A stretch of 64,000 nucleotides of DNA from Gemmatimonadota bacterium. GTDB lineage: Bacteria > Gemmatimonadota > Gemmatimonadetes > Gemmatimonadales > GWC2-71-9. A program made the position numbers and the translations under genes. This document shows positions 1-64,000 of this stretch, one piece after another. Location: assembly GCA_031375485.1 (NCBI GenBank), contig JANMHX010000316.1, forward strand, positions 8,186 to 72,185, written 5' to 3'. Under the pieces are notes generated by a model. That model did not search any database, was not told where the DNA came from, and saw nothing but the letters and a program-made list of their open reading frames with translations. Within the stretch, counting starts at the first letter, position 1. The number at the start of each line of letters is the position of its first letter.

Positions 1-45
1 GGCGATCACGTCGTCACCACCCCAGCAGCAGTGTGCCGCTCAAGA

Positions 46-1029
46 TCACTCCCGGGTGTGCCATCGCGCCGAGCCCCGCTGCAGGTACTCGGCGAAGCGG
101 GTATCGTCGATGTTCGCGCCGCAGATCAAGAGGCCGGTTCGCTTCCCACGGAGGCGTTCACGGAGCGGGCCCAGAGCGGCGGCGGTGGTGGCGGCGCCGG
201 CCGGTTCGACCGCCAGCTTCATCCGTTCGAACAGCACGTACATGGCTTCCGTCAAATCATCGTCGCTCACCAACACGATATCGTCGACGAACCGCTGCAC
301 CAGACTCAAGCTATAGGGCAGCGCGAACGGCGGGCTCAGACTGTCGGCAATGGTACTCGGGTGCGGAGTGGTTTCCGGCACACCCGACGCCACACTGCGC
401 TTGATCACGTCGTTGCCGGCCGGCTCGACCCCGTACACCAGGCAATCAGGCCGGATCTGTTTGATCGCCGCCGCCATACCCCCGATCAATCCGCCGCCGC
501 CGATCGGGATCACGATCGCCTCGAGGTCGGGGGCCTGCCGGAGAAATTCGAGCCCGACCGTGGCGGTGCCCGTGGCCGTGGTCGGACCCTCGAACGGATG
601 CACGAAGGTCCGGCCCTCGGAGGACTCGATCGCCTTGACCAACGCGAACGCCTCATGCACGTCGGCGGCCAGCACGATCTCGGCGCCGAGCCGGTGGCAG
701 ATCGCCATCCGGGCGGGACTCGCGGTCTTCGGCATGACGACCTTGGCGCTGGTGCCCAGGGTGTGGGCCGCATAGGCCACCGCGGCGGCGTGATTCCCGG
801 CGCTCACCGCCGTCACGCCGCGCCGGCGCTGGTCGTCGGTGAGGGACAGCACGTTGTTGACCGCACCCCGGGCCTTGAAGGTCCCGGAATGCTGGAACAA
901 TTCAAGTTTGAGCGTCGCCGACACCACGTCGTCGCGCCACTCCCAGACCGGGGTTTCCCGGACGTACGGAGCCATCCGGGCCGCGGCGGCGGTAATCGCT
1001 TGCAGAGTCGGGGGTGCTTCAGTCACCAT
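46..1029 (-). CDS. Ser/Thr dehydratase family PLP enzyme (fold II, no ACT domain)
   Basis: KLELFQHSGTFKARG PLP-lysine motif, SAGNHA, IPIGGGGLI phosphate loop, AVEPAGA; 327 aa. Confidence 0.9.
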   Translation of the reverse strand: MVTEAPPTLQAITAAAARMAPYVRETPVWEWRDDVVSATLKLELFQHSGTFKARGAVNNVLSLTDDQRRRGVTAVSAGNHAAAVAYAAHTLGTSAKVVMPKTASPARMAICHRLGAEIVLAADVHEAFALVKAIESSEGRTFVHPFEGPTTATGTATVGLEFLRQAPDLEAIVIPIGGGGLIGGMAAAIKQIRPDCLVYGVEPAGNDVIKRSVASGVPETTPHPSTIADSLSPPFALPYSLSLVQRFVDDIVLVSDDDLTEAMYVLFERMKLAVEPAGAATTAAALGPLRERLRGKRTGLLICGANIDDTRFAEYLQRGSARWHTRE

Positions 1030-1132
1030 TCACCTCGTGGAAAGAATCCGGATCAGGGGAGCGGACCCGATCCGGTGTCAGTAGGGTGCGCACTAGGGTT
1101 GGGTCGGAGCCGCGAAGGACATGGGAGGCCGT

Positions 1133-1486
1133 ATGAACATGAGGCTATCGCTGGCGCTCGTCGCCATCAGCACTCTCGGATCGACCGGGTGTAACCGCAA
1201 CCGGGTCGAAACCGACATTGACCCCAACACCCCGACACTCCTCGTCGTCGACAACCAGTCATTCCCCGACATGACAATCTACGCGCTCGAAGGGGGGCGA
1301 CGGGTCCGGCTCGGTTTGGCCGGCGGCAACAGCCAGACCAAGTTTACGTTGCCGAAGTACCTCGTCCGGAGCCTCACGTCGATCCGGTTTCAAGCCGACC
1401 CGATCGGAAGCGCGCGGGCGCCGGTGTCCGATGAGATCACCGTCAGTCCTGGCGATCAGGTTACGCTCCGGATTCCCCCGGCGTGA
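1133..1486 (+). CDS. Small lipoprotein of unknown function
   Basis: Signal ending ..STGC; GGGAGG SD upstream of ATG 1133; beta-rich body (VVDNQSFPDMTIYA...RLGL). Confidence 0.75.
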   Translation: MNMRLSLALVAISTLGSTGCNRNRVETDIDPNTPTLLVVDNQSFPDMTIYALEGGRRVRLGLAGGNSQTKFTLPKYLVRSLTSIRFQADPIGSARAPVSDEITVSPGDQVTLRIPPA

Positions 1487-2432
1487 CGGCCCGGCACCAC
1501 ACTTCTGCCCCGATGTTGCCCCCGCAGAGCACCACCGCGACATCCCGACCGGCGACTCGCTCGGGATGTCGTCGGAGTGTGGCGACCGCCACAGCCGCCG
1601 CCCCCTCCACCACCAGGCGCTCCTCCTCGAACAGTAACCGCAGAGCGGACACGATCTCCGATTCATCGGGAAGATCGTACTGATCCACCAAGTCGCGGCA
1701 CAGCGCGAACGTCAGGGCGCCGGGCTCGACACCGCCCGCCGTTCCGTCGGACAACGTCGGGAGCGACGGTAAGTCGAGAATCGCGCCATGGGCGACCGAC
1801 TCCACCATCACGCACGAATTCTTCGGCGAGGACCCGACCACCACAAACTCGGGACGATGGGCCTTGAGCCACATGGCGATGCCGCCGATCAACCCGCCAC
1901 CACCCACCGCGACCACCGCGGCGCTGAGGGTGGGACACTGCCGGAGCAGCTCGATCCCGATGGTGCCCTGTCCGGCCACCACGTCCCAATCGTTGTAGGG
2001 GGACAGGTAGACCTGACCGGTTCGGTCGCTGACCCGCCGGGCCTCGACCTCCGACAATCCCGAGTCATTCCCGAAGATTTCAATCCGGGCACCGAGCTTC
2101 CGGATCTTGGCCACCTTGGCCGGGGCGGCGTTGTCGGGCAAATACACCGTGGGCACCACCCCGGCCAATGTCCCGGCGTACGCCACCGCCACCCCGTGGT
2201 TGCCGCTCGACGCCGTGACCACGCCCCGGGCCCGCTCGTCGGCCGAGAGCGACAGCATCTTGTTGAGCGCACCCCGGACCTTGAACGACCCGGTCAGCTG
2301 CTGATTCTCGAGTTTAAGGAACACCCGTCCGCCGGTCTCCGCCGACAGACTCGGACAGAGCACCAGCGGGGTTTCCCGAACGTGGGCCCGAATCCGCTGT
2401 TCGGCCGCCTCGATCCGCTCGACCAAGGTCAT
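1461..2432 (-). CDS. Ser/Thr dehydratase family PLP enzyme, second paralog
   Basis: KLENQQLTGSFKVRGA, SSGNHG, VGGGGLIGG; start MTLVERI at 2432 overlaps the upstream stop (ATGA). Confidence 0.9.
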   Translation of the reverse strand: MTLVERIEAAEQRIRAHVRETPLVLCPSLSAETGGRVFLKLENQQLTGSFKVRGALNKMLSLSADERARGVVTASSGNHGVAVAYAGTLAGVVPTVYLPDNAAPAKVAKIRKLGARIEIFGNDSGLSEVEARRVSDRTGQVYLSPYNDWDVVAGQGTIGIELLRQCPTLSAAVVAVGGGGLIGGIAMWLKAHRPEFVVVGSSPKNSCVMVESVAHGAILDLPSLPTLSDGTAGGVEPGALTFALCRDLVDQYDLPDESEIVSALRLLFEEERLVVEGAAAVAVATLRRHPERVAGRDVAVVLCGGNIGAEVWCRAVTPGESGA

Positions 2433-3952
2433 TGGGCTTGGCGCTTGAGCATCCGGCCGGCCCGGCTCGCCACCGTCTTGCCGTCCTGCCAAACCGGGAG
2501 GCCGTTGACCCACACCCGGGTAATCCCGGTCGACACCAAGTGCGGCTCGGCCGGGGTGGCTCGGTCGCCGACCGTGGCCGGGTCGAACAACACCAAATCG
2601 GCAAACTGGCCCGGGGCGATCGTCCCGCGGCGCTTGAGTCCGACATGGGCCGCTGCCAGACTCGTCATCTTCTTGACCGCCACTTCGAGCGGCATGACTT
2701 TTTCCTCCCGAACGTACTTGCCTAACACCCGCGGAAAGGCGCCGAATCCCCGCGGATGGGCGCCGTCGAGGGCGCCATCGGAGCACACATTGGTATGGTC
2801 CCAGGCCAGGAGCTTGCCGATATCGCCCTCAGCCATACTCGTAGCCACGACGCTCTCGCCGCCTCGGCCCGGGTTGGCCTTTTCCCACACCATGGCTTCC
2901 CGAATCAGCCCCATCAGCGTGCTCGCGGGGTCTTCATTCCGGAGCTTCGAAATCTCGGCCACGGTCTTGCCCCGGTAGGCCGGATTGGCCTCAAAATCGC
3001 CAATCAGGAGCCCTTCGGGTGTCGCGATTTCCTTGAGGATCTTGTTGGCTTCGGCCCGGTTCGCGAAATCCCGCTTCGGAAAGAGAACCTGCAGCGTGGA
3101 CTGCCAGTAGGTATACGGATAGACGTCGGCGGTAATGTCGATGCCGCTGGCCCGAGCGGCGTCCAAAAGCGCGAACAGGCTGTCGGTTTTTCCCCAGAGC
3201 GGAACCATGGCCAACTTCATGTGGCTCACTTGAACCGGCAACTTCGCTTCCCGCCCGATGGTGATGATCTCGTCGATGGCATCCCAGAACCACCGATCCT
3301 CGCTCCGGATATGGCTGATGTAGCGCCCACCCGCCTTGGCGGCCACCTTGGCCAACGCGAGCACCTCGGCCCGGTCCGAGTTGATCCCGGGATCGTACTC
3401 GAGGCCGGTCGAGAGACCGAGGGCGCCGGCGTCGAGTTCCTGGCCGAGCAGCACGGCCATGGAATCGACTTCCTTGGGCGTGGCGTGTCGCTTGAAGTTC
3501 TCGCCCATGACCGCGGAGCGAAGACTGCCGTGACCGGCGTAGAACGCCACGTTGATCGAGGAGCCGGCCCCGGCCAGCGTATCGAACGTCGCGGCCAGAG
3601 GCATCGGATGGCTGCCGTCGTTGCCGGCGACGATCGTCGTGATACCCTGGCTCACCGCCCCGAGGGCATCGGGCGTCTTGACCAGGCCCCAGTCGTGATG
3701 GCTGTGGGTATCGATGAAGCCGGGCGCGAGCACCATGCCCTGGCCATCAACGACCGAGTCGCCCCGGAGTGGTTTGACCGCTCCGACCGCCACGATCGTG
3801 TCCCCCACGATGCGCACCGAGCCGAGGGCCGCCGGTGACCCGGTTCCGTCGACAATCCGGACGTTGGTGATTGTAGTGCCGGTCGGCCCTGAGGCCGTTT
3901 GACACGCGGACACCAAGATGAGGGCCGCAGACGCGGCACGGAAGGCACCCAT
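2429..3952 (-). CDS. N-acyl-D-amino-acid deacylase (D-aminoacylase) family amidohydrolase, probable lipoprotein
   Basis: APGFIDTHSH, QGITTIVAGNDG, GALGLSTGLEY, YISHIRSE, VSHMK, SDG, HPRGFGAFPRVLG; N-terminal LVSAC lipobox. Confidence 0.88.
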   Translation of the reverse strand: MGAFRAASAALILVSACQTASGPTGTTITNVRIVDGTGSPAALGSVRIVGDTIVAVGAVKPLRGDSVVDGQGMVLAPGFIDTHSHHDWGLVKTPDALGAVSQGITTIVAGNDGSHPMPLAATFDTLAGAGSSINVAFYAGHGSLRSAVMGENFKRHATPKEVDSMAVLLGQELDAGALGLSTGLEYDPGINSDRAEVLALAKVAAKAGGRYISHIRSEDRWFWDAIDEIITIGREAKLPVQVSHMKLAMVPLWGKTDSLFALLDAARASGIDITADVYPYTYWQSTLQVLFPKRDFANRAEANKILKEIATPEGLLIGDFEANPAYRGKTVAEISKLRNEDPASTLMGLIREAMVWEKANPGRGGESVVATSMAEGDIGKLLAWDHTNVCSDGALDGAHPRGFGAFPRVLGKYVREEKVMPLEVAVKKMTSLAAAHVGLKRRGTIAPGQFADLVLFDPATVGDRATPAEPHLVSTGITRVWVNGLPVWQDGKTVASRAGRMLKRQAQ

Positions 3953-4019
3953 GATTGGACCCGGATTCGGAAAGAGGGCGGCAATGTTGCCGCGAAAGCA
4001 TCGTGGTGGCAAGGGCAGC

Positions 4020-4664
4020 TCAGCCCAATTGGCCGTAGGACCGGAACCCCTCGATCACGGCCCGCATCTGATCGGGATCGAGCCGGGCCGGCTCGCCGAG
4101 TGGCAGGAGCCGGAGGTACAGGTCAGCCAAGAACTCAACCTCGGCGGCCACCGCCAGGGCGTGGTCGAGGGTCGTCCCCGCCGACAACAAGCCATGATGG
4201 GCCAGGAGACAGGCCCATCGGTCCCGCATGGCCGCCGCGGCCAGATCCGCCAAGGCCTCGGTACCGAACCGAGCGTAGCCGGTACACGGCACCGAATCAC
4301 CGGCGGCGATCGCGATCATGTAGTGGAACGACGGCAACCCCCTGCCAAGGCAAGCAACGGCCGAAGCCGCCGGAGCATGCCCGTGGACCACGGCACCGGC
4401 ATCGGGCCGGGCCTGATAGACCCGGGCATGCATCCGCCACTCACTCGACGGCCGGCGACGCTCGCCGGGGGCGACCGTGCCGTCAAGCCCGACGGCCACC
4501 ACATCGGCCGGCTCGAGGCGGTCGTACGGAATACCCGACGGAGTGATCAACATCCCGCCGGGACTGCGGCAGCTCACGTTGCCGGAGGTGCCGTGGGTCA
4601 GGCCGAGCCCGACGGTTCGCACCGCCGCAGAGATGACCAGACGGCGTTCGGCTTCATCAGTCAT
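4020..4664 (-). CDS. ald2: Class II aldolase (FucA-like); probable methylthio-/deoxy-ribulose-1-phosphate aldolase
   Basis: GTSGNVS, ITPSG, PSSEWRMH, VVHGH, LLAHHG Zn motifs; coupled to mtnA in mtnP-mtnA-aldolase synteny. Confidence 0.75.
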   Translation of the reverse strand: MTDEAERRLVISAAVRTVGLGLTHGTSGNVSCRSPGGMLITPSGIPYDRLEPADVVAVGLDGTVAPGERRRPSSEWRMHARVYQARPDAGAVVHGHAPAASAVACLGRGLPSFHYMIAIAAGDSVPCTGYARFGTEALADLAAAAMRDRWACLLAHHGLLSAGTTLDHALAVAAEVEFLADLYLRLLPLGEPARLDPDQMRAVIEGFRSYGQLG

Positions 4665-5704
4665 CGGTTGCGCTCCGGAAAAAGTCGGGCCAGGCCTTCG
4701 AGTGATGCTTCGGCAAGGCCGCGTTCCGTCAGGATTCCGGTGACCAAACGAGCCGGCGTGACGTCGAAGGCTGGGTTGGCTACCGGCACCCCGGGCCCGT
4801 GGCCCAACTCCGCTCCGGGCCGTTCCTCGATCGGAATCTCACTTCCTTTGTCCAACGTCCAGTCGATGCTGGAGGACGGGGCCGCGACATAGAACGGAAT
4901 CCCGGTGTCGGCGGCGGCCAGTCCTTTGAGGTAGGTCCCGATCTTGTTGGCCACATCCCCCCGGCGGGTGGTCCGGTCGGTACCGACCAAGCAACAGTCG
5001 ATCTGGCCGATTCGCATCAAGTGACCGCCCGCGTTGTCGGCAACGACCGTGTAGGGTACCCCGTGCCCGGCCAGTTCCCAGGCGGTCAGGAGACCCTGGT
5101 TTCGGGGCCGGGTCTCGTCGACCCACACCTGGATCGGAACGCCTCGGTCGTGGGCCAGGTAGATCGGCGCGAGTGCGGTACCCCAGTCCACCGTCGCGAG
5201 CCACCCGGCGTTGCAATGGGTCAAGACATTGACCGGCCGAGTCCGGCCGTTCCGTTCAAAGAGCGCGCGAAGCAACGGCTCGCCGTGTTCACCGATCGCT
5301 CGGCAGACGGCGGCGTCCTCATCGGCCAAGCCGGCGGCAGCGGCATAGCCGGTGGACGCCCGGTCGGCGGAAGCCACCGACGCCAAATGACCGGCCACCC
5401 GGTCGAGCGCCCACCGGAGGTTGATCGCGGTCGGCCGAGTCGCGCCTAACGTTGCGACGGCCCGCGCCAGGCCGGCGTCACTCGGGTCGGTCCGCATGGC
5501 CAAGGCGACGCCGTAGGCGGCGGCGACCCCGATCAAGGGCGCGCCGCGGACCCGCATCCGGCAAATCGCATCGGCCACGTCGTCGAGCGACTGGAGCCGC
5601 GCCACCGCCAGCGCGGCCGGCAGGGCGGTCTGATCGATGACCGCGACGGTCCAGCCGTCGTCCTCGACCCAGATCGTTCGGTACCAGCGGTCGCCGACCC
5701 GCAT
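4661..5704 (-). CDS. mtnA: S-methyl-5-thioribose-1-phosphate isomerase
   Basis: IDQTALP, MRVRGAPLIG, RPTAINL, LTHCNAGWLATVDWGTA, DETRPRNQG, GDVANKIGT. Confidence 0.95.
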   Translation of the reverse strand: MRVGDRWYRTIWVEDDGWTVAVIDQTALPAALAVARLQSLDDVADAICRMRVRGAPLIGVAAAYGVALAMRTDPSDAGLARAVATLGATRPTAINLRWALDRVAGHLASVASADRASTGYAAAAGLADEDAAVCRAIGEHGEPLLRALFERNGRTRPVNVLTHCNAGWLATVDWGTALAPIYLAHDRGVPIQVWVDETRPRNQGLLTAWELAGHGVPYTVVADNAGGHLMRIGQIDCCLVGTDRTTRRGDVANKIGTYLKGLAAADTGIPFYVAAPSSSIDWTLDKGSEIPIEERPGAELGHGPGVPVANPAFDVTPARLVTGILTERGLAEASLEGLARLFPERNR

Positions 5705-6234
5705 CAGTGGCCCTCGAACTCCATCACGCAGTAGGTCGGGCAGCCGACCGCTTCGAGTCGGCGGCGCCCGCCCAGTTCCGGCAGGTCGATCGCAAACCCG
5801 GCCTCGACCACCGTCGCGCCGAGTTGGTTGAGGAGCGACAGTCCCGCGAGCGCGGTGCCTCCGGTCGCAATCAGGTCGTCGATCAGAATTACCCGGTGGC
5901 CGGTCGTCACCGCGTCCCGGTGGATTTCGACCCGGTCGGTCCCGTACTCGAGCTGATAGTCCCGGCCGATGGTGGCTGAAGGAAGCTTCCCCTTCTTCCG
6001 GATCGGCACGAACCCGGCGCCCAGCCGCTCGGCCACCGCGCCGCCCAGGATGAACCCGCGCGCCTCGATCCCCGCCACTCGGTCGATGCGCAGGGTGAGA
6101 TACCGGGACGCGAACCGGTCCACGAGCGCCCGGAATGCCGGGCCGTTTGCCATCAGAGTGGTGATGTCCCGAAACAGAATCCCGGGTTTGGGATAGTCGG
6201 GGATCGAGCGGACCAACGCCTTGAGGTCGGTCAT
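5704..6234 (-). CDS. apt: Adenine phosphoribosyltransferase
   Basis: [49 protein letters not shown] loop; start 6234 overlaps mtnP stop. Confidence 0.95.
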
Positions 6235-7088
6235 AGCACCCGCCCCGCGATCCCGCGAAGCTGCTCGACCAGCTTCGGATCCCGCGCCCCCGGGGCCGTC
6301 ATCACGGCCGTGTCGAGCGCGCGATCGCAACCGCACGGACAGGGCGTGGGCCGGGTGGCCAAGCGGGGCACTACCGTCCGGATCAGTTGCTGCGCGGCCG
6401 CGGCATTCCGGAGCAAGACCCCAACGACTTGATCGACCGTGACATGAGTGTGGTCGGGATGCCAACAGTCGTAGTCGGTCACCATCGCGATCGTCGCATA
6501 ACAGAGCTCGGCCTCACGGGCGAGCTTGGCCTCCGGCATGTTGGTCATTCCGATCACGCTCATCCCCCAGGATCGATAGAGCTCGGACTCCGCTTTCGTC
6601 GAAAACTGGGGACCTTCCATGGCCAGGTAGGTTCCGCCTCGGACGGTCGGCAGCGCCAGCTGCCGGGCGGCGCCATCGATGCAATCGCCGAGTCGGCGAC
6701 AGACCGGGTCAGCCACCGAGACATGCGCCACCAGCCCCGGGCCGAAAAAACTCTTGACCCGGGCAAAGGTCCGGTCGACGAACTGGTCGACCACCACGAA
6801 CGTGCCGGGCGGCAGATCCTCGCGGAGCGACCCGACGGCCGACAGACTCAAGACATCGGTAACGCCCAGCTGCTTTAGGGCGGCGATATTCGCGCGGAAA
6901 TTGAGATCGGAAGGCGGGATGCCGTGGCCCCGGCCATGACGTGGCAAGAAGGCCGCGGGGTGGCCACTGAGCTGTCCGACCAACACCTCATCAGAGGGCT
7001 CACCCCAGGGGGTCGTGACCCGTTTCCAGGCGGCGCCCTCCCAGCCGTCCATCTGATACAGTCCGCTGCCGCCGATGATGCCGATCAC
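6231..7088 (-). CDS. mtnP: S-methyl-5'-thioadenosine phosphorylase
   Basis: [53 protein letters not shown]; GTG start 7088 with AGGAG SD. Confidence 0.93.
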
Positions 7089-7132
7089 CCGGTTCTCCTG
7101 GCTCGGTTGTGCGTTTGGCCGTTTCGGCTTCA

Positions 7133-7138
7133 ATTGTA
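7133..7138 (-). promoter_or_regulatory. Candidate sigma70 -10 (TACAAT) for the mtnP operon
   Basis: ATTGTA on + strand, about 45 nt upstream of the mtnP start; no clear -35 (that region is the heptamer repeat). Confidence 0.5.
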
Positions 7139-7140
7139 AC

Positions 7141-7175
7141 CTCGGCACTCGGCACTCGGCACTCGGCGCTCGGCA
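7141..7175. repeat. Heptamer tandem repeat (CTCGGCA)x5
   Basis: ctcggca ctcggca ctcggca ctcggcg ctcggca, then a degenerate sixth copy ctcgtgg. Confidence 0.95.
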
Positions 7176-7240
7176 CTCGTGGTGGCGGATGCGGGGGGAT
7201 GCTGGATCAGCGATCCGAGGATGGGTCGAAGCTGCCGGCT

Positions 7241-7339
7241 TTAGCGGCTGTGGAGAAACAGTTGCAGCAACAGGTAGAGCGCCAACAAGGGGGTGATGGC
7301 TTGAGCGAGGGGACTGGAACGACGACGGGAGTAGCGCAC
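7241..7339 (-). CDS. Candidate 32-aa small membrane peptide (MRYSRRRSSPLAQAITPLLALYLLLQLFLHSR)
   Basis: GTG start 6 nt after TACGTT -10-like hexamer; basic N-terminus plus hydrophobic stretch; 24/32 codons end in G/C; may overlap the hydrolase start. Confidence 0.3.
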   Translation of the reverse strand: MRYSRRRSSPLAQAITPLLALYLLLQLFLHSR

Positions 7340-8113
7340 GGCGAGAACGTATCGCGCGGGCCGGCGGCTGGCAAGGAGCCGACGATCGTGTTCATTCATG
7401 GCGCCGGCATTTCGAGTTGGATGTGGCGGCAGCAGCTGGCCGCGCTGGTGGGGTTCAAGGGGCTGGCCGTCGAACTCCCGGGCCACGGCGCCTCGCCGGT
7501 GCCCTGGGTTTCGGTGCCGGACGCGGCCGACGCCGTGGCCAGGATCATCCGCCAGCAGGTACCCGGAGGGAAGGCGCACGTGGTCGGCCTGAGCCTTGGC
7601 GGCGTCGTGGCGCTCCAGTTGTTGGCGCAAGATCCCGACACCGTCGACCGGATGCTGGTCAGCGGCACTTTGGCCACCGGAATCGCTGGAGCCCGGGCTC
7701 TGGCCGGCCTGACGGCGCTGACGCTACCGGTCGGCAAATTCGGGCCGCTGGTCCGCCTGACCGCGAAGATGATGGCCGTTCCGCCGGCGGACTATCCGAG
7801 CCTGCAAGCGGACGTCCGGCGGCTGGAGGCCGGCCCGCTCCAACAGATGATTCTCGATGTGATGACGTTCCGGCCCCCGGCGGTCCTGGCCGAGCGACGT
7901 CACCCCGTGCTCGTGGTGGCGGGGAGCAAGGAGCACCGAAAGATCCGGGAGAGTGTCGGTCGATTGGTTGCCCTGATGCCGAACGCCCGCGGCGGGCTGA
8001 TTCCGGGAGGGGTCCACACTTGGAACTGGCAGATGCCCGATCGGTTCAACGCGCTGCTCGCCGCGTGGTGTCGGGACGGGCAGATCAGCGACTTTGTAAC
8101 AAAAAGTACTTGA
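7301..8113 (+). CDS. Alpha/beta fold hydrolase (start uncertain: TTG 7301 or GTG 7388)
   Basis: TIVFIHGAG, GLSLGG nucleophile elbow, VAGSKE, GGVHTW. Confidence 0.85.
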   Translation: MSEGTGTTTGVAHGENVSRGPAAGKEPTIVFIHGAGISSWMWRQQLAALVGFKGLAVELPGHGASPVPWVSVPDAADAVARIIRQQVPGGKAHVVGLSLGGVVALQLLAQDPDTVDRMLVSGTLATGIAGARALAGLTALTLPVGKFGPLVRLTAKMMAVPPADYPSLQADVRRLEAGPLQQMILDVMTFRPPAVLAERRHPVLVVAGSKEHRKIRESVGRLVALMPNARGGLIPGGVHTWNWQMPDRFNALLAAWCRDGQISDFVTKST

Positions 8114-8138
8114 CAATACATAAACCAGACGGTAAACT
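8110..8138 (+). promoter_or_regulatory. Near-consensus sigma70 promoter TTGACA-N17-TAAACT
   Basis: TTGACA 8110-8115, 17-nt spacer, TAAACT 8133-8138, in an AT-rich patch upstream of the 8168 gene. Confidence 0.75.
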
Positions 8139-8167
8139 GCGGCAACTCGTCCGCCGGAGTACTCCGA

Positions 8168-8584
8168 GTGTCCCCGTTAGTCCGTCTGCTCTATCCGCTG
8201 CCCGCCCGGTCCCGGACGCCGGCGACGGTCATTGGCTGGTGGGAACGCCGGCGCTTGACCTTCAATCTCGTGGTCGGAACGACGGGGCTCTTGTCGCTCG
8301 GGCTGATCAATCTGATTCTGGGACTACCGCCGCTCTCGGGCCAGGCCCCGGGCATCCCGATCCTACCGGCACTCGCCTACGGGATGCTGGCCAACCTGTT
8401 CTACTCGGCCGGCTGGGGTATTGAACTCCTCTTCAACGCCTGGTGGCGAAAGGACCCGCCCGACATCGGGCCGATCCTATTCCGCCAAGGTGTGATCTTC
8501 TCGGTGGGGTTGACTCTGCTGCCGGTGGCCCTGGCGGGATTCGTGTGGGCGGCCGGACTCGTCCGATGGGTCCTCGGATGGTAG
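8168..8584 (+). CDS. Hypothetical membrane protein (3-4 TM)
   Basis: GTG start with GGAG SD; WWERRRLTFN and ANLFYSAGWGIE patterns; hydrophobic segments. Confidence 0.7.
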   Translation: MSPLVRLLYPLPARSRTPATVIGWWERRRLTFNLVVGTTGLLSLGLINLILGLPPLSGQAPGIPILPALAYGMLANLFYSAGWGIELLFNAWWRKDPPDIGPILFRQGVIFSVGLTLLPVALAGFVWAAGLVRWVLGW

Positions 8585-8594
8585 GACCGCCTGC

Positions 8595-10010
8595 CTAACG
8601 TTCGATCCGGCCGCCCATCCCGACCCAGGCGCTGAAGCCGCCCACCAGATTCGTGACCCGCTCGTATCCCCGAGACCGAAGCACACTCGCCGCGATCGCC
8701 GACCGGCCGCCGGTCTGGCAGTGGAGGAGGATCTCGGCGTCCTTCGGGATCTCATCCAATCGCTCCAGGAGTTCCGGCAGGGGAATCAGGGTCGCGTGTC
8801 CCATGTGCCCGGCCGCCCATTCCGATCGATTCCGGACATCGATGACCAACCGGGTGACCGGCGGACCGTCCGCCAGCTGCTCCACGGTCATCTCGGCCGC
8901 GGTGCCGAGGGTGTTGCCGCGGCCCTTCCAGGCGTCGACCACCGTGGCCTCGATGATGCCGCCGATTCGGTCGAAGCCGATTGCCCGGAGATTGCGGGCC
9001 ACCGCCTCGCCCACCGTGGCATCGACGAGCACGACGCAGATCTCTTGGTCGAAGGGCAGCACCGATCCCGCATAGGTCGTGAAGTTCTTCGTCAACGGAA
9101 TATTGATGGTACCCGGGACATGCCCGGCGGCAAATTCCGCGCTCGGCCGAGTATCGACCACCATCGCCCCGGCGGTCAGATGCCGTTTGAACGCCGCCGA
9201 GTTGAGCGAGGGCACCGGCGGGAGCGGCCCGAGCACGGCGGCCCCGGCCCGATTGACCTGCTTCATCCGTCCGAAGTACCGGGGTGGTTCCGGCTGTCCG
9301 GCCAGCACCTGCCGGACGAACTCATCCTCCGACTCGACGCCGAAGGCCCAGTTGAACCGGCGTTCGTATCCGACCGTGGACTGGGGGATCGCGCCGAGTC
9401 CCTTGCCGCATGCCGATCCGGCCCCATGACCGGGCCAGACCTGGACGTAGTCCGGGAGGGTCTTGAACCAGGCCAGACTCCGATAGAGATCGCGGGCTCC
9501 GGCCTCCGCGGTGTTGGCGATCTTCGCCGCCTTCTCGAGCAAGTCGGGCCGGCCGACGTCGCCGACGAACACGAAATCGCCGGTGATGACGCCGATCGGC
9601 TCCTCGGCCACCGCGCCGTCGGTCACCAGGAACGACAGATGCTCGGGGGTATGCCCCGGCGTGTGCACGGCGGTAATCGTGATGTTGCCGATCTTGATGA
9701 CGCTCCGGTCGCCAAGCACCGTCACGTTCGAGGCCTCCCGAAACTCGTACTGCCATTCGGCGGGGCCGCAACCGCTGATGTACGTGCGAGCGTTGGTGGC
9801 CACCGCCAATTCTCGAATGCCGGAAACGAAATCGGCGTGGATATGGGTTTCCGTCAGCGCGACGATCATGAACCCTTCCGCCGCCGCGACCTCGAGGTAC
9901 GGCTGAATGCTTCGCGCGGGATCGATCACGATTGCGGTCCCGTTGGCCTGGCAACCGATCAAATAGCTGGCCTGGGCGAGCTGCTCATCATAGAAACGAC
10001 GAAAGTACAT
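8595..10010 (-). CDS. cstB: Persulfide dioxygenase-rhodanese fusion (MBL fold plus two rhodanese domains), CstB-like
   Basis: MYFRRFYDEQLAQASYLIGC start, ETHIHADF, PGHTPEH, TGDFVFVGDVGRPDL, HGAGSACGK, C-terminal HCQTGGRS; middle rhodanese lacks Cys. Confidence 0.8.
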   Translation of the reverse strand: MYFRRFYDEQLAQASYLIGCQANGTAIVIDPARSIQPYLEVAAAEGFMIVALTETHIHADFVSGIRELAVATNARTYISGCGPAEWQYEFREASNVTVLGDRSVIKIGNITITAVHTPGHTPEHLSFLVTDGAVAEEPIGVITGDFVFVGDVGRPDLLEKAAKIANTAEAGARDLYRSLAWFKTLPDYVQVWPGHGAGSACGKGLGAIPQSTVGYERRFNWAFGVESEDEFVRQVLAGQPEPPRYFGRMKQVNRAGAAVLGPLPPVPSLNSAAFKRHLTAGAMVVDTRPSAEFAAGHVPGTINIPLTKNFTTYAGSVLPFDQEICVVLVDATVGEAVARNLRAIGFDRIGGIIEATVVDAWKGRGNTLGTAAEMTVEQLADGPPVTRLVIDVRNRSEWAAGHMGHATLIPLPELLERLDEIPKDAEILLHCQTGGRSAIAASVLRSRGYERVTNLVGGFSAWVGMGGRIER

Positions 10011-10025
10011 GACTCTCCTGATCCC

Positions 10026-10784
10026 TCACCTGGGTTTGAACAGCACCAGCAATCCCATGAGTACCAACAACACCGCAAACCCCCGGCGAAGCGCGGCCTG
10101 CGGGACGATCCCGGTCAGCCGGCTTCCGATCGCCACCCCGACGATCGCGAGCCCCGTGAACAACCCGGTGGCCGGCCAGTCGAGATGGACGGTCCCGAGG
10201 TAGCTGACGAACCCGGCCACACAGCTCGTGATGATCAGGATCAGACTGGTCCCGACCGCGTCCTTCATGGCCAACCCGCCCAACAGGACCAAGGCCGGCA
10301 CATACAGGAATCCGCCGCCGACCCCGACCAGGCCCGTCAACATCCCCACCCCTAAACCTAACGCCGCGATCATCGGAAAAGGACGCCGGATCTGAGTTTC
10401 GCCCCCGGCGCCCGGTTTTTGCCAGATCCCCGGGCCCAGGAACATCGAGACCGCGGCCGCCAGCATCAAGCAGGCGAAGATCACCAACTGGACCCGGCTC
10501 GACACCGCATGGGCCAGCCGGGCCCCGGCAAACGCCCCGAGGATCGCTGTCGGGCCGAAACTCAGGGCCGCCTCCCACCGGACGTTGCCCCGCCGATGAT
10601 GGCTGGCCGCGCCAAACACACTCGTCATCCCGACCACGATCAGGCTCATCGGCACCGCCTGTTTCATCGGGACTCCCAAGGCGTAGACCAGCACCGGAAT
10701 GGTCATGATCGAGCCCCCCCCGCCGAGCAACCCGAGCAACACGCCGATGACGACGGCCAACCCGAACCCCACCAGGACCATCAC
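10026..10784 (-). CDS. TauE/SafE family sulfite exporter
   Basis: Two internal repeats GLLGGGGSIMTIP / GLVGVGGGFLYVP, AVGTSL; about 8 TM. Confidence 0.9.
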   Translation of the reverse strand: MMVLVGFGLAVVIGVLLGLLGGGGSIMTIPVLVYALGVPMKQAVPMSLIVVGMTSVFGAASHHRRGNVRWEAALSFGPTAILGAFAGARLAHAVSSRVQLVIFACLMLAAAVSMFLGPGIWQKPGAGGETQIRRPFPMIAALGLGVGMLTGLVGVGGGFLYVPALVLLGGLAMKDAVGTSLILIITSCVAGFVSYLGTVHLDWPATGLFTGLAIVGVAIGSRLTGIVPQAALRRGFAVLLVLMGLLVLFKPR

Positions 10785-13072
10785 GATGCCGCCCCGACTC
10801 GAAACCGCTCGACCATCTGGACCAAGACCCGGATATCGAAGGGTTTCTGCAGGTGGGGGGTCTTCAGGCGGGCCAGAAACTCCGCCACCGTCGGCGACGC
10901 CGTATCGCCCGTGATGACGACGGTTCGATCGGCCAAATCAGGATGGGTGGCCCGCAAGCGATCGACGAGTTCGATGCCCGAAAGCCCCGGCATCCGAAGG
11001 TCGGTGATCACGGCCTGATAGGGCCCGGGCCGGCCACCGACGTCCAACCGAAGCCAACCTTCCTGGCCGTCCGCAGCCTCGTCCACCTGCCAGCCGTGGC
11101 GCTCGAGGCTCCGGCGTACCGCCGCCCGAATCGCGGCTTCGTCGTCGACGACCAACGCCCGGCCCGCCGGAGCGGGAGACCCGTCGTGGCCAAGGCGGGG
11201 ACCCGCGCCGTCCCCCGCCATCGGCGGGTCGATCCGGCGCTCGACGAACGGAAGGGCCACCGTGAATCGAGCGCCGCGGCCCGGCAGATTCTCGGCCGAG
11301 ATGTCGCCGCCATGCTGGTGGACGATCGCATGCGACACCGACAGCCCGAGGCCGGTGCCTTCGCCCAATCCCTTGGTCGTGAAGAATGGCTCGAACAGGC
11401 GCGGCAACGCCTCGGGAGAAATGCCGGCGCCGTCGTCGTCGATCTGGAACACCAAACGGTTATCCCGGACCATGATATCCAGGGTCACCACACCCGCCGG
11501 CGCCACCGCCTGGAATGCGTTGGTCAGCAAGTTGGTCAAGACCTGTTCGATGCCCGGCCCATCGGCTTCGAGCGCGGGGAGATCGGGTGCCAGCGTCACC
11601 GAGAACGACACATTGTGGTGGGCCGAGTCGCGGTCGAACACCCGGACGACCCGACCCACCAACTCCGCCGCGGTCGTCCGGCGCCGTTCTTCCCGGCGGG
11701 TCCGCGCAAAAATCAGCAAATCACCGACGATGATCCGGCACCGTTCGGCCTGCTGGACGATGACCGACAGGGCTTCGCGATCCTCCTCGTTCCGGGCCGA
11801 GCCGAGGAGGTCTTGCCCGAAACCCATGATGGCCGTGAGCGGATTGTTGAGCTCGTGGGCAACCCCGGATACCATCCGGCCCACGGCTTCGAGCCGCGCC
11901 GCCTGGGCGAGTTGAGCCTGCAGTTGAGCCTGCTCGCCGTGCGACCGAATCTGATCGGTCAGGTCCCGAAGGACCAGCACGAACCCGCGGGCCGAGCTAT
12001 CCCCGAACGACGACACCGACAGTTCGAGCGGGAACTCGTCACCGTTGGCCCGGAGGCCGATCACGTCACGGCGCAGGGCAACCGGCGGATTCGCCTCCGA
12101 CCGCCGCGTAGTGGCGGCCAGGGCGGCCCACAACGGGTCGCGCTGATCCGGACGAAGGAACCGGTCGAACAGTTCGCCCCGGCAATCCTCGACCAGACCC
12201 AACATCGTCTCGGCCGCTCGGTTGACCAGTCCGATCCGCCGGTCGCCTCCCAGGGTCACGATCCCCTCGTGCGCCGCCCGGAGCACTTCCGCCAACCGGG
12301 CCTCGGCGGTCGTGGCCGCCACGATCCGGACCTGCTGGGCCCGCGCGGCCTCGCGATGGTCGTCCTCGACCAGGGTGAGCGCCATGCCCACCCCCAGGAC
12401 GACCACTTGTCCCGCATCGAGATACGAGTTGTAGGCGGCCATCCATTTGAGCAACTCCTGCCAGGCGGTCGTCGCCGGTTGCCCGGCTCCCGCAAAGGCC
12501 AGGGTATACAAGCTCCACTGCGCCGCCAAGATGACCAACGCGATCCGGAGGATCTGAATCCCGAGCCGCCGGGTCGACGGTTGGGGACGGACCCACCAGG
12601 CCGAGACCGCGAACAACGGCGCCGCGACGGCGGCTTGAAGCACCACCAAGGCATTGAGATCGATCGTCACCAGCACCGGAATGGTACCGAGCAGAGCCGC
12701 CACTCCGGCCACCACCAACCGGGACCGCCGGATCTCGAAGCCCCGGCCGACATAGGCCAGAACGCCCAGCAAGAGAAAGCCAAGGAACAAGAACTTGGCT
12801 GATTGGTAGATCGCATAGAAGGGAGCCAACAGCACCCCGGTGAGCGGCTTCACCGCCGCTGGAGCCACCACGGGAATGAGGTTGTACCGGACGGCCATCG
12901 TGGCCAACGCAAAGGACAACGCGACCCACGCCCATGACCAATGAATGAAATAGGGCCGGGGCGTGGTCTCCCGGCGGAGCCCGAGGACCAAGGTGGTGAA
13001 CAGCAGACACGCCGCCAGTTCGACCAGAATGCCGATGAGCGAAATCGTCTGTGCCGCGGTGGGTTCAGGCAT
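10781..13072 (-). CDS. Hybrid sensor histidine kinase (multi-TM N-terminus, PAS, HisKA, HATPase, REC)
   Basis: VAHELNNPL H-box, NLLTNA, DDGAGI, FFTTKGLGEGTGLGL, REC VVDDE...TDLRMPG; PAS LVNRAAETMLG; start MPEPTAAQ. Confidence 0.9.
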   Translation of the reverse strand: MPEPTAAQTISLIGILVELAACLLFTTLVLGLRRETTPRPYFIHWSWAWVALSFALATMAVRYNLIPVVAPAAVKPLTGVLLAPFYAIYQSAKFLFLGFLLLGVLAYVGRGFEIRRSRLVVAGVAALLGTIPVLVTIDLNALVVLQAAVAAPLFAVSAWWVRPQPSTRRLGIQILRIALVILAAQWSLYTLAFAGAGQPATTAWQELLKWMAAYNSYLDAGQVVVLGVGMALTLVEDDHREAARAQQVRIVAATTAEARLAEVLRAAHEGIVTLGGDRRIGLVNRAAETMLGLVEDCRGELFDRFLRPDQRDPLWAALAATTRRSEANPPVALRRDVIGLRANGDEFPLELSVSSFGDSSARGFVLVLRDLTDQIRSHGEQAQLQAQLAQAARLEAVGRMVSGVAHELNNPLTAIMGFGQDLLGSARNEEDREALSVIVQQAERCRIIVGDLLIFARTRREERRRTTAAELVGRVVRVFDRDSAHHNVSFSVTLAPDLPALEADGPGIEQVLTNLLTNAFQAVAPAGVVTLDIMVRDNRLVFQIDDDGAGISPEALPRLFEPFFTTKGLGEGTGLGLSVSHAIVHQHGGDISAENLPGRGARFTVALPFVERRIDPPMAGDGAGPRLGHDGSPAPAGRALVVDDEAAIRAAVRRSLERHGWQVDEAADGQEGWLRLDVGGRPGPYQAVITDLRMPGLSGIELVDRLRATHPDLADRTVVITGDTASPTVAEFLARLKTPHLQKPFDIRVLVQMVERFRVGAAS

Positions 13073-13159
13073 GAGCCTGAAATGTGCCCTGGCCGGCCCC
13101 ACTTCGGGAGCGCCGACGTCCGGTTAGAATCCACGTCCGCCCCCACCGGAGGACGAATC

Positions 13160-13630
13160 ATGGCGTCTCGGCAGGAACAACTGGCCAGCCTTTGGAACCG
13201 CTGTCTCGGTCTCCCGGGGGGCCGATGGATTTTTTCACGCCTGTTCGGTTGGTTCGTTCCCTATAGCGGGTCGATCGGCGCCACGGTCCAAGCGCTCGAG
13301 CCCGGCCACTGCCGCGTCACGATCAACGACCGGCGCGCCCTCCGGAACCACCTGCGGTCGGTCCATGCGGTGGCGTTGGTCAACGCCGGCGAGATGACCA
13401 GCGGACTTGCCATGACCTTGGCCCTTCCACCCGACATCCGGGGCATCGTCACCAGCATTGCCGCAGACTATCTCAAGAAGGCCCGCGGCCGCCTCGTCGC
13501 GACCGCCCGCGTGACGGTGCCCCAGGTCGGCAGCGTGCCGGTCGACCACCGGGTGGAGACGACCATTGCCGACCAGAGCGGAGAGATCGTCTGCCGGGTC
13601 ACCACCGTGTGGCGCTTGGCCCGCGGCTAG
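13160..13630 (+). CDS. Hotdog-fold thioesterase (PaaI/DUF4442-like)
   Basis: VPYSGSIG, NHLRSVHAVALVNAGEMTSG, ADYLKKARG; GGAGG SD before ATG 13160. Confidence 0.85.
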   Translation: MASRQEQLASLWNRCLGLPGGRWIFSRLFGWFVPYSGSIGATVQALEPGHCRVTINDRRALRNHLRSVHAVALVNAGEMTSGLAMTLALPPDIRGIVTSIAADYLKKARGRLVATARVTVPQVGSVPVDHRVETTIADQSGEIVCRVTTVWRLARG

Positions 13631-13717
13631 AAACCCGCAAACCGGCCGCTGTCGACCAACTCTATGAAATCGTCGTCTTGGCTGGAGGGGTCCGGGCAAA
13701 TCCACTACTTTGGAAGC

Positions 13718-13888
13718 ATGTCAAAACCTCCCAAGAAATCGGCGGATGATCCGAACGTGGCGGCGTTTCGGGCGATTCTCGAAAAAAAGAAAGCGGCTCG
13801 GGCCGCGGCCTTGCCCACCAGCGCCGCCAGCATCGCCGCCAAGGCTCAGAAGCCCCGGGCCAAGCAGCAGCTCCGCCGCCGGCCGTAG
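13718..13888 (+). CDS. Small basic protein, 56 aa (possibly DUF5302-like)
   Basis: MSKPPKK...FRAILEKKK...QQLRRRP; TACTTT hexamer 6 nt before ATG. Confidence 0.55.
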   Translation: MSKPPKKSADDPNVAAFRAILEKKKAARAAALPTSAASIAAKAQKPRAKQQLRRRP

Positions 13889-14069
13889 CCCCAGCGGATC
13901 GGTAGCTCGACCCCGAGCCGGGCCGTGAGCGCGCCCCCCTGGTCGCCGCGGGCCAACGCCATCAGGGCCGCGCTGGTTGGTGAGGCGGCCGGATCGACGG
14001 GCACCTAGCAGGAATGGCCTGGGACGAGCGGTCGGGTTTTGGTGGTCAACGGCGCTAAATTGCCGTTCC

Positions 14070-15065
14070 ATGCGCCTCGATACCTCGCTCACGACCCACG
14101 CCCGGATCGCCGTCCCGATTATCGGCGGGGCCATGTACCCCTGCAGCAACCCCGAACTGGTCGCGGCCGTCTCGGAAGCCGGCGGGATCGGCATCGTTCA
14201 GCCGATCGCGCTCACCTACGTCCATGGCCACGAGTTTCGGGCCGGCCTCCACGTCATCAAGCGACTCACCTCGAAACCGATCGGGATGAACGCCCTCATC
14301 GAAGCCAGCTCCAAGACCTATCAGGATCGGATGATGCGATGGGTCGACATCGCCCTCGAAGAAGGCGTTCGGTTTTTCGTGACCTCACTCGGCAATCCCC
14401 GTTGGGTCGTCGAGACCGTCACCCGCCAAGGCGGCATCGTCTACCATGACGTGACCGAGCGAAAATGGGCCGAGAAGGCCCGGGATGGTGGTGTCCACGG
14501 CCTGATCGCCGTCAACGCCCGGGCCGGCGGCCACTCGGGCAGCCGGAATCCCGAGCAACTCCTCGCGGAGCTCGGCGACCTCGGCCTGCCGGTGGTCTGC
14601 GCCGGCGGGATCGGGAACGAAGCCGAATTCGTGGCGGCGCTCGCCCTCGGCTACGCCGGCGTCCAACTCGGCACCCGCTTCATCGCGACCCCGGAGTGTA
14701 CCGCGAGCGAGGCCTACAAGCGGGCCATCGTGGCGGCGACCGAAGCCGACATCACCCACACCGAACGGTTGAGCGGGGTCCCGGTCGCGGTGATCAAGAC
14801 ACCGTATATCGCCCGGATCGGCACCAAGGTCGGTCCCCTGGCCCGCTGGCTCTTCCAAGGCCGTCGCACCAAGAAGTGGATCCGGGCCTGGTTCGGACTG
14901 CGGGCCATTCGGGATCTCAAGCGCACCTCCCTCCGGGGCCAGGGGCGGGCCGACGATGCCGCCACCGCCATCTGGCAAGCCGGCATGAGCGCCGCCACGA
15001 TTCATCAGATCGAGCCGGTGGCCGTCATCATGGCCCGATTCGAAGCCGCGGCCCGAGCTGCCTAA
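14070..15065 (+). CDS. Nitronate monooxygenase family flavoprotein
   Basis: PIIGGAMY, VSEAGGIG, AGGHSG, VCAGGIG, GVQLGTRFIATPE. Confidence 0.88.
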   Translation: MRLDTSLTTHARIAVPIIGGAMYPCSNPELVAAVSEAGGIGIVQPIALTYVHGHEFRAGLHVIKRLTSKPIGMNALIEASSKTYQDRMMRWVDIALEEGVRFFVTSLGNPRWVVETVTRQGGIVYHDVTERKWAEKARDGGVHGLIAVNARAGGHSGSRNPEQLLAELGDLGLPVVCAGGIGNEAEFVAALALGYAGVQLGTRFIATPECTASEAYKRAIVAATEADITHTERLSGVPVAVIKTPYIARIGTKVGPLARWLFQGRRTKKWIRAWFGLRAIRDLKRTSLRGQGRADDAATAIWQAGMSAATIHQIEPVAVIMARFEAAARAA

Positions 15066-15067
15066 CG

Positions 15068-15859
15068 CTACAAATCTTTCCGTCCGAACCACCGGAACCC
15101 GGCCATCAGCGGCACCGCGGCACACCCGAGCAGCACGCCGAACGCCACGGCGATCCCGAGGCCGGTCCCGAACATTTCGGCAAACAGGGTGCCGGTGTAC
15201 CCCATCAGGATCGCCACGTCGAACGTGAGCAGCAGAACCACCCGGGCCAAGTCGACCGGGTTCAAGAACGTGAGGATCAACACCGGCGTTTCGAGAGGGT
15301 AGTCACGGAACAGCGTGACGACGAGCAGAATGAGCCCGTCGTAGATCACCGTGCAGCCGAGCCAGACCAGCAGGGCCACGCCGAAACCACGGGACCGCTC
15401 GTCGACTAACACCGCCACGCAGAGCGCAAAGGCGGTAAAGACCAGCGTGAGACAGATGCCCACGCCCAGCAACATCACCAAGGGCCGGACGATGGCGGGC
15501 TCTCGCACGGCTTGGAGGGCCAGGGGTCCGCCGACGCCGACCAACAACGTGGCGACCTGTGGAATGGCGAGCCCGCCGAAGAGGCCGAGATAGACGGCGC
15601 CTCGCTTGACCGGCTGGGCCAGCAAGAGTTCGATGAACTCGCGGGCGTTGTAGACGTACAGCGTCCCGAACACGACACTGACCAGGGGCACCAGCAGCAA
15701 AACCAGATTGACCAGACTCAACAACGCCCGGGCGCCGCTGCCGCCGAACCGGAGGAGCAGGATCGTCACCCCGAGCAGCAGGACCGTGTGCCCAGCCATC
15801 CACCGGCTTCGGATCACGTTCCGAAGCTGAGACGACAACACCCGGCGAAACGGCGTCAT
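15068..15859 (-). CDS. nosY: Nos ABC transporter permease
   Basis: NAREFIELLLAQPVKR, NPVDLARV; 6 TM; last gene of the nos run. Confidence 0.88.
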   Translation of the reverse strand: MTPFRRVLSSQLRNVIRSRWMAGHTVLLLGVTILLLRFGGSGARALLSLVNLVLLLVPLVSVVFGTLYVYNAREFIELLLAQPVKRGAVYLGLFGGLAIPQVATLLVGVGGPLALQAVREPAIVRPLVMLLGVGICLTLVFTAFALCVAVLVDERSRGFGVALLVWLGCTVIYDGLILLVVTLFRDYPLETPVLILTFLNPVDLARVVLLLTFDVAILMGYTGTLFAEMFGTGLGIAVAFGVLLGCAAVPLMAGFRWFGRKDL

Positions 15860-16593
15860 CGGCCCCGCTCCATCAGGGTGGCCACCGCTCGTTCGAGACG
15901 AGCGGCACCGGCCTGTTCGAGCAGCGCGGGAATCGGTCCCTGGAACACCACGCGTCCGTCGATCAGAAAAACGATATCCTCCGCCAGCTCTTCGATTTCG
16001 CTCAAGATATGCGAGGTGAGCAGCACCGTGGTGCCCGCGGCCGGCGCGGCGTGGACCTTGGCCTTGAAGATTCCGCTCGCGATCGGATCGAGGCCCGCGG
16101 TCGGTTCGTCGAGAATCACCAACGACGGCCGGAACAGGAACGCCACCGCCGCATTGAGTTTCTGGCGGGTACCACCGGACAGGGTCCGAATCGGCTGATC
16201 GAGCACAGGTTCGAGCTCGAACCGCTCCACCAACTCCAAGTCGACCGGGGTACCGGGCGCCCGAAGACCTCGGACCAACGCCAGCACTTCCCGGGCGTTC
16301 AACTGATCGGGAAACCGGGCCGCCTGGGGCATGTAACCGATCCGCTCCCGATAGCCCACGTCACCATTGATTGGCGCACCGTCGAGCAGCACCCGGCCGT
16401 CACCGGGGCGGATCTTCACCAATCCGATGATCGCCTTGATCAGGGTACTCTTACCGGCCGCATTCGGACCGACCAACGCCGTCACTCGGCCGGTGCCGAC
16501 GGTGAAGTCCACGCCTCGGAGGACCTCAACCCGGCCAAACCGCTTCCGGAGGCCTTCGACCCGCACCTCGGCCGGACCAACATGGGCGGTCAT
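15856..16593 (-). CDS. nosF: Nos ABC transporter ATP-binding protein
   Basis: GPNAAGKST, LSGGTRQK, ILDEPTAGLDP; between nosD and nosY with ATGA overlaps. Confidence 0.88.
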   Translation of the reverse strand: MTAHVGPAEVRVEGLRKRFGRVEVLRGVDFTVGTGRVTALVGPNAAGKSTLIKAIIGLVKIRPGDGRVLLDGAPINGDVGYRERIGYMPQAARFPDQLNAREVLALVRGLRAPGTPVDLELVERFELEPVLDQPIRTLSGGTRQKLNAAVAFLFRPSLVILDEPTAGLDPIASGIFKAKVHAAPAAGTTVLLTSHILSEIEELAEDIVFLIDGRVVFQGPIPALLEQAGAARLERAVATLMERGR

Positions 16594-17792
16594 CGCGGCG
16601 GCTCCATCAGCGGTGTCAGGTCGACCAGAGTTTCGGGCGTGAGGATCGGCAGGACCCGCTCGGCTTGGTCCAAGAGATCGACGAACAGACTGCGGAGCAG
16701 GATGAGGGCGGGATCGTTCTGTTCGACCACCAGGGAGAACAGCCGGACCGGGCGGTGGGGCACGTCGCCCCGCCCGTCGCGATTGCGGTCGAAACCCCGG
16801 TAATGATCCCAATAGTTGCCGGCAAAGGTACTGGAGGCGGTCCGGCTGTTCGTCGCCACGTCAAAGGCATTGCCGAAGAAACCGTTGGCTTCGAACCGGT
16901 TGTCGATCGAGTTGGCAAGTAACCGGACCGCCCAGCCGTTGCCCTCGAAGCGGTTGTCCGAAATCAGCAAGCGACTGGCCCCCTCGAGGTAAAGCCCCGT
17001 GCTGTTACTCCGGAACCGATTGCCGCGGACCTCGCCGTCGGTAATGTCCTTGAGCAAGAGCCCATAGGCCGCCGGCCCCCGATTGTCGAGGAACTCATTC
17101 GCCTCCATGACCACCCGTTTCGTATACATCACCGCCACCCCGGCCCCGTTCGCGATGAACCGGTTTCGCCGATAGGTACAGCCATGGGACGACATGAAAT
17201 GAAGACCATAGCGCCGGTTGTTGCGGCTCTCGTTGTCGGCCAGCAGGCTCTCGGTCACGAACTCGAGGTAGATCCCGTCCCGATGCCCGACGACGGTATT
17301 CCGGAGGATGCTGAGCCGGGTGGAGTTCCAAAACTGGATCGCGTTGCCGCTCGCTTGCTCCGAGTGCCGCGGACCGGTAATCCGGTTGCCGACGATCCGG
17401 CAATCCTCGACCTTGGCGCCATAGATCCCGAAGTAGGTGTCGCGAACCTCGTTGTCCTCGATCCGGCACCCGGTGGCGCCTTCGAGCCGGATCCCGGCCC
17501 GGTCGTCGGTGCTGATCGGATCGACATGCTCGATCAGAAGCCCGGTAATCGTCACCCCGGCGGAGGTCACCAGGAGGATCGTATGGTCGCCGCGCCCCGC
17601 GATGACCGGCCGGCCCTGTCCTACAATCGTCAGCGGCCGGTCGATCCGGATCGGACCCGTTTCCTGGTACCGGCCCGCGGTCACGAGGACCGTATCGCCG
17701 GCCCGCGCGAGCGCCACCCCCAGCGACAACCGGCGGACGGGGCCGGCCGGGGAGACCGTGATCACGCCGATCACCGCCAAGAGCGTGATCAC
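16590..17792 (-). CDS. nosD: Nitrous oxide reductase maturation protein
   Basis: Parallel beta-helix repeats, HRDGIYLEF, RYGLHFM, NGAGVAVMY, GNYWDHY.GFD..DG.GD.PHRP; GTG start overlaps nosL stop (GTGA). Confidence 0.92.
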   Translation of the reverse strand: MITLLAVIGVITVSPAGPVRRLSLGVALARAGDTVLVTAGRYQETGPIRIDRPLTIVGQGRPVIAGRGDHTILLVTSAGVTITGLLIEHVDPISTDDRAGIRLEGATGCRIEDNEVRDTYFGIYGAKVEDCRIVGNRITGPRHSEQASGNAIQFWNSTRLSILRNTVVGHRDGIYLEFVTESLLADNESRNNRRYGLHFMSSHGCTYRRNRFIANGAGVAVMYTKRVVMEANEFLDNRGPAAYGLLLKDITDGEVRGNRFRSNSTGLYLEGASRLLISDNRFEGNGWAVRLLANSIDNRFEANGFFGNAFDVATNSRTASSTFAGNYWDHYRGFDRNRDGRGDVPHRPVRLFSLVVEQNDPALILLRSLFVDLLDQAERVLPILTPETLVDLTPLMEPPR

Positions 17793-18271
17793 CGGGCCCC
17801 GGAATCCCTGGCCCACGCCATCACGTCTTGCCAAGACAGCCGGACACCGCCTAACGCCTGGGCCAGACTGTCGGCCGCCGGGCCGGGGCGAACCGCGATC
17901 ATGCCGTAATTCATCGGGGTCCGCAGGGCATCGGTCCGGAGAAACACCATCCGCTCAACCGCGACGAGCGAGTCCGGTGCGAGGAAGTCGGCGGCCCACA
18001 GCGACGCAATCCGGTTCGAATCGGCCGCGATGACACCCATCGCCAGACAACCGACATCGTCGAAGGGTGTGACTCGGCCGGTCGTCGACACCAGTTCGGC
18101 GGCAAAGCGCCGCTCGACCATGGTCATGTGGCAATGGGCACAGACCTCCGCGCCTTTCACCAGTGGCCGCGGGGCGGGATGACCACACCCCGCCCCGCTG
18201 ATCCCCGCCCCGACGGCCAGGAGGATGGCGCCGAGCCGGCTCAGACCGGCACTCGCCGCGCTCGGCGCCAT
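17789..18271 (-). CDS. nosL: Copper chaperone lipoprotein
   Basis: GAGC lipobox, CAHCHM, FDDVGCL, TPMNYG. Confidence 0.85.
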   Translation of the reverse strand: MAPSAASAGLSRLGAILLAVGAGISGAGCGHPAPRPLVKGAEVCAHCHMTMVERRFAAELVSTTGRVTPFDDVGCLAMGVIAADSNRIASLWAADFLAPDSLVAVERMVFLRTDALRTPMNYGMIAVRPGPAADSLAQALGGVRLSWQDVMAWARDSGAR

Positions 18272-18819
18272 TCCAGCACCGATAACGCCATCACGATCAC
18301 GAGCCCGCCGATGGCGAACCACCCGGCCGTTGCCGGCCAGGAAGTTGCCTGGAAATTGAGGAGTTGCTTGGGCCCGATCAACGGTGGTTGATAGCTCATC
18401 CCGGGAATCCTGATCGCCGCCTCCGGATTGAGGTTATGCCCATAGTCATACCCCCAGCGCCAGAAGTCCGCCAGACCGACCAGCGAGCCGGCCAGGAAGA
18501 GTCCGGTCCACCCGTAGAGGCCGATCCGGCGCCCCCACGCGGCCGCGAGCAGGCCGAGCCCCACGAGGCCGGCCACGATCTGCGGCATCAGCCGGAGCTC
18601 GGGGATGGCCTCGGGGTGGATTTCCTTCATCCCGATGTAGTGGTTGAGCCCGTTGATGCTCCGGAGCTCGCCCGTGATTTTGCTCGACCAGATGTACATC
18701 CCGAGTCCCTCGGGATACTGGGGCGCCTTCAGGGCGATGTGCCAGAGGGGCGCCACATAGCTCGTCACCAGGCTCAAGGCGGCGACCGCCAACAGGATCC
18801 TGGCCCATCTGGTCATCAT
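18241..18819 (-). CDS. nosB: Clade II nos-associated 4-TM membrane protein (NosB family)
   Basis: PLWHIALKAPQYPEGL, INGLNHYIGM, WGYDYGHNL; directly downstream of nosZ. Confidence 0.7.
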   Translation of the reverse strand: MMTRWARILLAVAALSLVTSYVAPLWHIALKAPQYPEGLGMYIWSSKITGELRSINGLNHYIGMKEIHPEAIPELRLMPQIVAGLVGLGLLAAAWGRRIGLYGWTGLFLAGSLVGLADFWRWGYDYGHNLNPEAAIRIPGMSYQPPLIGPKQLLNFQATSWPATAGWFAIGGLVIVMALSVLEWRRARRVPV

Positions 18820-18823
18820 CGGA

Positions 18824-20767
18824 TCATTGCCCCGTGTTGAACGACAGTTTGGTCCCCGACCCCTTCGGCGACACCCGGATGTACCCCTGCATTTCCTGGT
18901 GCAGCGCCGAACAGAAATCGGTGCAGTAGAACGGGAAGACCCCGGGCCGAGTGGGCTTCCACGTGATCGTCTGGGTCTGGCCGGGCATGACCAGGAGCTC
19001 CGACGTGTTCGCGCCCATGACCGCAAAGCCGTGCGGTACGTCCCAGTCCTGTTCCAGGTTGGTGAGGTGGAAGAAGACCTCGTCACCGACCTGCACTCCT
19101 TCGATGTTATCCGGCATGAAGTGGCTGCGAATCGCCGTCATGTAGATGTGGACCGTGGTCCCCTCGCGAACGACCTTGACGTCCTTCTCGGCCTTCACCG
19201 CGGCAGGATGGTGGTTCGCTTCCAGGGCGAACGTCCGCAGTTGCTGGTCCTTGATCTTCGAGGCCAGAATCGCCTGCGCATAGTGCGGCTCGCCGGTCGT
19301 CGGAAAGTCCAGCAGCAATTGCATCTTGTCACCGGAGATGTCATAGAGCTGGGCCGATTGGGTCAGCTCGGGACCGGTCGGCAGATACCGGTCTTTGGTG
19401 ATCTTGTTGAGGGCGACGACGTACTTGCCATAGGGCTTGCGGGTGTCGCCCCCGGGAACCATCAAGTGTCCGATCGAGTAGAACGTCGGGGTGCGATCGA
19501 CCACGACACACTTCTTGAGATCCCACTTGATGATCTCCGACGACAGGAACACCGAGGTATAGGCAAACCCTTTGTCGTCGAACTCGGTGTGCAAGGGACC
19601 CAAACCCGGGTTCTGGACTTCGCAGGCGTTGACCGCTTCGTACCGGAGCACCGGCACCCCGTCGATCTCGGTTTCGAACGCCTTGTCGGCGATGGCTTTG
19701 ATCATCTTCGAGAACGAGTGCACCGGGAGGATCGTGGCCAGCTTGCCGCCCCCGACGATGTACTCGCCGCTCGGATCGACGTCCGCGCCGTGGGGCGATT
19801 TCGGGGTCGGAAGGAAATAGACGATCCCGGGACAGTCCTTCGGCGAAAGCACCGCGGCCGAGGTCAACATTTCCGTGGTCGCCACGCCATCCTCATTGCG
19901 GAGGTTGTGGGCGTACTTCGCGGGCCACTGCTTGGCCTTGCCGTCCGCGACGCATTGTTCGGCCTGCTTCCAGTTGACCGCGGCAATGAAATCCTTGTCC
20001 TTCTGGGAGGCGTTCTTCTCGAGCAGAGTCTTGGCCTCTTCGGAATTGTAGGAACTGAAGAACGACCAGCCGTGGGAGGGACCCTTACCCGCCCGCGAGA
20101 GATCGTAATCGAAACCCGGCATGTGGATCTGGAACGCCAAGGCCATATGGCCGCTCTTCGGATCGACCTTCACGAACGACAACAGACCCCCGAACTTGGA
20201 GCCCGCGATCGGCACGTCCGCCTGGGGAGTCGGCACCGAGAACCGGGTGGCGCTCACGACGTACTCCGTGTTCTCCGTCAGGAACGGCGAGGCATGCCCG
20301 CCACCCGAATTTGGAATCTCGATGATCTCCTCGGTCTCGAACTTGGTGAGATCGAGCCGGGCGATCCGGGGCGTGTTGTTGCCGTTGATGAAGAGCCACC
20401 GTCCGTCGTGCTCGCCATTCGTGGTCGAGAGCTGCGGATGATGGGCGTCGTCCCACGGCACCGAACCGAAGCTCGTGGCCAACATCGCTTTTGACTCTTC
20501 CGAGTATCCATACCCTTTTTCCGGATACTGGGAGAACACCGGGATTTGCTGGAGCAGCCGGCCGGACGGCAGTCCGTACACGGTCACCTGCCCGCTGAAC
20601 CCGCCCGACATGAACGCATAGAATTCGTCGTATTGGCCGGGCGCCACGTACACTTTGGACGCCGCGTCACCACTGCCCCCAATCGGGCTTCCACTCTGGC
20701 CGGCGCAGCCCGCCAGCACCACCAACCCCAACGTCGCGACCCGCATCGTTCGATTCCTCCGTGTCAT
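18824..20767 (-). CDS. nosZ: Sec-dependent (clade II) nitrous oxide reductase
   Basis: Seven CuZ His (DAHHP, GHASP, SPHG, PLHT, IGHL, EPHY); CuA VPHGF...CTDFCSALHQEM; FMSGGFSGQV; LAGC lipobox; no C-terminal heme domain. Confidence 0.97.
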   Translation of the reverse strand: MTRRNRTMRVATLGLVVLAGCAGQSGSPIGGSGDAASKVYVAPGQYDEFYAFMSGGFSGQVTVYGLPSGRLLQQIPVFSQYPEKGYGYSEESKAMLATSFGSVPWDDAHHPQLSTTNGEHDGRWLFINGNNTPRIARLDLTKFETEEIIEIPNSGGGHASPFLTENTEYVVSATRFSVPTPQADVPIAGSKFGGLLSFVKVDPKSGHMALAFQIHMPGFDYDLSRAGKGPSHGWSFFSSYNSEEAKTLLEKNASQKDKDFIAAVNWKQAEQCVADGKAKQWPAKYAHNLRNEDGVATTEMLTSAAVLSPKDCPGIVYFLPTPKSPHGADVDPSGEYIVGGGKLATILPVHSFSKMIKAIADKAFETEIDGVPVLRYEAVNACEVQNPGLGPLHTEFDDKGFAYTSVFLSSEIIKWDLKKCVVVDRTPTFYSIGHLMVPGGDTRKPYGKYVVALNKITKDRYLPTGPELTQSAQLYDISGDKMQLLLDFPTTGEPHYAQAILASKIKDQQLRTFALEANHHPAAVKAEKDVKVVREGTTVHIYMTAIRSHFMPDNIEGVQVGDEVFFHLTNLEQDWDVPHGFAVMGANTSELLVMPGQTQTITWKPTRPGVFPFYCTDFCSALHQEMQGYIRVSPKGSGTKLSFNTGQ

Positions 20768-21237
20768 TGTGTTTTCACCGTTCCGGTAGCTTGGGTGCGG
20801 AGATATTCCACGACGGCCCGCGCTTCGCCGGTCGTCAGACCCTGATTGGCCATCATCGTCATCGCCTCGGCCAACAATTGCTTGGCCACCGGGTGCCGTT
20901 CGACCATTTCGTTCGGATTGAGAATCATGTTCATGGCGTAGGTCGGCGACCGACGGGTCAGCACCTCGCCTAACGCCGGGCCCACGTACTTCTCGGCCAT
21001 CTTGTGGCACGCGGTGCATTTGGCGCCGAACACCTTCTGACCGGAATCCGCGAGGCCCTGATCCAGCACCCCAAGCACCAGGACATCGGTCACGGGACCG
21101 ATCCCGTGCTCGAGCTGAAACGGCGTCAAGTCGCTCGCCAAAGCCCCGGCCGCCGGCGGGGCCGCCCCGGCATTGTCCTTCCCGCCGCACCCTGCCGCCA
21201 TCGTCATCACCGCGACCGCCGCCAGAAAACCGCGCAT
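20764..21237 (-). CDS. Monoheme cytochrome c lipoprotein upstream of nosZ
   Basis: AAGC lipobox, CTACH, YVGPAL, MMANQ axial Met; stop overlaps nosZ start (ATGA); alternative start 21261. Confidence 0.88.
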   Translation of the reverse strand: MRGFLAAVAVMTMAAGCGGKDNAGAAPPAAGALASDLTPFQLEHGIGPVTDVLVLGVLDQGLADSGQKVFGAKCTACHKMAEKYVGPALGEVLTRRSPTYAMNMILNPNEMVERHPVAKQLLAEAMTMMANQGLTTGEARAVVEYLRTQATGTVKTQ

Positions 21238-21359
21238 ACCCCCCCGCTCGTGAGTTGTCATCGGAGACTGCTGTGCTCCCGATGATCCTATCGCGGCTCC
21301 CGGCGAGATTTGATTAAGCCAACGTGAGGGGGTCTTTAGGGTCCATGCCAATCAACGAC

Positions 21360-21389
21360 TTGCAGTGTCTAAATGTCATATTATCATGA
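21360..21389 (+). promoter_or_regulatory. AT-rich promoter/operator region between the nos operon and rrf2
   Basis: TTGCAG-N16-TATCAT; imperfect inverted repeat TCAT-N6-ATGA at 21376-21389. Confidence 0.4.
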
Positions 21390-21404
21390 GGTTATAGAAG
21401 TTAT

Positions 21405-21854
21405 ATGGCCATTCTCTCGCAAACGTCCGAGTATGCCCTCCGGGCCGCCACGGTCCTCGCCCAACACGAGGACCGTGGCCCCGTTCATGTCGCCGTCCTG
21501 GCCGACGCCCTCGAGGTGCCGCAGAACTATCTCTCGAAAACGCTCTCCCAATTGGCCCGCGTCGGGGTCTTGGACTCGGTCCGAGGCAAACACGGCGGCT
21601 TCCAGCTCGCCCGGCCCCGGAACGAAATCACCCTCTTCCAGGTCGTCGAGCCGTTCGAACGCTTCGAGTCAGTTCGCCGCTGTCTCCTGGGCCAACCGGA
21701 GTGCAACGCGAAGGCGGCCTGCCCGGCCCACGCGGCCTGGAGTGCCCTTGGCGACCGCGTGGTTCGGTTCCTCCGCCACACCACCCTCGCCGACCTGGCC
21801 AAAGGCCACACCCGATGGCCCAACCGGGCCGCGCTCAGGGGTAACCCCGGCTGA
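21405..21854 (+). CDS. Rrf2 family transcriptional regulator with Fe-S ligand motif
   Basis: SQTSEYALRA, YLSKTLSQL, SVRGKHGGFQLAR, C-x6-C-x5-C-x2-H (CLLGQPECNAKAACPAH). Confidence 0.92.
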   Translation: MAILSQTSEYALRAATVLAQHEDRGPVHVAVLADALEVPQNYLSKTLSQLARVGVLDSVRGKHGGFQLARPRNEITLFQVVEPFERFESVRRCLLGQPECNAKAACPAHAAWSALGDRVVRFLRHTTLADLAKGHTRWPNRAALRGNPG

Positions 21855-21889
21855 TTGGCGGCCCCGGCAGTCCCGAGCGATATTGAACC

Positions 21890-23080
21890 ATGCGAACAGC
21901 GTTCATTACCCTCGTGGTTTTGATGGCGGGCGGCAGTACCCTGACCGACAGAACCGCCCTCGAATGGTCCGGCCCGCCCGGAAGCAGCAAGCCATTCTTG
22001 AGTCGCACCGCCAAGGGCGACCTCATCCTCAGCTGGTTCGAGCCGCGGCCGGACCACCGCTACGCCCTTCGCGCCGCAAGCCGGTCCGGCGCCACCTGGT
22101 CGGAACCGGTCACCATCGCCGAAAGCGACAAGTTCTTCGTCAACTGGGCCGACTTCCCCTCGATCACGGAAACCGCGACGGGAACCTGGCTCGTCCACTG
22201 GCTGGAAAAGACCGCGACGAAAGCCTATGCCTACCACGTGAAGCTCGCCGCGTCCAAAGACCGGGGGCGGACCTGGTCGGCACCGGTCACCGTCCACTCC
22301 GATACCTCCGCCACCGAGCACGGCTTCGTCGCGATGGTTCCGCTCGGTACCGGATCGGTCGCGGTCGCGTGGCTCGACGGCCGCCAGATGACCGACAGCG
22401 CCGGCGCCATGTCCGTCCGGACCGCGTGGTGGAATCCCGGCGGAACCGTCTCAGGGGAGACGGTCCTCGATGCCCGAAGCTGCGAGTGCTGCCAAGTCTC
22501 GATGGCCGCCGCCCGCGGTGGCTTGGTCGTGGCCTATCGGGATCGGTCAGCCGAGGAGATCCGGGACATTGCCATCGTCCGTCAGGACGGAGCCCAATGG
22601 TCCGAACCCGCCAAGGTGGCGAACGACGGGTGGGTTTCGAGACAGTGCCCCGTGAACGGCCCCTCCATCAGCGCCACCGGCGACGCGGTGGGCGTAGCCT
22701 GGTTCACCGCCGCCAATGGGCTCCCGATGGTCAAGGCCGCGTTCTCGGCCGACGGCGGTCGAACGTTCGGAAAGCCGATTCGGATCGATGAGGGTAACCC
22801 GTTGGGGCGTGTGCACTTCCAGATGACGGGCCCAGGCCGAGGCGTGGTGACATGGCTCGAGGCCGAGGGCAATCAGGCCTTCTGGCGGGTTCGCGCGGTT
22901 GGCGGGGCGGGGGCCGACCGGGAGATCGTGACGGTCGCCTCCACCAGCCGGTCGCGAGACGGTGGTTTTCCCCGAACGGTTCTGGTGGGTTCGGATCTCT
23001 TCGTGGCCTACGCCGAGCCGGCCCCGGGTACCGCCGAACCCGGACGGGTCCGGGTCACGAAAGTCAGTCTAGCCAAATAG
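21890..23080 (+). CDS. Exported BNR/Asp-box (sialidase-like beta-propeller) protein
   Basis: Asp-boxes SKDRGRTW and SADGGRTF; FFVNWADFP; SCECC and QCPVNGP motifs; signal peptide. Confidence 0.75.
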   Translation: MRTAFITLVVLMAGGSTLTDRTALEWSGPPGSSKPFLSRTAKGDLILSWFEPRPDHRYALRAASRSGATWSEPVTIAESDKFFVNWADFPSITETATGTWLVHWLEKTATKAYAYHVKLAASKDRGRTWSAPVTVHSDTSATEHGFVAMVPLGTGSVAVAWLDGRQMTDSAGAMSVRTAWWNPGGTVSGETVLDARSCECCQVSMAAARGGLVVAYRDRSAEEIRDIAIVRQDGAQWSEPAKVANDGWVSRQCPVNGPSISATGDAVGVAWFTAANGLPMVKAAFSADGGRTFGKPIRIDEGNPLGRVHFQMTGPGRGVVTWLEAEGNQAFWRVRAVGGAGADREIVTVASTSRSRDGGFPRTVLVGSDLFVAYAEPAPGTAEPGRVRVTKVSLAK

Positions 23081-23185
23081 GCGATTCGCCCTTGCCTACC
23101 CCCGTTTCGGGGTGCACCTTTTTCGGCCCAAACCGGAACCCCGTTCCGGCTGGATAACGTTCACCCCCACGGTTGAGACGGAATC

Positions 23186-25726
23186 ATGCGTTTGCTTCGT
23201 TCGGCACGAGTGCTGGCGGCGGCCCTCGCGGTCTTTGCGGCACCCACGCTCATGGCCCAGACCACGGGCACGGTTACGGGCAAGGTCAGCCGGGCGGATG
23301 ATGGCGCCGCGCTGGCTGGGGTCGTGGTCGGGGTCCGCGGACCCGGCACCACGGCCGCCACCAACACCCAAGGCCGTTACGTGCTCGAGCGGGTACCCGC
23401 CGGCACCTACACGTTGGTCTTCCGGTGGCTCGGTTACAAACCGACCGAGGTGTCCGTGACAGTCACCGCCGGCGGCAGCGTCACGGCCGACGCCAAGATG
23501 GAAGCCCATCCGATCGCCTTGAATGACTTGGTGGTCACCACCGCCTCGAAGGCCCCGGAACGGGCCACCGAAGCGCCGGCCGCCATCTCGGTCATCGACG
23601 CCCGAACCCTTCAGACCACCTCGATCACCGGGCAGGCGCCGCTCGCCTTGGCCGCGGTCCCCGGAGTTGACCTGGCCCAGAACGGCGTCAACGACTTCAA
23701 CGTCAACACCCGGGGATTCAACTCGTCGTTGAACCGCCGGGTGTTGGTGCTGATCGACGGCCGAGACGTGGCCACCGGGTTCCTGGGCAACCAAGAGTGG
23801 AATGCGCTCTCGATCCCAACCGAAGATATCGGTTCGATGGAACTCGTCCGGGGCCCCGGTTCGGCGCTCTACGGCGCCAACGCCTATGCCGGTGTACTCA
23901 ACATCAAGACCCCCTCGGCCCGTGAAGTCGTCGGCACCAAGTTGAGCGTCGGAGGCGGCGGCCTGTCGACCGCCAAGGCCGACCTCCGGCACGCGGGTCT
24001 GCTGTATGACAGCCGGTTCGGGTACCGCGTCAACGTGGGTTACTATCGAAGTGACACCTGGTCGCGGTCCCGGACGCTGGCCGACGGTAGCGCCCTCAAG
24101 ACCGAGTACGGACCCGCCACCGACTCCTTGAACTTCCGGAGCATTTGCTCGTCGTGTTCCCGGCGGGAACTCAGGGCCCTCAACGGTCAGAAGGCCGACC
24201 CGGCGACCGGGGCACTGACCGGCGACCGGGACCCGGTCAAGAGCACCTACGGATCAGCCCGACTCGATTACTACGCGGCCAACGGCGACGTGGCCACCGG
24301 TGAATTCGGGATGGCATTGGCCGAGAACGAAACCGCCGTCACCGGCATCGGCCGGGTCCAAATCACCAAGTCGATCCGGCCCTACACCCGGTTCAACTAC
24401 GCCGCGAAGGCGTTCGACGTGATGACGTATTGGAACGGCCGCAATACCGAAGAGCCGCAGTACTCGCTCGCCTCCGGCGCGGGCCTCGAGGAACGGTCCG
24501 ACATCTTCCACATCGAGGGCCAGCAGAAGAACACCTTCGCGGACGGCAAGGGTCGGTTCGTACTCGGCGGGTCCTTCCGCAATTACAGCCTCAACACCCA
24601 ACGCACGCTGATCAATCGCCCCGACGATGACCGGAGCGACAACTACTACGCCTTGTTCAGCCAGTTCGAGTACAAACTCAGCGACGTGACCAAGATCGTG
24701 GCCGCCGGCCGGTACGATCTCGGCGGTTTGATCGACGCCCAATTCTCACCCAAGGCGGCCATCGTCTACACGCCGAGCGACCGGCATTCGTTCCGGTTCA
24801 CGTTCAACAAGGCGTTCCAGACCCCGAACTATTCGGAGTTCTTCCTCAATGCCGCCGCCGGAGCGCCGGCCAACTTCTCGTTACTCGAAGCCGGTCTCCG
24901 GGCCAACCCGCAGTTAGGCCCCCTGCTGGCGGGCGTGCCGGCCGGACAGTTGTTTGACAACACTGCCGCCGTCCCGGTCCGCGCCCGGGGTAACAACAAG
25001 CTCCAAGTCGAGAAGAACACCGGCATCGAACTCGGCTATCGTGGCGATCTGACCGATCGGTTCTACTTCTCCGTCGATGCCTACTTGAACGTGCTGAAGG
25101 ACTTCGTCACCGACCTGTTGCCCGGTGTCAATCCGGCCTTTCCCGCCTGGACCGCCCCGTCCGCCGTACCGGCCCCGGCCCGGGCCGCCCTCCAAAGCGC
25201 GGTCCGAAGCGCCTTGGTCGGGAATCCGGCCACCGCCACCGCCGGCCGGGGCCTGACCCGGCAAGAGGATGGCAAAACCGCGGTCGTCGTGTCGTATGCC
25301 AACGCGGGCAAGGCTACCCAGTACGGCTTTGAGTTTGCCGCGGGCCTCCAGTTGGCCGACGAGTTCCGGGTCGACGCGAACCTGACGATCTTCCGGTTCG
25401 ACATCAACGAGCAGCTGGCCGGCGATCAGTTGCTTCCGAACACCCCAAGCTCGAAGGGGAACATCGCCGTGACGTACGCTGGCCGGAGCGGCCTCGATCT
25501 GGGCCTGAACCTCCGGGCCGTGAAGGGCTACGACTGGGCGGCCGGCGTGTTCGCGGGATGGATCGAACCCCAGGCGACGATCGACGCCAACGCCGGATTC
25601 GCGGTCAACAACAACCTCCGCGTCTACCTGGCGGCCAACAACCTCTTCGACCAGCAGCGGTACTCGATCTTCGGCGGCTCGGTCAACGGACGCCGCGTCC
25701 TCGGTGGCCTGACGACCCGATTCTAG
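23186..25726 (+). CDS. TonB-dependent receptor with N-terminal carboxypeptidase-like domain
   Basis: Signal peptide, plug NTRGFN..LVLIDGR, ELVRGPGSALYGANA, AFQTP, NNLFD, C-terminal Phe. Confidence 0.92.
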   Translation: MRLLRSARVLAAALAVFAAPTLMAQTTGTVTGKVSRADDGAALAGVVVGVRGPGTTAATNTQGRYVLERVPAGTYTLVFRWLGYKPTEVSVTVTAGGSVTADAKMEAHPIALNDLVVTTASKAPERATEAPAAISVIDARTLQTTSITGQAPLALAAVPGVDLAQNGVNDFNVNTRGFNSSLNRRVLVLIDGRDVATGFLGNQEWNALSIPTEDIGSMELVRGPGSALYGANAYAGVLNIKTPSAREVVGTKLSVGGGGLSTAKADLRHAGLLYDSRFGYRVNVGYYRSDTWSRSRTLADGSALKTEYGPATDSLNFRSICSSCSRRELRALNGQKADPATGALTGDRDPVKSTYGSARLDYYAANGDVATGEFGMALAENETAVTGIGRVQITKSIRPYTRFNYAAKAFDVMTYWNGRNTEEPQYSLASGAGLEERSDIFHIEGQQKNTFADGKGRFVLGGSFRNYSLNTQRTLINRPDDDRSDNYYALFSQFEYKLSDVTKIVAAGRYDLGGLIDAQFSPKAAIVYTPSDRHSFRFTFNKAFQTPNYSEFFLNAAAGAPANFSLLEAGLRANPQLGPLLAGVPAGQLFDNTAAVPVRARGNNKLQVEKNTGIELGYRGDLTDRFYFSVDAYLNVLKDFVTDLLPGVNPAFPAWTAPSAVPAPARAALQSAVRSALVGNPATATAGRGLTRQEDGKTAVVVSYANAGKATQYGFEFAAGLQLADEFRVDANLTIFRFDINEQLAGDQLLPNTPSSKGNIAVTYAGRSGLDLGLNLRAVKGYDWAAGVFAGWIEPQATIDANAGFAVNNNLRVYLAANNLFDQQRYSIFGGSVNGRRVLGGLTTRF

Positions 25727-25749
25727 CTCGTCGAAACACCCTCAAACCG

Positions 25750-25783
25750 AAGCGGGGCGGGCTCGATGCCCGCCCCGCTTTTT
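25750..25783 (+). terminator. Rho-independent terminator after the TonB receptor
   Basis: AAGCGGGGCGGGC-TCGAT-GCCCGCCCCGCTT then TTTCT. Confidence 0.85.
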
Positions 25784-25799
25784 CTCTTCCTTGGGTCGC

Positions 25800-26456
25800 C
25801 TACCGGCCAAACAACGCCAAGCGGACGCCAACCGTTACCCGAATATCGTTCTGGGTCAACGATTGCGAGCGGCGAAGCGCCCCTCCCTGCCCGGCCACAT
25901 CGAAGCTCGCGTTGTAGACGTAGTCCTCGGCGCTAATGGTGAGCGCGCTCCGCGACGTCATCCGAAACCCAATCGTCGCCCCGAGCACCGCCCCCAGGTT
26001 CGATCGATCCTTGACCAAACTCGGCACCCCCGACTTCTCCGTAAACCGACGGCTCACCGAAGCGATCCCGGCGTGAAACGTGATCGACGACGGCTCCGTG
26101 GTCGGTTTCATTCGATACACCAGCCGGCCGCTGATGGTCGTGACCTTGGCGTTGGTTCCCGACGGGGCACTGAGCTTCGACACTTGGAGCCCGCTCTTGC
26201 CGAGGCCGATGTCGGCCTCAACCCCGAGTTTTTCCGACAGACCAACCGCCAACCTGCCGCCCACGACCCCAAGCAGGGCCTGGGACTCAGGGTCGCGGAG
26301 CGGATCGAGCCCGGGACGAAGTAACAACTCGCGTCCAGGGCTCACCAATCCGAAGTAGGGCGTCACGGCAATGCTGATCGGACTCGGGCGCTGAGCCTCG
26401 GCCGCAGTTCCGAGGACCAGCAACGCTACCCCGACCATCGTGCGAATCGGACCCAT
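25800..26456 (-). CDS. Outer-membrane beta-barrel domain protein
   Basis: Signal peptide ..TAAEAQ, alternating amphipathic strands, aromatic near C-terminus; start uncertain. Confidence 0.6.
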   Translation of the reverse strand: MGPIRTMVGVALLVLGTAAEAQRPSPISIAVTPYFGLVSPGRELLLRPGLDPLRDPESQALLGVVGGRLAVGLSEKLGVEADIGLGKSGLQVSKLSAPSGTNAKVTTISGRLVYRMKPTTEPSSITFHAGIASVSRRFTEKSGVPSLVKDRSNLGAVLGATIGFRMTSRSALTISAEDYVYNASFDVAGQGGALRRSQSLTQNDIRVTVGVRLALFGR

Positions 26457-26539
26457 TCGGCGCAACCTCAAGTAGGTAGTTGACATGAGTTTAACCGCTT
26501 CGGGGCCGGTACGGCTATTTTCCACCCCGGTTTCCTTTC

Positions 26540-27361
26540 ATGACGCCTACCTCTTCGCCGGTCGACCCGGCCTGGCAGCCGTATCCCGGCGCCCTCGATC
26601 CGAGCATCCGCCTCTTGGTGCGACGGCGGGTCTTGAGCCCCCAGCTTCGGAACTTTCGCGACGTCATGGTCGCCTTGCCGCCTTCGTATGGCGTGACCAC
26701 GACCCGGTACCCCGTGGTGTACATGCAGGACGGCCAAAATCTGTTTGATCCCGCCACCGCGTTTGCCGGCCACTGGCAACTCACCACGGTCTTGGCCGAA
26801 CTAGCCGCCCGGGGGACCGAGGCCATCGTGATCGGGATCGCGAACCATGGCCGGAGCCGGCTCTACGAATACAGTCCGTTTCCCGATTCAGTCCGGGGCG
26901 GCGGGGGCGGCGACCGTTACCTCGCCTTCCTGGCCGAGACCCTGAAGCCGATCATCGACCGGGATTTTCGAACCAACCCCGCCCGGTCCCAGACGGCGAT
27001 CGCCGGATCCTCGATGGGCGGCCTCATCAGCCTGTATGGGCTCTACCGGTTTGCCGACGTGTTTGGCGCGGCCGGGGTCATGAGTCCGTCGCTCTGGTAT
27101 GCGGGACGGTCGATCCTCGACTACGTCGACACCTGGTCCACCCTGGCCGTCGGGCGCCTCTATCTCGACATTGGACTGCAAGAGCCGAAAGGGGCCATCT
27201 CCGACACCCGGGCCCTCCGCGACCTGCTGGCCAAACACGGACCCCAGACGGCGCCGACGATCGAGTACGTGGAAGACGCCGGGGGCATCCACGACGAAGC
27301 CACCTGGGGCCGCCGATTCAGCCGCTGTTTGCCCTTTCTGACGGGCCATACCACCCCCTGA
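26540..27361 (+). CDS. Putative esterase (alpha/beta hydrolase-fold, Fes/IroE-like)
   Basis: YPVVYMQDGQNLF, IAGSSMGG, HDEATWGRR. Confidence 0.88.
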   Translation: MTPTSSPVDPAWQPYPGALDPSIRLLVRRRVLSPQLRNFRDVMVALPPSYGVTTTRYPVVYMQDGQNLFDPATAFAGHWQLTTVLAELAARGTEAIVIGIANHGRSRLYEYSPFPDSVRGGGGGDRYLAFLAETLKPIIDRDFRTNPARSQTAIAGSSMGGLISLYGLYRFADVFGAAGVMSPSLWYAGRSILDYVDTWSTLAVGRLYLDIGLQEPKGAISDTRALRDLLAKHGPQTAPTIEYVEDAGGIHDEATWGRRFSRCLPFLTGHTTP

Positions 27362-27470
27362 CCGGCGACCGCTTCCCGCCGCTCTCCAACCCCCGTACAT
27401 TCGCAGAGTATCTGGGGAGCCGGGTGGACGCCCGGGGCCCACCCGACCCTCCGCAGGGACGTAATCCGCC

Positions 27471-28418
27471 ATGCCGTCAGATCAAAAGAAGATCGGCCTC
27501 ATCGTCGGCCGCGAATGGAGCTGGCCGCCGGCGTTCATCGAAGAAGTGGCCAGCCGCAACCAAGGCGTTGTTGCCGAGTATGTGACCCTCGGAGCGCCCC
27601 GGATGGACGCGGCGCCGGAGTATCGCGTCATCATCGACCGGATCTCCCATGAGGTGCCGTTCTACCGCACCTTCTTGAAACACGCGGCCCTCCAGGGCAC
27701 TACGGTCGTCAACAACCCGTTCATGTGGACCGCCGACGACAAGTTCTTCGGCGCCACCTTGGCGACCTCGCTCGGATTGGCCCATCCCAAAACCATGGTG
27801 CTGCCGAACAAGGAGTACGTTCCCGGTATCGTCCATTCGGAAAGTCTCCGCAATCTGCAGTTTCCGCTCGACTGGCAAGCCATTGTTGACCACGTGGGCT
27901 TGCCCTGCATCCTGAAAGACGCCCACGGCGGCGGCTGGAAAGAGGTCTATGTCTGCAAGAGCCTCGAGGAGCTGATCTACAACTACGACCGCTCCGGCCT
28001 GCTGACCATGATCGTCCAGGAATTCATCGAGTGGGACGAGTTCGTGCGGTGCCTCTGCATCGGGCAGGAAGTGATCTATCCAATCAAGTACGATCCCAAA
28101 GCCCGGAAGTACCACCCCGAACTCGATTTCCTTCCGCCCGCCCTGCATCAGCGGATCGTCGCCGATTCGCTGACCTTGGTCCGGGCGTTAGGGTACGACA
28201 TGAATTCGATCGAATGGGCCGTCAAGGACGGGATTCCCTACGCCATCGACTTCATGAATCCGGCACCCGACATGGACATCTATTCGCTGACGCCCGCCCA
28301 TTTCGAGTGGGTCGTCAAGGCCATGGCCGACATGGCCATTCGTCTGGCCAAGGCGCCGCCGGCCACGCTCCGGCCGAGTTGGGAGAATTTTCTGAAGGGA
28401 CGATCGGTTCGGCCATGA
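27471..28418 (+). CDS. RimK/glutathione synthetase-like ATP-grasp protein
   Basis: IIDRISHE, VVNNPF, ADDKFF, PCILKDAHGGGWKEVY, IVQEFI, IDFMNPAPD. Confidence 0.85.
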   Translation: MPSDQKKIGLIVGREWSWPPAFIEEVASRNQGVVAEYVTLGAPRMDAAPEYRVIIDRISHEVPFYRTFLKHAALQGTTVVNNPFMWTADDKFFGATLATSLGLAHPKTMVLPNKEYVPGIVHSESLRNLQFPLDWQAIVDHVGLPCILKDAHGGGWKEVYVCKSLEELIYNYDRSGLLTMIVQEFIEWDEFVRCLCIGQEVIYPIKYDPKARKYHPELDFLPPALHQRIVADSLTLVRALGYDMNSIEWAVKDGIPYAIDFMNPAPDMDIYSLTPAHFEWVVKAMADMAIRLAKAPPATLRPSWENFLKGRSVRP

Positions 28419-29767
28419 CCGAGGCCGCCATCGAGGCGTGGCACGAGAGCGCCACCCAACCCATCGGCGCCGAATCGGGCGAGTGGCTCAATGCCGAACT
28501 GGCCAAACGGGGCTTGATGTTCGGCGAGCGGCCCCTCTGCACGGTCATCCGTCCCCGGTTTCTGGCCCGGCCCGAGTACGATCTGATGCGCCAGCGGATC
28601 GCCGTGCTCCTCGGGGCGTTCAACACCGCCCTCGAGGCGGCGCTGGCCAATCCGGCCGTCCTCGACCAATTCCGCCTCGAAGACTGGGAACGAACCTTGG
28701 TGCTCGAGGATCCGAGGACGGACCCCTCGCCCGTGTCCCGGCTCGACGCCTTCTTCTCGCCCGATGACGGGCAGCTTCGCTTTACCGAATACAACGCCGA
28801 GACCCCGGCGGGCTCGGCCTACAACGACGCCCTGACCGATCTCTTTCTGGCGCTCCCGATGATGCGGGATTTCCGGCGCCGGTTTGCGGTGAGCCCGGTC
28901 CCGGCCCGTCATAACGTGCTCCATTCACTGCTCAAGGCGTATCAGCGATTTTCGGGCGGGCGGACCAAACCGACCATCGGAATTCTCGACTGGAAAGAGG
29001 TGCCGACGATGAGCGAGTTCCTGCTCTATCGGGACTATTTCCAGTCGGTCGGCATCCAGTGCGTCATCGGCGATCCCCGCGAAGTCGAGTATCGGGGGGG
29101 CGCTCTCTACTCGGATGGCGTCAAGATCGATCTCATTTACAAGCGGGTCCTGATCAACGAGCTCATCGCCGATGGGGGCCTCGACCACCCGATGGTGCGG
29201 GCGGTGCGAGACGGCGCCGTCTGCATGACGAACCCGTTTCGGTGTAAAATTCTCCACAAGAAGGCCAGCCTGGCGGTCCTCTCCGACGAGCGAAACGCCG
29301 GGCTGTACTCCGCGGCCGAACGAGAGGTCATTGCGGCGCATGTCCCGTGGACCCGGGTGGTGGAGGATCGAAAGACCGTGATCGACGGCCGGCCGATCGA
29401 CTTGCTGCCCTTCGTGGCCGGCAACAAGGACCGCCTCGTCCTGAAGCCGAACGACGACTACGGGGGCGCCGGCGTGGTGCTCGGTTGGGAGGTCGACGTC
29501 GCGACCTGGCAGACCGAGGTGGCCAAAGCTCTGGCGCATCCCTCCATCGTCCAGCAGCGGATCGGGCTGCCGTCCGAATCGTTCCCGAGCTTGGTCGACG
29601 GCAAGGTCGTCCTGGCCGACCGGATCGTCGACACGGCGCCGTTCTGCTTCGATGGCTCGTTTGCCGAGGGCTGCTTGACCCGCGTCTCGACCGCCTCGCT
29701 CGTGAACGTCACCGCCGGCGGCGGATCCACGGTCCCGACCTTGGTGGTCGAGCCCCGCGTTCCCTAG
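28415..29767 (+). CDS. Circularly permuted ATP-grasp amidoligase (glutathionylspermidine synthase-like fold)
   Basis: RLDAF...FTEYNAETPAG precedes LVLKPNDDYGGAGVVLG (permuted order); ends LVNVTAGGG; ATGA overlap. Confidence 0.85.
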   Translation: MTEAAIEAWHESATQPIGAESGEWLNAELAKRGLMFGERPLCTVIRPRFLARPEYDLMRQRIAVLLGAFNTALEAALANPAVLDQFRLEDWERTLVLEDPRTDPSPVSRLDAFFSPDDGQLRFTEYNAETPAGSAYNDALTDLFLALPMMRDFRRRFAVSPVPARHNVLHSLLKAYQRFSGGRTKPTIGILDWKEVPTMSEFLLYRDYFQSVGIQCVIGDPREVEYRGGALYSDGVKIDLIYKRVLINELIADGGLDHPMVRAVRDGAVCMTNPFRCKILHKKASLAVLSDERNAGLYSAAEREVIAAHVPWTRVVEDRKTVIDGRPIDLLPFVAGNKDRLVLKPNDDYGGAGVVLGWEVDVATWQTEVAKALAHPSIVQQRIGLPSESFPSLVDGKVVLADRIVDTAPFCFDGSFAEGCLTRVSTASLVNVTAGGGSTVPTLVVEPRVP

Positions 29768-29786
29768 GCCCCAAACCCGTGAAGCC

Positions 29787-30896
29787 ATGAAACCGCCAAG
29801 CCTAACGATCGGGATCGAAGAAGAGTACCAGATCATCGATCCCAAAACCCGGGAACTGCGTTCCTACATCACCGAGATCCTGAAAGAGGATTCCGTGGTG
29901 CTCGGGGAGGTCAAGCCCGAGCTTCATCAATCGATGGTCGAGGTCGGCACCAAAGTGTGCCGGACCCCGGCGGAAGCCCGGGCGGAGCTGGTCCGGCTTC
30001 GGGGACTGGTCATGGATTTGGCGGGGAAGAACGGCCTCAAAGTGGCGGCCGCCGGCAGCCATCCGTTCTCGAGCTGGATGGAGCAAGAGATCACTCCGCT
30101 CGACCGATATCTCGGCGTCAAAGAGGACCTCCAGGAATTGGCCCAGCGGCTGCTGATCTTCGGCACCCATGTCCATATCGGCATCGAAGATCGCGAGTTC
30201 TTGATCGAGGCCATGAATGCGGCCAGTTACTTCATGCCGCACCTCCTCTGCCTCTCCACCAGCTCGCCGTTCTGGCTCGGCCGAAAGACCGGCCTCAAGT
30301 CTTACCGGAGCATCGTATTTCGAAGTTTTCCCCGGACCGGGATTCCCCGGGAATTGCACTCCTGGGGCGAGTTCGAGGACATCATCAATACCTTGGTCGA
30401 AACCAAGAGTATTCCCAACGCCTCGAAGATCTGGTGGGACATCCGGCCCAGCTGGAGCTACCCGACGCTCGAGATGCGGATCTGCGATGTCTGTACCCGC
30501 GTCGACGAGGCCGTGTGTGTCGGCGCGCTGTTCCAAGCCATCATCGCCAAGGTGTACAAGCTCCGGCGCGACAACTTGAATTGGCGGAAGTATTCGGCTG
30601 CATTCATCGAGGAAAACAAGTGGCGGGCCTGCCGGTACGGGCTCGACGGCAAGTTGATCGACTTCGGCAAGGGAATCGAACTCCCGGCCCGGAGCCTGAT
30701 CCGCGAGATGATCGAGTGGTTCGTCGACGACGTCGTCGATGAGCTTGGCAGTCGGAAGGAAATCGAGTACGCCTTTCACATCCTTGAAAACGGGACCAGC
30801 GCCGACCGGCAACTGGCCACCTACGAACGAACCGGCGGCGACCTCCATGCCGTGGTCGACCAACTGATTGCCGAGACCGAAGAGGGGATTCGCTAG
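29787..30896 (+). CDS. ybdK: Carboxylate-amine ligase, YbdK/GCS2 family
   Basis: TIGIEEEYQ, ELHQSMVEVGT, GSHPF, FGTHVHIG, SSPFW, WWDIRP, TLEMRICD. Confidence 0.92.
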   Translation: MKPPSLTIGIEEEYQIIDPKTRELRSYITEILKEDSVVLGEVKPELHQSMVEVGTKVCRTPAEARAELVRLRGLVMDLAGKNGLKVAAAGSHPFSSWMEQEITPLDRYLGVKEDLQELAQRLLIFGTHVHIGIEDREFLIEAMNAASYFMPHLLCLSTSSPFWLGRKTGLKSYRSIVFRSFPRTGIPRELHSWGEFEDIINTLVETKSIPNASKIWWDIRPSWSYPTLEMRICDVCTRVDEAVCVGALFQAIIAKVYKLRRDNLNWRKYSAAFIEENKWRACRYGLDGKLIDFGKGIELPARSLIREMIEWFVDDVVDELGSRKEIEYAFHILENGTSADRQLATYERTGGDLHAVVDQLIAETEEGIR

Positions 30897-30936
30897 TGCT
30901 GGCCCGTCCCTTGCTGCCAGATTGGATCAAGCCACT

Positions 30937-31707
30937 ATGAAGAAACTCGACCGGCGCCCCATCATCGGGGTCACGACCCAGACGCTCCACTCGATCGACG
31001 GCATCCCCGAGGGACTGCCTCAGTCGGTGGTCATGAACCAGCGCTACTACGTCGCGGTCGCCTTGGTAGGGGCGGCGCCGATCTTGATCCCGCTGCTCGA
31101 CGACGAACCCGAGGCCCTCCGGGCCGTCTACGAGGCCTGCGACGGTATCATGATTCCGGGCGGCGTCGATATGGACCCCGAACGTTTCGGCGAGGAGCCC
31201 CACGCCAAACTCGGCCGAATCGATCCGGCCCGCGACCGGGTGGAACTCCAACTGACCGAGTGGGCCGTCGAGGACAAACGCCCGCTCCTCGGCCTCTGCC
31301 GGGGTCTCCAAGTCATCAATGTCGCGCTCGGCGGGACCCTCTATCAGGATCTCGACGACCAGTATCCGAACGCCATCAAGCACGACTACTTTCCGACCTA
31401 CGGCTTCGAGCGCGATCACCTCGCCCACGACGTGACCTTGACCCGGGGATCGCGCCTCCGGCACTTGTATGAGAAGGACCGAATTCCCGTCAACAGCATG
31501 CACCACCAAGGGATCAAGACTCTGGCCCCGAGCCTCGTGGCAAGCGCCGTGGCCCCGGACGGTTTGATCGAAGCGGCGGAATCGACCAACGACCACTTCC
31601 TCGTCGGCGTCCAGTGGCACCCCGAGGTCTTCGAACTGTCGGATCCCAACACCCGGCACGTGTTCCGGGAGTTCATCAACGCCGCGGCGGCCTTCCGCAA
31701 TACCTAA
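30937..31707 (+). CDS. Gamma-glutamyl-gamma-aminobutyrate hydrolase family (peptidase C26, PuuD-like)
   Basis: PGGVDMDP, LGLCRGLQVINVALGGTLYQD, VNSMHHQ, GVQWHPE Cys-His-Glu triad. Confidence 0.9.
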   Translation: MKKLDRRPIIGVTTQTLHSIDGIPEGLPQSVVMNQRYYVAVALVGAAPILIPLLDDEPEALRAVYEACDGIMIPGGVDMDPERFGEEPHAKLGRIDPARDRVELQLTEWAVEDKRPLLGLCRGLQVINVALGGTLYQDLDDQYPNAIKHDYFPTYGFERDHLAHDVTLTRGSRLRHLYEKDRIPVNSMHHQGIKTLAPSLVASAVAPDGLIEAAESTNDHFLVGVQWHPEVFELSDPNTRHVFREFINAAAAFRNT

Positions 31708-31755
31708 CGCGCGGCCCCCGACCCTGGCACCTCTCTTGCCCCCCATGGGTCGGCA

Positions 31756-32202
31756 ATGCCCACATCTTTCTCGCGTCTTGCATTCATCGGAGCCCTCGGC
31801 CTAACGGTCCAGGGCCGGATCCCGCCGGCCACCGCGCAGAGTTCTGCAGCCCTGGCCATGACGACCGTGAGCCGGCCGCTGGTCGAGTACCTCAGAAACG
31901 AAAGCGGCGGCCGGGTCAAGGTCTCCGCGCTGACGGCCGATTCCGTTGCCATCGAAGCTGTTAGGCTGGAGTTGCTGGAGAGCGCCGCGGCGATCCGCCG
32001 GGGCGACTTTCAGAGTATCAGGATCTTTCGGAACGACCTGCCGGCCGTGCAGGTTCTTGCTCGGCTCCGTGCCGTCATTCGATGCACGGTCCGGATTCAG
32101 TCCCGCGGGGGCGAGCTCGTCCTGTTGAGCGACGACAACGGAGCCGTCGCCGCCATCCATCAACTGCTGGCCGGCGAGCCGCCCGGGCGGGTCCGACTCT
32201 AG
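31756..32202 (+). CDS. Hypothetical exported protein
   Basis: Signal-like N-terminus ..PATAQ; ORF fills the gap between C26 and crcB. Confidence 0.6.
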   Translation: MPTSFSRLAFIGALGLTVQGRIPPATAQSSAALAMTTVSRPLVEYLRNESGGRVKVSALTADSVAIEAVRLELLESAAAIRRGDFQSIRIFRNDLPAVQVLARLRAVIRCTVRIQSRGGELVLLSDDNGAVAAIHQLLAGEPPGRVRL

Positions 32203-32225
32203 GCGAAAGGCCTTAGATTCAGGCG

Positions 32226-32609
32226 ATGCTCTGGTATATCGCCGCCGGATCCGCCCTCGGGGGAGTTGCCCGGTACCTCGTCGCCTTGGCGTTCCACCGG
32301 CCAACCCCGCTCCCGATTGGGACCCTGCTCGTCAACATCACCGGCTCGCTGCTGCTCGGGTTCCTCGCCCGATACGCCACCTCGTCTGCCGGGTGGTCTC
32401 CTGAAATCCGGGCGTTCCTGACCATTGGGTTCTGCGGGGGCTATACGACGTTCTCGACCTTCAGTCTCGAAGTCGCTGAACTCCTCCGAGTCCATGCATA
32501 CGGTCGTGCGGCGGGGTACGCCGGTCTGTCAGCCGGTCTCTCAATCGGTGCCGTCATCGTTGGATTCAGCGTGGCGGACTGGTTGCGAGGCCCGGTCCAA
32601 GGGTCCTGA
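32226..32609 (+). CDS. crcB: Fluoride efflux channel CrcB/FluC
   Basis: GSALGGVARY, GTLLVNITGS, GFCGGYTTFSTFS. Confidence 0.95.
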   Translation: MLWYIAAGSALGGVARYLVALAFHRPTPLPIGTLLVNITGSLLLGFLARYATSSAGWSPEIRAFLTIGFCGGYTTFSTFSLEVAELLRVHAYGRAAGYAGLSAGLSIGAVIVGFSVADWLRGPVQGS

Positions 32610-32639
32610 CGAACGTCGCTCGCGGGCTACAATCGGTGT

Positions 32640-32808
32640 GGCGCCCCTGGGGCTCGCTCCCGTCCCCATGGGATCGGCGGTCTCGGATCACCGACTCAAG
32701 TTGTTGTTGGAGAATGAGGTGCGGGTCCGAGGCTGGGCCCGCCGCAGGCGGCATGACGATTGCCCAATAGCAGGTCGGCGACGGGCCGTCGGTCCGGAGC
32801 CTCCCCCA
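32640..32808 (+). ncRNA. Candidate structured non-coding RNA of about 165 nt (family unassigned)
   Basis: TACAAT -10 at 32628-32633; nested helices GGGGCTC/GAGCCTC, CCCGTC/GACGGG, TGGG.ATCG/CGAT..CCCA, GGTCTCGGATC/GGTCCGAGGCT, CTCA/TGAG; terminal hairpin follows. Confidence 0.45.
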
Positions 32809-32845
32809 GACGAAACGTCGGATCCCCCCGGTCCGGCGTTTCGTC
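32809..32845. terminator. 14-bp hairpin between convergent units (possible bidirectional terminator)
   Basis: GACGAAACGTCGGA-N9-TCCGGCGTTTCGTC, 3 nt from the qor stop; no clear U-tract. Confidence 0.55.
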
Positions 32846-32848
32846 GCG

Positions 32849-33826
32849 CTATGGGATCAACACGATCTTCCCGTAGGCCCGGGCCCCCATGATGACTTCG
32901 TGGGCCCGGGGCGCCTCGGCCAACGGCAACTCTTGGCCGATGACCGGGACGAGGGCCCGCTGCTCGAGACCGGCGCTGATGTCGGCGTACACCGTGGCGA
33001 GCTGCTCGGGACCAACCCCCCACAGGAACACGCCGGTCACGGTCAGATCCTTCGCCATGATCTTCCGGGGATCGATCTCGATCCGCCCCCGGTTTCCGAT
33101 CACGACAATCCTGCCTCGCGGGGCCACCAGGTCGAAATCATGATCCAGGTTTTCGTTGGCCAGCATTTCGAGCACCACGTCCGGGCCCCGGCCGTTGTTG
33201 GCGGCCGCTTTGATCTGGTCGAGATACAACGCTTCCCGGTGCCCGACGGCAAAGTGCGCTCCATTGGCCCGCACCAATTCGAGGCCGTCAGGGCTCCCCG
33301 CCGTACCGATCACCTTGAGACCCTTCCAACGGGCCAACTGCAGGGCCGCGGTGCCGACCCCGCCGCTCGCGCCGTGAACCAGGACGATTTCACCCGGTTG
33401 GGCCGCCGCCTTCAGGAACAGCCCGACGTAGGCGGTGGCATAGGGAACCCCTAACGCCGCGCCCTCGGAGAACCCGACATGGGCCGGCAACCGGTACACT
33501 TGATGCGCTTCGCACACGGCCATCTCGGCGTAGGACCCGCCGGTCTGGCCCGCGGCCGTGCCGTGAAAGAAGACCCGGTCGCCGGCCTTCCACGGATTGG
33601 GTCCGTCGCCCACCCCGACAATCACGCCGGCGCCGTCCGAACCCGGCGTGTACGGCAACGTGGGCAGAGCGCCGTAGCGGCCGCTTCGGATGTAAGTCTC
33701 CACCGGGTTGACGCCCGCGGCGTGGACTTTGACCAGGACCTGCCCGGGCCTGGGGACCGGAACGGAAACCTCTTCCACCACCATGACCGATGGATCGCCA
33801 AACCCGTGAACTCTGATCGCCCGCAT
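32849..33826 (-). CDS. qor: NADPH:quinone oxidoreductase (zeta-crystallin/MDR)
   Basis: AAGVNPVE, YTPGSDGAG, VHGASGGVG, GKIVL. Confidence 0.9.
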   Translation of the reverse strand: MRAIRVHGFGDPSVMVVEEVSVPVPRPGQVLVKVHAAGVNPVETYIRSGRYGALPTLPYTPGSDGAGVIVGVGDGPNPWKAGDRVFFHGTAAGQTGGSYAEMAVCEAHQVYRLPAHVGFSEGAALGVPYATAYVGLFLKAAAQPGEIVLVHGASGGVGTAALQLARWKGLKVIGTAGSPDGLELVRANGAHFAVGHREALYLDQIKAAANNGRGPDVVLEMLANENLDHDFDLVAPRGRIVVIGNRGRIEIDPRKIMAKDLTVTGVFLWGVGPEQLATVYADISAGLEQRALVPVIGQELPLAEAPRAHEVIMGARAYGKIVLIP

Positions 33827-33838
33827 GGTGAGCCGCTC

Positions 33839-34606
33839 CTATCGGTTGCCCTGCCGTAAGTACTGATCGCTGCCGGTAGCCCAATCGTCTCGCCGAGGGC
33901 CAAAGAGGTCCGTGGCCTCGGTTTCCTCGATGGCCTCCGCCATGTGCGGGGCTTGGGACGGGATCCGAATCACCGACCCGGCCGGGACCTCGAACGGCTG
34001 GCCGGCGACCGTCAAGCGAAGGTGACCCCGACGAACCCACGTCAGTTGCTCGCTCTCGTGTTGATGGGTCGGCACGATGGCGCCCTGGCGGAGCAGGAAG
34101 TTGCAAACCGTAGCCCGCTCGCCGGACACGAACGCCCGGTCGATCAACGGCGTCAGCGGTTCCTTCGGAACCTCCGCCCACTGCACCAGTCGCGCCGGGT
34201 TGTCCTCGGTGGCCGGATTCTCGAACCCCGATGGCTGGGAGGGCTGGTTCGTGAAGTACGAGTCCGATCGGTCGAGCCAGTCGTGCCGGATCGGGCTGAA
34301 GACATCCATTTCATAGGTGTCCTCCAGCGCCACCGCCTCATGGGCAACCCACGACGGGATCACCAGCATCTGGCCGGGGCCCACGACGATGGACTGGCCG
34401 TTGATGATGAACTTGAGGGCGCCGGAGAACACCAGGGAATGCTGCTCGGCCTCGTGTTTGTGATAGGGGACGACGCAGCCCTTCTTGAGTCGGATGTGAC
34501 CCGCCATCACCTTGTCGCCGGTGATGACTTGACGGGAAATCATGTCGGTAACGGCTTCGGTCGGAACATCAGTCCAGCGGAACAGCCGGGTAGTGCCGAG
34601 ATCCAT
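33839..34606 (-). CDS. Tandem double cupin protein (KdgF-like halves)
   Basis: HKHEAEQ..H..DVFSPIRHDW and HQHESEQ..H..DLFGPRRDDW. Confidence 0.82.
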   Translation of the reverse strand: MDLGTTRLFRWTDVPTEAVTDMISRQVITGDKVMAGHIRLKKGCVVPYHKHEAEQHSLVFSGALKFIINGQSIVVGPGQMLVIPSWVAHEAVALEDTYEMDVFSPIRHDWLDRSDSYFTNQPSQPSGFENPATEDNPARLVQWAEVPKEPLTPLIDRAFVSGERATVCNFLLRQGAIVPTHQHESEQLTWVRRGHLRLTVAGQPFEVPAGSVIRIPSQAPHMAEAIEETEATDLFGPRRDDWATGSDQYLRQGNR

Positions 34607-34732
34607 GGTCGAGGCTCACGGGTCGAAGGGTCGGGGAGTAGGACGCCTGGGATAGTAGGCCCCGCACACGCTGGGAGCAAATCGGCCGGGGACGGCTGGC
34701 CCAGCCCAGCTTCGGCCGCTATCATCTGACCC

Positions 34733-35692
34733 ATGTTGACACTCACGCTCGACGATTTTCGGCAAGCCCGCACCCGGATCGCCCCCCACATCCACCACAC
34801 GCCGTTGTTACGAAGCCGTCAGCTGTCGGAGCTGACCGGCTTCGACATCCGGCTCAAGGCCGAGATGTTCCAGCGGGTCGGTTCTTACAAGTTCCGCGGA
34901 CCCTTGAACCGGTTCACGTTCCTGACCGAGGAAGAGAAACGCCGCGGCGTGGTCTGCTCGTCGGCCGGCAATCATGCCCAAGGTGTTGCCTTGGCCGCCC
35001 GGATTCACGGCATCCGCGCCGTCGTTTGTATGGCCGAGAACGCCACCCCCGCCAAGATCGCCGCCACCCGGGGGTACGGCGCGGAGGTCGTGCTCCACGG
35101 CCGAATCTGGGACGAGGCCAACGAGCGCGCTAAAGAGTTGGTGCGCTCCGAGGGCTTGGTCTACATCAGCCCGTTCGATGACCCCAATCTGATCGCCGGC
35201 CAGGGTACCTTGGGTCTCGAGATCGTCGAGGACTGGCCCGAGGTGGACGCCGTCATCGTTCCGATCGGGGGCGGCGGGCTGATCTCCGGGGTGTCCATGG
35301 CGGTGAATAGCCACAATCCGGCCGCCCGGGTCATCGGCGTCGAGTCGTCCGACGGGCCGGCCATGAAGGAAAGCCTCGCGGCGGGCCGGGTCACCACCAT
35401 CGATTGCCGGACCATCATCGACGGCCTCCGCGTCAAAACGGTCGGTGATCTCACGTTCTCGGTCTGCCAGCGGTTCGTCGATGAGATCGTGACGTTGCCC
35501 GACCGCGAGATCTTCGAGGCCGTCCTCTGGATCATGGAACGTTGCAAACTCGTGCCGGAGGCCGCGGCCGCCGCCCCGGTGGCCGCCCTCCTCAAGGACC
35601 TCGTTCATCTCGCTCCCGGCTCCAAAGTCGTCTGCGTCCTGAGCGGCGGGAACCTCAACCTCGATCAACTCCGGGGATTATCATGGAATTGA
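34733..35692 (+). CDS. Ser/Thr dehydratase family PLP enzyme, third paralog
   Basis: KAEMFQRVGSYKFRGP (atypical), SAGNHAQG, PIGGGGLISG, VLSGGN; TATCAT 7 nt before ATG. Confidence 0.9.
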   Translation: MLTLTLDDFRQARTRIAPHIHHTPLLRSRQLSELTGFDIRLKAEMFQRVGSYKFRGPLNRFTFLTEEEKRRGVVCSSAGNHAQGVALAARIHGIRAVVCMAENATPAKIAATRGYGAEVVLHGRIWDEANERAKELVRSEGLVYISPFDDPNLIAGQGTLGLEIVEDWPEVDAVIVPIGGGGLISGVSMAVNSHNPAARVIGVESSDGPAMKESLAAGRVTTIDCRTIIDGLRVKTVGDLTFSVCQRFVDEIVTLPDREIFEAVLWIMERCKLVPEAAAAAPVAALLKDLVHLAPGSKVVCVLSGGNLNLDQLRGLSWN

Positions 35693-37305
35693 AGTGTGCC
35701 ACCGCGCTCCTCGCCCTGGTCGTGATCACCGCGCCCGCCGAGGCGCAAACCTACGACGTCGTCATTCACGGCGGGCGGATCGTCGACGGCACCGGCGCCC
35801 CCTGGTACCAAGGCGATGTCGGCATCAAGGACGGCAAGATCGTGGCGATCGGCCGGCTGAATCCCGCCGCCGCCCGCCGGGCCATCGACGCCTCCGGGAA
35901 GGTGGTGACCCCGGGCTTCATCGATATGATGGGACAGACGGCGGCGCCCTTTATCCGGGACCCCGCCACCGCGTTCAATCTGCTGAGCCAGGGCATCACC
36001 ACCCTCAACGCCGGTGAAGGCGGCAGCGACGCCCCGCTGGCCGGCAAGGAGGCCGCCGACCGGGGCTGGAGTACGACGCGCGAATTCTTCACGAAACTCG
36101 AACAGGCCGGCATGCCGATGAATATGGTCCAGACCGTGGGCCATACCCAAATCCGGGAAATCGTCATCGGAGACAAAGACCGCCAGGCCACCCCCGCGGA
36201 GCTGGAACGGATGCGGGGCTATGTCCGCGAGGCCATGGAAGCCGGAGCCATCGGGGTGTCGACCTCGTTGATTTATCCGCCCGCCATCTACGCCTCCGAG
36301 GAGGAGATCGCCGAGCTGACCAAAGTGGCCGGGACCTACGGCGGCCGCTACTTCACCCACATGCGGAACGAGGGCGACCGGCTCCTCGAAGCCATCGACG
36401 AGGCCCTCCGGATCGGCAAGACGGCCGGCACCCCGGTCCACATCTATCACCTGAAGACCGCCGGCCAGGCCAATTGGGGCAAGATGGACCAGGCCCTCGC
36501 CCGGATCAAAGCCGCCCGAGCCGCCGGCCAGCAAGTGGCGGTCGATGTCTATCCCTACATCAACAACGGGCTCGGCATCCGGGCCCTGCTCCATCCGCGG
36601 CATGCCGCCGAGGGTCAGGACGCTCTCCTGGCCAAGCTCGACAACCCGGCCACCCGGGCCGAGATGCGGCGGGAAATGGAGTCGCTCGGTGGATGGGAGA
36701 ACTGGTTTGCCCACGCCGGGAAGGACTGGGACCGGATCGTGGTGGCCGGATTGGGGAAGACCGCGTATGCCCAGTACAACGGACAGACCGTGGGCGCCAT
36801 TGCCCTGGCCACCAAGAAAGACCCGTGGGACATCTTCTTCGAAATCGCCAAATTCGAGGTCTTCGCGATGCCGCAGAGCATGTCGGAAGCCAACAAGATG
36901 AAGGCGATGCGGGAAGAGTTCACCTCCTTCGACACCGATGCCGGGCCGGCCGCGACCGGATACGCCGTCCACCCCCGGGGATTCGGGGCGTTTCCGCGAA
37001 TCTTCTCCCGGTATGTCCGCGACCTCGGCGTCCTGTCGCTCGAGGCCGCCGTGCAGCGGGCCACCGCCGGAGCGGCCAACGAGATCATGGCGTATGACCG
37101 GGGCCGGATCGCCATCGGACTCGCCGCTGACATCGTGGTGTTCGACCCGGCAACCATTCGGGACCGGGCCACCTTCGCCGAGCCGATGGTGGCCTCGGAG
37201 GGAATCAGCCAGGTGCTGGTGAACGGGCAAGTGGTGCTGGAGAATGGGAAATACACCGGCGCCAAGCCCGGCCGGGTTCTTCGGGGCCCGGGATACCGGC
37301 CCTGA
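35683..37305 (+). CDS. Exported D-aminoacylase-like amidohydrolase with altered metal site
   Basis: Signal ..APAEAQ; PGFIDMMGQ (no HxH), YFTHMRNE, HIYHLK, HPRGFGAFPR; overlaps dehydratase stop by 10 nt. Confidence 0.85.
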   Translation: MELKCATALLALVVITAPAEAQTYDVVIHGGRIVDGTGAPWYQGDVGIKDGKIVAIGRLNPAAARRAIDASGKVVTPGFIDMMGQTAAPFIRDPATAFNLLSQGITTLNAGEGGSDAPLAGKEAADRGWSTTREFFTKLEQAGMPMNMVQTVGHTQIREIVIGDKDRQATPAELERMRGYVREAMEAGAIGVSTSLIYPPAIYASEEEIAELTKVAGTYGGRYFTHMRNEGDRLLEAIDEALRIGKTAGTPVHIYHLKTAGQANWGKMDQALARIKAARAAGQQVAVDVYPYINNGLGIRALLHPRHAAEGQDALLAKLDNPATRAEMRREMESLGGWENWFAHAGKDWDRIVVAGLGKTAYAQYNGQTVGAIALATKKDPWDIFFEIAKFEVFAMPQSMSEANKMKAMREEFTSFDTDAGPAATGYAVHPRGFGAFPRIFSRYVRDLGVLSLEAAVQRATAGAANEIMAYDRGRIAIGLAADIVVFDPATIRDRATFAEPMVASEGISQVLVNGQVVLENGKYTGAKPGRVLRGPGYRP

Positions 37306-37324
37306 CCGCCGCCACGGGATCTCC

Positions 37325-38638
37325 ATGCTGATGACCTCCCGCCGGAGCCTGCTCGCCGCCGGAGCCGCCGTCGTCGGCCTCCCCGCGTGGCTCCGCGCCG
37401 AGGTGTTCGGCCGCCGGCCGTGGACCGCGCGCCCCTATCTCGACCTGGCGCTCCGCACGGCGCGCTGGATCGAAGCGAGCCGCCAAGAGACGGCCGACGG
37501 CATTCGGTACCCGGCCGATCCCCTCAAGCCTGAATCGGTCGGGCTCGACTTCTACAACGGGATGCCGGGCATCGTGGCGTTCTACGCCGCGCTCCATCAC
37601 GCCACCCGAGACCCAGCCTGGCTGGCCGCCGCGGAGGCCGGGGGCCGGTACCTCCTGCATGCGGTGGCCACCGAAGGCGACCAACTCGACGGCGGACTCT
37701 ACACCGGTCTGGCCGGCATCAGCTATAGCCTGAATTGCCTCCACCGCGGCACCTCGAACCCCAAGTGGGGCGCCGAGGCCCGGCGCCTGATCGAGCCCGT
37801 GGGAGCCCGCGCGGAGACGACGGATTCGTGGGACATCATCAGCGGTCTCGCCGGGACCGGGCTCTTCCTGCTCTCGACCGGATCAGTCGACCTGGCCACC
37901 AAAGCCGGCCACCGATTGCTCGCCGCGGGCGAACCGGCCGAGGGCGGCATGATGTGGTTTCCCGGTGGCTCGTTGCGAAGGAACTATCCGAATTTCTCCC
38001 ACGGCACGGCGGGTGTCTCGTATTTCTTGGCGTCGCTCTATCGCCAAACCAAGGAACCAGCGTTCCTCGACGCCGCCCGGAAAGGGGCCGCGTACCTCGA
38101 GGCCGTCGCCACCACCCGGGACGGCGCCACCCGGATTTTCCATCAAAGCGGCGGCGAAGACCGGTACTACCTCAGTTGGTGTCATGGACCGGTGGGGACG
38201 GCCCGGTTGTTCTATCGACTCCACCAGATCACCGGCGAGCCGCGGTGGTCGGCCTGGGTCGACTCACTGACCCGCGGCGTGGTCGACAGCGGCGTGCCCG
38301 AGCAACGGACCACCGGGTATTGGAACAACGTCAGCCAATGCTGCGGCAACGTCGGGATCGGACAGTACACGATCGACCTGGCTCGGTACCGGCAATCGAA
38401 GGCGGACCCGGCGTATCAACGACGAATCATTGACGACACCACCCGCCGGGCCACCGACGACGAGGCCGGTCTCCGGTGGGCGCAAGCCGAGAACCGAACC
38501 CAACCGGACAACGTCGTGGCGCAGACCGGGTTCATGCAGGGGGCCGCGGGAATCGGGACGTTTCTTCTCCAACTAGACGCCCTCGAGCAGGGAGTCCGGT
38601 GGGCCTTTCCGTTACCAGACACCCCGTTCGCCGGATAG
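37325..38638 (+). CDS. Stand-alone lanthionine synthetase C-like (LanCL) protein with Tat signal
   Basis: SRRSLL Tat motif; repeated GxxG helices (YNGMPG, YTGLAG, ISGLAG, SHGTAG, WCHGPVG, QCCGNVG, MQGAAG). Confidence 0.88.
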   Translation: MLMTSRRSLLAAGAAVVGLPAWLRAEVFGRRPWTARPYLDLALRTARWIEASRQETADGIRYPADPLKPESVGLDFYNGMPGIVAFYAALHHATRDPAWLAAAEAGGRYLLHAVATEGDQLDGGLYTGLAGISYSLNCLHRGTSNPKWGAEARRLIEPVGARAETTDSWDIISGLAGTGLFLLSTGSVDLATKAGHRLLAAGEPAEGGMMWFPGGSLRRNYPNFSHGTAGVSYFLASLYRQTKEPAFLDAARKGAAYLEAVATTRDGATRIFHQSGGEDRYYLSWCHGPVGTARLFYRLHQITGEPRWSAWVDSLTRGVVDSGVPEQRTTGYWNNVSQCCGNVGIGQYTIDLARYRQSKADPAYQRRIIDDTTRRATDDEAGLRWAQAENRTQPDNVVAQTGFMQGAAGIGTFLLQLDALEQGVRWAFPLPDTPFAG

Positions 38639-38666
38639 TCGGCGATCCGAGCGCAGTAGGACCGGT

Positions 38667-40859
38667 TTAGAACTCGGTCCGAATCGTCACGATCACGCTG
38701 CGGCGTGATTCCGGCCTGAAGAACGAGGTGTTTGACGCCTCGGCGTAGAGCGCATTGGTCAAGTTCGCGACCGCCACGCCGAGAGACGGGTTCATGCCGC
38801 CCAACCGGCCCAGTCGAAACTCGCCCCGGGCGGTGTGCACCGTGAAGGCCGGCAACCGGTCCCCAACGGGATTGGCAACGAGAACCAGATCCTTCCGTTC
38901 CCCCTGGTGGCGCACCTCATAGCCGACGAACAGGCGGCCCTTCGGGTCACGCCACGAGACCTGCCCCCCCACCTTGCTGCCGTAACTGTCACCGACCGGA
39001 ATGTTGGTGTCGGGATTCTTGGAAGTCAGTTTCGTGGCGTGGCCAAGCACCTCGAACCCGTGAGCCAACCGCACCTCAGCCAGCGCTTCAAACCCGCGAT
39101 CCCGCAGCCGCTGGATGTTCTGGTTCTGGAACGCCGGGAAGTTTCTGATCTTGGTACCGAGTGGCACGATCCGGATGCCGTCGGTAATCGTGTTGGAGAA
39201 ATACATCAGTTCCCCGTACCAGCGGTCGGTTCGAATCTTGACCCCGAAATCGATGTTCAAGCTGGTTTCGGGAGTCAGGTTCCGATTGGCCGTCAGGTAC
39301 CCGTTACCCTCGGCGGTCACGCCGTCGAAGTACCGCTCAACGAGGTTGGGCGCCCGGAACGCCCGGCCTGCCGTCGCCACCAGATTGATCCGGTCCGTCA
39401 CCGCATATTGACCGCTGATCCCGCCCACCAAGGTTTGATTGCTGGCGGAAATGCCCCCGCGGCTCCGGGCGAGCCCCGGTGTCTGGCGGGTTTCCGACCC
39501 GATGGCCTGGCCCCGAAGACCCAGGCCCAAGGTGAAGCGGTCGTGGAGCCGGAGTTCAGCTTGGGTAAAAAGACCGGTGCTCCAGGCATTGGCGTTCGGA
39601 ATGGTCGGGGCAGTGGTTGACCGGACCCGGGGCGGGCCGAACCCGTTGGTGGTCGTCGTGCTCGAATCCGTGTTCGTCGATCGGTCGAGGTACCAGTCGA
39701 CGCCGTAGGTCAGGGTATGGCGGCCGCCGAATACCTTCGCGGCCTCGAGTCGCGCCCCGACGGTGTTGATATCGGTGATGTTCCGGCTCCGAATCGCCAA
39801 TCCGGCGGTGGGCGGGAGCGGGGCACCGAACGGAATGTCGATCTCCTGCTCGAAGATTCGGTGATTGGCGGTTCGGTAGATCGTGGCCGAGAAGCGGTCC
39901 GCCACGGGGGAGCCTAACGCCACGGCACGATAGCCCGCAGTGATCCGCGTCACGCCTTGGTCGGGATACAGCAGGCGAACCTTCACCCCGGACGTGTCAC
40001 CGAGCACCGGCCCGTCGACGTAGCCGAATCCCGCATCGCGGGCATCGTACCGGGACACCCGGAGGGTCACTTGGTGCCGGTCGGACACGTCGTAACTCGC
40101 ACTGGCGGAGTAGGTCTGATCGGTGACACCGGTATCGTTGACCTTGGCGTCCTGCGGCAGACTGAGGCGGCCGAATCGACCGGCCGGGGCCAGGTACGCA
40201 TCGGCACTTCGGTAGCCGGCGCCGAACAGGAATCCAAGCTTCCCGGTCCGGCCGCTCGTGAGCGCGTGGATCAGGTTCTGCCCGTCGGCAGAGCTCCGGC
40301 GATACAGCACCGAACCCCGAATGCCGGTCTGACCGGCACCGGGCGGCCGCAGGGTGATTTGATTGACGATGCCCCCAATCGCGTCGGTGCCGTAGAGGAC
40401 GGACGCCGGGCCCCGGACGATCTCGACCTGGCTGATCCCGTTGATATCGGTGAACGCCGGGAGCTCGCCGAAATCCTGCTGACGGCGGGAGTTGTTGAGA
40501 CGGATGCCGTCCTCGGCCAAGAGGATCCGTTGCCCGCGTTGACCCCGGATGGCCAAACGGGTCTGGTTCGGGCCGACCCCGGTGACGTCAACACCGGGGA
40601 GGTTTCGGAACAAGTCGCCGACACCGTTGGGAGCCTCGCGGCGCACCACCCCAGAATCGATCACCAACACGGGGTTCGCCGTCATGAACACCGGCCGGGC
40701 CTGCCGGGTGGCGGTCACCGTAATCGGAGCCAGCTTGGTCAGCCCCCGAACTGGGGTCGGCTTGGCGGCGGAAGAATCGGATTGTTGGGCAGTCAGCCCG
40801 ATCGGGTATCCGCAGGCAACGAGCGCCGCAGCGGTCGAGAGGAAACGAAGAGTCGGCAT
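38667..40859 (-). CDS. TonB-dependent receptor, heme/hemoglobin receptor-like
   Basis: Plug IRGQRGQRILLAEDG, EIVRGPASVLYGTDAIGG, FRAPN / NRNLTPE motifs, C-terminal Phe. Confidence 0.85.
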   Translation of the reverse strand: MPTLRFLSTAAALVACGYPIGLTAQQSDSSAAKPTPVRGLTKLAPITVTATRQARPVFMTANPVLVIDSGVVRREAPNGVGDLFRNLPGVDVTGVGPNQTRLAIRGQRGQRILLAEDGIRLNNSRRQQDFGELPAFTDINGISQVEIVRGPASVLYGTDAIGGIVNQITLRPPGAGQTGIRGSVLYRRSSADGQNLIHALTSGRTGKLGFLFGAGYRSADAYLAPAGRFGRLSLPQDAKVNDTGVTDQTYSASASYDVSDRHQVTLRVSRYDARDAGFGYVDGPVLGDTSGVKVRLLYPDQGVTRITAGYRAVALGSPVADRFSATIYRTANHRIFEQEIDIPFGAPLPPTAGLAIRSRNITDINTVGARLEAAKVFGGRHTLTYGVDWYLDRSTNTDSSTTTTNGFGPPRVRSTTAPTIPNANAWSTGLFTQAELRLHDRFTLGLGLRGQAIGSETRQTPGLARSRGGISASNQTLVGGISGQYAVTDRINLVATAGRAFRAPNLVERYFDGVTAEGNGYLTANRNLTPETSLNIDFGVKIRTDRWYGELMYFSNTITDGIRIVPLGTKIRNFPAFQNQNIQRLRDRGFEALAEVRLAHGFEVLGHATKLTSKNPDTNIPVGDSYGSKVGGQVSWRDPKGRLFVGYEVRHQGERKDLVLVANPVGDRLPAFTVHTARGEFRLGRLGGMNPSLGVAVANLTNALYAEASNTSFFRPESRRSVIVTIRTEF

Positions 40860-40935
40860 GGCCCCAATTTGGCGGAGCAACTCGGGGTCTGGACACCGAA
40901 AGGCTACGGTGAGAACCGCCCCGTATTTCTACGGG

Positions 40936-41586
40936 TCATTCGCCCAGCAGACGGGCCTCGATGGCGAACCGGGCCAGGCCGGCGGCACTGGAGATCCCGA
41001 GCTTCCGGATCAGACTCTCGCGATAGGACTCCACCGTCCGGACGCCCACGCCAAGATCGCCGGCAATTTCTTTGTTGGTTTTCCCGCTGGCCACGCCGAT
41101 CAGCACGTCCCGTTCCCGCCGAGTCAACAGGTCGAGTCGCTGAGCTCCGGCGGCGGCCAGGATCGGAGCCGCCGTTTCGGTCGGCTCGGCGGCCAGGCGC
41201 TCGAAACGGCTCTCACCGCGAGCGATCGCGGCAACGGCGTCCCGCAACTGCGCCGGTAACGAGTCCTTCGGGAGATAGCCGTGAGCGCCGGCCCGGACAC
41301 TCTCGAGCACGTACTCGGCGTGGCGATGGACGCTCAGCATCAGAATCCGGGCGGCCGGGACCCGGTGCCGAAGGACACCAGCCACCTCGATGCCATTTTG
41401 TCCCGGAAGATTGATGTCGAGCACGACCACATCCGGTTGGTGCTGGACGGCGAGATCGATGCCGGCCTCGCCGCTGCCGGCCTCGCCAACCACCTCGAAG
41501 GCGGGAGGGCCAAGCACCTGCCGGAGGCCCTCCCGGACCAGCGGATGGTCATCGACCAGCAGCACTCGAATGGCGGGATCGGTCAC
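40936..41586 (-). CDS. NarL/LuxR family response regulator
   Basis: LLVDDHPLVREG, VLDINLPG, LTRRERDVL..TNKEIA HTH. Confidence 0.93.
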   Translation of the reverse strand: MTDPAIRVLLVDDHPLVREGLRQVLGPPAFEVVGEAGSGEAGIDLAVQHQPDVVVLDINLPGQNGIEVAGVLRHRVPAARILMLSVHRHAEYVLESVRAGAHGYLPKDSLPAQLRDAVAAIARGESRFERLAAEPTETAAPILAAAGAQRLDLLTRRERDVLIGVASGKTNKEIAGDLGVGVRTVESYRESLIRKLGISSAAGLARFAIEARLLGE

Positions 41587-43319
41587 GGTACCTCGGGGAG
41601 TTCGATGGCCAACGAAAGCCCCGAGGGGACTCCCTGCGAGAGGACGACGCTTCCGCCCAGTGTCTCGATTCGTTCCTGCATCCCAAAGAGACCGGAGCGA
41701 CCCGGACGGCCGCCAGGCCGGTTCAGTTCGGCTGGAGGTATCCCGACACCGTCATCGTCGATGGTGAGGCAGATCCGGCCCTCACGCCGGACCAACCCGA
41801 CTCGGACCCGGGCGGCCTGGGCATGCCGCGCCACATTGGCCAAGCCCTCTTGGACAGCCCGGAACATCGCAAGTTCTGCCGCCGGACCGACCCGCGGCAG
41901 ATCGCCATCCGGGATCGTGAACGACACCGGAACCCCGCTCCACTCTTGGAAATCAGCAACCAAGGCCCGCAGGGCGGGGACGAGACCAAGGTCATCGAGC
42001 AACGCGGGGCGGAGGTCTTCCGCGACGTTCCGAATGGTGCGGCTGCCGACATCGACCAATTCCAGCAGCCGGTCGAACCGGGGTGCGAGCGCGGCCGATG
42101 CCACTTCCCTGAGCGTGCCGAGTTGGAGTTTGAGCGCCGAGAACACCTGCGCCGTCTCGTCGTGGAGCTCCCGGCCGATCCGGCGCCGTTGATCTTCGTG
42201 TTGTTGGATCATCCGGACCGACAGCCGTTCGAGCTCAACCTGTCGCTGCGCCAACGTTCGGCTCAAGTCGGCCTTGTGGAGCGCCGCCCCGATCTGCGCG
42301 CCCACGGCGGCCAGAATGCTCTGGTCGAGCACCGCAAACGCGGCCGCCACCTCGCCGGCCACGACCAAGGCCATCGGCGTGCCCCCGACCCGGCCTAACG
42401 GGATGCCGGCCAGGAACGCGGGGGCGGCCGGATCGGCCGAGCGCCCGCCTTCGAGCACCGACGCGCCGCCCCGAAACACCTCCGCCGCCACGGCCGCCAC
42501 CCGGACGGGCAGTTGCCCGGCCCACGACTCGGCCGCCCCGGAACCGCGAACCAATTCCGGCCCCGACAGCCCGGAACGGAGGACCCCAGCGCCCCGAACG
42601 CCCCGGAGGCCAAGCGGGCGCTCGAGGAGCGTGCCGATGCTCTCAGATCCCCCGGGGCCCAGATCGGCAGAGAGCGCCGTCAGGGTTCGAAGTCCTTCTT
42701 GAAATTCCTCGAGCACGAGCATCAGGATCCCGATCCCGGTGGCCAACACGAACAGGGCGTCGACAAAATAGCCCCAGGGATTCCAGGCGCCGCGGGCCCG
42801 AAGAAACGGGTAATCGAGATGGTGCAGGGCCCACAGACCGAGAGTGATGGCCAGAAAACGAGCCGATGATGACCCGGTCTGGGTTCGATACCGCCAGAAA
42901 ACCCAGCCTGTCCATACCGTTGTCACACTCAGGAACACGACCGTGGTTCCGGCCGCCAACGCAAAATTGTCGAGTCCGAAGATCGCGACGTACGCCCAAA
43001 CCACCGGGAACCCGAGCAGCCCGAGGTACCGCGGCCGCCAAGGGAGCTGGCGTTCGAAGACCAACGCCGCATAGAGCAGCGCCAGCGCCGTCCACCCGGT
43101 GACTACCTGGTGGACATAGAGGAAGGCCCAGGTGGCGGTCAGCAGGAATGAGACGATGGCCCCAAGCCCGAGGCCATAGAGGCCAAACGCCACCGCCCAC
43201 CACAAGAAGTGGGCTTTCTGGTACCGACGGAACAGAAATCCGAACAACCCAGCCAAGCCAAACGTGATCGTGGCCTGGAACAGCGCCGCGGCGGCCTCGG
43301 CGGTGGAGAATACCTGCAT
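41583..43319 (-). CDS. Membrane sensor histidine kinase (HisKA_3 type) with multi-TM N-terminus
   Basis: RELHDETAQ, LRPALLDDLGL, QEGLANVARHA, DDGVG, GLFGMQER. Confidence 0.9.
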   Translation of the reverse strand: MQVFSTAEAAAALFQATITFGLAGLFGFLFRRYQKAHFLWWAVAFGLYGLGLGAIVSFLLTATWAFLYVHQVVTGWTALALLYAALVFERQLPWRPRYLGLLGFPVVWAYVAIFGLDNFALAAGTTVVFLSVTTVWTGWVFWRYRTQTGSSSARFLAITLGLWALHHLDYPFLRARGAWNPWGYFVDALFVLATGIGILMLVLEEFQEGLRTLTALSADLGPGGSESIGTLLERPLGLRGVRGAGVLRSGLSGPELVRGSGAAESWAGQLPVRVAAVAAEVFRGGASVLEGGRSADPAAPAFLAGIPLGRVGGTPMALVVAGEVAAAFAVLDQSILAAVGAQIGAALHKADLSRTLAQRQVELERLSVRMIQQHEDQRRRIGRELHDETAQVFSALKLQLGTLREVASAALAPRFDRLLELVDVGSRTIRNVAEDLRPALLDDLGLVPALRALVADFQEWSGVPVSFTIPDGDLPRVGPAAELAMFRAVQEGLANVARHAQAARVRVGLVRREGRICLTIDDDGVGIPPAELNRPGGRPGRSGLFGMQERIETLGGSVVLSQGVPSGLSLAIELPEVP

Positions 43320-43379
43320 GGTGGATTCTAACCCGCCATCCCACCCTGCGTCGAATCAGAACGCGGCCAACCGGTCAAC

Positions 43380-43411
43380 GAAAAACCCCAGGATGCCGGG
43401 GAGGCATCCTG
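43380..43411 (-). terminator. Rho-independent terminator after the fasciclin gene
   Basis: Minus strand CAGGATGCC-TCCCC-GGCATCCTG then GGGTTTTT. Confidence 0.8.
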
Positions 43412-43452
43412 AGGTATCGCCACAAAGAACTTCGCTCGAGAGGTACTGCGGC

Positions 43453-43935
43453 TTATGGGAGGAGGACGGCGTCGATCACGTGGATCACGCCGTTGGAGGC
43501 CTTGATGTCGGTCGTGATCACGTGGGCATTGCCAACCATCACTTTGCCGTTCATCACCATGATCGAGACGTCCTTGCCGTTCACCGTCTTGGCCGACTTG
43601 AGCTTGACGACCTGATCCGACCCGACCGCACCGCTCACCACGTGGTAGGTCAAGATCGCGGCCAGCTTCGCCTTGTCTTTGAGCAGCGCCTCGACGGTGC
43701 CCGGGGGCAGCTTCGCAAACGCTTCGTCGGTCGGAGCAAACACCGTGAACGGACCGGCACCCTTCAGGGTCTCGACCAAGCCCGCGGCCTGCACCGCGGC
43801 AACCAACGTTTTGAACTTTCCCGCCGCGATCGCCACGTCAACGATCGTGTTTGCCGGGGCATGGGCGCCCTGGGCCACCGCCACGGACATCGGAAGGACC
43901 GCCAAACTGAACCCAACCATCAATCGACCGATCAC
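43453..43935 (-). CDS. Exported single-domain fasciclin (FAS1) protein
   Basis: [13 protein letters not shown] (H1), [18 protein letters not shown] (H2); GTG start with GGGGG SD and signal peptide. Confidence 0.92.
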
Positions 43936-43982
43936 ACGAACCCCCTGGTAATTGTATTGTTGTTGCCCTGTACCGTACCAGT

Positions 43983-44059
43983 ACAATACCACATCCATTC
44001 AGATCTGTCAAGGTATTGGCGCCGAATTAGGTTGACAGAAGCCGTACAATAGATATTCT
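43983..44059. promoter_or_regulatory. Back-to-back sigma70 promoters for fasciclin (-) and the carH-like gene (+)
   Basis: Minus: TTGACA(44011-44006)-N17-TATTGT(43988-43983). Plus: TTGACA(44032-44037)-N16-TATTCT(44054-44059), ATG 5 nt later. Confidence 0.7.
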
Positions 44060-44064
44060 TCAGT

Positions 44065-45000
44065 ATGACCATAAGCCTGGACAACCCGGTATACCCGGTC
44101 CGAATCGTCCTCCGGCGGACCGGCCTGACCGCCGAACTGCTTCGCGCCTGGGAGCGACGATATGACGTGGTTCACCCCGGTCGAACCCAGGGTGGTCAAC
44201 GACTGTACTCGGAAGCCGACGTCGAGCGCCTCCTGCTGCTCAAACGGGCCACGGTGTACGGCCATTCGATTGGACGAGTGGCCCAACTCACCAACGACGA
44301 AGTCGCCGGGCTACTGGAGACAGCGCCCCAGCTCACGATAGCCAAGCCAACGGAGTTGTCCTCCGATTACGCATCGTCGATTCGGCAGCGCGGATTGGAG
44401 GCCCTTGGTTGGATGGACGGGGGCACGCTCGACGCCCTGTTACGCCAAGCGGCCGTCCGGATGGGCCCGGTGGCGTTTGCCGAACAAATCGTGGTCCCCT
44501 TCGTTCGGGAAATCGGGGATCTCTGGCACCAGGGCAAGCTCCGCATCGTTCAGGAGCACCTGGCCACGGCCACGATTCGGCATGTCATGAGCAACCTGCT
44601 CGCCTTCACGGCAACCACACCCACCGCACCGGTATTCATCGCCGCCACCACGTCGGGGCAGCACCATGAAATCGGAGCGTTACTTGCGGCTGCCATTGCG
44701 GCTGGTGAAGGATGGCGCGCTGTCTACCTCGGAGCCGATCTTCCGGGCGAGGAAATCGCCATCGCGGCCGAACGGCTGCGGGCCCGCGCGGTCGGTATCA
44801 GTATCGTCTACCCCGTCGAGGACCCCGCGATCGAGCCGGACCTCCGGGCCTTGAGCCAAGCCTTGGGAACCCGAACCCCGGTGTTCGTCGGGGGCGAGGG
44901 CTCCCGGCACTACCGGGCCCTCATCGACCAACTCCAACTCCGCCCGGTCGAAAACCTCGAGGGACTGCGGCGCGAGCTCGGGCAGGTGTCAGGCGGCTGA
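44065..45000 (+). CDS. carH: CarH/LitR-like MerR-family regulator with cobalamin-binding domain
   Basis: MerR HTH (LRAWERRY..PGRTQGGQRLYS), W-x9-EH (WHQGKLRIVQEH), QHHEIG, YLGADLP. Confidence 0.8.
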   Translation: MTISLDNPVYPVRIVLRRTGLTAELLRAWERRYDVVHPGRTQGGQRLYSEADVERLLLLKRATVYGHSIGRVAQLTNDEVAGLLETAPQLTIAKPTELSSDYASSIRQRGLEALGWMDGGTLDALLRQAAVRMGPVAFAEQIVVPFVREIGDLWHQGKLRIVQEHLATATIRHVMSNLLAFTATTPTAPVFIAATTSGQHHEIGALLAAAIAAGEGWRAVYLGADLPGEEIAIAAERLRARAVGISIVYPVEDPAIEPDLRALSQALGTRTPVFVGGEGSRHYRALIDQLQLRPVENLEGLRRELGQVSGG

Positions 45001-45004
45001 GCTG

Positions 45005-45457
45005 TTAGGGGATGACGTTGTCGCCCCCTTGCTTGGTGCCGGTCCAGGACACCTTGTACCCACACCCGGGACCGCTCGCCGGCGTCGCCTGCACGGCGAT
45101 GTCAGCCGTAAATCCCCGAGTAGCGAACCGGCCGGTCATTGAGATGACGTAGGTGACGGTGCCAATGACCAGGGTTTTCGGGCCGGCTGAGAACTGCCCG
45201 CTCGTTTGGACCAGACCATCGTACTGGGTTCCGGCATGGCTCAACGCGATCGTGCTGGCGCCCGCCGTATGGGTGACCGTGGTGGGATTGTCCTGCACCG
45301 TGACGCCCGTGCACGTGTTCTGGCCCGGAACCAGCGCCACCACGGTCGGATAGGTTCCTCCCACTGAAAGCAGGCCGGACGGTCCACTGCCGCTCGAACA
45401 CCCGATGATGGCGGCAGCCAGGGCCACGGCCCCGAGCGTCGGAAGAGCAGTCGTCAT
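45005..45457 (-). CDS. Hypothetical lipoprotein
   Basis: AIIGC lipobox; beta-rich Thr/Gly-rich body. Confidence 0.7.
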   Translation of the reverse strand: MTTALPTLGAVALAAAIIGCSSGSGPSGLLSVGGTYPTVVALVPGQNTCTGVTVQDNPTTVTHTAGASTIALSHAGTQYDGLVQTSGQFSAGPKTLVIGTVTYVISMTGRFATRGFTADIAVQATPASGPGCGYKVSWTGTKQGGDNVIP

Positions 45458-45635
45458 GGGAACTCCGCGGGGTTACGAGAAAATGAAGACCTTGGCCTGA
45501 ATACTCACCCCACCCGGCCCGACTGGATGTCCGAAGGCTGTCAGAATTTGCCGCCGAGGGGTTTGCGTATTGCGCGGGGCGCCCCCTCCGGGATTGTATT
45601 GGTCGAGTGTCATACCCCACAGGATTTCCGCGCCG

Positions 45636-47276
45636 ATGAGTCGCTGGCCCCGTCACCGAGATCGCTGGGAGTGGGCGATCCTCGGCGGCACGGCCTTCGC
45701 CGTCGCCGCCATCGTCTTGGTGGCGGTCAGTGCCATTCGGAGCCGGCAACAGGCCCACCGGGCCGCCGTGGCCAGCCTGACGAACTATCTGGCCGTCGCC
45801 TTGGACCGATACGCGAACGGCATCGAGACCCTGATGCGGAGCAACATTTTTCCGATCATGCCACCGCCGGATTACCTGAGCACTCCCGCCGAGCGCGATC
45901 CGTTGCCGATCAGAGACATGGTGGAGATGGTCGACCGGCTCCAACGCGACCCCTGCCGATGCCAGGTGGCACCCGGCCAAAGCAGCTTCTTCCGATTGGG
46001 CCTCACCACCGGTGAGGACGCCGCCGCCGACAGCGTCGGCCACCCGCTCGCCGTGGACCCGTTGATCGCCAAGGCGATTCGATCGCAGGCCGACAGTGTC
46101 CGCACCATCGGGTACCGCTACGGCTACCTCGCGGCGGCCACGGGTCAGGGAGAGCAGTTCCTGTTCTTTTCCGAGCGAACCGACTCCTTGTCCGGACACC
46201 GCTTCGCCTACGGGATGGCGGTGCCCGCCGACCGGATCGGCCACTGGGTTTTTGCCGAGACCTTCGCCGGCACCCGGCTGGTACCCCGGTACCTCCTCGA
46301 CTCGATCCCCAGAAATGCCGACTTCCTGTCGCTCGAGGCCGCCACCCGGTCCGGACGGGTCATCTACACGAGCGGTCCGGCATACGACGACGGTCCGAGC
46401 GACGCCCTGGTCCTTCCGACCCTTCGCGGGGGCGTCGTGATCAGGGCTCGTTTGAACCCCCGGCTCAAGGGTCTGCTGATTCCCGGCGGGGTCCCCTCGC
46501 GGCTCCCGATTCGGGAACTTGGGCTCATGGCGCTCGCGTTGACCCTCTGGATCATGATCGCCGTCCTCGCCCTCAGGGCCGCCGATCTGGCCCGGCTCCG
46601 GACCGATTTTGCATCCAGCGTCACCCACGAACTGCGGACGCCACTCACCCAGATCCGCCTGGCCGCCGAAACCCTTCTCCTCGGACGGACCCGTGACCGG
46701 GAGAGTGAGCGGCGAGCCCTGACCAGTATCGTCGACGAAACCGGGCGCCTGCAACAGCTGATCGACAACGTCCTCCATTTCAGCCGGGCGGAGCGTCGGT
46801 TGACGAAAGTGGTCACCCAACGGCTCGAGCTCCGACCACTCGTCGAGGGGATTGGGGCAGCCTTTGCTCCCTTGATTGCCGACCACCGTATGACGATCCG
46901 GCCTACCATCCCGGACGGTCTCTTCGTCGAAGCGGACCCCGACCTGATCCGCCAGATCCTGCTCAACCTTCTCGACAACGCCGCCCGCTACGGTCCCGAC
47001 GACCAAACCATCGCCATCAGCGCGGAGATCGTCGGCCCGAACATCGAAATCACCGTCGATGACGAAGGACCCGGCATTCCTCCCGCCGACCGGGAGCGGG
47101 TCTGGCGGCCCTTCGTTCGTCTCGAGCAATCCGGCGGACCGGTCACGGGAACCGGCTTGGGTCTCGCGGTGGCCCGGGAATTAGTCGAGGCCCAGGGAGG
47201 ACGGTGTCGAATCGAGGGCCGCGGCGGTCCCGGGGCGAGCGTAATCGTGTCACTCCCGATCGGAGCACCCGCGTGA
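45636..47276 (+). CDS. Sensor histidine kinase (periplasmic sensor, HisKA, HATPase)
   Basis: VTHELRTPL, NLLDNAARY, DEGPGI, GTGLGLAV; two TM segments. Confidence 0.9.
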   Translation: MSRWPRHRDRWEWAILGGTAFAVAAIVLVAVSAIRSRQQAHRAAVASLTNYLAVALDRYANGIETLMRSNIFPIMPPPDYLSTPAERDPLPIRDMVEMVDRLQRDPCRCQVAPGQSSFFRLGLTTGEDAAADSVGHPLAVDPLIAKAIRSQADSVRTIGYRYGYLAAATGQGEQFLFFSERTDSLSGHRFAYGMAVPADRIGHWVFAETFAGTRLVPRYLLDSIPRNADFLSLEAATRSGRVIYTSGPAYDDGPSDALVLPTLRGGVVIRARLNPRLKGLLIPGGVPSRLPIRELGLMALALTLWIMIAVLALRAADLARLRTDFASSVTHELRTPLTQIRLAAETLLLGRTRDRESERRALTSIVDETGRLQQLIDNVLHFSRAERRLTKVVTQRLELRPLVEGIGAAFAPLIADHRMTIRPTIPDGLFVEADPDLIRQILLNLLDNAARYGPDDQTIAISAEIVGPNIEITVDDEGPGIPPADRERVWRPFVRLEQSGGPVTGTGLGLAVARELVEAQGGRCRIEGRGGPGASVIVSLPIGAPA

Positions 47277-47974
47277 TCCGGGTCTTGCTCGTTGAGGACC
47301 ACCACGCCATCGCGGCCGGCCTCAGGGACAATCTCGAAATCGAGGGATACGACGTCCGGATTGCGTCCGACGGCGTGGCCGGGATTCAGCTGGCGGAGGG
47401 GTGGAGACCACACTTGGTTGTGCTCGACCTGATGCTGCCAAAACGGGACGGATTCGAAGTGTTGGCCGCCATTCGAGCGCGCGGTGCCGAAATGCCCGTC
47501 ATGGTGCTCTCGGCCAGAGGCAGCGAATCCGAGAAAGTCCGGGCGCTCAAGGCGGGGGCCGATGACTACGTCGTCAAGCCGTTCGGCCTGCTCGAGGTCC
47601 TGGCCCGGGTTCAGGCCTTGCTCCGCCGGCCCGCCGGTAGCGTCCCCGGTGACGACCGGCCGGAGCAATACCAATGCGACGGCATCGTGGTCGATGTCGC
47701 CACCCGAACGGTCCTTCGGGACGGGACCGCCGTGTCCCTCCGTCCGAAGGAAATCGACTTGCTCATCGCCCTTTGCCGGGCCCGCGGCGCCGTGGTGTCT
47801 CGCGGCGACCTGCTCAACCGGGTCTGGGGCTATGACCCCGCGGTCGTCACGCGAACCGTCGACACGCACGTCGCCGCCCTGCGGCAACGTCTGGAACCCG
47901 ATCCAGACAACCCGAGACTGATCCTGACCGTCTGGAAAGCCGGGTATCGGGTTCCAATTCAGCCACTTACATGA
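47273..47974 (+). CDS. OmpR/PhoB family response regulator
   Basis: VLLVEDH, VLDLMLP, GADDYVVKPF, RTVDTHVAALRQRLE; GTGA overlap with the kinase stop. Confidence 0.93.
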   Translation: MIRVLLVEDHHAIAAGLRDNLEIEGYDVRIASDGVAGIQLAEGWRPHLVVLDLMLPKRDGFEVLAAIRARGAEMPVMVLSARGSESEKVRALKAGADDYVVKPFGLLEVLARVQALLRRPAGSVPGDDRPEQYQCDGIVVDVATRTVLRDGTAVSLRPKEIDLLIALCRARGAVVSRGDLLNRVWGYDPAVVTRTVDTHVAALRQRLEPDPDNPRLILTVWKAGYRVPIQPLT

Positions 47975-47985
47975 GGGGGTCCGCC

Positions 47986-48828
47986 ATGTTGATCCGAGTG
48001 AGCCTGGGGATCGCCGCCGTCGTGGCGTGCGGCCAGTTCGAAGTGGTTCAGTCGGGCCCGGAACCGGTTCGGTTCCTGAGCGAAGGGGTTTCCCTGGCCG
48101 GTGAAATTGCCTTCCCGCCCGGCGCCGGGCCGTTTCCCGCCGTGGTCTTGGTTCACGGATCAGGTCCCGTCACCCGTGAGGGAAACCGCCCCCTGGTCGC
48201 CCCGTTCTTGACGCGGGGTATTGCGGTCCTCTCGTACGACAAGCGAGGCAACGGCGAGTCCGGCGGCCTCTATCGCGGGGTCGGCCCGCTCAACAGCGAC
48301 AGCATGATTCGGCTGCTGGCGGATGACGCGGTGGCCGCCCTCGAACTCCTGGCAAAGCACGAGCGGATCGACCGGACCAAACTCGGACTCGCGGGGGGCA
48401 GTCAGGCGGGATGGATCATCCCGAACGCCGCCGCCCGGTTTCCGGTCCGGTTTGCGGTGATGCTCTCCGGGCCGTTAGTGTCCGTTGGCGAGGAGATCCA
48501 CTATAGCCTGGCCTTTGAGAACAGCACCCTGCCCCTCGAGCTGGCCGACAGCGTGTTGGCGGCGTTTGCCGGACCCCGGGGCTACAGCCCGATGGCCGAT
48601 ATCGTCGCGATGAAGGGTGAGGCCTACTGGGTACTCGGCGGGCTCGATCGAAGTATTCCGGCGGTCCGATCCGCCCAGCTGGCCGATAGTTTGATTCGCA
48701 CCCTGGGACGGACTCGGTGGCGGTTACGGCTCCTGCCGAGCGGCGATCACTCGCTCTTCGGCCCCGATGGCCGCTCGCTCGACGTGTTCCCCCCGATCCA
48801 GGCGTGGCTGGATCAGGTCCTTCGTTAG
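47986..48828 (+). CDS. Exported alpha/beta hydrolase (probable lipoprotein)
   Basis: VVAC lipobox, VLVHGSG, YDKRGNGES, GGSQAGW, GDHS. Confidence 0.85.
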   Translation: MLIRVSLGIAAVVACGQFEVVQSGPEPVRFLSEGVSLAGEIAFPPGAGPFPAVVLVHGSGPVTREGNRPLVAPFLTRGIAVLSYDKRGNGESGGLYRGVGPLNSDSMIRLLADDAVAALELLAKHERIDRTKLGLAGGSQAGWIIPNAAARFPVRFAVMLSGPLVSVGEEIHYSLAFENSTLPLELADSVLAAFAGPRGYSPMADIVAMKGEAYWVLGGLDRSIPAVRSAQLADSLIRTLGRTRWRLRLLPSGDHSLFGPDGRSLDVFPPIQAWLDQVLR

Positions 48829-49433
48829 GCGGCCGCGACCGCCTGCTCGACCACCCGGCCCGGCAAGGCCACCGCGTTGACCAAGCCGGCCGAGAGGGCC
48901 TCCGAGGCCGGGATCTTTCGCGCCGTCAGGAGCCATTCCGCTGCCCGGCCCAACCCCACGATCCGGGGCAGGAAGTGGAAGGTGCCGTTGGTTTCGAGCA
49001 TCCCGCGCCGGGCCTCCGGGAAATAGAAATACGCCTCCGGCGCGGCAATTCTGACCCGGCACGCCAACGGAAGCTCGGCGCCCAGGCCAACCGCCGGCCC
49101 ATTGATGGCCGCTACCACCGGTTTCGGAAACACCAGGATCTTCCGGGTCAAATGCTGCAGACGAGTCAAGTCGGCTCGGGCCGCTCGCACCGTAAATCCC
49201 CGGCCGGCGCTACCGTCCATCTCTTCGAGATCTTCGCCGGCGCAGAACCCCCGCCCCCGGCCGGTGAGCACCACCGCGCGGACCCCGTCGTCGTGAGCCA
49301 GGCTGTCGAGCGCGGCGTGCAACATCGTGAACGTCGCGAGGCGGAACGCGTTCAAGCGCTCCGCCCGTTCAAACCAGATGATCGCCACGTCGGCTCGACG
49401 CTCGATCGTCAGGTCCTCCCACGTGGTACCCAT
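48825..49433 (-). CDS. Enoyl-CoA hydratase/isomerase family protein, apparently lacking the C-terminal helical region
   Basis: FCAGEDL, AAINGPAVGLG, FPEARRG, EALSAGLV; stops after 202 aa. Confidence 0.8.
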   Translation of the reverse strand: MGTTWEDLTIERRADVAIIWFERAERLNAFRLATFTMLHAALDSLAHDDGVRAVVLTGRGRGFCAGEDLEEMDGSAGRGFTVRAARADLTRLQHLTRKILVFPKPVVAAINGPAVGLGAELPLACRVRIAAPEAYFYFPEARRGMLETNGTFHFLPRIVGLGRAAEWLLTARKIPASEALSAGLVNAVALPGRVVEQAVAAA

Positions 49434-49447
49434 CACTGGGTCACCGG

Positions 49448-51442
49448 CTAGGGCACCATCGGCTTGACATACTTTTCCCACCAACCCAGGAACCGATTCA
49501 TGATCTCGATCCGCTGGCTTGGCGCACTCGGCCCGTGGAACATTCCGGGAAACACCACCAGCTTGGTGTCGATCCCGTTGGTCTTCAAGGCCTGATACAT
49601 CTGCTCCGACCCGATGATCGGGACGTTGAAGTCTTTCTCGCCCCCCATGAACATCGTCGGCGTCTTGATTCGGTCGGCCTTGAAAAATGGATAGGATACC
49701 TTCATCCACGCCTCAGGGTTTTTCCACGGCGTCCCGAGCTCTTGCTCATACTGATAGATGTACTGATCGCTGCCATACATCGAGAGTTGCAGCGCGCTCC
49801 CGGCCCCGCTCACGCCGGCCTTGAAGCGGGTGTCCGAGGCAATCGTGTAGTCGGTCAAGATTCCACCGTAGCTCCAGCCACCGAGCACCAGCCGCTCGGG
49901 GTCGGCGATCCCCCTGGCAATGACGTCGTCGACCGCGCCGAGGAGATCCATGACTTCCTTGTTCCCCCAGTCGGCAAAGATCGCCCGGCTGAAGGCTTCG
50001 CCCCGACCGGAACTGCCCCGGTAGTTGGGCGCGAGGACGGCGTAACCCTTGGCCGCGAACACCCGGCGCATCAGATCGAAGTCATAGCCGTCCTGGCCGA
50101 AGGGACCGCCGTGAATGTGGAGCGCGAGTGGGAGCTTCTGCCCGGACCGGTAGTCCGGCGGCAGATACAGCATGCTGCCGACCACCGTACCATCCTTGCT
50201 CTTCGATTCGATCCCCCGAGCTTCGCCGAGATCGATCGTGGCCATCAAGGAATCGTTGTGTTTGGAAAGCCGGCGAAACGTCCCGTTCTCGAAGGCGGAC
50301 ACCTCGTAGGGTTCTGTGGGAGTGGTGTAAGTCACCGCTACCTTCCCCCCAACCACTGAGAGGGACCCCACCCCATTGGCACCCTTGCTGAGGCGCTCAA
50401 TGGCCCCGGTGGCGACGTTGATGCGGGCCAAGGGCCCCGTGCGGTCGTCATCATAGGTGAAGTAGATGAACCGCCCATCCGTCGACCACGCCGGGCTGCT
50501 GGCGTTTCGATCGAGCGTTTCGGTCAGAACCCGCGCCTCGCCGCCACCGGCCGGAATGATCGCAACCCGGGGATTGCCATAGGCCCAGTACTTCGGGTCT
50601 CCACCCCGGAGATAGACGATCCATTTGCCGTCGGGACTGTAGCTTCCGCCACCTCGGCTACCGTCGTTGCCGATGAACGTGGTCAACTGCTTCGGTTCGG
50701 CCCCGATTCGTGCCTCGATGGCGTAGAGGTCCGAGTTGTCGTTCCGGTCGCTCCCGGGAGCCCGCTTGCTGGAAAAGACGATTTCCCGGCCGTTCGGCGA
50801 CCAGCCCGGTTGGGCGTCGTCAAAATCGCCCCGGGTGAGTTGCTCGGTTTTTCTGGTGGCGAGGTCGAACAAGTAGAGATGGTTGCGCCGGGGTCCGACA
50901 TACCCGACGTAGTCCCGCTTGAAGTCCCACCGGTCGATCTCGATCGGCTTCGGCACTTTCTTCTCGGCCGACTTCGCGGTGTCGGGGTCGGGGTCCTGGA
51001 TGACGAACACCAGCCGCTTCCCGTCCGGGGACCATTCATAGTCGTCGATTCCGCTCTTCTGATCGGTCACTTTCACCGCTTCGCCGCCGAGCCGGTCGAG
51101 CAGCCAGAGCTGGGCGCCCTTGTCGCTGTCGCCCCGGCCGCTCAAGAAACTGAGGTATCGGTTGTCCAGGCTCCACTTCGGATTCGACTCACCGTCGGGC
51201 GATGACGTCAGTTGCACCGTCCGGGTTCCATCCCAACTGACCATGTACACATCCACATTGCGTTTGTCCTTGGCCGAGTCGGCCGTCGACACCGTATAGG
51301 CTACCCACTGCCCATCGGGTGACACCACCGGGGCGCCAACGTCCTTGATGCGGTAGAGGTCGCCCTGCACCAACCGCCGCTTGGCCGGGGCTTGGGCCAT
51401 CACGATGGCCGGCACGAACACCAACAGGGAAACGAGTCTCAT
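49448..51442 (-). CDS. S9 family peptidase (acylaminoacyl/dipeptidyl peptidase)
   Basis: Signal peptide, PD40/beta-propeller repeats, IHGGP, NYRGSSG, GWSYGG, GEKDFNV, FHG triad. Confidence 0.92.
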   Translation of the reverse strand: MRLVSLLVFVPAIVMAQAPAKRRLVQGDLYRIKDVGAPVVSPDGQWVAYTVSTADSAKDKRNVDVYMVSWDGTRTVQLTSSPDGESNPKWSLDNRYLSFLSGRGDSDKGAQLWLLDRLGGEAVKVTDQKSGIDDYEWSPDGKRLVFVIQDPDPDTAKSAEKKVPKPIEIDRWDFKRDYVGYVGPRRNHLYLFDLATRKTEQLTRGDFDDAQPGWSPNGREIVFSSKRAPGSDRNDNSDLYAIEARIGAEPKQLTTFIGNDGSRGGGSYSPDGKWIVYLRGGDPKYWAYGNPRVAIIPAGGGEARVLTETLDRNASSPAWSTDGRFIYFTYDDDRTGPLARINVATGAIERLSKGANGVGSLSVVGGKVAVTYTTPTEPYEVSAFENGTFRRLSKHNDSLMATIDLGEARGIESKSKDGTVVGSMLYLPPDYRSGQKLPLALHIHGGPFGQDGYDFDLMRRVFAAKGYAVLAPNYRGSSGRGEAFSRAIFADWGNKEVMDLLGAVDDVIARGIADPERLVLGGWSYGGILTDYTIASDTRFKAGVSGAGSALQLSMYGSDQYIYQYEQELGTPWKNPEAWMKVSYPFFKADRIKTPTMFMGGEKDFNVPIIGSEQMYQALKTNGIDTKLVVFPGMFHGPSAPSQRIEIMNRFLGWWEKYVKPMVP

Positions 51443-52581
51443 ATGCGATTGGCCTTGAGTTCGCGGAGGGAGTAAAACGTCCCCCGCCATTGAATGCCGC
51501 CGGTCGCCAAGTTGACGACCATGGTCCGCCACAGAATGTACACGAAGAGAAGTACCACCACCGGATAAATCAGCGCCACACTGGCCCGGACGTCGATCGA
51601 GCGGGCCAGCTTGATGAAGATGGCGAGGCTCAAGGCCACCTGAATCCCGAGCAGGAGTTGGGTCGGTCCGCTCGTGAAGAAGAGCGCCACCACTGGGACC
51701 ACCCCCGCCGCCAGCTGGACCAGCCCGCCGATCAACGACAACAGGATACTGTACTCGACCCCGGCAAACATGTTCTTCTCGAACGCCGGTATCATCTCGC
51801 GAAGCGAATGATACCATTCCACACTGATGAGGCCCTGACCGCTCAAGGCGTCTTGCCGGAAACCGGCTCGCTTGAGAATTTTGCCCAACTTGAGATCATC
51901 GTCGGGACGAAGCCGGATCGGCCGATGGCCCTCCACGGCTCGGTAGGCTTGGCGGCGAACCAGGTTGAACGCTCCGACCCCGACATGGAACCAACTCTTC
52001 GGGTCTCGCGCCTTCCACGGCTTGGCAAACAGAAGGAACGACCACAGGAAGAACACCCCGAACCCCTCGAGCAGCAGGCCCGGGAGAATCAGGTTCGGCG
52101 CGATGGCGAGATGATCGACACCCCGTTCCTCGGCAAATCGGATGGCCCGGCCCAGCGCGGTCGGCTCCAGGTGAATATCGGCATCGGTGAAGAGAATCCA
52201 CTCGCCCGACGACCGGTCCGCTCCGACTTGGAGGGCGTGATTCTTCCCGAGCCAACCTGGAGGGAGATCGTGGATGTGGACGACCCGGACCCGGGAGTCC
52301 TCCGCCGCCAGCCGGTCCAGAATCGATCCGGTCCGGTCGGTGGATCGGTCGTCCACCACAACGAGTTCGAGGTCGGGATAGTCCAGCGTCAGCATCGAAC
52401 GCAGCGCCGTTTCGATGTTTCGCTCTTCGTCCCGGGCCGCCACGACGATCGAGACCTTCGGGGCCGGGCCGGCGACCCGGCATGGCAGGTTGCGAAGCCG
52501 CTCGATCCGGGAGTTGCCGATCACGGCCTCGAGCGTGATCAACCCGCTCAACACCAAGATGACGACGGCGAACCAGAACAT
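51439..52581 (-). CDS. Membrane GT2 glycosyltransferase (HpnB/CrtQ/CruC-CruG-like)
   Basis: VAARDEE, VVDDRSTD, PGWLGKNHAL, FTDAD, DDLKLG; N- and C-terminal TM. Confidence 0.85.
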   Translation of the reverse strand: MFWFAVVILVLSGLITLEAVIGNSRIERLRNLPCRVAGPAPKVSIVVAARDEERNIETALRSMLTLDYPDLELVVVDDRSTDRTGSILDRLAAEDSRVRVVHIHDLPPGWLGKNHALQVGADRSSGEWILFTDADIHLEPTALGRAIRFAEERGVDHLAIAPNLILPGLLLEGFGVFFLWSFLLFAKPWKARDPKSWFHVGVGAFNLVRRQAYRAVEGHRPIRLRPDDDLKLGKILKRAGFRQDALSGQGLISVEWYHSLREMIPAFEKNMFAGVEYSILLSLIGGLVQLAAGVVPVVALFFTSGPTQLLLGIQVALSLAIFIKLARSIDVRASVALIYPVVVLLFVYILWRTMVVNLATGGIQWRGTFYSLRELKANRI

Positions 52582-53957
52582 CAGTCCTCGAAGATCTTTC
52601 CGGGGTTCATCAGCCCATCGGGGTCGAGCGCCTGTTTGATTTGCCGCATCACGGCGACACCCGCGCCCTGCTCCTTCACGAGCGACCCCCGCTTGCCCAT
52701 CCCGATCCCGTGCTCGCCGGTGCAGGTGCCACCCATGGCAATGGCCCGCGCCACCATCCGGTCGTTGAGCCGATGGGCCTCGACGGCCTCGGCCGGGTTG
52801 GCCGGGTCGATCAAATAGCCCACGTGGAAATTGCCGTCGCCGACATGCCCGAGAATCGCACCTAGCATCGGGGAGCCCTCGGCATCCTTCTTGGTTTCGA
52901 GAATACACTCGGCCAGTCGGGAAATCGGCACGCACACGTCGGTAATCAATGGCCGGGTCCCGGGCCGCATCGCCAGACCGGCGAAGTAGGCCTCGTGGCG
53001 GGCCTTCCAGAGCTTGGCGCGAGACGCCTCGTCGGTGGCCCATTGAAAATCAGAGCCCCCGTTCTGCGCCACGATCTCCCGCACGGTTTCGGCATCCTCC
53101 GCCACGGTCCGGTCCGACCCGCCGTGAAACTCGAAGAACAACGTTGGCACCGCTTGATAGGAGAGGCCGGAGTACTTGGCCACCGCGGCCATGTACGCCT
53201 CATCGAGGAGTTCGACTCTGGCCACCGGGATCCCGAGTTGAATGATCGAGATCACGCTGTTGACGGCCCCGGCCAGATCGGCGAACGGACACACCGCGGC
53301 GGCGATGGCGGCGGGAATCCCGTGCAACCGGAGCGTCACCTCGGTGATGATCCCGAGCGTCCCTTCGGCCCCCACGAAGAGCCGGGTCAGGTCGTATCCA
53401 GCCGAGGACTTCCGAGCCCGCCCGCCGGTCCGGATGATTCGCCCGTCCGCCAACACCACCGTCAGACCGAGGACATTCTCCCGCATCGTCCCGTATCGGA
53501 CGGCCGTCGTACCGGAGGCCCGAGTCGACGCCATCCCCCCGAGCGTGGCGTCCGCACCAGGATCGATGTAGAAGGCGAGGCCGGTCCCTTTGAGTTCCTC
53601 GTTGAGCTGCTTCCGGGTCACCCCGGCCTCCACCGTCACGTCGAGGTCCTCGACGGACAGGCGAACCAGCTTGTTCATCTGGGACAGGTCGACCGTGATC
53701 CCGCCCCGCACGGCCGAGACGTGCCCCTCGAGAGAGGTTCCGGCGCCCCACGGGACCATGGGAACTCGATGACGGCTGCACGCCGCCGCGATCCGGCTGA
53801 CCTCGTCCGTAGTTTCCGGAAACACGACTCCATCCGGCGGGTAGACGCCAGGATAGGCTTCGCCCTGTCCGTGATGCTCCCGAATGGCGGGCGCCACGGT
53901 GAAGCGGTCGTGGAGCAGCTCGGTCAGTTCATTCAGCAGTGCGGCCGGGAGTTGCAT
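52581..53957 (-). CDS. FAD-binding oxidase, D-lactate dehydrogenase/GlcD family
   Basis: PWGAGTSLEGH, DPGADATLGGM, GAEGTLG, GHVGDGNFH, TGEHGIG. Confidence 0.9.
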   Translation of the reverse strand: MQLPAALLNELTELLHDRFTVAPAIREHHGQGEAYPGVYPPDGVVFPETTDEVSRIAAACSRHRVPMVPWGAGTSLEGHVSAVRGGITVDLSQMNKLVRLSVEDLDVTVEAGVTRKQLNEELKGTGLAFYIDPGADATLGGMASTRASGTTAVRYGTMRENVLGLTVVLADGRIIRTGGRARKSSAGYDLTRLFVGAEGTLGIITEVTLRLHGIPAAIAAAVCPFADLAGAVNSVISIIQLGIPVARVELLDEAYMAAVAKYSGLSYQAVPTLFFEFHGGSDRTVAEDAETVREIVAQNGGSDFQWATDEASRAKLWKARHEAYFAGLAMRPGTRPLITDVCVPISRLAECILETKKDAEGSPMLGAILGHVGDGNFHVGYLIDPANPAEAVEAHRLNDRMVARAIAMGGTCTGEHGIGMGKRGSLVKEQGAGVAVMRQIKQALDPDGLMNPGKIFED

Positions 53958-55766
53958 TCAGGGCTCCACCACCGACACTTCGATGTGGGACGGATATCGA
54001 GCCGACCGGAATACTCGCTGCGTCGCCGATTGATAGTCGCCGTCTTTCGCCTCGAAGATGTTCGGGACGAACCGCTGGGGATTCCGGTCGATCAGCGGAA
54101 ACCACGTGCTCTGGACTTGGACCATGATCCGGTGACCCGCCAAAAAAGTGTAGTCGGCCGCATGGAGATCGATCGGGTACTGGTTGATCTGGTTCGCCAC
54201 GAGCGGCGCCGGCTTCTCGAAACTCTTCAGGAATCGACCCCGGACCACGTCGCCGACGACCATCAACTGATACCCGCCCATCTTCGGGTTGGCGGGGTAC
54301 TCCTCCGGGTAGACGTCGATCAACTTGACGATCCAGTCCGCATCGGTTCCCGTGGTCGAAGCAAAGAGCTTCGCCGCGATCTTTCCGGAAATCGTGACAT
54401 CCCGATCGAGTGGTGCCGTTTCGAAACTCAGCACATCGGGGCGCAGATGGCTGTGGCGTTGGTCGTCGACCTGCCATAACGGCCACGTTGACGGAGGAGC
54501 GTTGCCGTAGAGCGGGACGATCGGCCGGGCCCGATACGGGACCGGGCGCGCCGGATCGGACACATAGCTGTCGACCCCGGCAGGGGCCGTGGGGGCGGTC
54601 CAACTCAACGAGCCGTTGGGTCCGAGGAACAGCCGCCGCTTGGCGACGCCGGTCTTCGGTGGCCAGGACGCGTGCCGCTGCCAGCGATTGGTGCCCGGGC
54701 GGAACGTCAACGCCTCCGGCAAGTCGAGCGTGCCCTGGTCCTTGAGCCAGTAGGCGAACCATGGGGCCTCGACCGAATCCCGAAAGAACGCACTGGTTTT
54801 CGACCCGAAGGTGATCGGCCCGAGCGATTCGCCGTCGGTCGAGCTGCCGGCCCACCCGCCGTGATTCCACGGACCGACCACCAAGTAGTTCAGGCCCTTG
54901 GTGTCGAGAGACTCCATTTTGTCATAGATCGTGAGGGGGCCGAAGAAGTCTTCCTGATCCCACCACCCAGCCACCGTGAGAGTCGGAACCGTCACCTTGG
55001 TAATGTGACGAGTCACCTTGCGAGACTTCCAGTAGTCGTCGAAGGTGGCATGGGCGGCAAAATCGGTCCAAGCCGGTTTGTTCCGGTGGAAGTACTTGGC
55101 GTCGACGTTGCCCAAGCCGCCGAGACGGAGGAACCACTCAAAGGTATCGAGCCGATCGAAGGCAAACGGGGTAAACCGTTGTCCGTCCACCGCCGCGACA
55201 TATTCAAATCCGTAACTCAGCCGGAAGGCACCGTTGTGGCTGAAGTCGTCGCCCAGAAACATGTCGTCGGGGGAGGCCTGGGGCGACGCCGCCTTCAGGG
55301 CTGGATGCGGATCGAGCAAGGCCATCATCGTCGTCCACCCGTCGTACGAGATCCCGTGCATGCCCACTCGCCCGTTGTTGTTCGGCAAGTGTTTGACCAG
55401 CCAGTCGATCGTATCGTAGGCGTCGGTCGTCTCGTCAATGCCCGCGGCATCACCCGGCTTCCGGGTCGGACGAATCATCACGAAGGTGCCCTCGGATCCG
55501 TACTTGCCCCGAAGGTCCTGACAGACGATCAAGTACCCGTCACCGACCATCCTCGGATAGGTCTGGAGTTCGCCGCGACAGGTCGACTCGGCGTCGTAGG
55601 GCGTCCGGACCAGGACGATCGGAAGCGGGGCCGTCGCCGCTTTGGGCCGCCAGACCACCGTATTGAGCTTGACGCCGTCTCGCATCGGAATCGCCGCGAC
55701 GGTCCGGTCATAGTCGGCCGGCCCGGTCTGAAAGGCCAGCAGGGCAACAACAATCGGATAGATCAT
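53958..55766 (-). CDS. CocE/NonD family hydrolase, alpha-amino acid ester hydrolase-like (paralog A)
   Basis: VRTPY, QDLRGKYGSEG, GISYDGW, GDDFSHNGAFR, WWDQED, GPWNHG. Confidence 0.9.
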   Translation of the reverse strand: MIYPIVVALLAFQTGPADYDRTVAAIPMRDGVKLNTVVWRPKAATAPLPIVLVRTPYDAESTCRGELQTYPRMVGDGYLIVCQDLRGKYGSEGTFVMIRPTRKPGDAAGIDETTDAYDTIDWLVKHLPNNNGRVGMHGISYDGWTTMMALLDPHPALKAASPQASPDDMFLGDDFSHNGAFRLSYGFEYVAAVDGQRFTPFAFDRLDTFEWFLRLGGLGNVDAKYFHRNKPAWTDFAAHATFDDYWKSRKVTRHITKVTVPTLTVAGWWDQEDFFGPLTIYDKMESLDTKGLNYLVVGPWNHGGWAGSSTDGESLGPITFGSKTSAFFRDSVEAPWFAYWLKDQGTLDLPEALTFRPGTNRWQRHASWPPKTGVAKRRLFLGPNGSLSWTAPTAPAGVDSYVSDPARPVPYRARPIVPLYGNAPPSTWPLWQVDDQRHSHLRPDVLSFETAPLDRDVTISGKIAAKLFASTTGTDADWIVKLIDVYPEEYPANPKMGGYQLMVVGDVVRGRFLKSFEKPAPLVANQINQYPIDLHAADYTFLAGHRIMVQVQSTWFPLIDRNPQRFVPNIFEAKDGDYQSATQRVFRSARYPSHIEVSVVEP

Positions 55767-57598
55767 GGCGTCACCACCGATACCTCGAGATGCGAAGGGT
55801 ACCGCCCGGATCGAAAGATCCGCTGCGTCGCCGAGATGAAGTCGGCGTCTTTGGCACGGTAGATATTGGGCACGAACTTTTGCGGGTTGCGGTCGATCAA
55901 TGGAAACCAGGTGCTCTGGACCTGCACCATGATCCGATGGCCTTTGAGGAAGGTGTAGTCGGCGCCGTGAAGGTCGATGGTGTAGGGGGTAACTTGATTG
56001 GCCACGACAGCGGCCGGCCGCTCGTAACTGGCCCGGAATCTGGCCCGGAACACGTCCCCGGCAATCATCAGTTGGTAGCCACCCATTTTCGGATCGGTGG
56101 GATAGTCGTTCGGATACACGTCGATCAACTTGACGATCCAGTCCGCATCGGTTCCGGTCGTCGAGGCGAACAGTTTCGCCATCACATCGCCGCTCAGGGT
56201 GACCGGTTCGGCCAACGGCTCGGTCTCAAAACTCAAGACGTCGGGTCGAAGGTGGCTGTGGCGCTGGTCGTCGACCTGCCAGATCGGCCAGGTCGAGGCC
56301 ACCGGGCCCCCATAGAGCGGCGTAATGGGCCGCTGGCGATAGGGCACCGGACGGGCCGGATTCGAGACGTAGCTGTCGAAGGCCGTCGGCGCCGTGGGCT
56401 GGCTCCACGACAGCCCGCCGTCCGCTTGAAAGTAGAGCTGCTTCGAAGTCACACGCTGTCGCGGCGGCCAGGTCTCGTGCCGTTGCCATTGATTGGTCCC
56501 GGGCCGGAACGTCAACGCCTCGGGAAGATCCAGCTTGCCCTTGTCTTTGAGCCAGTATGCAAACCAGGGCGCCTCGACGGTTTCCCGGAACCAAGCGGCG
56601 GTGTTACTCCCGAACTGAATCGGCCCAAGGCTATTCCCGTCGCCCCGAGACCAACCGCCGTGATTCCACGGGCCGATGACGAGGTGATTGATCCCCTTGG
56701 TGTCGTTCGGCTCCATGGCCCGGTAAATCGTCAGGGGACCGTAGAAATCCTCCTGATCCCACCACCCGGCCACCGTCAGGGTTGGAACCGTGACGGGTTT
56801 GTGCGCGAACACCGGGCGAACTTTGCGCCGCTGCCAAAAGTCGTCGAAGTTCGGGTGGCTCTCGAAGTCGGTCCAGGTGGGGCGTTTGCCCTGGAAGTAG
56901 CGCTGGTCCACGTTGGCGAGCCCACCCAGCCGGAGGAACCATTCGAAGGTGTCGAACCGGTCGAACTTGAACGGCTCGCTGATCCGCCCAGCTTCGAGGT
57001 TGGCCACGTATTCGAAGCCATAACTCAACCGAAACGCCCCGTTGTGATGAAAGTCGTCGCCCAGGTACATGTCGTCCGGCGAGGCTTGGGGTGAGGCCGC
57101 CTTGAGCGCGGGGTGCGGCTCTACCAGGGCCATCATGGTGAGCCATCCCCCGTAGGAAATGCCGACCATCCCCACTCGGCCGTTGTGTCCTGGCACGTTG
57201 GCGAGCACCCAGTCGATCGTGTCGTTGGTATCGGTGCCCTCGTCCACCGTTTCGCCGCGCTTCGGGTCACGCGGCGGCCGGATCATCATGAACGTTCCCT
57301 CGGACTGGTACTTGCCCCGGATGTCCTGAAACACGAAGATGTAGCCCTCGTCGGCCAATAACTGATACCGGTTGGCGAGGCGGGGCCCGATTTGGCGGGC
57401 GTTGTAGGGGGTTCGCTCGATCAGGATCGGCAGCGGCCCCGATCGGGCCGCGGGCGTGAAGATCTCGGTATAGAGCTTGGTCCCATCTCGCATCCGAATC
57501 ATCTCCGTCCGCTGGACGTAGTCCGCGCGGAGGGACTGGGCGGCGAGGGGGACGGTAACGAAGAGAAAGACCGAAGAGAGCAGCAGTTCCCGGCGCAT
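55763..57598 (-). CDS. CocE/NonD family hydrolase, alpha-amino acid ester hydrolase-like (paralog B)
   Basis: ERTPY, QDIRGKYQSEG, GISYGGW, GDDFHHNGAFR, WWDQED, GPWNHG; signal peptide; start MRRELLL. Confidence 0.9.
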   Translation of the reverse strand: MRRELLLSSVFLFVTVPLAAQSLRADYVQRTEMIRMRDGTKLYTEIFTPAARSGPLPILIERTPYNARQIGPRLANRYQLLADEGYIFVFQDIRGKYQSEGTFMMIRPPRDPKRGETVDEGTDTNDTIDWVLANVPGHNGRVGMVGISYGGWLTMMALVEPHPALKAASPQASPDDMYLGDDFHHNGAFRLSYGFEYVANLEAGRISEPFKFDRFDTFEWFLRLGGLANVDQRYFQGKRPTWTDFESHPNFDDFWQRRKVRPVFAHKPVTVPTLTVAGWWDQEDFYGPLTIYRAMEPNDTKGINHLVIGPWNHGGWSRGDGNSLGPIQFGSNTAAWFRETVEAPWFAYWLKDKGKLDLPEALTFRPGTNQWQRHETWPPRQRVTSKQLYFQADGGLSWSQPTAPTAFDSYVSNPARPVPYRQRPITPLYGGPVASTWPIWQVDDQRHSHLRPDVLSFETEPLAEPVTLSGDVMAKLFASTTGTDADWIVKLIDVYPNDYPTDPKMGGYQLMIAGDVFRARFRASYERPAAVVANQVTPYTIDLHGADYTFLKGHRIMVQVQSTWFPLIDRNPQKFVPNIYRAKDADFISATQRIFRSGRYPSHLEVSVVTP

Positions 57599-57686
57599 CG
57601 GTGCGAGGCCCTTGGTGAAGTTGCGGAAATCTACGCTCCCGCTCGGATCGGCGTGAGGCCACCCAAGGGGTACTGACGAGCCGACG

Positions 57687-57719
57687 CTCGCCGGATGGCA
57701 ACCCACTCCATCCGGCGAG
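57687..57719. other. Perfect 12-bp intergenic hairpin
   Basis: CTCGCCGGATGG-CAACCCACT-CCATCCGGCGAG, extendable by CGAC/GTCG; no U-tract. Confidence 0.8.
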
Positions 57720-57825
57720 GTCGTTATGTCCGGGGAACTGCGAGGCAGTGACTTCTGGAATTCAAACTAGAACCGGTCTGTCACGTCCCGGCGAGGATCC
57801 GCCACGGGGAGGTAACAACCGACGG

Positions 57826-58605
57826 CTAGAACTCTTCCCGTTCGAACCGCCACAGGGCCACCAGCAGCATCACCACGATCAGTACCGCGGTCACGGTCGC
57901 CGGGATCCAGAGCGGAACCCCGACCGGCTGCCATAGGGCGATCGCGCTGGCCGCCCGCGCCAAGCTCCAGGGCATCGCAATGGTGACCCACTGCGGCACG
58001 AAGTTCGGGAGAATGTTTCCGGCGACCCAGAACCCCAGGGCCAACCCGCCCACCGGCCCCCTGGTGGGAAACAACGTCCCCAGCATCAGCGTGAGGGCGA
58101 TATAGAAGGTCTGGTGGAGCGCCAGGATCCCGACCGCCTCCCCGAAATGGGCCAGGCCCGGCAGCAAGCCCCAGACGACCTGGCAAACAATCAGCGTGGC
58201 CACCGCCGGGATCACCAGCGACAGCAGCAGAAAGGTGCCGGTGATCCCGACGAACTTCGACAGGACGAAGGCCTTCCGAGTCGTTGGCTTCGTCAGCACC
58301 CAGGCGGCGGTACCGTACGATCGCTCCCCGACGATGGCCCCTTGGGTCACCAGGACCGCCCCAACCAACGAAAAGAAGCCGCCGGCCTGGAAGAAGATGT
58401 TCATGACCTCATCGAGCCCGCGGGCGGGAGTGGACTCCCCCCGCGATTCGAGCGAAACCAGCAGGATGAAGCCGGTGATGACCCCAAGCCAGAGCAGGAG
58501 ATGGACCAACCACCGGCGGGTCCGCCACCAGGAACCCAACTCTTTGTCGAGGAGATTGCCGAACCCGGTCGACCATCCCGCGGCCTTGGAAGCGATCAGG
58601 CTCAT
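57826..58605 (-). CDS. ABC-2 transporter permease
   Basis: KELGSWWRTR, GAIVGERSYGT..LTKPTTRKAFVLSK; 6 TM. Confidence 0.85.
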   Translation of the reverse strand: MSLIASKAAGWSTGFGNLLDKELGSWWRTRRWLVHLLLWLGVITGFILLVSLESRGESTPARGLDEVMNIFFQAGGFFSLVGAVLVTQGAIVGERSYGTAAWVLTKPTTRKAFVLSKFVGITGTFLLLSLVIPAVATLIVCQVVWGLLPGLAHFGEAVGILALHQTFYIALTLMLGTLFPTRGPVGGLALGFWVAGNILPNFVPQWVTIAMPWSLARAASAIALWQPVGVPLWIPATVTAVLIVVMLLVALWRFEREEF

Positions 58606-59573
58606 TTGGCAGTGCCTCCCTCGATCAGGTTCATGAAGACGTCCTCGAGTTGATAGCGGCGCCGTCCGAAGGAACGAACCATCACCGAATCATCAGCCAG
58701 GATCGTGCGAAGCAACCCGGCGTCCGCCGCGGGATCATCCGAGACCGCCACGTGCCACGAGACGCCGTCCTTCGCCGCGGTTTCGTCGACCGATACGACC
58801 CACGGAAGGCCGGCAACCCGGCGCCGCGCCGACTCCGGCGACCCGGCCAATTCCACGAGATACGTGGTATGACCGGTACCGGCCAGCAATTCGCCGATCG
58901 GCGCGATCGCGATCAGTTTCCCTCCGTTCAGGATGGCCACCGTATCACTGACCCGCTGCACGTCTTCGAGAATGTGGGTTGAGTAGAAAATCGTGGTGTG
59001 GGATCGCAGCCGAGCCATGACCTCGAGCACGTCGCGCCGGCCCATCGGATCGAGGGAGGCCGCGGGCTCATCGAGAATCAAGAGCTCCGGCCGGCTGATC
59101 TGCGCCTGCGCAATCCCGAGCCGTTGGCGTTCGCCGCCCGAGAACCCCTTGATGGCCCGATCGGCCTTGTCGCTCAAGCCCACGAGTTCGAGGGTCTCGC
59201 GAATGTGCTGCTCGAGCTCCGGAGCCGGACCAGTGAAGAAGAACTTGGCCGTGAACCGGAGAGTTTCCCGGGCGGTCATGTAATCGTAGTACCGGGGATC
59301 TTGTGCCAAGTAGCCGATCCGGCGCCGGACTTCGAGGGTGTCGCGCTCGCTGTCGAAGCCAAACAGGGTGGCCGAGCCGGCCGTCGGCCGGGCCAAACCC
59401 AGGAGAAGCTTGATCGTCGTGGTCTTACCCGCTCCATTCGGTCCGAGAAAACCGAAGATCGAGTTCCGCTGCACCGCGAGGTCCAGACCGGCAAGCGCCG
59501 TCACGCCCCCCGCGTAGGACTTGGACAAACCGTGGGTTTCGATCACGACGTCGGACTGACCGGACGTGGTCAT
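58602..59573 (-). CDS. ABC transporter ATP-binding protein
   Basis: GPNGAGKTT, FSGGERQR, ILDEPAASLDP. Confidence 0.93.
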   Translation of the reverse strand: MTTSGQSDVVIETHGLSKSYAGGVTALAGLDLAVQRNSIFGFLGPNGAGKTTTIKLLLGLARPTAGSATLFGFDSERDTLEVRRRIGYLAQDPRYYDYMTARETLRFTAKFFFTGPAPELEQHIRETLELVGLSDKADRAIKGFSGGERQRLGIAQAQISRPELLILDEPAASLDPMGRRDVLEVMARLRSHTTIFYSTHILEDVQRVSDTVAILNGGKLIAIAPIGELLAGTGHTTYLVELAGSPESARRRVAGLPWVVSVDETAAKDGVSWHVAVSDDPAADAGLLRTILADDSVMVRSFGRRRYQLEDVFMNLIEGGTAK

Positions 59574-59637
59574 GGCAGCTCCAATGGAATAGTGCGATGA
59601 CTGAATGTGCCCCGCCTACGGCGGGACCGGACGGCTA

Positions 59638-59694
59638 GTTTCACCGTGAAACGGCCCTGGATTTGGTTTGAAACATGTCGTACGATATATCGTA
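59638..59694. promoter_or_regulatory. Two palindromic operator candidates in the ABC/padR divergent region
   Basis: GTTTCAC-C-GTGAAAC (59638-59652) and perfect 14-mer TACGATATATCGTA (59681-59694). Confidence 0.6.
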
Positions 59695-59742
59695 AGCTCT
59701 AACGTTCCCCCGAATTCGCCGCCACAACACTGCGAGGACCGG

Positions 59743-60330
59743 ATGTCTAAACACAATGATGACTGGGGTTTAGGTGAAATATTCGGGTTTGCGTTCGACC
59801 CGAGCAAGTTCGATTTCAAGTTCGGAGGCGGCGCCCGGAACAAGAACTGGGGCCGAGGCCGGCGTCACATGTTCGAGTCCGGCGAGGTCAAGTTCGTCAT
59901 TCTCCGCCTGCTCCGGGAAAAGCCCCGCCACGGTTACGAGGTCATCAAGGCCCTCGAAGAACGTCTCGGCGGCTGCTACACGCCCTCCGCGGGTACGGTG
60001 TACCCGACGCTTCAGCTACTGGAAGACCAAGGCTACGTCAAAGCGGCCGATCAGGACGGCAAGAAGGTCTATCACATTACCCCTGAGGGCGAGCAGTTCC
60101 TCGACGAGAACCAAACCGTCCTCGACGATATTTTCGACCGGGTCAAGGACACGGTGCGGGACTTCGCCGGCGGGCACATGGCCGATCTCAATCACGCCTT
60201 CACCCGCCTCGCGAAGGTGACCTACAAGCGAGCCTGGCGTTGGGGGCCCGATCACCCATCCGTGCCCAAGATCGTCGCGATCCTCAAGCAAGCGGCGGAT
60301 GATATCGAACGCGAATGGGAAAAGGCCTAA
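59743..60330 (+). CDS. PadR family transcriptional regulator (YqjI-like)
   Basis: GEVKFVILRLL..PRHGYEVIKALE..YTPSAGTVYPTLQLLEDQG; GAGGA SD. Confidence 0.92.
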   Translation: MSKHNDDWGLGEIFGFAFDPSKFDFKFGGGARNKNWGRGRRHMFESGEVKFVILRLLREKPRHGYEVIKALEERLGGCYTPSAGTVYPTLQLLEDQGYVKAADQDGKKVYHITPEGEQFLDENQTVLDDIFDRVKDTVRDFAGGHMADLNHAFTRLAKVTYKRAWRWGPDHPSVPKIVAILKQAADDIEREWEKA

Positions 60331-60357
60331 CTCCACCCCGCGAAAGGGAGCGCTGAC

Positions 60358-60657
60358 ATGGGTGTCGGGACGATTTTGTTGATCGTGTTCGTGGTGGTAC
60401 CGGCCGTTCAATGGAGTCTGTGGGGCAGCCGGTCGAAACGGCGCGGGTCGCGAAAGTGGGGCGGATGGGATGGCGGCATCGGCGAGTCAGGGCTCGCCGA
60501 TGAAGTGGCCGCCCTTCGGAGCGATCTCGAAGGCCGGCTCGGAGAAGTCGAGCAACTCCAAGCCCGGGTCGGCGAGCTCGAAAATCGCCTCGATTTTACC
60601 GAGCGATTGTTGGCACAGAAGGAACCTGAGACCCTCGCCAAGCCCCGGGTCACCTAG
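60358..60657 (+). CDS. Small single-TM protein with C-terminal coiled coil (PspB-like architecture)
   Basis: N-terminal hydrophobic helix; LQARVGELENRLDFTERLL heptad segment. Confidence 0.7.
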   Translation: MGVGTILLIVFVVVPAVQWSLWGSRSKRRGSRKWGGWDGGIGESGLADEVAALRSDLEGRLGEVEQLQARVGELENRLDFTERLLAQKEPETLAKPRVT

Positions 60658-60675
60658 TTACAGTTCTCGGCCCTG

Positions 60676-61623
60676 ATGAAGCCACTCGTGTCGAAGGACG
60701 CCTCGCCCGCCCTCGCGATAGTCGGGCTGATCAAACGCTACGGCGACGTCACCGCCGTCGCCGGCCTCGACCTGACCGTCAGCCGCGGCGAGTGCTTCGG
60801 CCTTCTCGGCCCGAACGGCGCCGGCAAGACCACCACCATCGAAATTTGCGAGGGGCTGAACGAGGCCGACGAAGGCGAAGTCCGGGTCCTCGGGATGACC
60901 CACCGCGAACACCCTGACGAGATTCGCGCGGCCATCGGGATTTCCTTGCAGGAAACCCAACTGACCGAGAAGCTCACGGTCGAAGAAACCGTGCAGTTGT
61001 TCCAGAGTTTCTATCCCCGCCGCCGCCCCGTCGACGAGGTTATTGCGGCGGTTCAACTCGGCGAGAAGCGGCATGCCCGCGTGGGGTCGCTGTCGGGGGG
61101 ACAAAAACAGCGGCTGGCGCTGGCCTGCGCCCTCGTCGGCGACCCCGAGCTGTTCTTCCTCGATGAACCGACGACCGGTCTCGACCCTCAATCCCGCCGC
61201 CAGCTTTGGGAGCTGATCACCCGGTTCAAGGCTGAGGGCCGCACCGTAGTCATCACCACCCATTACATGGACGAGGCCGAGCAACTGTGCGACCGGGTGG
61301 CCATCGTCGACCACGGCAAGATCATCGCGCTCGGGACCCCGCGAGAGCTGATCGCGCTCGTCGGCAGCGAACACGTGGTCGAGTTTCGGCTCGAGAGTGC
61401 CACCGCCGACCTTCAGACCCTTGGCGCGCTGCCGGGAGTCACCCGGGTGAAGGCAGTCGATGACCGCTATCAACTCGACGTGTCCCAGGTCCATCAAACC
61501 ATTCCCGCGCTGCTCGAGTACCTGACGGGCATCCCCGCCACGCTGGCTGACTTGGTCACTCACACCGCGACGCTCGAAGATGTTTTCGTCCATCTCACCG
61601 GACGGCACCTCCGCGATGGCTGA
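60676..61623 (+). CDS. ABC transporter ATP-binding protein
   Basis: GPNGAGKTT, LSGGQKQR, FLDEPTTGLDP, TTHYMDEAE. Confidence 0.93.
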   Translation: MKPLVSKDASPALAIVGLIKRYGDVTAVAGLDLTVSRGECFGLLGPNGAGKTTTIEICEGLNEADEGEVRVLGMTHREHPDEIRAAIGISLQETQLTEKLTVEETVQLFQSFYPRRRPVDEVIAAVQLGEKRHARVGSLSGGQKQRLALACALVGDPELFFLDEPTTGLDPQSRRQLWELITRFKAEGRTVVITTHYMDEAEQLCDRVAIVDHGKIIALGTPRELIALVGSEHVVEFRLESATADLQTLGALPGVTRVKAVDDRYQLDVSQVHQTIPALLEYLTGIPATLADLVTHTATLEDVFVHLTGRHLRDG

Positions 61624-62671
61624 CCCCCGCCACTGGCGCGAACGCGCCATCGTCCAGCTGACCCTGGCCCGGTTCCGGGAGTTCTACCGGGAACCGGAGG
61701 CCATGTTCTGGACCTTCATTTTCCCGATCATCATGGCCGCCGGACTCGGGCTCGCCTTTCGGAACAAGCCGCCGGAGACGCTCAAGGTGGCCGTCGTTCG
61801 GAACGCCGCCGCCGGCGCGATCGTCACGGGATTGACGCGGGACCGCCAACTCGACGTCCAGCTGCTCGACGACTCGGTCGCGACCCGCTACCTGCGGACC
61901 GGCAAGGTGGCTCTGGTCGTCGCGGCCAAGGGGGGCGCGGCCGTCGAGTATCGATTCGATGACACCCGCCCCGAGTCGATCAGCGCCCGGCGAATCGTTG
62001 ACGATGCCCTGCAACGGGGCAACGGTCGTCAAGACCCCGTGGTGACCGCCGATGCGCTGGTTCGAGAGCCGGGATCGCGCTACATCGATTTCCTGATCCC
62101 TGGTCTCTTGGGCATGAATCTGATGGCCAGCAGCATGTGGGGGATCGGATTCACGGTCGTCGACCAGCGCCGGAAGAAACTCCTCAAGCGCTTCGTCGCC
62201 ACCCCGATGTCCAGAGCGGAATACTTGCTCTCGTTTCTGTTGGCCCGGCTCACGCTGTTGGTGGTCGAAGTCGGGACCCTCGTCACCTTTGGCGTGCTGG
62301 TGTTCGGCGTGCCGCTCCGCGGATCGGTGGCGACGCTGTCCGTGGTCTGCCTGCTCGGCTCGCTCGCGTTTGGGGGCCTTGGGCTCCTGATCGCCGCGCG
62401 GCCCAAGACCGTCGAGGCGGCGTCCGGCCTGATGAACTTCGCCATGCTTCCGATGTGGGTGCTGTCGGGGGTCTTCTTTTCGTCGGCCAATTTCCCCGAC
62501 GCCATGCAGCCGCTGGTCAAGGCGCTTCCCCTCACTGCTGTCAATGACGCCCTTCGCGCCATCATGCTCGAAGGGGCCGGGTTCGCCGACCTCGGTCTCC
62601 CGTTGAGCATTCTGACGGCCTGGCTCGTTATCTGCTTTACCGTGGCCCTCCGAATCTTCCGCTGGCGATAG
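61616..62671 (+). CDS. ABC-2 transporter permease
   Basis: REFYREPEAMFW, YIDFLIPGLLGM, RKKLLKRFVATP, LSGVFFS, LPLTAVNDALR. Confidence 0.9.
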   Translation: MADPRHWRERAIVQLTLARFREFYREPEAMFWTFIFPIIMAAGLGLAFRNKPPETLKVAVVRNAAAGAIVTGLTRDRQLDVQLLDDSVATRYLRTGKVALVVAAKGGAAVEYRFDDTRPESISARRIVDDALQRGNGRQDPVVTADALVREPGSRYIDFLIPGLLGMNLMASSMWGIGFTVVDQRRKKLLKRFVATPMSRAEYLLSFLLARLTLLVVEVGTLVTFGVLVFGVPLRGSVATLSVVCLLGSLAFGGLGLLIAARPKTVEAASGLMNFAMLPMWVLSGVFFSSANFPDAMQPLVKALPLTAVNDALRAIMLEGAGFADLGLPLSILTAWLVICFTVALRIFRWR

Positions 62672-62748
62672 GACACCTTCCCGCCGGTCTCATCCATCCT
62701 TCATCCGCCCGTTGGTATGGTCCGGAGAGAAAGAGGGAGGGCCTTCCA

Positions 62749-63237
62749 ATGATGACGGCGTTACGGTGGGGCGCGGTACTCGTGCTAGCAGCAGCCTGCG
62801 GGGCCCCGGGAACCCCGGTGCCGGTGCGGGGCGACTTGACCCCTCTCGTCGGGGAGTGGGTAGGTGAGTATACCGCCGCGGAAGCCGGCCGCGTCGGCTC
62901 GATCGTGTTCACCCTCGCGGCCGGGCGCGACACCGCCGTCGGTGATGTCATGATGGTGCCCGCGAACATCGAACCGGCCACCACCACGCCGCGCAGTGAT
63001 GATCCGATGCTGCGGACCCCTCGCATCCTCAAGATCAGTTTCGTCCGCTGCGAGGGGACGGCCGTCACCGGCTGGCTCGATCCCTATCCGGATCCCGACA
63101 CCGGGGAGAAGACCTCGACCACTTTCGACGGCATCATCAAAGGGAACCAACTCGAAGGCACCTTCGTGTCGTACCTCGAGTTATCGGGCAAACGGCGCAC
63201 CGGCACCTGGGCGGTTAAACGGAAGAAGGGGACCTAA
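62749..63237 (+). CDS. Hypothetical lipoprotein
   Basis: LAAAC lipobox; GAGGGAGG SD. Confidence 0.7.
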   Translation: MMTALRWGAVLVLAAACGAPGTPVPVRGDLTPLVGEWVGEYTAAEAGRVGSIVFTLAAGRDTAVGDVMMVPANIEPATTTPRSDDPMLRTPRILKISFVRCEGTAVTGWLDPYPDPDTGEKTSTTFDGIIKGNQLEGTFVSYLELSGKRRTGTWAVKRKKGT

Positions 63238-64000
63238 CGGCGGCGCACCGACACACCCCCGTTGGTCGTGGTCACCCGAATCGGCGGACCGCCATCCCCT
63301 AACGTGGTGGTGATTCGCCGGTTCATGCGGCCTCGGACGGTCACGGGGAAATCGAACTCGAGCCCGCCATTGACCGTGCCGGTCTCGAGTTCGGCCGAGT
63401 AACGCTCCGGAATCGAGAGATCCACACCGCCGTTGACGGTGCGCACGGTCAAGCCGGTTCCCTCCCATCGGTTGCCGTGAAGCGCCACATCCACACCCCC
63501 GTTGGTCGTCGCCGCCCGAACGTCACCGGATAACCCGTTCAGGGTCAAGCCGCCGTTGACAGTCCCAAGGTCCATCGCGCCCGCCACCTCGGTCACGTGA
63601 ATGCCGCCATTCTCGGTCCGGATCCAGAGGTCCGAGGTTCGGGGAACCCGGAGTTCGTAGCTCACCGACCAATGTTCCCGGCTGCCGGCTCTCGGCCCCT
63701 CGGCTCCGATCGTGGTGCCTTCGACGACCAAACGGACGGCCGCGCCGAGTTCGCGGGCTCGGGTTTCGGTGCGGGCCCGGGCTTGGATCTTGGCCTTGAG
63801 CTCGATCCGGTTGTCATCGGTACCGATGATGGTCACTCCGCCATTGGGCTGCGCGTCGATTCGAATGACCCCGCCGGGCCGAAGCGCCCGTTCTTCAATC
63901 GAGCAGAACCGGGCGCCCGAATTAGTGGCGTCATCGGACTGCCGGCAGGTGAGATGGCCGCGATCTTGGGTGGCCCCCAACAATACCGCCATGACTACGC
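63234..64000 (-). CDS. DUF4097 (Toastrack) beta-strand repeat protein, probably 5'-truncated by the window edge
   Basis: Repeated T.NGG(I/V/L) units (TENGGI, TVNGGL, TTNGGV); frame open upstream of ATG 63992 to the window end. Confidence 0.8.
   Translation of the reverse strand, partial: VVMAVLLGATQDRGHLTCRQSDDATNSGARFCSIEERALRPGGVIRIDAQPNGGVTIIGTDDNRIELKAKIQARARTETRARELGAAVRLVVEGTTIGAEGPRAGSREHWSVSYELRVPRTSDLWIRTENGGIHVTEVAGAMDLGTVNGGLTLNGLSGDVRAATTNGGVDVALHGNRWEGTGLTVRTVNGGVDLSIPERYSAELETGTVNGGLEFDFPVTVRGRMNRRITTTLGDGGPPIRVTTTNGGVSVRRR

Follow-up and report, generated by a model that had tools for sequence, protein, structure and literature searches.

A conserved gene cassette of amide-bond ligases and hydrolases in Gemmatimonadota, most likely for building and dismantling a small glutamate-containing peptide

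Introduction

What does a bacterium make with three different amide-bond ligases and two hydrolases encoded side by side? The window studied here, a stretch of 64,000 nucleotides from contig JANMHX010000316.1 of a soil-type Gemmatimonadota genome, contains five co-oriented open reading frames on the forward strand (26540-31707). The original prediction, made from the letters alone, read them as one unit making a gamma-glutamyl oligopeptide. The predicted arrangement was borne out, with every reading frame present and in place, and for this combination of genes we, too, found no characterised product. By examining gene boundaries, profile matches, structural models, synteny and phyletic distribution, we arrive at the view that the system comprises three ATP-driven amide-bond ligases and three hydrolases that most likely build and dismantle a small glutamate-containing peptide.

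Gene content and boundaries of the locus

The features of the locus are as follows.

25749..25781, + strand: intrinsic terminator (14-bp stem with 11 G-C pairs, then a T run)
25800-26525, - strand: divergent gene for an outer-membrane beta-barrel protein (Pfam)
26540..27361, + strand: EST1, a serine alpha/beta-hydrolase of the 'putative esterase' family, 273 aa (PF00756, E 1.5e-30)
27471..28418, + strand: RimK-fold ATP-grasp ligase, 315 aa (weak HMM match, fold match)
28415..29767, + strand: circularly permuted ATP-grasp ligase, 450 aa (fold; weak PF14403 match)
29787..30896, + strand: YbdK/GCS2-type carboxylate-amine ligase, 369 aa (PF04107, 182 bits)
30937..31707, + strand: C26 gamma-glutamyl hydrolase, class-I glutamine-amidotransferase-like, 256 aa (PF07722, 211 bits)

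The terminator, rated strong, closes the upstream TonB-dependent receptor gene (this receptor and the outer-membrane protein were assigned by Pfam) and is the left boundary of the cassette's predicted transcription unit, inside which we found neither an internal terminator nor a riboswitch. As read from the sequence, an ATGA overlap (28415-28418) joins the genes of the RimK-fold and permuted ligases, through which the second is predicted to be translationally coupled to the first, and 19 nt (29768-29786) separate the permuted ligase gene from that of GCS2. No signal peptide is apparent by eye at any of the five translated N-termini, and EST1 is predicted to be cytoplasmic. Genes for alpha-E and transglutaminase are missing from the neighbourhood of the window's cassette, as had been remarked beforehand. 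For C26, ATG 30937 (MKKLDRRP...) is more likely the start than TTG 30868, from which the frame is open: it is the first in-frame ATG, 40 nt past the GCS2 stop, and homologues from other genomes align from about residue 4-8 of the 256-aa form, none reaching the TTG-ATG stretch.

The ligases and hydrolases

Profile searches confirmed the expected GCS2 and C26 families clearly, while the expected RimK and CP_ATPgrasp (PF14403) matches fell below their gathering scores. The 315-aa ligase scores 19.5 bits against PF08443 (gathering score 21) and 40.7 against TIGR00768 (cut-off 143); its AlphaFold2 model (pLDDT 84.5) retrieves RimK first in Foldseek (7qyr, 5zk6), then Ddl and ArgX, with TM values of 0.65-0.73 for RimK-like structures. 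This is a divergent family, only weakly RimK-like in sequence but RimK-like in its modelled fold. Its conserved catalytic residues (K149, an HGGGW loop, a QEF hinge, E248, D260 and N263) were assigned from invariant alignment columns and from alignment to Ddl motifs. Mean column identity across phyla is 73%, and together with GCS2 it forms the most constrained pair (mean pairwise distances 0.27-0.32 across phyla); some orthologues carry a histone-H1-like, Lys/Ala-rich basic C-terminal tail. The tight constraint on these two ligases and the basic tails would also fit a macromolecular or polyanionic substrate.

The permuted ligase reaches 22.4 bits against PF14403 (gathering score 32), a match that is precomputed for many of its homologues, and has no GSP_synth or GSH_synth Pfam match at E 0.01 or better. 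Its AlphaFold2 model (pLDDT 93.9, pTM 0.92) finds human, yeast and plant glutathione and homoglutathione synthetases as best Foldseek matches (TM 0.63-0.70), followed at lower ranks by 3n6x, the E-64 ligase Cp1B, GspS, YjfC and YgiC, which points to a fold shared with glutathionylspermidine synthetase and the glutathione synthetase of eukaryotes. At the sequence level its match is 3n6x (E 7e-7), and its identity to characterised enzymes is just 12-19% (~13% to glutathione synthetase). The invariant motifs include E125-Y-N-x-E129 and K344-x2-D-x-Y-G-G-x-G.

GCS2 matches the YbdK structure 1r8g (E 7e-48) and passes the cut-off of the generic 'carboxylate-amine ligase' model only (NF010039, 527 bits, cut-off 371), remaining below every 'glutamate--cysteine ligase' equivalog; against NF010043 it scores 361 bits. 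C26 has an intact Cys-His-Glu triad, as its translated motifs GLCRG and QWHPE show. C26 scores 127 bits against the PuuD equivalog NF008471 (cut-off 266); among structures it lies closest in sequence to Lin1909 (3fij), PuuD (6vtv) and 7d4r. A separate C26 paralogue, at 36-45% identity, is widespread. EST1 carries the nucleophile motif GSSMGG. Compared by sequence with solved structures, it is closest to IroE/BesA-type siderophore esterases and to CE1 feruloyl esterases, with E values of 1e-13 to 1e-10.

Synteny and co-distribution

Synteny was compared across ~100 loci in three phyla, Gemmatimonadota, Chloroflexota and Rhodothermota, with a few genomes entering twice, and gave these counts.

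RimK-like gene linked to the permuted ligase (adjacent in all loci with enough flank): Gemmatimonadota 67/67, Chloroflexota 22/22
EST2: Gemmatimonadota 54/63, Chloroflexota 17/19
GCS2: Gemmatimonadota 65/66, Chloroflexota 10/22
C26: Gemmatimonadota 58/60, Chloroflexota 0/20
EST1: Gemmatimonadota 25/39, Chloroflexota 1/12

Identical gene order in ~100 loci places the arrangement far from chance. The core of the cassette is EST2 with the RimK-like and permuted ligases; GCS2 and C26 are accessory, since C26 is found in none and GCS2 in about half of the Chloroflexota loci examined, and the 'gamma-glutamyl' part may accordingly be a lineage-specific add-on. Whereas the ligases are constant, the hydrolase partners vary by phylum: C26 in Gemmatimonadota, and an M19 dipeptidase at two Rhodothermota/Bacteroidota-type MAG loci, one of which also has C26. 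Such switching is expected if a small peptide is synthesised and turned over. The cassettes of the loci examined hold no conserved precursor-peptide ORF, carrier protein or transporter.

The phyletic profile covered 121 Gemmatimonadota genomes, 29 with the cassette (24% of the phylum) and 92 without. The EST2 family is found in 29/29 against 3/92, GCS2 orthologues (at least 59% identity) in 29/29 against 4/92, C26 orthologues (at least 50% identity) in 29/29 against 1/92, and EST1 orthologues in 23/29 against 2/92; Fisher tests of this co-distribution ignore relatedness among genomes. GCS2 thus has a stand-alone role too, as four Gemmatimonadota genomes keep it alone at 59-60% identity. Syntenic in ~100 loci and phyletically co-distributed, the genes are co-conserved, and the claim that the five form one unit stands.

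The unit is, however, larger than the five genes first proposed. A fourth ligase of the source genome, an ATP-grasp_4 enzyme, is unlinked (contig C289) and occurs in 4/29 cassette-bearing but 0/92 cassette-less genomes. The core esterase, too, lies elsewhere: an esterase had been rightly predicted in the window, but this copy is EST1, a peripheral member whose placement and orientation relative to the ligases differ among loci, and the invariant partner is EST2, a different PF00756 esterase of 239 aa. The source genome's sole EST2-family copy is a divergent, unlinked paralogue, EST2b (contig C390). The window copy is a trimmed version of the conserved pathway.

Proposed pathway

From the gene content, synteny, co-distribution, folds and conserved catalytic residues observed, we infer a reaction order, substrates and specificities, and roles for the hydrolases. 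With somewhat better than even confidence, we favour a cytoplasmic, gamma-glutamyl-primed oligopeptide pathway, independent of ribosome and NRPS, in which three ligases would act in series, each via an acyl-phosphate intermediate, alongside bond-specific hydrolases. GCS2 would join glutamate to an amino acid or amine to give a gamma-glutamyl amide; the permuted ligase, with its glutathione-synthetase/GspS fold, would extend a free carboxylate by another amino acid or amine; and the RimK-fold ligase would attach at least one alpha-linked residue, probably an acidic one. Priming by GCS2 followed by ligase extension had been anticipated and fits the permuted ligase, since the structures closest to its modelled fold are glutathione synthetases of eukaryotes. 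In some genomes, including the source genome, the unlinked ATP-grasp_4 enzyme may form an extra bond. C26 would cleave the gamma-glutamyl amide, and the remaining bonds would fall to the two serine hydrolases of family PF00756, one inside the window (EST1) and one outside it (EST2b). The hydrolases may serve turnover, in keeping with the 'reversible make-and-break' scheme proposed earlier, but C26 would be equally able to strip a glutamate that had served only temporarily as a protecting group.

Relation to known systems and alternative explanations

Iyer, Abhiman, Burroughs and Aravind (Mol Biosyst 5:1636) reportedly described in 2009 amidoligase neighbourhoods around permuted ATP-grasp proteins (Pfam CP_ATPgrasp_1/2), for which peptides or peptide tags were the predicted products; in the variants the permuted ligase is said to be paired with alpha-E and transglutaminase, and Anbu operons to add a proteasome-like subunit. 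The present cassette likewise combines a permuted ATP-grasp with other amidoligases (there a COOH-NH2 ligase) and hydrolases, but alpha-E, transglutaminase and the proteasome-like subunit are all missing, and the partners are instead a RimK-fold ligase, GCS2, C26 and PF00756 esterases. One example of the described variants, P. putida PP_2685-PP_2688, is induced when nitrate rather than ammonium supplies the nitrogen (PMC8050072).

Among other explanations, the RimK-fold ligase, with or without the permuted one, might add amino acids to a protein C-terminus or side chain, with the hydrolases as erasers; RimK acts in this way on ribosomal protein S6, and LysX/ArgX on LysW. The nearest structures of the 315-aa ligase, namely RimK (including its RpsF complex) and ArgX/LysX, all act on proteins; its conservation across phyla is unusually high, the Lys/Ala-rich tails of some orthologues would suit such a role, and Pseudomonas rimABK is a ligase-plus-eraser operon for RimK. 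We nevertheless regard protein tailing as unlikely: no conserved substrate or carrier-protein gene lies in or beside the cassette in ~100 loci, NHISS, S6-related and LysW-like partners being absent from it, and GCS2 and the L-amino-acid-ligase-like ATP-grasp_4 are partners typical of free small-molecule chemistry. In addition, RimK-fold enzymes are documented that make free dipeptides or extend cofactors, the thioglutine ligase TgiB (PMC13674229) and the methylofuran glutamate ligase MyfB (PMC8141765), so the fold can also serve free metabolites. In fold and catalytic motifs the 315-aa ligase matches RimK, LysX and ArgX, but it stays below RimK-family HMM cut-offs (structural-alignment identity to RimK 16-18%).

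Quite unlikely, in our view, is a gamma-glutamyl 'handle' following the logic of the Puu, Ipu and Egt systems, in which GCS2 would attach glutamate, other enzymes modify or extend the substrate and C26 strip the glutamate again, for processing or detoxification rather than peptide storage. PuuA/PuuD (putrescine/GABA) does pair a glutamine-synthetase-fold ligase, a fold that GCS2 shares with PuuA-type gamma-glutamylating enzymes, with a C26 hydrolase; PuuD is the nearest named NCBIfam model of our C26 and is among its solved relatives, and GCS2 and C26 co-occur throughout the cassette-bearing Gemmatimonadota. Yet C26 lies far under the PuuD cut-off and GCS2 is not PuuA, PuuB/PuuC-type oxidoreductases are not linked, no conserved oxidase, dehydrogenase or aminotransferase accompanies the cassette, GCS2 occurs without C26 in Chloroflexota, and a catabolic handle has no need of three further ligases.

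Another close known route leads through the two steps of glutathione synthesis (gamma-glutamylcysteine ligase, glutathione synthetase) to glutathionylspermidine and trypanothione (GspS/TryS): there, too, ATP-grasp ligases take over from a glutamine-synthetase-fold ligase and lengthen a small peptide via acyl-phosphates, glutathione synthetase and GspS have the circularly permuted fold, and GspS/amidase couples a ligase with a dedicated amidase. A glutathione-like redox thiol, for which GCS2 would make gamma-glutamylcysteine and the permuted ligase would stand in for glutathione synthetase, would also agree with the Foldseek ranking, with the bona fide gamma-glutamylcysteine ligases within the GCS2 family, with the lack of canonical GshB in the source genome (strong GshB, E 1e-50 or better, in 3/121 genomes) and with the cassette-linked M19 dipeptidase, of the Cys-Gly dipeptidase family. 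The thiol option of the original prediction is nonetheless weakened, to the point of being very unlikely. BshC, of bacillithiol synthesis, is found in 113/121 genomes and in 29/29 cassette-bearing ones (source genome E 6e-61), so a thiol system is already in place, while GshB and GSTs are near-absent from the phylum (GST_N_3 domains in 4/121 genomes, none in the source genome). The cassette is limited to a quarter of the phylum, its GCS2 is under all glutamate--cysteine ligase cut-offs, sequence identity to the glutathione/GspS enzymes is low, and it adds a RimK-fold ligase and two serine hydrolases that this route does not have.

Remodelling of a folate-, F420- or methylofuran-like oligo-glutamate cofactor tail, with the RimK-fold ligase and GCS2 adding glutamates and C26, whose family includes folyl-poly-gamma-glutamate hydrolase, trimming the gamma-linked ones, is most improbable: no locus examined has a linked cofactor-biosynthesis gene, the patchy spread is odd for a core cofactor, and known tail chemistry has no role for two esterases and a glutathione-synthetase-fold ligase, even though the basic tails would suit a polyanionic product and the RimK-fold enzymes CofF, MptN and MyfB do extend cofactor tails (PMC8141765).

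Conclusions

Among multi-amidoligase pathways, the gamma-glutamyl-primed oligopeptide pathway is best read as an uncharacterised variant. Its product is probably an intracellular small molecule, different both from glutathione and from the main low-molecular-weight thiol of the lineage. The cassette is carried by many public genomes and is inherited as a unit in several phyla.

Results

Organization of the ligase cassette in the window

The window (GC ~65%) lies on contig C373 of a Gemmatimonadota metagenome-assembled genome (G000), and the five co-oriented open reading frames that the original prediction grouped into one operon are all found at 26540-31707:

26540-27361 (+), esterase EST1
27471-28418 (+), RimK-like ligase, 315 aa
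28415-29767 (+), permuted ligase (circularly permuted ATP-grasp), 450 aa
29787-30896 (+), GCS2, YbdK-type ligase, 369 aa
30937-31707 (+), C26 hydrolase, 256 aa

The ATGA overlap said to couple the two ATP-grasp genes (28415-28418) and the 19-nt spacing ahead of GCS2 can be read straight off the sequence, and the order and coupling of the RimK-like, permuted ligase, GCS2 and C26 genes match those of 58-67 Gemmatimonadota loci. For C26, the ATG at 30937 is a more likely start than the TTG at 30868. Scanning for promoters and terminators inside the cassette revealed nothing exceeding the level of shuffled sequence and no element resembling a strong terminator. No Rfam families were found in or around the operon; a single sub-threshold match, to the Guanidine-II riboswitch, falls inside a coding region and was dismissed. 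Pfam scans detected neither alpha-E nor transglutaminase genes among the neighbors within ~5 kb, in agreement with the absence originally claimed.

Upstream of the esterase (21890-26525) are genes for a BNR propeller, a TonB-dependent receptor and an outer-membrane beta-barrel, in an order repeated in several Gemmatimonadales loci (L034, L036-L038 and L107). This block looks like lineage synteny lying outside the ligase system, because the receptor gene is ended by a strong terminator of its own (25749-25781). On the other side, 48 nt past C26, a 148-aa open reading frame (31756-32202) has a signal-peptide-like N-terminus and no Pfam match, and is kept only in close relatives (L034-L037 and L040).

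Synteny of the cassette across phyla

Window genes were mapped onto 19 loci from our Gemmatimonadota sample and 80 loci from a scan of species-representative genomes, all open reading frames were clustered, and presence was tallied only where the flank sufficed. Checked as the original prediction suggested, synteny holds across genomes: the two ATP-grasp ligase genes are adjacent wherever the flank allows the test, in 67/67 Gemmatimonadota and 22/22 Chloroflexota loci. Directly upstream of this pair in 54 of 63 Gemmatimonadota and 17 of 19 Chloroflexota loci is EST2, a 239-aa PF00756-like esterase of another subfamily than EST1. Downstream are GCS2 (65/66 Gemmatimonadota and 10/22 Chloroflexota loci) and C26 (58/60 and 0/20, respectively). 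EST1 is found in 25 of 39 Gemmatimonadota loci, at varying distance and orientation, and a minority of loci contain extra ATP-grasp_4 genes, often doubled. Immediately upstream of the RimK-like gene of the window EST2 is absent, and a spacer of 109 nt separates the esterase from the ligase. EST2 usually takes this place and the window has EST1 instead; its locus, like those of its closest relatives (L034-L036 and L038), thus has a trimmed layout that lacks EST2.

Two Rhodothermota/Bacteroidota-type loci from metagenome-assembled genomes, L119 and L120, are arranged differently: an M19 dipeptidase and EST1 (plus an ATP-grasp_4 gene in L119) share one strand, divergent from EST2, the RimK-like ligase, the permuted ligase and GCS2, and C26 is present only in L119. 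No cassette-linked M19 dipeptidase was found in the Gemmatimonadota or Chloroflexota loci. Cassette proteins are 55-75% identical across phyla, and the cassette occurs in hundreds of public genomes. Mantel mirror-tree correlations are positive for every pair among the six families (r 0.46-0.66) and, being computed without a housekeeping control, indicate no more than shared descent.

In one locus, L032 (G045:C2:196700-212100), the permuted ligase and GCS2 (5850-8339) each appear as two overlapping or truncated tblastn pieces, which suggests frameshifts or a decaying cassette, or else errors in the sequencing. Genes for a GH57 glycoside hydrolase and a branching enzyme adjoin C26 in several Gemmatimonadota (L022, L030, L032, L078 and L085), and L030 and L085 have in addition a more distant glycogen-synthase-like gene; we judged this coincidental, lineage-specific synteny.

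Co-distribution and unlinked members

In a fixed sample of 121 Gemmatimonadota genomes, the permuted ligase is present in 29 (24%), which we call cassette-bearing, leaving 92 that are cassette-less. The co-conservation expected of a single system was observed, with GCS2, C26 and the EST2 family each found in all 29 cassette-bearing genomes and in at most four of the others.

Distribution of cassette families in 121 Gemmatimonadota genomes (cassette-bearing; cassette-less)
GCS2 orthologue (>=59% identity): 29/29; 4/92
C26 orthologue (>=50% identity; the G119 copy is partial, at a contig end): 29/29; 1/92
EST2 family: 29/29; 3/92
EST1 orthologue: 23/29; 2/92
ATP-grasp_4 ligase: 4/29; 0/92

Fisher p values for this co-distribution range from 3e-3 to 4e-27 and overstate significance, since the genomes are related and hence not independent. 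A separate C26 paralogue (36-45% identity) is widespread. Where EST2 does not adjoin the cassette, a copy is found elsewhere in the same genome. Four genomes (G058, G082, G117 and G100; loci L115-L118) have a lone GCS2 of 59-60% identity with no other ligase within 8 kb and no conserved neighbor, and three of the four have an unlinked EST2-like gene, which hints at a minimal subset of GCS2 plus esterase.

Two further genes of G000 lie outside the window:

C390:1261-2025, EST2b, a divergent EST2 paralogue of 254 aa, the sole EST2-family gene of the genome, beside dcd (dCTP deaminase)
C289:2678-3925, a fourth ligase, ATP-grasp_4 (L-amino-acid-ligase-like), beside uvrA

EST2b is 71% identical to a cassette-linked EST2b of another Gemmatimonadota genome (L017) and probably supplies in trans the core hydrolase that the cassette lacks; the fourth ligase is 53% identical to the cassette-linked copy in L119. 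As both are unlinked in G000 and are partners in the 121-genome profile, the system exceeds the five genes of the window.

EST1, which the original prediction had listed as a member, does belong to the system, as the looser of its two esterase partners. It falls inside the PF00756 'putative esterase' family (107 bits against a gathering score of 22, E 1.5e-30) and has the G-x-S-x-G nucleophile motif as GSSMGG in translation; it reaches no NCBIfam equivalog, whether of enterochelin esterase or of feruloyl esterase.

The two ATP-grasp ligases

The family assignments originally proposed are clear for the esterase (PF00756), GCS2 and Peptidase C26, but the two ATP-grasp proteins score under the RimK and CP_ATPgrasp_2 cut-offs. 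The RimK-like ligase obtains 19.5 bits against 21 for PF08443 and 40.7 against 143.4 for TIGR00768; the permuted ligase obtains 22.4 bits against a gathering score of 32 for CP_ATPgrasp_2 (PF14403), a family for which most of its close homologues have a precomputed match. AlphaFold2 models were built from alignments of 34 orthologues for the permuted ligase (pLDDT 93.9) and 30 for the RimK-like ligase (84.5).

The best Foldseek matches of the RimK-like model are RimK structures (7qyr and 5zk6, TM 0.65-0.73), including the complex with RpsF, followed by D-Ala-D-Ala ligases and ArgX/LysX. All 30 sequences share K149, the Gly loop, E248, D260 and N263, which align to the motifs of Ddl. The model of the permuted ligase most resembles glutathione and homoglutathione synthetases of eukaryotes (TM 0.63-0.70), and next 3n6x (also matched by sequence, E 7e-7), the E-64 ligase Cp1B, E. 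coli GspS, YjfC/YgiC and trypanothione synthetase, with 12-19% identity to all of these. It has no GSH_synth_ATP or GSP_synth Pfam match at E <=0.01, and its profile search of the PDB returned no glutathione synthetase chains; the resemblance to glutathione synthetase is one of fold only. Both ligases are probably active enzymes, since in either family the residues that bind ATP and Mg do not vary from phylum to phylum.

A second permuted ATP-grasp-like gene of G000 (C297:31733-32920; locus L033:6998-8461, minus strand; 487 aa) is 33-34% identical to the window copy and divergent from an M32 (Taq-type) carboxypeptidase gene, with no alpha-E or transglutaminase genes beside it. A 609-aa protein, P0083, considered as a Rosetta-stone fusion, was rejected: its N-terminus is internally duplicated, and the protein seems to be an artefact of assembly.

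Some Rhodothermota/Bacteroidota-type, Longimicrobiales and Chloroflexia genomes encode a RimK-fold ligase with a low-complexity C-terminal tail, which the window protein lacks:

L119:7038-8339, tailed RimK-fold ligase with a weak Pfam HC2 match
L120:7778-8836, tailed RimK-fold ligase
L056 ~1650-2890, tailed RimK-fold ligase
L104 ~5892-7050, tailed RimK-fold ligase

The tails of L119 and L120 are rich in Lys, Ala and Thr, with AAKK-type repeats over ~40-130 aa, and those of L056 and L104 are basic and less regular; such a tail may be a binding site for a polyanion, be it the product or a nucleic acid.

That the cassette adds a tail of residues to a protein would accord with the RimK/ArgX fold, the very high conservation of the RimK-fold ligase and the Lys/Ala-rich tails of some orthologues, but no conserved substrate gene accompanies it, and we regard protein tailing as rather improbable.

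GCS2 and C26

GCS2 is inside the YbdK/GCS2 carboxylate-amine ligase family: PF04107 gives 182 bits (gathering score 21) and NF010039 gives 527 bits (cut-off 371), and the YbdK structure 1r8g matches its residues 6-357 (E 7e-48). Membership in the glutamate--cysteine ligase equivalogs, which would have pointed to cysteine as substrate, was rejected, the best, NF010043, giving 360.6 bits against 409 and NF010042, NF010044 and NF010045 falling further under their cut-offs; only the generic carboxylate-amine ligase model is passed. C26 is inside Peptidase C26 (PF07722, 211 bits against a gathering score of 20.5), and the Cys-His-Glu triad described as intact is present in translation as GLCRG and QWHPE. 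A Puu-like pathway, in which a gamma-glutamyl group would serve as handle, accords with this pairing of families; C26 was rejected as PuuD, the gamma-glutamyl-GABA hydrolase (NF008471, 126.7 bits against an equivalog cut-off of 266), and we consider such a pathway improbable.

Redox thiols

The original prediction included a redox thiol among the possible products. Of the 121 genomes, 113 encode BshC, which marks bacillithiol synthesis, among them all 29 that are cassette-bearing; in G000 its gene lies on contig C207 (E 6e-61). Strong GshB matches (E <=1e-50) are limited to three genomes, other matches being weak and RimK-like in look, and GST_N_3 domains to four; G000 has no match to canonical GshB and no GST_N_3 domain. 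With BshC near-universal and GshB and GST_N_3 rare, the lineage has the signature enzyme of bacillithiol and no sign of glutathione-dependent enzymes, and the cassette itself is limited to about a quarter of the phylum. This weakens the redox-thiol option and argues against the cassette supplying glutathione or a missing thiol. Phyletic complementarity with GshB is uninformative, given the near-absence of this enzyme from the phylum. Glutathione or the principal thiol is therefore an unlikely product, and a glutathione-like thiol in general, despite the glutathione-synthetase fold of the permuted ligase, is more improbable still than a Puu-like pathway; the product may yet be a second, specialized thiol.

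Discussion

The window adds a further, slightly trimmed copy of a widespread orphan multi-ligase cassette; it is no new system, and nothing in it is unique beyond its dispersed layout. The direct evidence covers gene content, fold, catalytic residues, synteny and co-distribution. By membership tests the cassette stands outside RimK, PuuD, the gamma-glutamylcysteine ligase equivalogs and the alpha-E/transglutaminase (Anbu-type) peptide-tagging system. In its manner of working it is like the glutathione/GspS/trypanothione ligase series; glutathione, trypanothione and cofactor tails are among the central metabolites that such multi-ligase pathways produce. The cassette also resembles amidoligase neighborhoods reportedly predicted by Iyer et al. 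in 2009.

A search of the literature on the Pfam name, on COOH-NH2 ligase and on YbdK with ATP-grasp found no published study of this cassette. RimK-fold enzymes are able to act on free metabolites (PMC13674229, PMC8141765), and Cp1B, a permuted ATP-grasp enzyme, joins a dicarboxylic acid to an amino acid (PMC12568646). Thiohistidine-dipeptide clusters (PMC13674229) were rejected as a match, since they need an NHISS enzyme, which is absent here.

The cassette contains no conserved transporter, precursor peptide or carrier protein, and its proteins have no obvious signal peptides; its ligase set is constant and its hydrolase set (C26, M19, EST1 and EST2) varies by phylum. The best reading of these features is therefore an intracellular, ribosome-independent pathway of ligases and hydrolases, which we favor modestly, its steps being drawn from family chemistry. 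GCS2 would form a gamma-glutamyl amide, whose carboxylate the permuted ligase, with its glutathione-synthetase fold, would extend; alpha-linked residues, probably acidic, would come from the RimK-fold ligase. Specific bonds would be cut by C26 and the serine hydrolases, as a means of turnover or to release a glutamate that had served as a transient handle. Remodeling of the glutamate tail of a cofactor, for which the same ligase chemistry might serve, is very improbable.

As to the product of the intracellular pathway, we tentatively suggest an undescribed cytoplasmic metabolite that some Gemmatimonadota, Chloroflexota and Rhodothermota have in common. It would be an oligopeptide primed with a gamma-glutamyl group, might carry an oligo-acidic tail added by the RimK-fold ligase, and would have one co-inherited hydrolase per bond (C26, EST1 and EST2). 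Rather than being the main redox thiol, it could act as a buffer or store that is quickly made and dismantled, in roles such as nitrogen storage, osmotic balance or the binding of metals. The search for it is narrowed by the EST2-type hydrolase required in every ligase-bearing genome, and the cassette is present in cultured relatives with complete genomes that are usable for genetics. One complete genome, G067 (a single contig of 4,636,964 bp), has its genes in the order RimK-like ligase, permuted ligase, C26, GCS2. Identifying the product would give functions to four orphan families (a bacterial ligase of glutathione-synthetase fold, a divergent RimK-fold ligase, a YbdK subfamily and two esterase subfamilies) and would add a new class of small molecules to the physiology of abundant, poorly studied soil phyla.

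Follow-up and report, generated by a model that had tools for sequence, protein, structure and literature searches.

Within the analysed window, a stretch of 64,000 nucleotides from a Gemmatimonadota genome, a gene encoding a stand-alone LanC-like protein closes a compact unit of three genes (Table 1). The gene is read from an ATG at 37325 to a TAG at 38636-38638 and encodes 437 amino acids. An alternative upstream ATG at 37244 gives a longer reading frame; the homologues start at the M..RR position. A scan for promoters and terminators gave nothing informative.

Table 1. Genes and sequence features at the LanC-like locus (positions in the window).
Feature	Position	Strand	Remarks
PLP-dependent threonine/serine ammonia-lyase, ilvA-like, 319 aa, cytoplasmic	34733..35692	+	first gene of the unit
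Metallo-amidohydrolase (Amidohydro_3), D-aminoacylase-like, 540 aa, predicted Sec-exported	35683..37305	+	second gene of the unit
Stand-alone LanC-like protein, predicted to be exported	37325..38638	+	third gene of the unit; LANC_like 131 bits
Predicted twin-arginine signal peptide, MLMTSRRSLLAAGAAVVGLPAWLRA/EV	37325..37399	+	RR conserved among homologues; TatC in genome
SHGTAG, residues 225-230; H226 predicted active-site acid	37997..38014	+	conservation; PMC9934072
WCHG, residues 285-288; C286 predicted zinc ligand, H287 predicted enolate-stabilising	38177..38188	+	
QCCG, residues 338-341; C339 and C340 predicted zinc ligands	38336..38347	+	
Family-specific block QAENR...AQTGFMQGAAG (E389, R391, Q400, Q405)	38483..38551	+	invariant in the alignment of 23 homologues
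TonB-dependent receptor, heme/hemoglobin-receptor-like, convergent	38667..40880	-	Plug and TonB_dep_Rec_b-barrel; below family cut-off

The three-gene unit and its neighbourhood

The ilvA-like ammonia-lyase lacks the regulatory C-terminal domain; it matches PALP with 284.6 bits and the threonine ammonia-lyase model TIGR01127 with 375 bits against a cut-off of 378.75. The amidohydrolase scores 77.7 bits against Amidohydro_3 and 219 bits against a PRK09061-type amidohydrolase model, and its N-terminus MELKCATALLALVVITAPAEA/Q reads as a Sec signal. As the ilvA-like stop codon overlaps the amidohydrolase ATG by 10 nt and a gap of 19 nt separates the amidohydrolase from the LanC-like gene, a single transcription unit is indicated. 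The convergent TonB-dependent receptor, which reaches 234 bits against TIGR01785 (cut-off 317), is retained beside the LanC-like gene in the closest relatives alone (loci L009 and L011), and we regard it as a neighbour for which membership in the unit is possible at most.

The combination of ammonia-lyase, amidohydrolase and LanC-like protein is confined to one Gemmatimonadota clade; about 19 related loci have the ilvA-like gene upstream of the LanC-like one. Using a GC3-based gene picker followed by a Pfam scan of the nearest neighbours, we found Amidohydro_3 (17), same-strand PLP decarboxylases (6) and Peptidase_M19 (3) beside the LanC-like genes of 78 + 74 loci, besides a second, Amidohydro_1 type and peptidases of the M16, S9 and S8 families. 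The peptidase numbers are raw counts without a genome baseline, taken from phyla that are rich in such genes. Outside the clade the LanC-like gene often lies beside peptidases, other amidohydrolases or PLP enzymes, no neighbour is universal, and the amidohydrolase link restricted to the one clade could be inherited gene order.

In the phylogenetic tree, copies from Acidobacteriota and Proteobacteria nest within the Gemmatimonadota clade and are not accompanied by the neighbour genes, indicating that the LanC-like gene was transferred alone. On this ground among others we reject the amidohydrolase as an obligatory partner: it is one of seven paralogues in the genome, its orthologues (76-81% identity) occur only in four same-genus genomes, where they adjoin the LanC-like gene, and many genomes with a LanC-like gene have no such amidohydrolase. 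The small genes flanking the copy in Caulobacteraceae gave no functional clue.

Fold, active-site motifs and leader of the LanC-like protein

Assignment to the LanC family, as proposed in the preliminary description, is firmly supported by the profile search. The protein matches Pfam LANC_like (PF05147) with an E-value of 4.8e-38 and 131.1 bits (cut-off 23.2) over profile positions 3-342 of 350, a match of such strength and length that the motif set cannot be attributed to chance. The best curated-model match is the C-terminal cyclase domain of LanM, with 149 bits against TIGR03897 (cut-off 304) and only model positions 584-930 aligned; by this comparison, no N-terminal DUF4135 dehydratase is fused to the 437-residue protein. 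An AlphaFold2 model (pLDDT 84.7, pTM 0.85) retrieves exclusively LanC-type structures among the top 20 PDB matches of Foldseek, namely MadC, NisC, CuvL, LicM2, LanCL1/2, GCR2 and ThurKC, with TM scores of 0.57-0.67 compared to 0.42-0.52 for GH76 and epimerases. A glycosidase- or AGE-type barrel lacking a zinc site, which the preliminary description had named as one outcome that would contradict it, was therefore not what the fold search returned, the zinc site itself being predicted. Its loops are the lowest-confidence part of the model (pLDDT 53-71). Seven G-x-x-G helix-start motifs in the sequence fit a seven-repeat alpha,alpha-toroid. The features expected of a PF05147 protein are all found: the full-domain profile match, the predicted toroid fold, the putative zinc-ligand triad (Cys in repeat 5 and Cys-His or Cys-Cys in repeat 6), the acid histidine in repeat 4 and the enolate-stabilising residue behind the first zinc Cys.

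The catalytic motifs noted earlier, including the cysteine-for-histidine exchange in CCG, are borne out by alignment. BLASTP against the cyclase domain of a Gemmatimonadota LanM places SHG on SHG, WCHG on WCHG and CCG on CHG in colinear order, with C340, the second cysteine of CCG, opposite the zinc-ligand histidine of the LanM cyclase. Conservation was counted in 134 cluster representatives, no two of which exceed 50% identity. H226 is kept in 132 of them and is also invariant in the alignment of 23 homologues; C286 is found in 133/134, H287 in 130/134, C339 in 131/134 and C340 in 130/134, a single representative having histidine at this second position. C286, C339 and C340 are thus predicted to form a Zn(Cys)3 site. 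The roles given to the catalytic residues follow the LanCL1 product complex, in which His219, like His212 of NisC, is the equivalent of H226 (PMC9934072). The QAENR...AQTGFMQGAAG block, with E389 in 119/134, R391 in 120/134 and Q405 in 119/134 representatives, has no counterpart in the LanM, NisC and LanCL alignments and is a candidate substrate-binding element.

The protein is also predicted to be a Tat substrate exported to the periplasm. Its leader contains SRRSLL at residues 5-10 (37337-37354) within TSRRSLL, followed by a hydrophobic core and an A-x-A-type site, LRA/EV, around residue 25. The earlier reading of a Tat-type leader gains weight from R6 and R7 being invariant in the 23 aligned homologues, and from a TatC encoded in the genome (204 bits by profile search). 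More widely, 114 of 121 homologues carry the RR motif, the remaining seven being truncated gene calls.

Among known systems, the ProcM-type (class IIa, 'CCC') LanM cyclases have the same motif set as the protein: the SHG acid, WCHG, and CCG in place of CHG, the last bringing the cysteine ligands to three. In contrast to these, the LanC-like protein has no fused DUF4135, is predicted to be exported rather than cytoplasmic, has no precursor peptides nearby and carries the QAENR and AQTGFMQG blocks as additional conserved elements. PMC11251773 lists cyanobacterial examples for class IIa, whereas the proteins described here belong to soil Gemmatimonadota and Acidobacteriota. The class I cyclases NisC and MadC are likewise stand-alone single-domain proteins of about 420 aa and provide the best fold matches (2g02 and 8byk, TM 0.58-0.65) at a sequence identity of 13-18%. 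NisC, however, is always paired with LanB and a precursor in its cluster, is cytoplasmic or membrane-associated rather than Tat-exported, and has Tyr after the zinc Cys together with CHG (PMC9934072), where the LanC-like protein has His together with CCG. Class I LanC enzymes have Tyr behind the first zinc Cys, a position that His takes in LanCL, ProcM and HalM2 (in part from PMC9934072). LanCL1 and LanCL2, which add glutathione to dehydro-amino acids, also stand alone, apart from natural-product synthesis, contain WCHG with its His and presumably act between molecules; they match by fold with TM 0.57-0.64 but by sequence weakly (E 5e-5 to 0.01), and they are cytosolic with a Cys-Cys-His zinc site, the zinc His of which is replaced by Cys in the LanC-like protein.

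Lanthipeptide machinery and a family of predicted exported proteins

No LanB, LanM, C39 or precursor-like gene was found at about 27-47 kb of the window, i.e. in the roughly 20 kb around the gene, in agreement with the preliminary description. Genome-wide, the 437-aa protein holds the only LANC_like domain, and C39 gives a single marginal match on another contig (C5).

In another respect the earlier picture has to be revised. The protein had been called an orphan, but its gene ends a three-gene unit and belongs to a family, predicted to be exported, that comprises about 600 clusters at 50% identity and for which 234 genomes are positive. Its hosts are Gemmatimonadota, Acidobacteriota, Armatimonadota and some Proteobacteria, and the CCG site hardly varies among its members. 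In this wider family the N-termini fall into Tat-type, lipobox and Sec-like forms, two clusters have CARDB domains at the C-terminus, and the 23 aligned homologues are 55-86% identical with many invariant residues. Within Gemmatimonadota the distribution is patchy, the gene being present in 18 of 201 genomes and 9 of 98 genera. Our literature search returned nothing relevant on bacterial LanC-like proteins that are exported, Tat-dependent or orphan.

Proposed chemistry and competing explanations

From the complete set of LanC catalytic residues we predict a thia-Michael addition or its reverse. The enzyme, folded and probably zinc-loaded before export, would be carried to the periplasm by the Tat system and would work there alone, without a lanthipeptide dehydratase or precursor. 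At the putative Zn(Cys)3 site the sulfur of a thiol or thioether would be bound and activated. H287 is the candidate for polarising the carbonyl of an alpha,beta-unsaturated residue (a dehydro-amino acid), and H226 for delivering or abstracting the alpha-proton. A thiol would thereby be added across dehydroalanine or dehydrobutyrine or, in the opposite direction, a (methyl)lanthionine thioether would be opened; evidence for the reversibility of the LanC reaction is cited in PMC9934072.

That the protein is an exported LanC-type thiol or thioether enzyme unrelated to lanthipeptide synthesis we consider probable. Its role may lie in the periplasmic processing of thioether-cross-linked or dehydro-amino-acid peptides during peptide breakdown, with detoxification as a possible side benefit. 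The neighbouring genes, here the exported amidohydrolase and the ammonia-lyase and elsewhere dipeptidases, peptidases and PLP enzymes, make a peptide-processing role the most likely one, and a specific function in peptide catabolism is put forward tentatively. For the explanation as a whole, a zinc-thiolate enzyme of the periplasm, forming or opening thioethers in a presumed substrate of this kind during peptide breakdown, we see about an even chance. The preliminary description had suggested that thioethers are formed or opened with foreign dehydro-peptides or lanthionine as substrates and detoxification or scavenging as the purpose, which is chemically reasonable and to which the genomic context lends modest support. 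This context comprises exported amidohydrolases, dipeptidases, peptidases and PLP amino-acid enzymes encountered in independent lineages. The high conservation (55-86% identity) is easier to reconcile with a single defined substrate than with a variety of foreign peptides. It is unlikely, but conceivable, that the natural job is the retro-Michael opening of thioether rings in environmental lanthipeptides or lanthionine peptides, ahead of their digestion by amidohydrolases and peptidases.

A rather unlikely alternative places the protein closer to LanCL, as a repair or quenching enzyme that would attach a low-molecular-weight thiol, be it glutathione, cysteine or some other exported one, to damage-derived dehydroalanine or dehydrobutyrine in periplasmic and outer-membrane proteins and thereby remove reactive electrophiles. 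The catalytic set is the same as in LanCL1, down to the His that follows the first zinc Cys, and a stand-alone, highly conserved protein is what one fixed thiol co-substrate would lead one to expect. The distance of R384, E389 and R391 from CCG also approximates that of Arg364, Asp367 and Glu374 from Cys322 in LanCL1, a likeness of spacing only. Yet a gene with so patchy a distribution is odd for general repair, its neighbours suggest peptide and amino-acid breakdown rather than proteostasis, and the glutathione-binding residues could not be aligned: the HMMER alignments to LanCL1, NisC and other PDB chains are fragmentary and, because of internal repeats, out of register, which prevented mapping of the LanCL1 contacts Arg4, Lys317, Arg364, Asp367 and Glu374 (PMC9934072). 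We judge it improbable that the zinc-thiolate site serves a non-peptide electrophile or a carbohydrate, be it as a GH127-like cysteine glycosidase or by thiol addition to unsaturated uronates or other Michael acceptors delivered by TonB receptors. GH127 beta-L-arabinofuranosidases of the HypBA1 type, which share a related helical-hairpin barrel clan, are extracytoplasmic and have a Cys3-Glu zinc site with two adjacent cysteines, a resemblance that counts in favour of this idea. So do weak local matches of the LanC-like protein to GH127, GH76 and pectate lyase, its predicted periplasmic location with TonB receptors nearby in several loci, and family members that pass the cut-offs of the same-clan glycosidase families GH76, GH127 and GH88, one member being fused to an alpha-L-fucosidase fragment. 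For the protein itself, however, GH127 scores 22.3 bits, below its cut-off of 24.9 and far from the 131 bits of LANC_like, and covers residues 64-104 only, a single hairpin away from the zinc motifs. No GH127 structure is among the top 50 fold matches, GH76 and epimerases staying at the low TM scores given above, and the protein has seven repeats instead of six, the near-invariant LanC-specific His226 and His287 and no Glu-x-Cys motif. An identity as GH127 or another glycosidase is thus unsupported by profile or fold.

The genome does contain one stand-alone LanM-type dehydratase fragment, a 374-aa DUF4135 protein (160.9 bits) without a cyclase domain, encoded on contig C73 beside an S8 peptidase. 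It could in principle dehydrate a precursor in the cytoplasm that the LanC-like protein would cyclise after export, but such a split synthetase is highly improbable. The two genes lie on different contigs, and a Pyr4-like terpene cyclase and an uncharacterised protein are encoded near the dehydratase fragment, with no precursor or transporter among its neighbours. DUF4135 occurs in 5 of 201 Gemmatimonadota genomes and in none of the five same-genus genomes that carry the LanC-like gene; any DUF4135 is present in only three of the 18 genomes with that gene, two of these being full-length LanMs with their own cyclase. We therefore reject the pairing on phyletic distribution and terpene-type neighbours. 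The preliminary description would have been contradicted by a cognate LanB and precursor encoded elsewhere; no cognate LanM was found, and the genome gave no match to LanB in searches that had no positive control. A non-catalytic periplasmic protein, for instance a zinc- or peptide-binding module on the LanC scaffold, recalls the eukaryotic LanC-like proteins, long described as binding proteins. The near-invariance of the acid/base His, the enolate His and the three putative zinc ligands in the roughly 600 clusters argues for retained catalysis instead, and we hold a purely structural role to be quite improbable.

LanC chemistry is known from two settings: in lantibiotic synthesis it closes rings inside the cell, and in eukaryotes LanCL proteins use it to add glutathione. 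An exported bacterial family with the full catalytic set and a predicted three-cysteine zinc site, but without dehydratase or precursor, would represent a third. A genome-mining survey put LanC-like genes without a nearby dehydratase aside as 'unclassified', and as a consequence the group has gone unexamined. Such enzymes could serve as leader-independent tools with which thioether bridges in peptides are installed or cleaved. If the ring-opening reading is true, they would constitute the first dedicated route of lanthipeptide breakdown in Gram-negative soil bacteria, possibly with a part in lantibiotic resistance, and peptides otherwise refractory to proteases could become accessible to the amidohydrolases and peptidases of the periplasm. 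More generally, if thiol addition or thioether opening acts on external peptides, the finding would bear on the turnover of protease-resistant lanthipeptides in soil and on the roles of bacterial LanC-like proteins outside biosynthesis.

A stand-alone LanC-type protein with a predicted three-Cys site

The LanC-like protein begins with a twin-arginine leader, MLMTSRRSLLAAGAAVVGLPAWLRA|EV, and translation of its open reading frame returned the SHGTAG, WCHG and CCG motifs exactly as the preliminary description had claimed. Pfam LANC_like spans the whole domain in a profile search (131 bits, E 4.8e-38, cut-off 23.2), and in NCBIfam it matches best the cyclase portions of LanM, LanL and LanKC, each time far under the full-length cut-off. 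BLASTP against a Gemmatimonadota LanM gave a colinear alignment with its cyclase domain (25% identity, E 8e-12) that pairs SHG with SHG, WCHG with WCHG and the CCG with the CHG of LanM, so that C340 stands where LanM has the zinc-ligand histidine.

An AlphaFold2 model built with 23 homologues predicts an alpha/alpha toroid (mean pLDDT 84.7, pTM 0.85), the zinc-motif loops being its lowest-confidence regions. Places 1-20 of the Foldseek ranking against the PDB are all taken by LanC-type structures (MadC, NisC, CuvL, GCR2, LicM2, LanCL2, LanCL1 and ThurKC; TM 0.57-0.67), followed at lower TM by GH76 mannanases and cellobiose epimerases, and no GH127 structure is found among the top 50 PDB matches.

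In the product complex of LanCL1, zinc is bound by Cys276, Cys322 and His323, His219 is the acid protonating the enolate, and His277, directly after the first zinc Cys, donates a hydrogen bond to the carbonyl; the residue at this last position is His in LanCL, ProcM and HalM2, but Tyr in class I LanC (PMC9934072). The likely counterparts here are C286, C339/C340, H226 and H287. Judged from sequence, all elements required for thia-Michael chemistry are present, in the 'CCC' version that the protein has in common with ProcM-type cyclases and that is named class IIa in PMC11251773. The conserved residues thus predict that a thiol is added to a dehydro-amino acid or, in the opposite direction, that a ring is opened; evidence for reverse running of the reaction by LanC-type enzymes is cited in PMC9934072.

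Features of the locus (window positions) and motifs of the LanC-like protein (residues)
Feature	Position	Strand	Remarks
Cupin and PIG3-family NAD(P)H quinone oxidoreductase	32849-34606	-	divergent, upstream, 126-nt spacer
Threonine/serine ammonia-lyase	34733-35692		no regulatory domain; upstream of amidohydrolase
Amidohydro_3 protein	35683-37305		540 aa, Sec signal; middle gene
LanC-like open reading frame	37325-38638	+	intact, ATG to TAG, 437 aa
SHGTAG	residues 225-230		LanC-like protein
WCHG	residues 285-288		LanC-like protein
QCCG	residues 338-341		LanC-like protein
TonB-dependent receptor	38667-40880	-	convergent; stop 28 nt from LanC-like stop

Predicted export, conservation and distribution of the family

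The RR leader is kept in 114 of 121 close homologues, the other seven being truncated gene calls. Together with the Tat-type, lipobox or Sec-like N-termini of the wider family and the TatC encoded in the source genome, it points to an extracytoplasmic LanC-like family, of which the predicted three-Cys site is a hallmark. Tat export would fit a protein that needs to fold and bind zinc before entering an oxidising compartment.

More than 2,881 relatives were returned by a word-indexed search, and the best 120 are nearly all stand-alone proteins of ~450 aa from Gemmatimonadales, Vicinamibacterales and Caulobacteraceae. A complete profile search over 1.84 billion representatives gave 607 clusters at E <= 1e-30. 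With one genome scanned per species, relatives turned up in 234 genomes; these belong to Gemmatimonadota, Acidobacteriota and Armatimonadota, to a few Proteobacteria and to some MAGs that bear a Clostridia label. In NCBI and JGI the proteins already go by the names 'lanthionine synthetase LanC family' or 'lantibiotic modifying enzyme', a large RODEO survey set LanC-like genes without a nearby dehydratase aside as unclassified, and our full-text literature search turned up no study of bacterial LanC-like proteins as an exported or orphan family.

R6, R7, H226, W285-C286-H287-G288, C339-C340-G341 and a family-specific block, QAENR...AQTGFMQGAAG, are invariant in 23 aligned members (55-86% identity). 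Among 134 representatives sharing at most 50% pairwise identity, the catalytic residues are kept (H226 in 132, C286 in 133, H287 in 130), as are C339 (131), C340 (130, with His at this position in one), E389 (119) and R391 (120).

Several members have unusual architectures. A C-terminal CARDB occurs in two clusters of the group P0194, P0252, P0145 and P0208 (cluster representatives), one member of 1317 aa has an N-terminal region that includes an HZS_alpha middle domain, and another has an alpha-L-fucosidase fragment; all are putative fusions or gene-calling errors. P0194 additionally scores above the GH76, GH127 and GH88 cut-offs. In G197, a genome of the same genus, the regular copy is accompanied by a far weaker LanC-like match (173.7 bits) at C18:18243-19460, inside an 820-aa open frame.

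Gene context and search for lanthipeptide machinery

No lanthipeptide machinery was found around the gene, in ~27-47 kb of the window, and its LANC_like domain is the sole one in the source genome (5.36 Mb, 95% complete). Searches of this genome with the LanB N- and C-domains gave no match; as control genomes were silent too, the absence of LanB counts for little. One marginal C39 match lies on another contig. The LanC-like family occurs in 18 of 201 genomes (9 of 98 genera) of the phylum and DUF4135, the LanM dehydratase core, in five of 201.

Contig C73 of the source genome encodes, at ~11900-13024 (+), a stand-alone 374-aa DUF4135 protein (160.9 bits) without a cyclase domain, next to an S8 peptidase, a Ser/Thr kinase-TPR protein, a Pyr4-like membrane terpene cyclase and an unknown protein with an LLDDIVD motif. 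A split synthetase formed with the LanC-like protein is not supported by the phyletic counts: none of the five same-genus genomes with the LanC-like gene has DUF4135, and in two of the three overlapping genomes the DUF4135 belongs to a full-length LanM that has a CHG cyclase of its own. In the C73 protein, the kinase-like domain of LanM may serve a purpose outside lanthipeptide synthesis.

In the three-gene unit, the ammonia-lyase stop and amidohydrolase ATG overlap by 10 nt, and 19 nt separate the amidohydrolase from the LanC-like ATG. This order recurs in 16 of 80 related loci, and more loci keep one of the two neighbours; all loci with the full or partial unit are from Gemmatimonadota (LanC-like identity 50-87%). 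The maximum-likelihood tree places the unit-bearing loci within one well-supported clade of 30, inside which seven Acidobacteriota and two Proteobacteria copies lacking both neighbours are nested, indicating that the LanC-like gene moved between phyla alone. The remaining 50 loci, which lack the amidohydrolase, make up a second group. The source genome has seven amidohydrolase paralogues; true orthologues (76-81%) are limited to four genomes of the genus, where they always adjoin the LanC-like gene. At loci L028, L036, L037 and L050, identity to the window is 50-54% for the LanC-like protein versus 74-78% for the amidohydrolase and 78-81% for the ammonia-lyase, indicating that the LanC-like protein diverges much faster than its neighbours.

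The adjacent TonB receptor, which resembles heme/hemoglobin receptors (234 bits, cut-off of 317 not reached), is kept only in the nearest relatives. The cupin and PIG3-type reductase hold the same position in most loci of the unit's clade; whether by chance or not, this puts a Michael-acceptor reductase near a predicted Michael-addition enzyme. One Gemmatimonadaceae MAG carries two LanC-like copies, on contigs L061 and L063, each with a PLP decarboxylase downstream on the same strand and a 77-78% identical ilvA-like gene upstream; on L061, a small minus-strand gene separates the ilvA-like from the LanC-like gene.

Possible role in peptide catabolism

No universal partner gene emerged among the nearest neighbours (78 upstream, 74 downstream loci). 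Upstream, Pfam tallies gave Amidohydro_3 at 17 of 78 loci, besides a different, Amidohydro_1 type, PALP and S9, M16 and DPPIV peptidases. A PLP decarboxylase is nearest downstream at six of 74 loci, on the same strand and 0-84 nt off or overlapping by 28 nt; at other loci the nearest downstream gene encodes MacB/FtsX permeases (6), fasciclin (4), Peptidase_M19 dipeptidase (3) or S8. The Acidobacteriota loci inspected have an adjacent Aminotran_5, Cys_Met_Meta_PP a few genes off and TonB receptors upstream. The apparent recurring theme in these raw tallies is exported peptide/amide hydrolases and PLP amino-acid enzymes.

The observation of a LanC-like protein with a Tat-type leader and a CCG site was confirmed, and the interpretation given with it is partly supported, with the forming or opening of thioethers in foreign peptides as its hypothetical part. 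E389, R391, Q400 and Q405 are strongly conserved, as might be expected if the co-substrate or substrate moiety were a single, defined one. As alternatives to the leading reading below, the protein could quench dehydro residues with a small thiol, as LanCL does, it could have a sugar or a non-peptide electrophile as its substrate, or its role could be non-catalytic.

It is well supported that the protein is a LanC-type enzyme, stand-alone and exported, with a predicted three-Cys zinc site and no relation to lanthipeptide synthesis. From gene context, our leading though tentative reading is a role in peptide catabolism, during which the enzyme would process periplasmic peptides that carry thioether links or dehydro-amino acids.
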